Shown one piece after another: positions 1-32,000 of a stretch of 32,000 nt of DNA. Numbering within the stretch: position 1 is the stretch's first letter; each line of letters opens with the position of its first letter. Position numbers and translations under genes: made by a program. Source of the DNA: Wallemia ichthyophaga EXF-994 (lineage: Eukaryota > Fungi > Basidiomycota); NCBI RefSeq assembly GCF_000400465.1, contig NW_008806277.1, forward strand, positions 270,001 to 302,000, in the 5' to 3' direction. The notes under the pieces were generated by a model, which was not told where the DNA came from, did no database searches, and saw only the letters and a program-made list of their open reading frames with translations.

Positions 1-595
1 TGTCTTGAATCGCTCGACGGATGTGTCTGCACTGCGTAACTCTTCGCTGCGGTGGAGTAATGCAGCGTGGACGGCTGTAGATACGACCACATGCGCCAGT
101 CTGCTCGTCTGTTGGTCGACGACTACCTCACTTATGCGCAGTTGTCGGTAATTTTCCGAGTTTTGCACGTGTGCATGCAGCGCGAGCAGCCTATACGCCA
201 CAGTGTGCCTGTTTAGATGGGAGTGGGAGTGCAGTGAGTGATATAGTGCGTTCGCAGTGCCCAGAGGTACAATAATCAGCTTAATCGTGACTTCTGTGAG
301 CGCACCTGCACTTGCACTGGAGAGCCCACTGAGCAACTCATGCGTGGTGCTATCGCCTTGTGTTTGCTTAGAAAATATAAACAAACCCACAAACACCCTA
401 CCCACCTCCCATCAGGCAAATATCGAAATGGCCGCTTCTGTGCGCTAATCCCAAACTCCTGCCAATCACCTCGGCGTGACCAGCGTACTGAGTTCGAATC
501 ACCTCGCAATCGCTAGATAGCTGTGGTAGCACGTGATTTATGAGATATTCCTCCGCTAATTTATCGCCTGCGTGTGGGTTACACAATACAATCAT
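1..595 (-). CDS. Diacylglycerol-kinase catalytic-domain protein (sphingosine kinase/YegS-like lipid kinase), 3' end runs off the window
   Basis: Exon 1 (595-406) reads MIVLCNPHAG...VIRTQYAGHA...LMGG. A 49-nt intron (405-357, GTGGGT...CTAAG...AAG) joins it to an exon open to the window edge: GDSTTHELLSG...KLIIVPLGTANALY. The NPxxG, TxxxGHA, GGDx and PxGTxN motifs occur in DAGK_cat order. Confidence 0.85.
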
Positions 596-612
596 CGTGA
601 CAGAGAACAGCC

Positions 613-1116
613 ATGTCCTCTGCCAAGGTGAGTGGATTGCAGGAGACGTAAGGCGTAAGGCGCATAGTAAATCTCACACGCCTCTCAGCTTGGACAGGAT
701 GTGTAAGTCGTTTTCTGACTTGTAGCAGTATTAATCATTACTCGCAGCAATCGCATCCTCTACATCAAGAATCTGCCTTATACAATCACTGGGGAGGATC
801 TTTACGATTTGTTCGGCAAATACGGTGCTATTCGCCAAATTAGGCTGGGAACCACGAAAGAAACTCGAGGCACTGGTGGGTTGATTAGTAGACGTGAACA
901 GATACACTCACACAGTCAGCTTACGTCGTGTACGAAGTAGTCAACGACTCGAAGCAGGCATTCGACAATCTCAACGGATTCCACCTCAATGAGCGCTATA
1001 TTGTGGTTATGTATCACCAGCCAGAGAAGCAGGCACAGATTGCAATCAAGCAGGCAGAGTTGGTGAAGCGGGAGGAAGAGCTCGTTGCGTTTAAGCGAGC
1101 CAATGATATTTCGTAG
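613..1116 (+). CDS. SF3B6: Pre-mRNA branch-site protein p14 (SF3b 14 kDa subunit, RRM)
   Basis: Four exons (613-627, 689-702, 748-875, 920-1116) give 117 aa: [58 protein letters not shown]...[12 protein letters not shown], the characteristic p14 RRM. Confidence 0.95.
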
Positions 1117-1262
1117 ATTCACATTTATTGTACTATTAATCCTTACTATCATACACGATTGAGAATTGAAAAATGAAAGCAGACTGGAGATTACGGCAGC
1201 GATATGAGATCTTTGTTAATCGCAGGAGCAATGTTCTCTATCTCAGTAGAGAACCGCACGAG

Positions 1263-2247
1263 TTACTATTTGTAGGTTAGTTGATTCTTCCCCCATAAAC
1301 CAGCTCAAAACTCACTTTGCGGGTAGATTTACGCCTGTTAGTGGTGGAATTTGCCTTGATCGGAGTAGGCTTGTTAGCATCTGACTTTCTTGCTGGTTTA
1401 TTTGAAGTATTCGATTTGATTGCAGCAGCCACTTTGTTTGCACCAGCCACCTTCTTCGTCGCCGCAGCCTTCTTCGCAGCAGGCACCTTATTTGCACCAG
1501 CTGGATCCTTTTTCGCAGCCAATTTACGAGTAGTAGCCGATTTAGTTTTCTTGTCCTGCACCCTGTTAACATCGTTGGAGTGATTAGTGGAGACTATGTT
1601 TCTACCCGAGGCAGTCTTCCCTGTGACGACCTTCTTAGGAACTTGCGTGGAAGTGTGTGTACGTGAGCGTGTCGGTGCCTTCTCGCGCTTTGTCTTAACG
1701 GGCACTTTATCGTCATCAGATTCCTCCGAATCTGAGACAGGGCGCTTTCTAACGCCCGCAGGAGCGAGTTTAACCTTTCCAGTGATACCTGTGAGTGGTT
1801 GTATGAGATGAGGCTATTTATGCACACCAAACCAAGATTTACCGTTTGGTGTAACGAATACCTTGTTATCAATACCCCTCTTAAGGGATTGTGAGATGTG
1901 GTGGGATGTCAACTTGGATTCTGGATCGATGCTGTAGTTGTCCGAGAGAAACCTAATCGTGTGTCTGCGTGTCAGCGTCTCTCCCTGACATCATCATCGT
2001 TGCTCACTTCTTAATCGTTGGGCGTGAAACTCCGCCTCTGTCCTTGGTTTCTGTGATACATTCTCTACAGGTACAGCGTTAGTAGGCGTGTTTGTGATGT
2101 TTGAGGGTGTGACAGGGGTGAGGTTTGAAGCGGCATCGGGTGAATGCGGCATCGGAAGTATTGGCATAACACACACCCCACTAATCCACTAAATATACAC
2201 ACCCACATTAACATATCCTCGTAGCGTGGGTTTGTTTTACTAGGCAT
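1263..2247 (-). CDS. HHO1: Linker histone H1 (H15 globular domain plus Lys/Ala-rich tail)
   Basis: Exons 2247-2207, 2064-2008, 1952-1843, 1788-1316 and probably a stop-only exon 1265-1263. Spliced product: MPSKTNPRYEDMLIECITETKDRGGVSRPTIKKFLSDNYSIDPESKLTSHHISQSLKRGIDNKVFVTPNGITGKVKLAP, followed by a K/A/T-rich tail. Confidence 0.9.
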
Positions 2248-2380
2248 GGTGACGGTAATAATCCAACCCAGCGCGTGACTATTGTTTTACAATCCACACT
2301 TCCGAATTTAGAAATAATAAAAATGTAAATAAATAGAAGCAATTGTTCTGATATATGCAATTCTGAATTCTACCTTTCTC

Positions 2381-5276
2381 CTATCTCCCATACTCCCGCC
2401 CATTATACACCGCCGGATCTACCCAGTGATGAGGTACATCTTCTTGCATCGGTGACTGCTGTGGTGGCGGTGCTGGTGGTGGCGGATAGTATGGTCCCCC
2501 ACCGTATCCAGAAGGTGGTGGGTAGTATGGTGCCTCCCCGTACCCATACCCACCAGGAGGTGGATACGAAGGTGGTGAGTAATTATTGTATCCACTCCCA
2601 CCACCACCCATTCCCGGTGATCCTCTCGAGAATAGTTTGTTCCTTCTCCGTTTGGTTGGAAGTGGTGCTGCTGCCATATATCCAGGTCTTCTACGACGAC
2701 AGCATCCACCAAAGATGCAGCTAAATATTCCATACACCACCAATATCACCACAATTGCAATAATGATTGTTACCGGTATAGCTATTTGCAGATTTTGCCT
2801 GTACCAATTCTTGAAGATATCCTGCCAACTACCTTGCTTACAGTCACCTTTCTCGCAAGTCCCTCCATATCCACACTGCGAGCCATCTCTAAGTGGTGTT
2901 TGAATCCTTACGCATCCACCACCTGATGGATTCTCGCATGTCACCAGACACGTAGTGTCACCTCCCATATCGCATGAGCTAGTGAGACCCATAGATGATC
3001 CAGCCGATTTGCACTGATCGTCTTCTGAAGTGCACAATCCTGTAGCGCAATGCTTACCGTCACCGCAATCCTTTCCATTCTCTTTATACTCATCATCGGG
3101 ACATTTACCAGAGTCGCCCGTACACTTCTCCTCCATGTCGCACTTATCGTCTATCGACGGCCTGCATACTTGACTAGATGAAGCGAATTGGCAGTTATCA
3201 TTACAGCAACCGTCAGTACTAGAGTCACAAACCGCGCCATTCTTGAATTTACACTGATCTGTGCAGCAATTAGTTTCACCACCTCCGTCGCACTCTTCGT
3301 CGTCCTCTAAGATGCCATTCCCACACTGCTTTAGACTCTTTATTTCGCGATCCGCGCTGGAAGGGTCGAGGAGGCAGGATGTGCTAGTCTGGCCACTCCC
3401 CAGAGCCGAGCAGATGTTGCCAATGGAGCAGTCACTGAATCCCGTTGCACTGTCCGATTTGGTCGCGGACATGATGTAGTTATTGTTCGCATTGCACGTG
3501 TCACTGTTTAGTGGGCAGCACGACTGCTGAAAACTGCACCCATCGTCGCAGTCGTGGATCGCACCGACTGTGTGAGAGTGTTAGCGGAAAAATGAATCAA
3601 CACAGAAAACAAGTGCATACGTACAGTTATGCCCGATTTCGTGCGCAGCTACAGCCCACTGGTTGCGCGTTATCGTCGTCACTGCCGTGCCAGAAACAGA
3701 CTGCGAGCTCTGAGAGCGCACATCCTGCTGGCAAAGTGTGCCTAACCACGCAACGCCGACCTTGCTGCCCGTATTGCAATTCGTCTGTATCACATAATCA
3801 GATTTATCACATTAGTGCATTATCCATCCAACCCACCATTAGATGCCACAACCCTATCCCGTCATCTCCCTTCTGGCCTCGCCAAGCAGAAAATAGTGAG
3901 AGACGATCATTGAGCTCTACATCACCACCGCACGCCTGATTCCATGGGACGGTATCGTTGCGAGTATCAGGACATTCAGGCTCCTGTACATTAAGCTCTA
4001 CAACGCCCAATGATATTTTGAAACTATCCTTGTATAGTCCCGATATCTGGTTGACATCTTGCAGGATCTGCGTGCGAGCCTTCTCGGCATTATCGTAGTT
4101 CTCGACATAGGTGCAATCAGCAGCGAAACCCATATAGAGCAGGCGCTGTTCGGTAGGACAGCCCTCTGTGCTGCCGATAGTATCGACGTAGCTCGACGCA
4201 GGCTCGTCATTACCACCGCTGACATCACCGGTGCCCTGTCTCTTTGCACGCTTGCTGTAGCGGTCTCTGGCTTGCGTGATTGCGCGATCAAGTGTGTGGT
4301 CGTCGATTGGAGCGAAGCGTACGTATGGCTTGGCTGTCTCTGTACCGAATAAGACGTCGAGCCATTTCTTTAAAGACAATGTCCAGCTGGGCTGCTCCTC
4401 TACCATAGTGAATGGTGTTAGTGGTTCGATTGGTTCGAGTGAAGGGTAGTGTGTACTGTCAGTACCGCAAGTCGCGGTGAGTGTGGTATTTGTGCGCTCA
4501 ACAGTATCACTCTCTTTAAATATTATCAGCCTGGATGGATGGTAGGATGGCGAGGGGTCATCGTCGCCCTTGCTAGCAAGGTAAGACGAAGGTGTCTTGA
4601 TGTGATAAAGCTCGCTATCGAAAGTGAATGAACCTTCAAATTGCGGCGAGCTGCCAGAATCAACGCCGTCATCGTGAATCATAATATTAGCACGCCCACG
4701 TATGCTATAAAAAGAGTCAGCCTAACCAAACACATTGTTGAGAGGCGACATACATATCATCTTGGGTGAAAATATTACCAAAATCATAATTCCTTATAAT
4801 TCTAGCTGCGTCTTCAGCAACGCGTCTATCGGAGTGCTCTGAGGAGACAGTGTAACCGTGATAGACTCTAAAATTTTCCTTTTGGAGGAGTTCAGAGTGA
4901 TGGACATGGCCGGACTTGTTGAGGTAGTTGACGCGTGCGTGTGGGTGAAATAAGTCTTCATTTGGGTGCAAATGGAGATTGAAATGCTCGCCGTCGAGAA
5001 GAAAAGAGATGCGGAGGTTATCGGTGGACTTTACTGCGGGGGAGGTATCAACGTGTCTGCTGGCTAGCGACGGCCACGTGTGGGGATCTCTGGGTAAAAC
5101 GTCAATGGCGACGTCATTTGGGTTTGAGAGGCGTGTTAGTGGAGATGGCTTGTGAGAGTGAGATGAAGCTGGGAGATGGGAAATGGACAACTGTAAGCGT
5201 GTACACTACGATAACAAGATAAATACCCACAAAATGCGATTAAATTAAGGTATAAAATCAAAATAAATAATTTCAT
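2381..5276 (-). CDS. ADAM-family zinc metalloprotease/disintegrin (type I membrane protein)
   Basis: Four introns join ORFs 4717-5190, 3807-4682, 3581-3793 and 2381-3472. The zinc motif HEIGHN|FGAIHDC is split by a phase-1 intron, and the Met-turn is YIMSA. Also present: prodomain ending RYSKRAKR, Cys-rich disintegrin (ILEDDEECDGGG, CRPSIDDKCDMEEKC), a TM helix and a Pro/Tyr-rich tail. The signal-peptide exon MKLFILILYLNLIAF from 5276 is inferred and less certain. Confidence 0.92.
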
Positions 5277-5397
5277 CTCATTCGCTCCTCAACGTCGGTT
5301 GATAACACACGCTGGGTGCTAAAACACGTAAATAAAGTTAGTTTATCTGCGTTTAATTAAAAATTGAAAATTATATAAATTATATTTCAATTTGCTC
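5277..5397. promoter_or_regulatory. AT-rich bidirectional promoter region between ADAM (-) and SCAMP (+)
   Basis: 121 bp between divergent start codons, with an AT-rich tract (TTTAATTAAAAATTGAAAATTATATAAATTATATTT) just upstream of the SCAMP ATG. Function is inferred from position and composition only. Confidence 0.5.
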
Positions 5398-6210
5398 ATG
5401 ACATCTCCCACTCCCCAGAATCCTTTCATCGACGACGACGGTGATAATCCTTTCAGCGAGACTCACGCACTCAACAAGCAATTCGACGATGACGACAATC
5501 TCGAAACCCCCACTCAGTCGCACACTTTCACCTACCCCACCACATCCGCAGACCACCGAGAGGAGGATTTGGCGAGGAGAGAGGCTGATATCCATCTCCG
5601 AGAGAGCCGCATGAAGCAATTCGGCAGGAACAATTGGCCCCGATTCTATCCCCTCATATACTGGGATATCCGCGAAGAAATCCCCTTGGAACACCGTTCA
5701 ACTACTCTTCTTGCTTACAGGCTTTGGCTGTTCCTAATTGCTGTATTCGCTATCAACTGGGTTGGCTGCCTCCTCCTTATCCAGGGCGACGGCTTTGAAA
5801 GTCTGGCTGCTGCCAGCGGTTATCTCTTCATTATACCCATCTCCTTCTTGCTCTGGTTGAGACCTCTCTACAATGCCCTGATGAAAGGCCACGCTTTTTA
5901 CTACCTCGTCTACCTCTTTTTCGGCGGCTGTCATCTCGCTTTCTCCGTCTACGTCCTGATCGGTATACCAAACACAGGCGGTTTTGGCATCGTCAACACT
6001 ATACGCGCCTTGGCGTCCGGAAAGATAGCCTCTGGTGTTTTGGGCGTCGTCAGCAGTGTTGGATGGGCAATACAAGGTCTCGGTTTCTGCTGGGTGTACT
6101 TGCAAGTCTACAAGCAGTACAAGCAGAAAGGATTGACTATCGACGCTGCCAAGTCGGAAGTCACCGCTCATGGCTTTAGAGCGTATTTCTCGCGCAATTC
6201 CAACATATAA
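5398..6210 (+). CDS. Secretory carrier-associated membrane protein (SCAMP family)
   Basis: Intronless ORF with first ATG at 5398. Two N-terminal NPF motifs (QNPFIDDDGDNPF), the conserved NNWPRFYPLIYWDI motif, four hydrophobic segments, and an E-peptide-like FLLWLRPLYNALMK. Confidence 0.92.
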   Translation: MTSPTPQNPFIDDDGDNPFSETHALNKQFDDDDNLETPTQSHTFTYPTTSADHREEDLARREADIHLRESRMKQFGRNNWPRFYPLIYWDIREEIPLEHRSTTLLAYRLWLFLIAVFAINWVGCLLLIQGDGFESLAAASGYLFIIPISFLLWLRPLYNALMKGHAFYYLVYLFFGGCHLAFSVYVLIGIPNTGGFGIVNTIRALASGKIASGVLGVVSSVGWAIQGLGFCWVYLQVYKQYKQKGLTIDAAKSEVTAHGFRAYFSRNSNI

Positions 6211-6274
6211 AAGGTTTAAAGTAGTGTACACGACGCAGAAGAAAGTGAAATGGTAAATGGTACATGAACTAAGT

Positions 6275-6641
6275 CTAGTGCTGTTCGATGAATCTCCAAT
6301 TGTATTTGCTGGCGCCTCTGATAAGCTCGTCTGGCTGTTTGCTTACTGTCTTGCCTGGGTTGAGTGGGTGTTAGTGTTAGGGAGAAGACACAGACAAACA
6401 AACCCTTCCAAGTGAGTCTGCCGTACACAGACCCATGGCCGCCACCACGCAGCTTGCACCTGGTGACTGTCCAGAAGGTATCCTCATCGGAGACCCCCTT
6501 CCACCTGTGCTGTGCCACTCTAGTTCCGCCTACCCCATGCGGGAGCTTTGAAAGAAGCAGCGGCAATTTGTGGGCGCTGGCGGATTTGAGAGTATTGAGC
6601 TGCGCCTGCTTGGCAGATTCGACGACACTCTTTGGTAACAT
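6275..6641 (-). CDS. Mitochondrial small-subunit ribosomal protein mS34-like
   Basis: Exons 6641-6404 and 6354-6275 (intron 6403-6355) give ...LLSKLPHGVGGTRVAQHRW...DTFWTVTRCKLRGGGHGSVYGRLTWKGKTVSKQPDELIRGASKYNWRF. This matches the remembered MRP-S34 pattern LP..GVG...YWT.TRVKL..HG..WG.LTWKG...IRG..K..W. Confidence 0.75.
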
Positions 6642-6680
6642 GGTGGTCGCGGTGCGAGAAGACTTTGATCCGCAACCATC

Positions 6681-7881
6681 ATGAGGCAGATAATTCCTCG
6701 CAGCGTAGTTAGTAGATTTCCAAAGGTACATTTGGCAGTAGAGCGCAAGTCGAGGCACTCTGTCTTCTCGAATCGAGTATTTAGCCCAGGCCAGTTCGTA
6801 CACCCACACGACAGAATCAAGTACTGGAATATCGTACCCAAGGACAGCATAAGGATACTGAAAGGACGTGAGGATATCAAGAGAGATGACAGCGGCAACG
6901 ACGTTATCACGCCTGTCCTCCAGGTGGACCAGTTCAAGAACAGAATCTTCCCAGAATCTGGCGTGAAGGTGGGTTTAGTGTAGCTGCAGTGTGCTGATTG
7001 CTGATTGACATACAGCAAAAAAGAAGTGTGCCACTCTCTGCAAGCAATCCAGACATCAGATTCCAATCGAAAGTGAAGCCAGTCCATTATTCCAATGTAC
7101 AGCTCTATTTGGGTCATCTGCCACCTAAGAATGATCCACAGGGCGAGCAATTACCGTGAGAGTTATATTATTCAACTCGAGCAAACACTTACACACCCAC
7201 AGCACATACGCTGTTGGATTGAGGCGTTCCAAAGCCTTTGTCAGGTCGAAACTCAGACTAGACGGCACCAAACACCAGCACAGGCTGGTGTGGAAAAGGT
7301 ACGCCACCAAGATATCGCCTCCGGACCGTGACTACGACATGAGCAAGTCGATTCCATGGCCGACATATGAGAAGACGCAGCGCAAGGACTACACAAACAA
7401 GGAGACACCGGAGGATGTGCTCAACAGGGTGACATACACGCCATCCCCGCCCACCAAAGCAAACAGTCGTACTGCGTACAATTACATACTCGGCAAGAAG
7501 GACGCAGGACCGATCGAGGTGGCTATCGCACACGAGCTCGCTAACCCTCACTCCAAGCATAAGAGAGCTCACCGTTATGCGCAGAAACAGCGTAAATGGG
7601 CTTACAGACTTGAGGAACTGGAGAAGACGGAGAAGGTGTCAGGCGTTTGGAATAGCGCGGCGAAAGCTCAAAATGAAGCTCGTAGATTGTGGCTTATTGA
7701 AAGAGCTCTTGCCAAGTCGGAGCAGTACATGGTCGACACACAGGGCACTCCCGCCAAGAGAGAGAACAAGAGAATCGTGAGAGAGGCTAAGAAGACAGCT
7801 AAGGAGGCGAGAAGAACTGCGCTACTCAACAACCTCGTCCTCAACAAAGATGGAAAGATTGTACATAAGCGCGATTTGTAG
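6681..7881 (+). CDS. Mitochondrial large-subunit ribosomal protein uL24m (MrpL40-like)
   Basis: Exons 6681-6968, 7016-7155, 7203-7881 give 368 aa. The DRIKYWNIVPKDSIRILKG KOW-like start and PVHYSNVQL motif are typical of uL24, followed by a basic C-terminal extension. Confidence 0.82.
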
Positions 7882-7961
7882 ATAATTTGATGGAGATACA
7901 CACACCTTTAGACAAGTTTTCATATCGAATAGGATATGACAATGGCTTTCTATTAACGGTC

Positions 7962-8744
7962 ATGTCAAAGAAGCGTGATGGTGATGATAGTGGCGACGAT
8001 GAGATAACGATTACAAACAAGAAGCCCAAAAACGAGCTCATCATTGAGGAGATAAGCGATTCCGGCTTCCTCGCAGAGCACAGAATTGATGGGATGGACG
8101 GTGGCGACATGCAATACAAAGCAGATCTCTTTCCCGTAGAGGAGGCTGACGAGCTGTACGCTCAAGTGCTTAATCTCGAGCGTTACAGACCGACGCTCAA
8201 GATATTTGGTAAAGACGTCATCCAATCGAGACAAGTGGCTGTCTTCGCGATAGAGCGCGAGCGCGCACAGATGAAATATAGCAACCACGACGCTAAAGTA
8301 GATTATCCATTTCCTGCGGTAATCAATCGGATAGCAAAACGGTTGAGAGAGGTGTGTGGTGTTGATTTCACCCACTGCATGGTCAATTACTACGCTGATG
8401 GCGATACATACATCGGCAAGCACTCGGATAATCTCAACAATCAGGTTATTGCGACTGTTAGCCTGGGCGCAGTGAGAACTATGCACCTCTCCCCCCAGAC
8501 AACAAAAGCAGCACTCAAAGTTTACCCACATGTAGACGTCCCTGGTCGCCAGAAGCTCGCTCTCAAGTTGGCACACGGTTCTTTGTTCGGTAGGTTGACA
8601 TTTTTCGTATCGTTGAAGGTATGCTTAGTGTACAAATCAGTCATGCAGGGAGAAACCCAAAGATTTTGGAAACACGAGATCAGAAAAGAGCAGAAAATCA
8701 AGACAGGTCGCATCAGTTTGACATTTCGACAGATTGTCGACTAG
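7962..8744 (+). CDS. AlkB-family 2OG-Fe(II) dioxygenase (ALKBH2/3-like)
   Basis: Motifs MVNYYADGDTYIGKHSDN (HxD), TVSLGAVR, HGSLF|VMQG...WKHEI (distal His) and GRISLTFR. There is a 51-nt in-frame intron at 8590-8640. I prefer the start at 7962 over the in-frame ATG at 7890 because 7890 is only 8 bp after the uL24m stop. Confidence 0.9.
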   Translation: MSKKRDGDDSGDDEITITNKKPKNELIIEEISDSGFLAEHRIDGMDGGDMQYKADLFPVEEADELYAQVLNLERYRPTLKIFGKDVIQSRQVAVFAIERERAQMKYSNHDAKVDYPFPAVINRIAKRLREVCGVDFTHCMVNYYADGDTYIGKHSDNLNNQVIATVSLGAVRTMHLSPQTTKAALKVYPHVDVPGRQKLALKLAHGSLFGRLTFFVSLKVCLVYKSVMQGETQRFWKHEIRKEQKIKTGRISLTFRQIVD

Positions 8745-8760
8745 CCTGCAGCGATTCCAT

Positions 8761-10203
8761 CTAATCCAATCTGTCGTCGGGCGTCTCCTCTCTGAAAATT
8801 GGTGTGCTCGGTTTTCTCCTGATTGCACCGTACACTGATAGCACTAGAGCTAATATACACGAGATTGTAGTCAGGTGCAGTGCGGATATGTAGCATCCAC
8901 GTCCTTCGAGACACGTTGATGCAGTTGCTGGCATGTTCAACACACCTTCCAATGCAGAGTATCTTAGTACATCACCTTCAGTTGGTGCGTGATGATCGTA
9001 AATCGCACCAAAAACTAGGTTGAGAATTGGGCCCGCGATAGCCGGTGCCAAACTCATAACACCCCAATTTGATGAGAAATAGTGCAGTCCGAACATTTCT
9101 AAAGTGAGTACCGGTCCGATAGCGAACAAACTACCGTAAGACAAACCGATGAGCGCCGTAGCCCAGCTGAGATGTACAGGGAGCTGGATAGACTGAGCGA
9201 CTACCTGAGAGATGAAGAAGAGGGCAGAAATAATGGCAGCCCACCAAGCTCTATCCAGTTTGTACTTTTTGTACATAAAGTCGGAAGACAAACCAATGAG
9301 TATCCTGCCTGCGCAGTTCATCAGACTTAGCAGACTCACTTGTCTAGCTTGAGCCTGTTCAACGACGACAGAGTCGTAGTGAGGGTGGTGGTAAGCGAAG
9401 AGTGCCTGTACTACAGCACCGACGTTATTGATCCACATGAGTCCTGTTCCGGCCAACAGGGCGATGATAGAGAAGAGAAGCCAGAAGTCGACAGTTTTGA
9501 TGACTGTGATTGGTGATTGTGAGGTCAGAATATCGTCTTGGAGGGAAGATTCCTCGAAGAGTGGTTGTCCCTCGTCGTCATACTGTGTAGACATCTTTTC
9601 TGACTCTGGAGGGACGATCTTGATGAAGAAAGCCCCAAGGAGTACTGAAATGGAGGTTCCAAATGCCAAAGTGAGTAGGAAACCATCTACGTTGCCGGGG
9701 AAAGCCTCGTGGCTGATGAACGAGTAGAAGAAGGCGCTCAGTCCGAATCCAGACAGGACAATCCCAGAAGCCGTTGCTCGGAAGTTTTTGCTGAATGATC
9801 GGGTAGTTGCATTGAGGGATGAGAGGAGTGAACCACTTCCGCCCATACCGGCAGCAATTGAAAGAAGTGAGACATAAACGACAGCAGAATCAGACTGCAC
9901 GTGACCAGTATAGAAAGCGTGTATGCCAAAGTAGCCCGTAAAGAGGAAGACTGAGCTAATCAGAAGAGGAATTCTAAGAGGAAGCCTGTCGATCACGTGA
10001 CCCCAGGCAGGCGCGGAGAAATACACGCCAGCATTACCGCAGCTGGCAATCAAACTGATCTGGGTGTGATTTAAGTCGAGTACCTTTGCCAGCTGCTCGC
10101 CGTAAGCGCTGAAAACGTAATTTGTACCAGCGCCGAGAGCAGTTATGAAGCAGAAAGCGAGAGTGATACAGCGAGAAAAATCTGAAGTGAAGAATGAAAC
10201 CAT
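8761..10203 (-). CDS. MFS transporter (nodulin-like/Mch1-type)
   Basis: Intronless 480-aa ORF with about 12 hydrophobic segments. Motifs GTNYVFSAYGEQL, ATASGIVLSGFGLSAF, DFWLLF...GTGLMWINNVG and GRILIGLSSD. Confidence 0.9.
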   Translation of the reverse strand: MVSFFTSDFSRCITLAFCFITALGAGTNYVFSAYGEQLAKVLDLNHTQISLIASCGNAGVYFSAPAWGHVIDRLPLRIPLLISSVFLFTGYFGIHAFYTGHVQSDSAVVYVSLLSIAAGMGGSGSLLSSLNATTRSFSKNFRATASGIVLSGFGLSAFFYSFISHEAFPGNVDGFLLTLAFGTSISVLLGAFFIKIVPPESEKMSTQYDDEGQPLFEESSLQDDILTSQSPITVIKTVDFWLLFSIIALLAGTGLMWINNVGAVVQALFAYHHPHYDSVVVEQAQARQVSLLSLMNCAGRILIGLSSDFMYKKYKLDRAWWAAIISALFFISQVVAQSIQLPVHLSWATALIGLSYGSLFAIGPVLTLEMFGLHYFSSNWGVMSLAPAIAGPILNLVFGAIYDHHAPTEGDVLRYSALEGVLNMPATASTCLEGRGCYISALHLTTISCILALVLSVYGAIRRKPSTPIFREETPDDRLD

Positions 10204-10278
10204 GTGATAATTTATGTTTATAATTCAGATCCCAATTGTAATTTCCCTTGAATCTGTTCGAAGGAAACGATCACCCAG

Positions 10279-13200
10279 ATGATGCGCGATGTCAGCATAA
10301 ATATCAGCGTAAAATTCACTCAGCCGCGATTAGATGCGCGCGGTCAGCAATTGCCCCCGATTCTCCTAGACGATGGCAATCTCGAGCCGAATATCAACAT
10401 CTCACTCGATGTTCCACACCAAGATGAGGTTTTGGCTAGGAGTGGTACACCTACGCGTGTCCTACAGATGGATGGTGACGATGAGCAGCCTCATTTCCCC
10501 GGTGCTCTGCTGCGTAGTGGGGGAAATGCTCGCACTCTGCAGTATAACAGACACAGCTTCAAATCCAGGGATTTCAAATCAGAGACTGCGCCTTCTTCTT
10601 CTAAGCATATACGTAGCAGTGGCAGTGGCAGTGGCAGCGGCAGCGGGCGCGATAATTCACTCGCAGAGAATGAGATTAAGGATGAAAGTAGGTTCTGCGC
10701 GGTGTGGAGGGTGTATTCATCTCACACGCCTCACCAGACGATAGTAGCTCTAAAGATGATGCTGATGGCTACAGCGACGGCAGCTTGACCCCCATACCCG
10801 ACTCACCACCGCGTAAGAAAGGCAAAGCACGGGTGTCGCACGTGAAACCACTTTCAGATAACGAGGCAGACCAGGGTGGGTATTTGAGAGTCGCTGGCTT
10901 TGCTGGTACGAAAGACACGGTACAGAGCAACTCGAGATCAGATGGCGCTGTACATCGCGCTCCACAGTCACAGTCGCGATCGCAAAGGTCTAAACCAGTC
11001 CATATTCAACCAACTGAATTACAACCAACTGGTCCCTTATACCAAACTCAGCCTCCCAGCGAAACGTCTGGCATTAAGTCCAAGTACATCACCCCTTCTC
11101 GCTTTGAGGAAATATACCTCCAGCGGGCTGAAGAAATGAGATTGGCTCAGCTCGAGCATGTTCGCTTGCAGAAAGCACACGTACAAGCAGATCATTTGGT
11201 TGGGTCGCACAATGGCAACGGCGAAGCTGGTCCATCGCAAAGCAAGAAAGCTAAATTGTCTCAGCCACAGAAGTCTACGCTCAGTTCAAGCAGTAAAACT
11301 CCAATCAATCAATCACCACTGGTGTCTGATGAGATAGACGCGTCAGCTACCTCGAGGCGATCTTCTCTACCTCCACCTGCACATACATCAGAAAACTCTA
11401 CTCTCAACTCAAAGGGAAGGGATGATTCGTTGCAACCAAAGGAGGCACCAGCTTCAGAGTCGCGGAGTTCGAACGTCGCCAACGTTGCTCAAACTACAGA
11501 CGCATTAGCTAGACAACCTTCTCCGAATCGATCAGCAAGCTCTTTCAACAGAATATCCGTCCATTCTCCTCTTGCTGACAGTGAAAAAGACCCTTCAGCT
11601 CCTCAATCAGCTTCTCAATTAAATCCCCATCCGGCTCTTAATTCTACTCTTCCCTCAGCTCCTCCAGACAAAAGCTCTGATTATGGTAAGAGATCATCGA
11701 GTCGCTTGAAGTCAACCGGAATGGATCTCCAGAGTTTGTCAAGCAAAAGAGACTCGATTTATCGCGAAAGATCTCCCGAGACTGAGTCTGCATCAAAGCC
11801 CAAGTCGAAGCCCAAGCCTAAGCCTAAATCGAAGTCTAAAACACCCTCCGGCACACCTAACTCAAATAAGTCGTCGTCGAATGATTCAACGTCGAATGAT
11901 CTACCTAATAAACCACCGAGTGATCTTTCAAATAATGTTTCAAAGCCATCGAATAAAGGTCCTTCTGCTTCATTCGAGAAGATCACACTTCGACTTCCTG
12001 GTCCGTCAAAGAATGGCGAGATGAACGAATCACTGAAAATTCTTAGTAACTCCAACTCGCCGCCAGGACTCTTCGAAAGTAGACCCGAACCTCCTTCATC
12101 TAGCGTAAACGCGCAGAATCAGGCGTCTGCAGGTCCTGCAGATCCCAATCAACCTTCCACCAGCTCAGAGCCACCCAGAACAGACTTTTTGAACCGCAAG
12201 ACTTTTATGTTCAAAACCCAGACTCCAGAATCATATCTTTCACAGACACTGAAGAAGCGCAAGCGGAAATCTGATAAGTTGGCATTGGCGCAGTCGAAAT
12301 TTGCAATTGATGATGGTGCTAATAAGCACGTAAATGATCCAAACAAGCCAGTAAAAGCATTCGAAATGAGCGAGGTGTTCAAGGAAGCCCAAATACTTCA
12401 CCTCTTCGATCCTATACCAAAGCCTTCACTGGAGGAAAATCGTCAGTCATTTCACAATTCTAAACCGGCTCCGAGTCCCATCGAAGAGAATGGATACTCT
12501 CTCCCCGATTATAACTCGTCTTCAATTATACCACCAAGATATGACGGTCGCTTTGCAAACGACTTCAAAGAACAAATAGATCGTAGACTCGAGATATTGG
12601 ATATAGCAAGATACTATCCGAATTTGGTTCCAGTGGCTAATAATCCAATAACGAAAATGGACCTAGTTACATACTTTGATAATATCAGTGTTGAAGGTCT
12701 ACACAGAAACGCAATTACTGTACCCATCTACAAATGTTTCTTTGGTGATGGACGTATGGTTGAAAAGGCACTACACAAGAAGATATTACTCACAGTGACT
12801 GACAGTTGTATGCTCCTGATGGACACTGCGACCACTTTGGCCAAAATATGGAGAGTGATTCCGTTCTACTTGATTAGTGATCTGAAGGTAAGGAAAAATG
12901 AAGATCGTCTTTGAATCGACTAATAATATTCCAGTTACGCGATGACCCTCGTGACTTGCCTTTAATAACGTTCAAGATCGACCCTAGAGATGAGATATCG
13001 CATCACATGAGTACAGCCGAGATATCTTTCGATCCGGGTGAGCTGGGTGGGAGTATGGTGAGCACCAACTAACAACTAAACAGTGCATGAATGGATTTCA
13101 TTCTTTGTTGACAACAAACACCCTTATTTTCATGAAGTTTCGCTCAAAAATTGGGCATACAACATGCGAAGAGTGATAACATTGAAGAACAGACCAATCG

Positions 13201-13637
13201 AACCCTATCCTTTGATAGATGCTGTTAAGTTGTTCGGCAGATGGAGGAATGGCGAGCTGAAAGGAGCGATCAAAAGGATCCACAGTCCAGCAAATAGAGC
13301 ATTCTATACTGGTGCAAAATACGATAGCACTACTCAGGGAATTGATTTTTCAGCGAACAGAGACGAGTACAAGAGGTTTAGGAACACTCAAGCTGCTCAA
13401 GAAGCTGAGATGCAACCAGATAGAACAAGTAGACATTCAATATCTACTGAAAAGTCTGATACGAAGAAGGAAATGGAAATAGAGTGGACAGAACCAGCAC
13501 GCTCACAGCCGCCTAGGACACACGATTCACGCAATACGTATTTGAATGAGATGCTTAATATTAGCGATTCAGAAAGCAACGATCCGACAGTGCAAAAAGC
13601 ATTACCACCAAAGCATAGCAGACATAGTGTAATATAG
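10279..13637 (+). CDS. Large low-complexity, probably nuclear protein of unknown function with a PH-like beta-rich module
   Basis: Three canonical introns (10688-10737, 12888-12934, 13038-13083) join ORFs 10279-10788, 10704-12914 and 13083-13637 in frame, giving 1071 aa. The start could instead be the ATG at 10468 (1008 aa). S/P/K-rich, with a KKRKRK NLS-like motif and a globular-looking segment at about 12700-13200. Confidence 0.75.
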
Positions 13638-13728
13638 ACTTTGTAACAAGAGAATTGTAGTACTTTGAGTGGTTTATTTTCAAATCATTAAGATATATGT
13701 AGTTCGTACCCCTTTAACAAAATCACTC

Positions 13729-14244
13729 ATGTCGTCTGAAGTAGACCTAAACGAGCTGCAGGCGCAAATAAGTTTGTCGCTGGGTACAATACGTGAAATG
13801 ACATCTGGATGGCAGAAGCCGTCGCGCTCAGCTGGCAGTACGTCCATTGCAGCCAGTGCGCCCAAGCAGGACGACTTGACGGAGTGGATGTCGAGGCCCA
13901 GTAGGCTAGGACTAGGAGCGGCACCAGCGCAGACAAGTGTTCCTACTGTTGATGCAAAGCTGCAGCGTAAATTGACACAGAAAACGCCCAAGGATGGCAG
14001 TAAATCTACTAAGAGTGATGGCGAAGACGCCAAAGACAACGCCAACGACGATGAGGACGAGGGATCTAGATATACAAATACATCCGCATCAATGGCCAAC
14101 AAGAAAAAGAGCAGCATCAAGTCTTATCTCGACAAACCACATTCTGCTAAGAAGGCGGTTGTCGGTGTCGATCCCAACGTGCAACTATCTAAGAAACAGC
14201 GTAAGAAGCTCAACAAGAAGCTCAGAGAGCAGCAGCAAAAGTAG
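13729..14244 (+). CDS. Small conserved fungal protein (DUF3245-like; basic C-terminus, possibly nucleolar)
   Basis: Intronless 171 aa from ATG 13729, with an N-terminal helix, an RPSRLGLGA motif, an acidic patch and the tail SKKQRKKLNKK. The family label is from memory and tentative. Confidence 0.6.
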   Translation: MSSEVDLNELQAQISLSLGTIREMTSGWQKPSRSAGSTSIAASAPKQDDLTEWMSRPSRLGLGAAPAQTSVPTVDAKLQRKLTQKTPKDGSKSTKSDGEDAKDNANDDEDEGSRYTNTSASMANKKKSSIKSYLDKPHSAKKAVVGVDPNVQLSKKQRKKLNKKLREQQQK

Positions 14245-14371
14245 TAGCGCTAGTAGCATTAGCAATACCAAGGATATTTATTATAGACTCACTTAACGAG
14301 AATGTACAATACAAGTGATGCAGAATGTACAGTAGATGCATGCATAATTTAGTTACAGAACCATGAATAAA

Positions 14372-15637
14372 TCACAGATAGGTGCTTTCGTCATCTTCCA
14401 TCAACTCCTCTTGGGATTGTTGGAGGTCTTCATTAGGAATTCCGCCCGCTGTAATATCGTCCCTGCGCTCCCTCTGCACTTTCTTGTCGTCAACATCGAT
14501 GGAGTAATCGTCCGGGTTTATTTGTCCGTCATTGACTTGATTTTGTTCGTGATGATCTTGGGGAATAGCTGGTGGCTCTGGCGCGTAGTTAAACACAGAT
14601 CCAAGGGCTACAAAGGGCCAGAAAAGACCAGAGCTATGACTGCTATGTCGTGAGAAGTAGTCGACATCAATACTGATTGCATTTGCGAGAACGACTGCTC
14701 TTTCGTCTAGTGTGAGTGCCCTGCTTCGCTCAGAGTGTCTTACGTGGTTCTGTGAAGAATCAAACTTAACTATATATTGACCGGTATCGGTGAATAGCTC
14801 TCTACCCAAGCCTCCAAAGTTTCTACTGATTGAGGCGCTTACTCGGGAGTTTATGTCGAGAACGCTAAAATCCCATGCCAAGAAAGGTGAGTCAATTGCG
14901 CCAAACTGCTCAAAGTCGCCATTGCGCTGAAGAAACTGGTTGTATCTCCTTCTCAACAAATGCCAGCTCTGTTGAGCCTCGCCAACTAGGACATGATTTT
15001 CCACAGAATACACCCCAATGATAGAATTTATCAAGCTGAAAGGGCGGTGTATACGCAAAACGTGCTGACCATCTTTATCCATGATGAGAAAGTTGAATGG
15101 TCTGTGTGTTCTGAAGAGTTGCCTTCCCAGTTGTCCAAGCAGACTGTCATCCTGTTCGACAAGATATCCGATAGGATTTCCGTGGATATCAAGCATAGCG
15201 TACTTGTTGGACTGTTCGAATCCCACGAATATATTCATCTGAACATTTATTCAGATACACCGCATTGTTATCGTGATGACGAACGACTCACCATTTCCAA
15301 TTGCCGGATAACGACAAGAGAAGGCTGCTCTAAGAGTTTAGAAACACTATTACGCTTATTTAGAATAGCATCAGCATCGTCAGGCACGTTGACGTCTGCT
15401 TTCAGTTCTTGCAGCGTTTCCATCGGCGCAGATCTGTGTTCTTTTGTATAGGAATTGTCTAGTGGAAAATATTCCCTGAAATCGTTCTGCCTGTGTGTTC
15501 TTCCTCGCCTGGCTGGTCGTGCTTGGACAGTGTGAGATGGTAGAGCGTGTGGCATGGGCGAGAGACTCACGCAGCTGCTTGCCATATCTTGAGTAAGCCA
15601 TAGACCTGCGCCCACCGAGTGCCCATTTATTCCACAT
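14372..15637 (-). CDS. Phospholipid scramblase-family protein (Aim25-like, probably mitochondrial)
   Basis: Exon 1 MWNKWALGGRRSMAYSRYGKQL (presequence-like), introns 15570-15522 and one ending at 15239. Spliced motifs LVVIRQLEM|MNIFVGFEQSNKYA, RQLFRTHRPF, WHLLRRRYNQF, RELFTDTGQY and AISIDVDYFSRHS. Confidence 0.9.
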
Positions 15638-15690
15638 GATGGTCGTTTGCGTCGAAAGAGCTCTTATCTCTGTACCACCATCACCTATTA

Positions 15691-17718
<2,028 letters not shown>

Positions 17719-17781
17719 GAAGGTTGTAAAGCTTTGAATGAATCTAAATCTGATTTGATAAGAAAGTATAAAGACATGAAA

Positions 17782-18191
17782 TTAGTTTGAGTTTGAAGGT
17801 GTGTACTTTGGGAGTTCTCCTCTCTGCTCCATTCTACTCTTTGCTTCGTTTGAAGCCCAAGTTTGTATGCTATAGGGAGTGTTAGGTTGTTTAGTGATGC
17901 ACATAATACCCACGTTGAATCTGGCTTGTAATAATAACCAATTCCAGCTGCAGCGATGGCTGCATAGAATCCAAAGTAGTAAATTGGCTCCCAGTTTTCC
18001 CATTTTCTTTTCTGGCCATTTGGGAGTGGCTATAGGTGTGTGTTAAGGTTGTTTGTACTATAATACCTTCTACCCACCTTCTCAGCAAATAGATGGCCAG
18101 TCGGTTCGTGCAAGTGTGGACCGCCACCAGCAAATCTAAGCTGCTGTGACTTGGCCAAAGATTTAAATTGAGTGGATCTTAATCTCAGCAT
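17782..18191 (-). CDS. NADH:ubiquinone oxidoreductase ESSS subunit (NDUFB11 homolog)
   Basis: Presequence MLRLRSTQFKSLAKSQQLRFAGGG and two introns. Spliced: EPTGHLFAEKPLPNGQKRKWENWEPIYYFGFYAAIAAAGIGYYYKPDSTIQTWASNEAKSRME, with a single TM helix and the KPD..I.TWA..EA motif. Confidence 0.88.
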
Positions 18192-18378
18192 TTTAGTTGT
18201 CGTCGTCGTCGCCTTTGTCGCCGTTGAGGTGTAAGAGATCTCTTGTCCTGAACCACGAAATTCAATGAGAGATGAACCTTGAAATTTCAAAGCAATTCAA
18301 AGATTTTCTAGAGCCATTTGACAGGCTTGTAAATTTGAATGAAAATAATCCCACGGCTAGTGCGTGAACTTTGGAAAT

Positions 18379-21300
18379 ATGGGAATCCCACAACAACTCA
18401 CACGCATCACAGGTACAAGCTCTTTACATAGCACAGACGCATCTTCTAGTTCATCCAATCGCAAGAACAAGGAAACTGTCGAAGAAAGATTAGACGCGTT
18501 GATGAAGAAAGCCAATCACAATCAGTCACACTCACAGCCGTCACCGAGTCCTCCACTTGAAACTCCCCCTATCATCACCACAGAATCCTTTAATAGTTCT
18601 TCCACTTGCCTCAAAGACTCCAAATCTACTCACAGCGGCGATAAGTCCGCTATTAAAGTTAAGACCGTCTCCTGGAATATGGCCGATTCCCTCGTTAAAG
18701 GCGATTTAGAAGTTTTATTAGGTCATGTTCCCCCTTTTGTGCCAAATTCTTCCTCCAATCCACACCCTGATCGTCTACCTCAACTTGATTGCGATGATGC
18801 CCATCCTTATCATCTCGTCGTCGTCGCCGGTCAGGAGTGCCCAACCACCTCAAATATCCTCCCGCGTGGCTTCAGCGTTGCTTTACGCGATAAGAATAAG
18901 CGCGATACCAACAATGAATCGAATCTGGATTTGTCTCAGCCACTAGTACAATCTCCTAACATCTCTTCTAATTCTCAGTTTACCCCTAATGAGCAACATA
19001 ACTCCTCTATACAATCTGGCTGGTCTGGTATTCTCGAGCAGTGGTTTTGTCACGGTGCTGGTACTTGTCAGAATCCCGAAATTCCTCCAACTCCCGGCGA
19101 ACTAACCAATAATGAATCCCTTTTAGCCCCTCCTCCTATGGCTGATAAGAAATCTAACACAAGTAATCAATCTTCAAATAGTTCTGTCGGAATGCAGCCT
19201 TCCACTTCCGCTAACTCACAATCTCAACAATCTCAGCAAACTACCCGACCACCAATGATAAAACGTCATTTCTCCAAGTCATCCAGGTTCGAAAAAGACC
19301 TATCTAAGCAGACAAGCTACGGCTCTGGTCCATATGAGTTATTGGTGAAAGAGCGCTTAATGGGCATATACATTGCCGTGTTTGTCTATAAAGGTGCTAA
19401 GCATCTCATTGAAGGGTCTTCAACAGCAGTCGTCACTGCCGGTTTATTAGGCGGTAGACTTGGTAATAAAGGAGCCGTTGGTGCCAGTGTGAAGATTGCT
19501 GATACAAGATTACTCTTTATCAACTCTCATTTGGCAGCACATGAGCATAGACTCGCGGAGCGGTTAGAAAATATGCAAAAGATTCAGCGTAGCTTGGCTG
19601 TTGATACTTTCCTGTCTCCAAATGATCCAAAGAATTCCAAGGAGGACGTCACTGAAAGATTCGACTTTACGTGGATCATGGGTGATCTCAATATGAGAGT
19701 GGATATCACTCGAAAACACGCAGACTGGCTTATAATGAACAAAGACTACAAAGCTGCGTTGGAGTTTGATCAATTGCGCTCTGTTATGAAGGATGGACAG
19801 GGATTTAAAGGATTCAATGAAGCTGAGATTAAATTCCCCCCTACATTCAAATACGATGTTGCAAAGCGTACACGGACATTGCGTCGGAGGTCATGGGATA
19901 ATCGTTCGATGAACAGAACATCAACCCCGGATATGTCAAGACCATCATTGGATTCGACCGCAGAGTTTGTTGAAATTAATGACGATGATCTTTCTTCAAT
20001 TGCTTCTACTTCTAGAAGCGGTCATTCATCTTCAAATACTGCTAAATCTCCATCAATTGCATCTTCTCGCCTGACGTCTGACGCTGATGATGGCAGTGAT
20101 GATGAGGATGACGAAGCTTTGCGTATTGCTGCAATTAATGCATCCCAGCTGGAAGACTCAAAGCTATTTGCCGGTGTTGATGTTGATAAAGCCGTGGAGA
20201 ATGTTAAAGACGCTTTTAGATCGCTTGTGAAACCTATATCTACACCTTCAAATGACAATAATAGTAGCAGAAAAAGTATCGATTCCCGCCAGTCAAGTAA
20301 CAGGCTTAGTGTTGACTTTTCCAAAAGAAGTAGTGTCGTTAGTGATACGGATTCGAGGAGTAATAGTTTAGCTGAATCTAGCATGGAATCATCTCTCAAC
20401 AAGCGTAGAAGTAGTAGTAGCGTTGCGCATGAATCAAAATCTAGTCACAAGCCTCGTAATTTAAGTTTGGATGTCAGTAACTTAAGTGGTTACAGCGGCG
20501 GACCACTTAGTGCTGGTGCATCACCATATAGTCGTCTCTCATTCTCCAGAAAGTTGAGGCATAGTCTAAGAAAATCGTCTCATTCATCTAGTAGCAAGCA
20601 CGATGATGACTTGCGCAATTCAGCAATTGACGAGACTGCTTCGAATGATCCAGAAGAGGATTTGAAGTCGACGTACGACTCATCACCCAAGCAACGTGTA
20701 CCATCGTGGTGTGATCGTATTCTTTGGAGATCTGTGAGTGAATTGTGTCTTGTTCACAAGCGTATGATATTTAACTAACACTTACTCATCTCAGATGCTG
20801 ACATACGAGACTGAGGATATGGACCGGTTACGTAATCGAAAATTCTCAAAATTGGGGAATGCAATCTCTCATGTTCTCCGTCGTCGTTCTTCTTCAAAAG
20901 GGAGCTTGAAAGAGATAGGTAGCAGTCTCAGTATTAGTAATCTCTCAAATCACAACCGTCATAGCCATAGTCACAGCACATCTCAAACACAAGCGCAACA
21001 TTTGCAACCACCACCACCTTCAGAGGAAACAGAAATAGCAAGACCAAAGCTTCAAGCTTCGAGATCTGCCGAAGAGTTGCCCAAGTTTAGTCCGACTAAC
21101 AAAGTAAGCTTTTTGGCAGGCTCATCAAACATTTCTCCAATTAAGAATGAAAGAAAGGAGAAGGAAAAGAACGAGAAGAAGAAGTTTTTCGCTCGTTTCA
21201 GATCAAATTCACTTGGTAATTCCAAGGGAGACGATGTAATAGATCATCCTAGACCGCTCAAAGATATGAAGTCAAGGAAGAGTTTCTCATGGTTGGAAAC

Positions 21301-21739
21301 AACAGCTGGAAGATCTTCACCAGAACTACTATCGCCGGACGAAATGACGGGATCACCATCAATATCACCCAAGAATTTGTCGTTGACGACGAACCTCAGC
21401 GAGCCAAATACAAGTAGTACGAAGGCTAATCAACCACCACCTTCTCATTCTAACGATGGCATGCAAGTATCCAAATGGCTTGTGCATTCTTTTCCTTCGC
21501 TATTCGGAAGTGGAAGCGGTAAACAGCCATCCGGTTTGCTATTCGACAGTGGAATGGATAAAACCAACAGTGATGCTTCAACAGCAGCCCATCAGACACC
21601 CGTGGAGGTAGAGCCACCAAAGCAGAGGGGACAGGTTGATTGTATCAATTATAGCTCCCTCACTGATTACGAAATGAGGAAATTGGAAGGCAGATCAGAC
21701 CACAGACCAGTCTTAGGATCATTCTTAGCGTGGATATAA
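18379..21739 (+). CDS. Inositol polyphosphate 5-phosphatase (IPPc/EEP fold) with large low-complexity insertions
   Basis: One intron (20734-20794), 1099 aa. Motifs VSWNM, GQEC, GNKGAVG, FINSHLAAHE, WIMGDLNMR, PPTFKYD, PSWCDRILW and SDHRPV occur in the expected order. Confidence 0.92.
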
Positions 21740-21802
21740 TAGGTTTTACTTATCTACATTATTTATATGTTGTATGTCGATTAATGTATTTTAACCAGCC
21801 TT

Positions 21803-23146
21803 ATGCTTAGACCGTCAAGTGTGCTATCGAACAGAATGCGTAACTTCAAACTATCACTCATTCAATTAGGTGCAACGACTGCTGATAAGACAAGCAATTT
21901 GAACAGAGCCAGAAACCAAATTCTCGAGGCTTCGAAAGACAACAAGTCTGACGTAGTCGTATTGCCAGTGAGGATACATTGCCCTAGACAGCAGTTTCTG
22001 AGTGGTACTGCAGGAATGTTTCAACAGTCCTTATGGTGTAAAGTACTTTGAGAAATATGCCGAACCAATCCCTCAGCCAGGTCACGCTCACGCTCGGGGT
22101 GAGCTGAGTGAGTCGATAAAGATGCTTAGCGAAGCAGCCAAAGAGGCTAAGGTATTTTTGATTGGTGGATCAATCCCAGAGCGTGAAGAGAGCACTGGTC
22201 GCATATTCAACACGCTCACTGTATACGATGATCATGGTAACCTCGTTGGAAAGCATAGGAAATTACATCTGTTCGATATCAACATTCCTGGCAAAGTATC
22301 TTTCAAGGTGGGTTTATACACTCCAACCATCGAACCATCCCTCCTAATGAAGTAATCACGTTATCAGGAAAGTGAGACGCTCACCGCTGGCTCCGATATT
22401 ACTATCGTTGATAGTCGTGAGTATATCCTCAAATTTGAATCTCAGCTTTGACTTTCTGTAGCATTCGGAAAGATTGGTTTGGGTATCTGCTACGATGTCA
22501 GATTTCCAGAGTGGGTAGTAGTAATATTTCGGTGGCATGACTAACAACTCGACAGAATGGCTATGATAGCAGCGCGCAAAGGTATCAATATGCCTATAAC
22601 AATCATAGTCACACTAACATGGTACTGCTTTGTTTAGGATGCGTTGCAATGATCTACCCTGGTGCTTTCAACACCACAACAGGCCCGTTGCATTGGGAAT
22701 TACTTCAAAGAGCTCGGTAGGTTTTGCCGCAATGTGAAAAGCTATCTCATTTATGTACTCTCAGCGCTGTTGATAACCAAGTTGGTCGATAACACTCACG
22801 TTATACGCTCTCACACTTCCTAGTTCTACGTCGCTATGTGCAGTCCAGCCCGAGACGAAACAGCAGAGTATCATGCAGTGAGTGTAACTATACACGCGTT
22901 ACCCAAATTAATAGGAAATAGTGGGGACACTCAACTGTTGTCAACCCCTCAGGCCAAGTGATAGCAAAGACTGACGAGAATGAATCAATAGTATATGCAG
23001 ATATCGGTTGGTGTTGCTACAATTAAGTGATTCTATGCTAATGATCGATTTCAAATGCAGATGTGGAGCTTCTTGCGAGTATCAGGAGTGGAATTCCATT
23101 ATATTCCCAACGTAGATTCGACGTCTATGATGATATCAGTAAATGA
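21803..23146 (+). CDS. Carbon-nitrogen hydrolase (omega-amidase NIT2/Nit3-like)
   Basis: Nine introns. Catalytic triad Glu (VLP|ECFNSPYG), Lys (HRKLHLFD) and Cys ([10 protein letters not shown]), plus [26 protein letters not shown] and WGHSTVVNP. Stop TGA at 23144-23146. Confidence 0.93.
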
Positions 23147-23155
23147 ATGTCGTTT

Positions 23156-25915
23156 TCATGTTCTGCGTTGCTTCTTTTGTGTTGATTTCTTGGTATATGT
23201 TTTTCTTTTTGCTGGGGGTTTGCCTTCGTTGGGACAGTTGCTAGCCCAGTGTCCCTTCTTGTTACACTTGTAACATGTGTCACCTTTCTTTGTATTATTA
23301 ACACCGACACCGCTGGACGATGACTTCTTGGATTTTACAGTGGATGTGGATTTAGGTGCAGGTCCTGTTGTCGGATTGGTACATCTTGCCGGCCAATGTC
23401 CGTTCCTACTGCAAAGATCGCAGTAGGGGATCTCACCATCATCATCTGCGATCAATTCATCACCCAACAAATCTTCCTCACTATCATCAACAACTTGAGC
23501 AGATGTATTTGGACTATCCATTGAATCCTCCCATGACCAGAAACCACATTGCGCAGTCTTTGAAGTATTGGGACATTTCCAAAATGCCCTGCCTTTATTT
23601 GCACCTTGTGAGGTGACGAATCGTTTAGCTGAGAGGTCACATTTGCAGCGCACTTGACCCTCTTTTGGCGGTTGAGCTTTGTGATTAGAGTTGGACTTTG
23701 TTGGTGGTTCATACATCTGCGTTACTCTGAATTCAGATGCGTTACCATTGCTCCGACTTGTTCTGCTTGCACCTGTCGTGCGTTGACTAGTCGTTCCGCG
23801 CGGTCGCCCTCTGCCGCGAGGAGGCGGAGGTGCATCATCCATATCGCTATCGCTATTGTCGTTGTTGTTGTTATTATTGAATCCACCAAACCCGCCACCG
23901 CCTTCGTCTTCGCCTCGGGCATTTTGATCATTCTCCGCAATGACATTGTCATCAAATGCATCAGCATTCTGTAGGTAGTGCTTCACACTATTCACCAGAG
24001 TTGCAAATTGAAGGGCTGATCTGTTGTATATATCTCTATACTGATTAATCGATTCGAGCAAAACGTCACTCTTCTGGGCTATACCTTCACCTATCATGTT
24101 CATCTTTTCCTCGTTCTCCCGCCTGAGTTGAGGTTTAGCGAAACTCTTGTCGAAATTCATCTTATTGTATCCTTCAACTAGTGCAACGCCGAGCGTAGAA
24201 GGTACAAGGTACTTGGTAGATCCCAATTTGTGCTCCATGACATATTCTCTGTCGATAATTTTGTGTATATGTTCAGCAATAGTGGCATCAGTGCCTATAC
24301 CATTCTTGTCCATCAAAGAGACGAGATCAGCTTCAGTGAGCAATGTCGGTGGTGTAGTTTTACCCTCTCTTAATTCGCAAATAGACGGCTGAAATACCTC
24401 ACCCTGTTCAAAATTAGGTATGGTTTGATTTGACCATTTCTCGTAGATGTATACCTCTAAATAGTTCTTCTCAATCAGGACAGACCCCGACGCTTTAAAT
24501 ATCTCTCCAGCCATCTCTAACTCAGCGGTTGTGTTCTTTCCTTTAGCATCTTTGGAGCAACTAGCAAGAAATCTGCGTGTAATTAACTCATATACTCGCT
24601 TCTCATTTCCAGATAATGACGGTGCATGGGCGGTAGGATGGATCGGTGGATGCGCCTTGTCGTTCTTCTTTCCGTTACGTGGTCTATCAAATCTATCAAA
24701 TTGAAGTGACTGTGCATATTCTCCCCATGTTGAGTTGGCTGTCTGCTTTTCTATCAGCGATTCGAAGTTGAACGATGGATCGTATTGGTCTGTTTCTGTA
24801 CGTGGATATGAAAGAAAGCCCTGTTGATATAATTTTTCAGCTATCTGTTCTGTCATCAGCTTAGCTTTTTACTTGTTTTTTTACCACTCACATCCAAGAC
24901 TTGTTTCGGAGAAAGTTTTAGCAACCGAGATCCAGATTTCTGTAGCTCAACTGTAGTCAAAGGGTAGGGCTTGTATTTAGTGTGTGGCTTGGTCTCCACT
25001 TTGGTCACTCTTGCTGTGGGATTAGTGATGCATCTCTCATACAGCAAGAAGGCAATCTGAGCATCAAACAGTCGATCACGTTTCCAGTTGAATGTCACAG
25101 CTTTCTTTCTGCCATTTTCTTCACGATGGTTGATAGAGAGGAAGATGTACCAGAAATTTTCCGTAATAAAATCCTTTATACGCTGGTATTGATCGACTAC
25201 GAAACCCAAAGTTGGAAATTGACAAGGTCCTGATAATCAGATGAGCAGAGCAAGCTGGTGGAAATAGAGCTCCCTTACCGTATGATATCAGCTTCCCGTC
25301 GAGCTCCGCCACCTGTTTTGATAAATTGAGAGTCATTAGTCTAGTAAAAGCGGCACCGATGCGTAAATCCAATTCAATACGCGTCTCAACAGCGCGAACC
25401 TGCTTCATATCCAACATAACAGGATTACGAGCAGCGTGATGAATCTGATTGGGTATGATAGCTGAAAACTTCGCCCGAATCACTTCAATTCTCGGATTGG
25501 CCTGTCTGCATACATTCACAATCTCTGATCCAATATGTTCACCTTCACGATCGCAATCTGTCCATATCATCAGATGACTCGCGCGTCTAGCTTCACTTTT
25601 GAGATTATTCTCTATAGCAGACATGCTGCTTGATGTGCTTATCTCCACTCTCCCATTAAATAATTGGACAGGATCGCAACTGTGCCATTTGCGCATCTCT
25701 TTGGGGAATTCAGCCGTGGTGAGATGACCAGCAACGGCAGTGACAGTGAAATCTACCTGGCGACCGTTATACCCAGACATTTTATAACTGAAGTCATAGT
25801 TTTTTATGAATTTGCTCGAAGTGCTGCGTGTATTGAAGCTGCCCGATGAGAGGATCTGGGTGATTGATTTCGATATCGAAGGTTTTTCAGCAACGCATAA
25901 ATATTTTACTGTCAT
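23156..25915 (-). CDS. TOP3: DNA topoisomerase III alpha with C-terminal GRF and two CCHC zinc fingers
   Basis: Introns 25278-25230 and 24891-24845. Toprim VAEKPS and IWTDCDREGE, SYG|PCQFPTLGF, catalytic Tyr in GFLSYPRTET, DKAHPPIHPT and GIGTDAT. Confidence 0.97.
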
Positions 25916-25987
25916 CTCTTCATCGCCTTGCCGCCGCTAGTGGTGGTGGTCGATGGCCGTTTGAGATAACAAGCAAGACGCGTAAAG

Positions 25988-26607
25988 ATGAGCAGAAAGG
26001 TTCTTGTGAATGAGAAAACGATTGGCGGGCTTCTGAGTACGCTGAATGAGAATAAGCCATCTGCTATTAAAACTGTTACGCGACGATTGAATCAAAATAC
26101 TCTCAATTCACGCCCTATACCGGCAGAAATTGGCGCAAAGATTGATGAGCTGTACGACAAGTATAAGGTGGTTGGATGTGATGAGACTGCTATTGCTATT
26201 CGAAGAATAATGACAAACATCAAGGGCATCCTTGATGCTGTCGATTCGGAGAGAGTGGGTTTGGTGGTGGTGAAGGGCTAGTAAAACTCACAATTCACAG
26301 AAAGATCAGATCTTAATGAGCTTATGGCTGGTTGTACGTCGTTATTCGCGTATTACTTTTTTATACACTGACGTACGTCTAGATACTGCTTAGCAGAAAA
26401 TCAGACAGCAACTCAGAGCAAGCAGCAGCAGAGCTTAACAACAGCGCCGCAAATCCGCTCAAAATGCCGTCGGAGCTGACTTGGTACACCATTCTATCAC
26501 AAGATCCATTGCTTGGGGATCACTGGCGGGAGGACAGCTACGCCCAGAGTGACAATCTGTCTGAATGGAGTGATAGTGAGAGTGAGAAGGGAGAGGAGTA
26601 TATGTAG
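25988..26607 (+). CDS. 174-aa protein resembling only the N-terminal helical domain of gamma-tubulin complex component GCP5 (TUBGCP5/Mod21-like), no GRIP domains
   Basis: Exons 25988-26254, 26301-26333, 26383-26607, with introns of 46 nt (GTGGGT...CAG) and 49 nt (GTACGT...CTGAC...TAG) that keep the frame. Product: MSRKVLVNEK...AEIGAKIDELYDKYKVVGCDETAIAIRRIMTNIK...RKDQILMSLWLVILLSRKS...LTWYTILSQDPLLGDHWREDSYAQSDNLSEWSDSESEKGEEYM*. The CDS is well supported; the GCP5 assignment is by recalled similarity. Confidence 0.65.
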
Positions 26608-26637
26608 AATTGTACATTATAAGACTTTGTAAAAATG

Positions 26638-26667
26638 TCGTAATCGTAATCGTAATCGTAATCGTAA
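26638..26667. repeat. (TCGTAA)5 hexanucleotide microsatellite
   Basis: Five perfect TCGTAA units in the 95-bp gap between two convergent stop codons. Confidence 0.95.
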
Positions 26668-26702
26668 CTGGAAGATAAATAAAGGCTATTGGTTGGATTG
26701 AG

Positions 26703-28019
26703 TCAAGCGATCGGACTGCGCTCGTGCGTGCGCTCCTCTGACTGTACGAGATCTTTGGCAGCTCTCTTAATATCCTGTGGAGCTTGATTGTTATTTTTCC
26801 TAACCATATCAATATATTTGAGCACGATGTCAGCTTCAACTTGACCGCTTAGAGTATCCCAGAATTCAAAACTGACTGTACCATTGGACTGGTTATGCCT
26901 GGTGTTAGATGGATCGTGCACCTCAATTTCAATCGTTGCTGGTTTGCTCGCAATTTTACGTGATCCCTCCGATGGTATAGATTTTTCATGCGCTTTCTCT
27001 TTCTCATTTAATGGTGTCTCTGGTTGCTCGAATGCCACACTCGCTTTGCGCGAGTTTGGAGAACCAGGTGGTGTGATTGTCGTTGATTTGTCTCTCTTCA
27101 ATTGCGTAGTGTGGATTGACGTTATCTTACTGAATGGAACGTTTATACTCGTTAGCGCTTGATCGTTGATATAGAGAGGAAAGGGTTTGTGTTGAGCAAG
27201 GTCGGTATCCTGCGTAGACCATCTGCGTGGTTTTTGTGTGCCTTGATGCTCGTCATCTTTGTGAGTCTCATCACCAGTCTCATACCAATTGAGGTTGAAT
27301 GTTGGACCTTTCTCTTCCTCTTGCTGTTGAGCTTGTTCTCCCAGTCCCTCCACTTGCTCCGATTCTTCGTCCACCGCAGTAGTATGGCTATCATTACTAG
27401 AAGAAGAACGTCTCTTGATAGCTTCAAGAATGCTACCTCTTCTTCTAACGTTCTGCTGCTCTGTACTTGCAGGCTCATCGAGGAGAGACAAGAGTGAAGA
27501 TTTGCGTTTATGATCCACAGAAGCATCTGCCGGAATACCGCCTTTACCCAGAGCTCTGAGTACAGAAGAGCGTCTTCTTTGATGTTTTTTAGAAACCTCT
27601 CGTGGACGGTTGAGTGGATCCAAAACAAGAGTGAGCTGGTCCTAACGAGACAGTCAATGTAGCTCGTATTTCATTAAGTGTTACCCAATTCTACCCACAT
27701 TCCAAAACCACAATTTGGCTGATAGGTTGAAGATATTTCCGCAGCTTTCTTTCTTGTGTGAATTGAATTTCTCTTGTTCTGCTAGCTGCGTAGCTTCACT
27801 CTTCTTACTAAACTTACGTTTTGGAGAGTGCGGTGGATTGAGCGGAACATCTAACTCATTTCCACTCAATGTAAGTTGTACTGGCAGTGGTTCTCGTGAT
27901 GTATACGTTGGCTTTGATATTTGAGATGTGTAAAAGCTTCTGTCTCGTGGCCAAGGCATTCTTGGTGCCAGATTGTTTGGGTTCTCTTCAAATGCTACCT
28001 TTGTAGTGACAAACTGCAT
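26703..28019 (-). CDS. Uncharacterised 419-aa protein, rich in basic-basic-x-Ser motifs
   Basis: Exon 28019-27699 joins exon 27641-26703 across a 57-nt GTGGGT...TAG intron (KLWFWN|DQLTLVLDPLN). No family recognised. Confidence 0.75.
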
Positions 28020-28251
28020 CAGCTGTGTTGTTTAAAGTTGATGGTAAGTAATGTGGGGTAAATGTGGGGCGATGAAGAGCCAATTTTCACAATTAAGTCA
28101 ACGGAATTTACACGCCAATAATTATTAAAATCTGAAACATTTCGTCATACATGAAATGACAATGGGAAATACAAATTATTTAAACGATAGATTGTGTAAA
28201 ATGTTCAATTATCTTCAAGTCCGGTTTTATTCGCAATTAGATAGATACTAT

Positions 28252-29821
28252 CTAGAGTCGTCTACCACGCTCTTCAGAGGGTCCAGGTCCAACTGAGGTT
28301 GAAGGTACTGCAGCTGCTGATGCAATATTCTTATCAAAGCTTGGTGTCTTTTTCAATACACCTTTACGTACTGTCGGTTGCTGATGAGCGCTTTGTGTGC
28401 TTTGTGTGCTTTGTGTGCTTGGTGGTTGTTGGCTTATATCTTCAATCTCCTTGTCATCATCATCATCATCATCAAAGTCATCAAATCTTCCAGTAAAATA
28501 ATCGAATTCGTCATTATCCTCCCATGCACCCGGATGAAAACCATGGGCAGGTGAGGCTAAAGGAGGTTCAGCTCGAAGTGCGGCTGATGGTTGTGAAACA
28601 GGGCTGTCTTCATCTGAGGAGTTGTTGTAGAAAGAAGACCTGCGAGCAGTTGGAACATAATCTGGATTGCTATCACCTGGAGCCTCTGGAACTACATCAT
28701 ATTCATTATCCTCATCATCTGAACCATGTGGATTCGTTTTCAATTGAGTAGGTTCAATTTCCGCAATGGTAATGTGATCAGGTGCAGGTATCGAGGATAA
28801 GTCGGAGGCTACGCTAGATGACCTTGTCCTGGATTTGGAAGATATATTGTTTGACGTAGATCTGCTCCTAAAAGTTAAACCTTCATCCTCACTTGAAAAA
28901 TTTTCTTCGTTGGGGGAAGCGATGGGATCTTCTGCAACACGTTCTGGTTCGTCCAAGGAAATTCTCTGTTCAACAAAGTTGTTAAAAGTGATATGTCTCT
29001 TGCTGGCACCAGAGCTGTTGCTGGCGTCACCGTCGGAGGTAGTAGGATTAGGTGTCATGTGCTTTGAAGATTCAGATTCATTGTACTGTTGATTGACAGA
29101 GTCACTGTTGTGTAAAGCAGCTTTTATCAAAGGTTCAGAGTGAGACACTTGGAATTTTGGTCTCTTGGGCTCAGTAGGGGAAGCAGCGACGGAGGAACCA
29201 GGGCTAGTATCAGACTGAAAGTCAGAAGGAACATCAGACTGATCATCATCAGGTATAGCATCAATTGAAGGGGATTGTTGGGAAGGCATCGTTAGTAACT
29301 CAGATATAGTGCGATGCTTCAAGATGGGTTTTGTACCATGACCTTGATCTAAATCGATGTGATCCTCTAAAGTGGATGCTTTTGGTTTTGGAACTGGATC
29401 GACAGCGGTGTGTAGTGGACCATATAGCCAAGTAACGTCACTATCTTTGAGCCTACATACGTGTGAGAAATGGCTCGAACTAACCAATAAAAACCCTACC
29501 AATTCAAAGTCTCAGGGCTAATAGTCTTCAGTTTATTCCGTTGCTTCCACCAAGTTCTCCAACTAGCGTTCTCTAATCGAATACCATTTGAAATATCATT
29601 CTTATGCTTTGTCATTGATCTCCAGCTTGTCCAAACATCCTCCTCATCCCATTCGTGGCTGAGATAATCAACGCATATTGAAGGCAGCCTCGTTTGAGCG
29701 TCTGCATCGTCTGGAGCGTGGCCAGTCGTTTCTGCTGACACAGTCTAAACAAGGGAATATTAGCGTGAGCTGTTTAAACAATTCTCAAGCGTACTGCCGG
29801 AGATGGAACGAATTGGGCCAT
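28252..29821 (-). CDS. REG1: Reg1-like protein phosphatase 1 regulatory subunit (DUF1752-type N-terminal domain)
   Basis: Exons 29821-29795, 29744-29500, 29452-28252. Motifs CVDYLSHEWDEEDVWTSWR, RLENASWRTWWK, TLNW|LKDSDVTWLYGPL, KPILKHRTISELL and the PP1-docking KRHITF (yeast Reg1 RHIHF-like). Confidence 0.88.
28391..28420. repeat. Coding 9-bp tandem repeat (CTTTGTGTG)3, encoding QST repeats in the Reg1-like tail
   Basis: Three adjacent CTTTGTGTG units; the minus-strand translation is TQSTQSTQS. Confidence 0.85.
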
Positions 29822-29989
29822 TTAATTTGTTGATCGTTGTATACTGAGATGTGTGTATATCTCCTCAATGGCTCAAGTGGCTAAGCCTAATTTTCATAAA
29901 ACCATAAAAAGTATTTTTAAATTTAAATTTATTTACCTTATTATTTATTCATTTAAATTATTATTCACCTCTTCCCTTTCCTCTTAACC
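29822..29989. promoter_or_regulatory. Very AT-rich bidirectional promoter region between REG1-like (-) and UTP21 (+)
   Basis: 168 bp between divergent ATGs. The stretch at about 29888-29965 is almost entirely A/T, consistent with a nucleosome-depleted region (inference). Confidence 0.5.
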
Positions 29990-32000
29990 ATGGCACCTGC
30001 TCGTAAAAAGCAAAAATCTACGAAGCCAACACAGTCAATACAGCCAACCCAACCAAATCAACCAATCAAATCAATCCAACCAAGGCTATTTGCTCCATTC
30101 AGAGCTCTAGGATTCGTTACCAATGATATTCCCTTCAATATCCTATCTAGATCCACTAGAGACGCAAATAAATTATCTGCTCAGATTGTAACGTGCTTAG
30201 GAAATAGCTGGGCTATGTGGGATCTTTCTACCATGCGCCTTCTCTTTGTTTCCCCAGATTGTGAAAATCCAATCAACTCTATTGCAAATGATGGTACATA
30301 CGTTTATGTCTCTGCCGGTCCTCATTTGATCAAGTATAGTAGGGGTAAACAAATTTCTAAATTTGAATACCCTGAGCCTTCAGAACTGGGCACTATCACG
30401 CTCTTCGGTAGTCAATTACTCGCACTCAGAGCTAATGGAAATGGTCTAATCGTTTTTGATAATCATTCAAATGCTAAATCAGAATTCTCACACGAGATTC
30501 AATTCCCTTTCAATTTCACTGCCACTCAGATCCTCCATCCATCCACTTATCTCAATAAAATCGTTGTAGCATCTGCTCAAGGTGATTTACAGTTGTGGAA
30601 TATAAGAACAAGATCACTCATTCACTCCTTCCAATCAACTCACCTTCGAAGAAGTCTTCCAAGGCCTTCTACAGAGGCTATTACTTCCCTCGAGCAATCT
30701 CCTGCAATTGATGTTCTCGCCATTGGTTACTCTGACGGTCTAATTTCACTCTACGATATCAAATCTGATGAAGAACTCCTAAGAATGCGTATGGATGGCG
30801 ATCTCTCCATCAATAGCATCACTTTCAGGACTGATGGTGAACATATCATGGCTACAGCCGCATCTAACGGTTACATAGCATTCTGGAATCTCAATGAAGG
30901 TGGTAGATTAGTCAATGTGTTAAGAGACGCACACAGTGAATCTACATCCAAGATAGAGTTCCTACCAAATCAGCCAGTATTGATATCTTCCAGTGGCGAC
31001 AACAGCGTGAAAGTAGGTAACGTGCATATAATCCAACACAATTCTAACGACTATCCAAGCAATGGCTATTCGACTCGCCCAGCGTTCTCCCAAGACTGCT
31101 CAAGTTCAGAGCTGGTCATACTGCCCCACCACACCACATACGCTATTACGGTGAAGACGGAAAAACAATTCTCAGTGCTGGCAGAGATAACAGCTTGAGA
31201 TACATGAGTGTAGTAAGAGATTCGCGCAGTTTCGAAATGTCTCAGGGCTCACTCGCTAGAAAAGCTGCTCAACTCGCTCTACCAATGGCTGCGTTGAGGT
31301 TACCGCCCATTACATCACTCGCATTTGCGACGCAGAGATCTAAAGACTGGGATGACGTTCTTACCTCACATGCCGACAGTGCTGACTCCTACACTTGGCA
31401 TGTCCAAGATAAGAAACTTGGTAAGCACAAGCTGGTGATGGATGACGGCGTCGCTCGATCAGTCACTGTATCCGTGTGCGGTAATTACGGTCTCATCGGT
31501 ACAGATAAAGGTAAGATTAATCAATTCAATATGCAGTCGGGCATCAAGAGACGTGTACTGTCTATACAGAACAAGTACGAGAATAAAGATGCACTGGCTA
31601 TTTCAGGTGTCATCAGTGACGCTCTCAACACTACCATCGTCGCTAGTACATTGGATGGATTCCTCTATTTCTTCGATTTCCACAACGGCGCTCTCATCGA
31701 TACGCTGCAACTGCGTGGTGGTGTACACCAGTTGATTCTGCAGCGAGACAACGGAATAATGGCCGCCATATGCGCCGACAATGTCGTACGATTAGTAGAT
31801 ATCGAAACAAGACGTGTCGTTCGTGAATTTAGAGGATTCACAAAGAGGGTGTCTGACATCGTAAGTATGAGTTTGCATAATAGCTTATCTAACAAGACAC
31901 ACAAAGGCATTCTCCCCAGACTCTAAATGGCTCGTTGCATCATCGTATGACTGTATTATACGGACATACGATATTCCAACGGGGACGTTGGTTGATGCAT
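29990..32000 (+). CDS. UTP21: U3 snoRNA-associated WD40 protein Utp21 (WDR36), 3' end runs off the window
   Basis: N-terminal RLFAPFRALGFVTNDIPF and QIVTCLGNSW, ILHPSTYLNKIVV, QSPAIDVLAIG. Intron 31013-31059 gives SSGDNSVK|QWLFDS...LLKFRAGHTAPP, and intron 31861-31906 gives RVSDI|AFSPDSKWLV. Confidence 0.95.

What the first reader, a model, noticed from the sequence alone, without database searches (positions are those of the whole stretch)
25988..26607. Stand-alone GCP5 N-terminal helical domain: a gamma-tubulin complex micro-protein with no GRIP domains
Seen in sequence: two clean introns extend the 97-aa ORF to a 174-aa protein that stops at 26607. An AT-rich tail and microsatellite follow, then a convergent gene 95 bp away, so there is no room for more coding sequence. 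Recalled homology: EIGAKIDELYDKY...AIAIRRI matches human GCP5 KIEKTIEGIYEKF...AASWKRL; ILMSLWLVILLSRKS matches YSILSLLLCLSDSP; LTWYTILSQDP...EWSDSESE matches FDWGKYLMEDE...NWSEESEE. Established: GCP5 is normally 800-1000 aa with GRIP1/GRIP2 domains that build the gamma-TuRC ring, and its N-terminal helical domain intercalates with MZT1. Inference: this lineage either split GCP5 in two or lost the ring-forming part and kept a free MZT1-binding module as an adaptor or decoy. That would be an undescribed reduced microtubule-nucleation system. Intact splice signals and an open frame argue against a decaying pseudogene.
Basis: partly seen in the sequence, partly recalled or inferred. Interest (0 to 1): 0.8.

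Follow-up and report, generated by a model that had tools for sequence, protein, structure and literature searches.

The report
Free-standing GCP5 N-terminal module in Wallemia
The salt-loving fungus Wallemia makes, as a separate conserved 174-residue protein, the N-terminal piece that other organisms have at the front of the large microtubule-nucleation subunit GCP5; this would be a natural test of whether that piece works on its own.

Summary
The window is Wallemia ichthyophaga. Three exons (25988-26254, 26301-26333, 26383-26607, + strand) give a 174-aa protein identical to the NCBI model E3P92_03140. A convergent gene ends 95 bp downstream.

The homology claim also holds:
- A two-sequence Wallemia profile, searched against 1.84 billion proteins, hit the N-terminal ~150 residues of 842-1128-aa Tulasnella and Dispira proteins (E 2.7e-8 to 1.9e-4). 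These proteins carry GRIP1, GRIP2 and GCP5-Mod21 domains.
- hhalign gave 98.9% probability.
- A joint profile hit the solved GCP5 N-terminus:Mozart1 structures (6L82, 6L81) and human GCP5 residues 19-126.

Four Wallemia-lineage genomes keep the same short three-exon gene beside TOP3, with dN/dS 0.11 for the one unsaturated pair. It is therefore neither a pseudogene nor an assembly artefact.

Most likely it pairs with Mzt1 and docks in trans on the gamma-tubulin complex. In human the equivalent module is the "latch", joined to the GCP5 core by about 118 unmodelled residues.

Not resolved:
- whether a GRIP-bearing GCP5 core is encoded elsewhere (gene fission) or was lost;
- whether Wallemia has Mzt1.

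The tools could not reach either question. I rate it a new variant of a known kind, of moderately high interest.

The parts
25988..26254 (+). Exon 1 (aa 1-89): helices 1-4 of the GCP5-like N-terminal helical domain, including the invariant K58 and D86
   Evidence: Translation and splice check. Identical to the NCBI protein. Aligned to GCP5 N-termini.
26255..26300 (+). Intron 1, 46 nt, GTGGGT...CAG, phase 0; retaining it gives a stop after 8 codons
   Evidence: Same position in W. mellicola (45 nt), the Logan Wallemia species (46 nt) and the AT-rich relative (71 nt).
26301..26333 (+). Exon 2 (aa 90-100, KDQILMSLWLV): start of helix 5
   Evidence: Corresponds to the 'LP.HL.LL' block of full-length GCP5.
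26334..26382 (+). Intron 2, 49 nt, GTACGT...CTGAC...TAG, phase 0
   Evidence: Position conserved in all four species.
26383..26607 (+). Exon 3 (aa 101-174 plus the TAG stop): end of the helical domain (ILLSRKSD...), the Trp motif and the acidic tail
26476..26526 (+). Conserved motif LTWYTILSQDPLLGDHW (aa 132-148). W134, I137, P142, G145, H147 and W148 are invariant across Wallemia, Agaricomycete and Dispira sequences.
   Evidence: Alignments A5/A6. Also present in the ascomycete-type metagenome loci L011 and L012.
26548..26604 (+). Acidic Ser/Glu tail SDNLSEWSDSESEKGEEYM (aa 156-174). It corresponds to the 'SLSPWDDSD' stretch of full-length GCP5. The protein ends here, whereas GCP5 continues into the linker and GRIP1.
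   Evidence: Full-length proteins continue with a 'QYW' linker motif and GRIP1.
25916..25987 (.). 72-bp divergent intergenic region shared with the TOP3 gene on the minus strand
   Evidence: The TOP3 first-exon ORF ends at 25915. The TOP3 neighbour is conserved in all four species.
26608..26702 (.). 95-bp gap to the stop codon of the convergent minus-strand gene; contains (TCGTAA)x5 at 26638-26667; no room for further exons
   Evidence: The W. mellicola gap is 97 bp.

Best explanation
The gene encodes a functional, free-standing copy of the N-terminal extension of gamma-tubulin complex protein 5 (GCP5/Mod21). It has three parts: a helical domain of about 115 residues, the conserved LTW..IL..P..G.HW motif, and an acidic tail. 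It has no linker and no GRIP1/GRIP2 core.

Shown: the homology to GCP5 N-termini, the stand-alone gene structure, and purifying selection.

Inferred: like the GCP5 N-terminus in the solved complexes, the helices interleave with the microprotein Mzt1 to form a compact module. That module docks non-covalently on gamma-tubulin complexes, where it would act as an adaptor or 'latch'. [quoted passage not shown]

Why a detached version is plausible: in human the module is joined to the GCP5 core only by about 118 unmodelled residues, and it works four spokes away from that core.

Open: whether the GCP5 core still exists as a separate gene (fission) or was lost.
For: Homology:
- Profile hits to full-length GCP5 of Tulasnella and Dispira at whole-library E 2.7e-8, 6.5e-7, 1.6e-6 and 1.9e-4, covering query residues ~20-167 against their residues ~35-234.
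- Those proteins carry PF17681, PF04130, PF20685 or PF14609.
- 111 of 115 GCP5 proteins were hit once, collinearly, in the N-terminus.
- hhalign gave 98.9% probability, E 1.3e-17, over 129 columns.

Solved relatives: Chaetomium GCP5 N-terminus with Mozart1 (6L82, E 7.6e-6), human GCP5 residues 19-126 (E 2e-4), 6L81 (E 1.1e-3) and S. pombe Mod21N (6L80, E 0.077). No GCP3 or GCP6 N-terminus was hit.

Structure model: seven helices at pLDDT 67.6.

Selection and stand-alone status:
- Same three-exon gene of 168-182 aa, with its stop after the acidic tail, beside TOP3 in four genomes.
- dN/dS 0.11 for the unsaturated pair; other pairs have pS 0.80-0.88 and pN 0.21-0.41.

Mechanistic plausibility:
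- PMC13187424 identifies 5NTE:MZT1 as the gamma-TuRC latch. It contacts the GCP3 C-GRIP domain through 5NTE residues 70-80 and 115-125.
- By the alignment, those residues correspond to Wallemia 57-67 and 101-111. These include K58 and the LS.KSD block, which are invariant in the four Wallemia-lineage sequences.
- PMC8789826 places the same module on the outer face of GCP3.
Against: - No binding or localisation data exist.
- Whether Wallemia has Mzt1 could not be determined.
- The Pfam model for the GCP5/Mod21 N-terminus (PF14609) does not match any of the four proteins.
- Foldseek on the monomer model gave no significant match (best E 0.96). GCP N-terminal chains 6L80, 6L82, 6L81 and 7QJ0_l, together with short chains of the gamma-TuRC entry 9QVM, only recur among the weak hits.
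- The Trp motif and acidic tail, which are the best-conserved parts, have no assigned function in any structure read here.
- If the normal partner of those parts is the GCP5/4/6 core and that core is gone, the protein may do something else.
Confidence: 0.6

Rival explanations
1. Gene fission with reassembly. The GRIP1/GRIP2 core of GCP5 is encoded at another Wallemia locus. The two polypeptides work together as an ordinary GCP5 within a GCP4/5/6-containing ring, so the nucleation system is not reduced. This is a sub-case of the best explanation, not a contradiction of it.
For: The N-terminal module is under strong constraint, including the Trp motif and acidic tail, which lie in the tether region of full-length GCP5. 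The natural tether is long and unmodelled in human (PMC13187424), so cutting it should be tolerated.
Against: No Wallemia GRIP protein appeared when full-length GCP5 proteins were used as the query. That search cannot see relatives at ~25% identity, so this is weak evidence. No GRIP gene lies in the 32-kb window.
Confidence: 0.45
2. Core loss. Wallemia lost the GCP5 core, perhaps with GCP4 and GCP6. It keeps only the N-terminal module as a free Mzt1-binding latch or adaptor for rings built from GCP2/GCP3 subcomplexes.
For: Every contact of the human 5NTE:MZT1 latch described in PMC13187424 is with components other than the GCP5 core: GCP3, gamma-tubulin, alpha-tubulin and MZT1. The gene is not at the position GCP5 occupies in Tulasnella or Coprinopsis.
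Against: PMC13187424 states that the latch is specific to organisms with GCP4/5/6 and is absent from budding-yeast rings. Absence of the core in Wallemia is not demonstrated.
Confidence: 0.4
3. A remnant with a new job. The fragment survived because it acquired a function unrelated to gamma-tubulin complexes.
For: Some segments are Wallemia-specific, for example NSRPIPAEI in the loop before helix 3. There is no Pfam match.
Against: The positions conserved within Wallemia are the same ones conserved in full-length GCP5: K58, D86, W134, I137, P142, G145, H147 and W148. This argues that the ancestral interactions are retained.
Confidence: 0.12
4. Not a real gene: a decaying pseudogene, a mis-assembly that hides a full-length GCP5, or missed downstream exons.
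For: None beyond the unusual length.
Against: - The structure is the same in independent assemblies: many W. mellicola genomes, a Logan assembly, and ENA metagenome contigs.
- The frame is open and the splice sites are intact in four species.
- dN/dS is 0.11, and third-position changes dominate.
- Only 95-97 bp separate the stop from a conserved convergent gene.
Confidence: 0.02

Closest known systems
GCP5 / Mod21 / GCPE N-terminal extension (5NTE, N-terminal helical domain) in complex with MZT1; structures 6L80, 6L81, 6L82; the gamma-TuRC 'latch'
   Same: Homologous sequence over ~130-150 residues. All-helical prediction with the same order of helices. The segments that contact GCP3 in human align to conserved Wallemia blocks (PMC13187424).
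   Different: In every described case it is the first ~120-250 residues of an 800-1200-aa protein with GRIP1 and GRIP2. Here it is the whole protein. Mzt1 binding is not shown. PF14609 does not match.
MZT1 / MZT2 microproteins of the gamma-tubulin ring complex
   Same: Small, separately encoded helical subunits that work only by interleaving with a GCP N-terminal domain. The Wallemia protein would be the other half of such a module, also separately encoded.
   Different: No sequence relationship: PF12554 is not matched. It is two to three times longer. It is the predicted partner of MZT1, not a paralogue of it.
C. elegans GTAP-1, a GCP5-derived protein (bioRxiv 10.64898/2026.08.03.742184)
   Same: Another lineage in which the two parts of GCP5 have come apart during evolution.
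   Different: It is the mirror image. GTAP-1 keeps the GRIP1/GRIP2 domains and has an N-terminus with no obvious MZT1-binding domain. Wallemia keeps the N-terminal domain as its own gene.
GCP3 and GCP6 N-terminal helical domains (MZT1 modules of the lumenal bridge; 6X0U, 6M33)
   Same: The same kind of MZT1-binding helical module.
   Different: Neither was hit by the profiles. Every significant full-length hit is of GCP5 type.

Membership tests
GCP5 / Mod21 (gamma-tubulin complex component 5) | N-terminal helical region homologous to the GCP5 N-terminal extension | tested here: met
   Whole-library HMMER E 2.7e-8 to 1.9e-4 against GCP5 N-termini. hhalign 98.9%. 6L82, human GCP5 and 6L81 hit by the joint profile.
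GCP5 / Mod21 (gamma-tubulin complex component 5) | Match to Pfam PF14609 (GCP5-Mod21_N) | tested here: not met
   No hit at E<=10 for any of the four Wallemia-lineage proteins. The model is insensitive here: only about 14 of the 113 Agaricomycete GCP5 proteins carry it in the precomputed column.
GCP5 / Mod21 (gamma-tubulin complex component 5) | GRIP1 domain (PF17681) preceded by PF20685 | tested here: not met
   The protein ends at residue 174, right after the acidic tail. No Pfam GRIP hit. Only 95 bp lie before the next gene.
GCP5 / Mod21 (gamma-tubulin complex component 5) | GRIP2 domain (PF04130) that binds gamma-tubulin | tested here: not met
   Absent from the protein and from the whole 32-kb window.
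GCP5 / Mod21 (gamma-tubulin complex component 5) | Occupies a spoke of the gamma-tubulin ring complex | not testable with these tools
   Needs biochemistry or cryo-EM. Without GRIP domains it cannot form a spoke.
GCP N-terminal domain:MZT1 module | Helical bundle that interleaves with MZT1 | tested here: inconclusive
   The monomer AF2 model has seven helices at pLDDT 67.6. Foldseek gave no significant hit. 6L80 (TM 0.50-0.62 on the target), 6L82, 6L81 and 7QJ0_l, together with short chains of 9QVM, recur among the weak matches. A complex prediction was not possible.
GCP N-terminal domain:MZT1 module | An MZT1 partner encoded in the same genome | tested here: inconclusive
   The MZT1 profile search returned 1502 hits, of which only the top 120 were listed: 119 vertebrate or unnamed sequences and S. 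pombe Mzt1 itself. Wallemia could not be checked.
MZT1/MZT2 microproteins | Match to PF12554 (MOZART1) or sequence similarity to MZT proteins | tested here: not met
   No such Pfam hit. Not a member; the resemblance is only that both are small, separately encoded subunits.

The most novel reading that the evidence does not exclude
Wallemia has lost the ring-forming cores of GCP5 (and perhaps GCP4 and GCP6). It retains the GCP5 N-terminal module as an independent protein which, together with Mzt1, seals or targets rings built only from GCP2/GCP3 subcomplexes. That would be a latch without its spoke, showing that the module is an autonomous functional unit of microtubule nucleation.
Probability: 0.3. 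Interest if true: 0.8.

Novelty: new variant of a known kind. Interest (0 to 1): 0.62.

Why it matters
In human, the GCP5 N-terminal extension bound to MZT1 has only recently been identified as the latch that seals the gamma-tubulin ring during nucleation (PMC13187424, 2026). It acts far from the GCP5 core, joined to it by a long stretch that is not modelled in the structure.

A lineage that has encoded this module as a separate, strongly conserved gene across four genomes whose synonymous sites are mostly saturated is a natural experiment. It suggests the module can work without a covalent link to the core.

If the core proves to be absent, the module would also work with simple GCP2/GCP3 rings. 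That would contradict the current view that the latch belongs only to complexes containing GCP4/5/6.

It also gives a name and a testable role to a protein now annotated as 'hypothetical' in all sequenced Wallemia genomes. Papers searched for Wallemia with gamma-tubulin, spindle pole body, or GCP4/5/6 loss describe nothing like it.

Tried and rejected
1. A single-sequence Pfam scan, PDB phmmer search and word-index homologue search with the 174-aa protein found only Wallemia orthologues and noise.

2. An AF2 model from the two-sequence alignment was unusable (pLDDT 40). The 20-row alignment gave pLDDT 67.6, but Foldseek against the PDB found nothing significant. This is expected for a domain that folds around a partner.

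3. A search for a Wallemia GRIP protein using an alignment of five full-length GCP5 proteins returned 113 hits and no Wallemia protein: 112 Agaricomycete (or unnamed) GCP5 proteins and one ascomycete GCP2. Simulations using Dispira as a stand-in show why: a relative at ~25% identity shares hardly more 5-residue words with the queries than a shuffled sequence does. The negative result is therefore uninformative, and I did not repeat the search.

4. I spent the last homologue search on MZT1, using a profile of human, Xenopus, S. pombe and Chaetomium sequences confirmed from the PDB. It gave 1502 hits, but only the best 120 are listed, and none of those named is Wallemia. This was a dead end.

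5. Synteny test for truncation in place: the GCP5 genes of Tulasnella and Coprinopsis are not next to TOP3, so no conclusion follows.

6. The JGI metagenome scan found two loci, both ascomycete-type GCP5 N-termini that read on into the linker. They are not stand-alone genes.

7. A profile of the Trp motif alone against the PDB did not hit human GCP5.

8. P0006 (E 2.2e-9) is a bacterial repeat protein that matches through ten copies of a 'CDELYD' stretch. I rejected it as spurious.

9. The 736-aa ORF with no Pfam match at 10704-12914 is a low-complexity Ser/Pro-rich protein, not a hidden GRIP gene.

Full report
What is in the sequence

The window is from Wallemia ichthyophaga, a halophilic basidiomycete. 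The spliced product of the region is 100% identical over all 174 residues to the NCBI protein 'hypothetical protein E3P92_03140 [Wallemia ichthyophaga]'.

The gene has three exons on the + strand: 25988-26254, 26301-26333 and 26383-26607. Its two short phase-0 introns are GTGGGT...CAG (46 nt) and GTACGT...CTGAC...TAG (49 nt). Joining the exons gives a 525-nt in-frame CDS. Retaining either intron gives early stops. The 97-aa ORF listed mechanically is exon 1 read through into intron 1.

The stop codon ends at 26607. The next gene is a convergent minus-strand ORF whose stop is at 26703, so 95 bp lie between them. That gap contains a perfect (TCGTAA)x5 microsatellite at 26638-26667. Upstream, the TOP3 (topoisomerase III) gene starts only 72 bp away on the other strand.

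Is it a real, selected gene?

The same gene is present in three further Wallemia-lineage genomes:
- W. mellicola: 168 aa, 67% identity; seen on 22 contigs, four loci fetched as L001-L004.
- A third Wallemia species assembled from SRR25399871 (L005).
- A more distant, very AT-rich relative found in ENA metagenome assemblies (L006-L008). Its exon-1 and exon-3 ORFs appeared separately in the protein searches as P0010 and P0005/P0012.

All four share these features:
- TOP3 lies immediately upstream on the opposite strand.
- Both introns are at the same codon positions with GT..AG ends.
- The stop falls a few residues after the acidic tail, giving products of 168-182 aa.

The convergent gene, a GATA_AreA gene and WDR36/Utp21 follow downstream in W. 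mellicola and the SRR25399871 species, matching the ORFs in the window. The contigs of the AT-rich relative show no called gene of that kind in the ~1.5 kb held downstream.

Exons are better conserved than introns or flanks. Differences between W. ichthyophaga and W. mellicola fall 49/31/110 on codon positions 1/2/3. For the only pair whose synonymous sites are not saturated, Nei-Gojobori gives dN 0.105, dS 0.95 and dN/dS 0.11. For the other pairs pS is 0.80-0.88 while pN is 0.21-0.41.

This excludes a decaying pseudogene. The agreement of independent assemblies excludes a mis-assembly that hides a long gene.

What is it related to?

Direct searches with the single protein found nothing beyond Wallemia: Pfam, PDB by sequence, and the word-index search.

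An exhaustive HMMER search of 1.84 billion representative proteins, using a profile of the two annotated Wallemia proteins, gave nine hits at E<=0.001:
- W. mellicola itself.
- Three short Wallemia-lineage ORF fragments.
- One spurious bacterial repeat protein (P0006).
- Four long proteins: P0007 (842 aa, E 2.7e-8), P0008 (1100 aa, 6.5e-7), P0009 (906 aa, 1.6e-6) and P0011 (1128 aa, 1.9e-4).

In each long protein the match is a single stretch. It pairs query residues ~20-167 with residues ~35-234 of the target.

The four are 'Spindle pole body component' proteins of Tulasnella (Agaricomycetes) and Dispira (Zoopagomycota). They carry GCP_N_terminal (GRIP1), GCP_C_terminal (GRIP2) and the GCP5-specific families PF20685 or PF14609.

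Using them as queries returned 113 proteins: 112 Agaricomycete (or unnamed) GCP5 proteins, several annotated 'gamma-tubulin complex component 5', and one ascomycete GCP2. A three-sequence Wallemia profile hits 111 of the 115 collected proteins. The hit is always single and collinear, and almost always lies within the first ~330 residues.

Profile-profile comparison of four Wallemia-lineage sequences against 18 GCP5 N-termini gives 98.9% probability, E 1.3e-17, over 129 aligned columns at 28% identity.

The multiple alignment is convincing by eye. Every helix block lines up, and K58, D86, W134, I137, P142, G145, H147 and W148 are invariant across Wallemia, Agaricomycetes and Dispira.

A joint profile searched against the PDB hits:
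- the Chaetomium GCP5 N-terminus crystallised with Mozart1 (6L82, E 7.6e-6);
- full-length human GCP5 at residues 19-126 (E 2e-4);
- the human GCP5 N-terminus:MZT1 crystal (6L81, E 1.1e-3);
- more weakly, S. pombe Mod21N (6L80, E 0.077).

It hits no GCP3 or GCP6 N-terminus (the 6L8x entries are identified).

The third, the Trp/acidic stretch, is not recovered against human. It is, however, the most conserved element among the fungal GCP5 sequences examined, including two ascomycete-type loci from JGI metagenomes.

So the protein is homologous to the N-terminal region of GCP5, and to GCP5 specifically.

Where the protein ends relative to full-length GCP5

The Wallemia protein begins at the first helix; the Ser/Arg-rich leader of Agaricomycete GCP5 is missing. 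It ends just after the acidic 'S..LS.WSDS' stretch. Full-length proteins continue with a linker of about 80-100 residues carrying an invariant 'YW' motif, and then GRIP1.

None of this is present at the Wallemia locus. No GRIP-type gene lies anywhere in the 32-kb window.

Structure

With a 20-row alignment, AlphaFold2 predicts seven helices (9-17, 24-38, 44-62, 65-84, 87-104, 109-123, 134-139) at mean pLDDT 67.6. Residues 50-100 are the most confident, and the tail is disordered.

Foldseek against the PDB finds nothing significant (best E 0.96). GCP N-terminal chains 6L80, 6L82, 6L81 and 7QJ0_l, together with short chains of the gamma-TuRC entry 9QVM, recur among the top 20 weak matches. The best TM-score is 0.62, normalised on the 6L80 chain.

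This is inconclusive, as expected for a domain that adopts its shape only when interleaved with MZT1.

How it most likely works

What is established in the literature:
- The GCP5 N-terminal extension forms a helical module with MZT1 (crystal structures 6L80-6L82).
- In recombinant human gamma-TuRC this module sits on the outer face of a GCP3 GRIP2 domain (PMC8789826).
- A 2026 cryo-EM study identifies it as the 'latch' that seals the seam of the closed, nucleating complex (PMC13187424). [quoted passage not shown] An N-terminal loop of 5NTE touches alpha-tubulin at spoke 2.
- The module is joined to the GCP5 core at spoke 10 by 118 unmodelled residues.

What I infer:
- The contacts described for the module are with proteins other than the GCP5 core, and the tether is long. 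A version encoded as a separate polypeptide could therefore do the same job in trans.
- By the alignment, the two GCP3-contacting segments correspond to Wallemia residues 57-67 (DKYKVVGCDET) and 101-111 (ILLSRKSDSNS). These contain K58 and the LS.KSD block, which are invariant in all four Wallemia-lineage sequences.

I therefore think the protein pairs with Wallemia Mzt1 and docks on gamma-tubulin complexes as an adaptor or latch. My confidence is about 0.6 for this mechanism and above 0.9 for the homology.

The Trp motif and acidic tail are even more conserved. Their partner is unknown; they fall in the part of human GCP5 that is not modelled.

What could not be settled

The key open question is whether a GRIP-bearing, N-terminus-less GCP5 exists elsewhere in Wallemia (gene fission) or was lost.

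The one exhaustive search was used on the N-terminal profile. The word-index search with full-length GCP5 found no Wallemia GRIP protein. Simulations show it could not have found one at the expected ~25% identity: Dispira shares 8.9 words with a five-sequence query set, against 5.2 for a shuffled copy, and restricting the query to conserved blocks does not help.

The presence of Mzt1 in Wallemia is also undetermined. The last search returned 1502 MZT1 hits, but only the top 120 are listed, and none of those named is Wallemia.

The GCP5 genes of Tulasnella and Coprinopsis are not next to TOP3, so synteny does not show whether the Wallemia gene was truncated in place.

I put fission and core loss at roughly equal odds.

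Comparison with what is known, and novelty

The protein works like, and is homologous to, the GCP5 N-terminal extension. It is not a GCP5 in the family sense: GRIP1, GRIP2 and PF20685 were tested and are absent, and PF14609 does not match. It is not related to MZT1 or MZT2, though like them it would be a small, separately encoded helical subunit.

The nearest evolutionary parallel is the reverse case in C. elegans. There the GCP5-derived GTAP-1 keeps the GRIP domains, and its N-terminus shares no obvious homology with the MZT1-binding domains of GCP5 and GCP6 (bioRxiv 10.64898/2026.08.03.742184).

No paper in the library links Wallemia to gamma-tubulin, and the three that mention both Wallemia and the spindle pole body are taxonomy or database papers. 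No paper combines GCP4-6 loss with Basidiomycota. The protein is annotated 'hypothetical'.

The exhaustive search found stand-alone forms only in the Wallemia lineage, and the two JGI loci read on into the linker.

Verdict

I class it as a new variant of a known kind. Interest is moderately high (0.62). It is a clean, well-supported natural separation of the latch module from its spoke. It would become more striking if the GCP5/4/6 cores prove to be absent.

Noticed in passing
window 23156-25915 (-): Topoisomerase III gene (Toprim, Topoisom_bac, GRF zinc ribbons, CCHC knuckles). Its start codon lies only 72 bp from the start of the small gene, so the two probably share a bidirectional promoter. 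The pairing is conserved in all four Wallemia-lineage genomes.
   Followed up: partly
window 26638-26667: Perfect hexanucleotide microsatellite (TCGTAA)x5 in the 95-bp gap between the two convergent genes. It does not align in W. mellicola or the SRR25399871 species.
   Followed up: partly
L006-L008 (ENA metagenome assemblies ERZ28598171, ERZ27248851, ERZ28598219), gene at about 5550-6225: A very AT-rich, Asn-rich relative of Wallemia carries the same gene beside TOP3, with longer introns (71 and 56 nt). It appears in 53 index blocks of the ENA and Logan assemblies. The organism was not identified.
   Followed up: partly
L009 (Tulasnella calospora) and L010 (Coprinopsis cinerea): In both Agaricomycetes, full-length GCP5 lies within ~10 kb of an aldehyde dehydrogenase gene and an FAA_hydrolase gene. 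This hints at old microsynteny that the Wallemia locus does not share.
   Followed up: no
window 26703-27623 (-) and 28252-29502 (-): Two Ser/Glu/Asp-rich, low-complexity ORFs with no Pfam match in the window. W. mellicola has genes of 381 and 481 aa at the same relative positions; the second of those is annotated GATA_AreA.
   Followed up: partly
window 10279-12914 (+): Long ORF (736 aa, plus a possible 169-aa upstream exon) that is Ser/Pro-rich and largely low-complexity, with no Pfam family. Only the last ~150 residues look globular.
   Followed up: partly
window 2381-5190 (-): Fungal ADAM-like metalloprotease spread over three ORFs: reprolysin propeptide, M12B catalytic domain and disintegrin domain.
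   Followed up: no
P0006 (hit): A 1563-aa bacterial protein with 14 InlB B-repeat-like domains and a sulfatase domain scored E 2.2e-9 against the Wallemia profile. The score comes only from ten repeats containing 'CDELYD'. This shows how repeat proteins can inflate whole-protein E-values.
   Followed up: yes
P0007 and P0017 (Tulasnella sp. 427): The same strain has two near-identical GCP5 entries (842 and 887 aa) on different contigs. They may be haplotypes, a recent duplication, or differing gene models.
   Followed up: no
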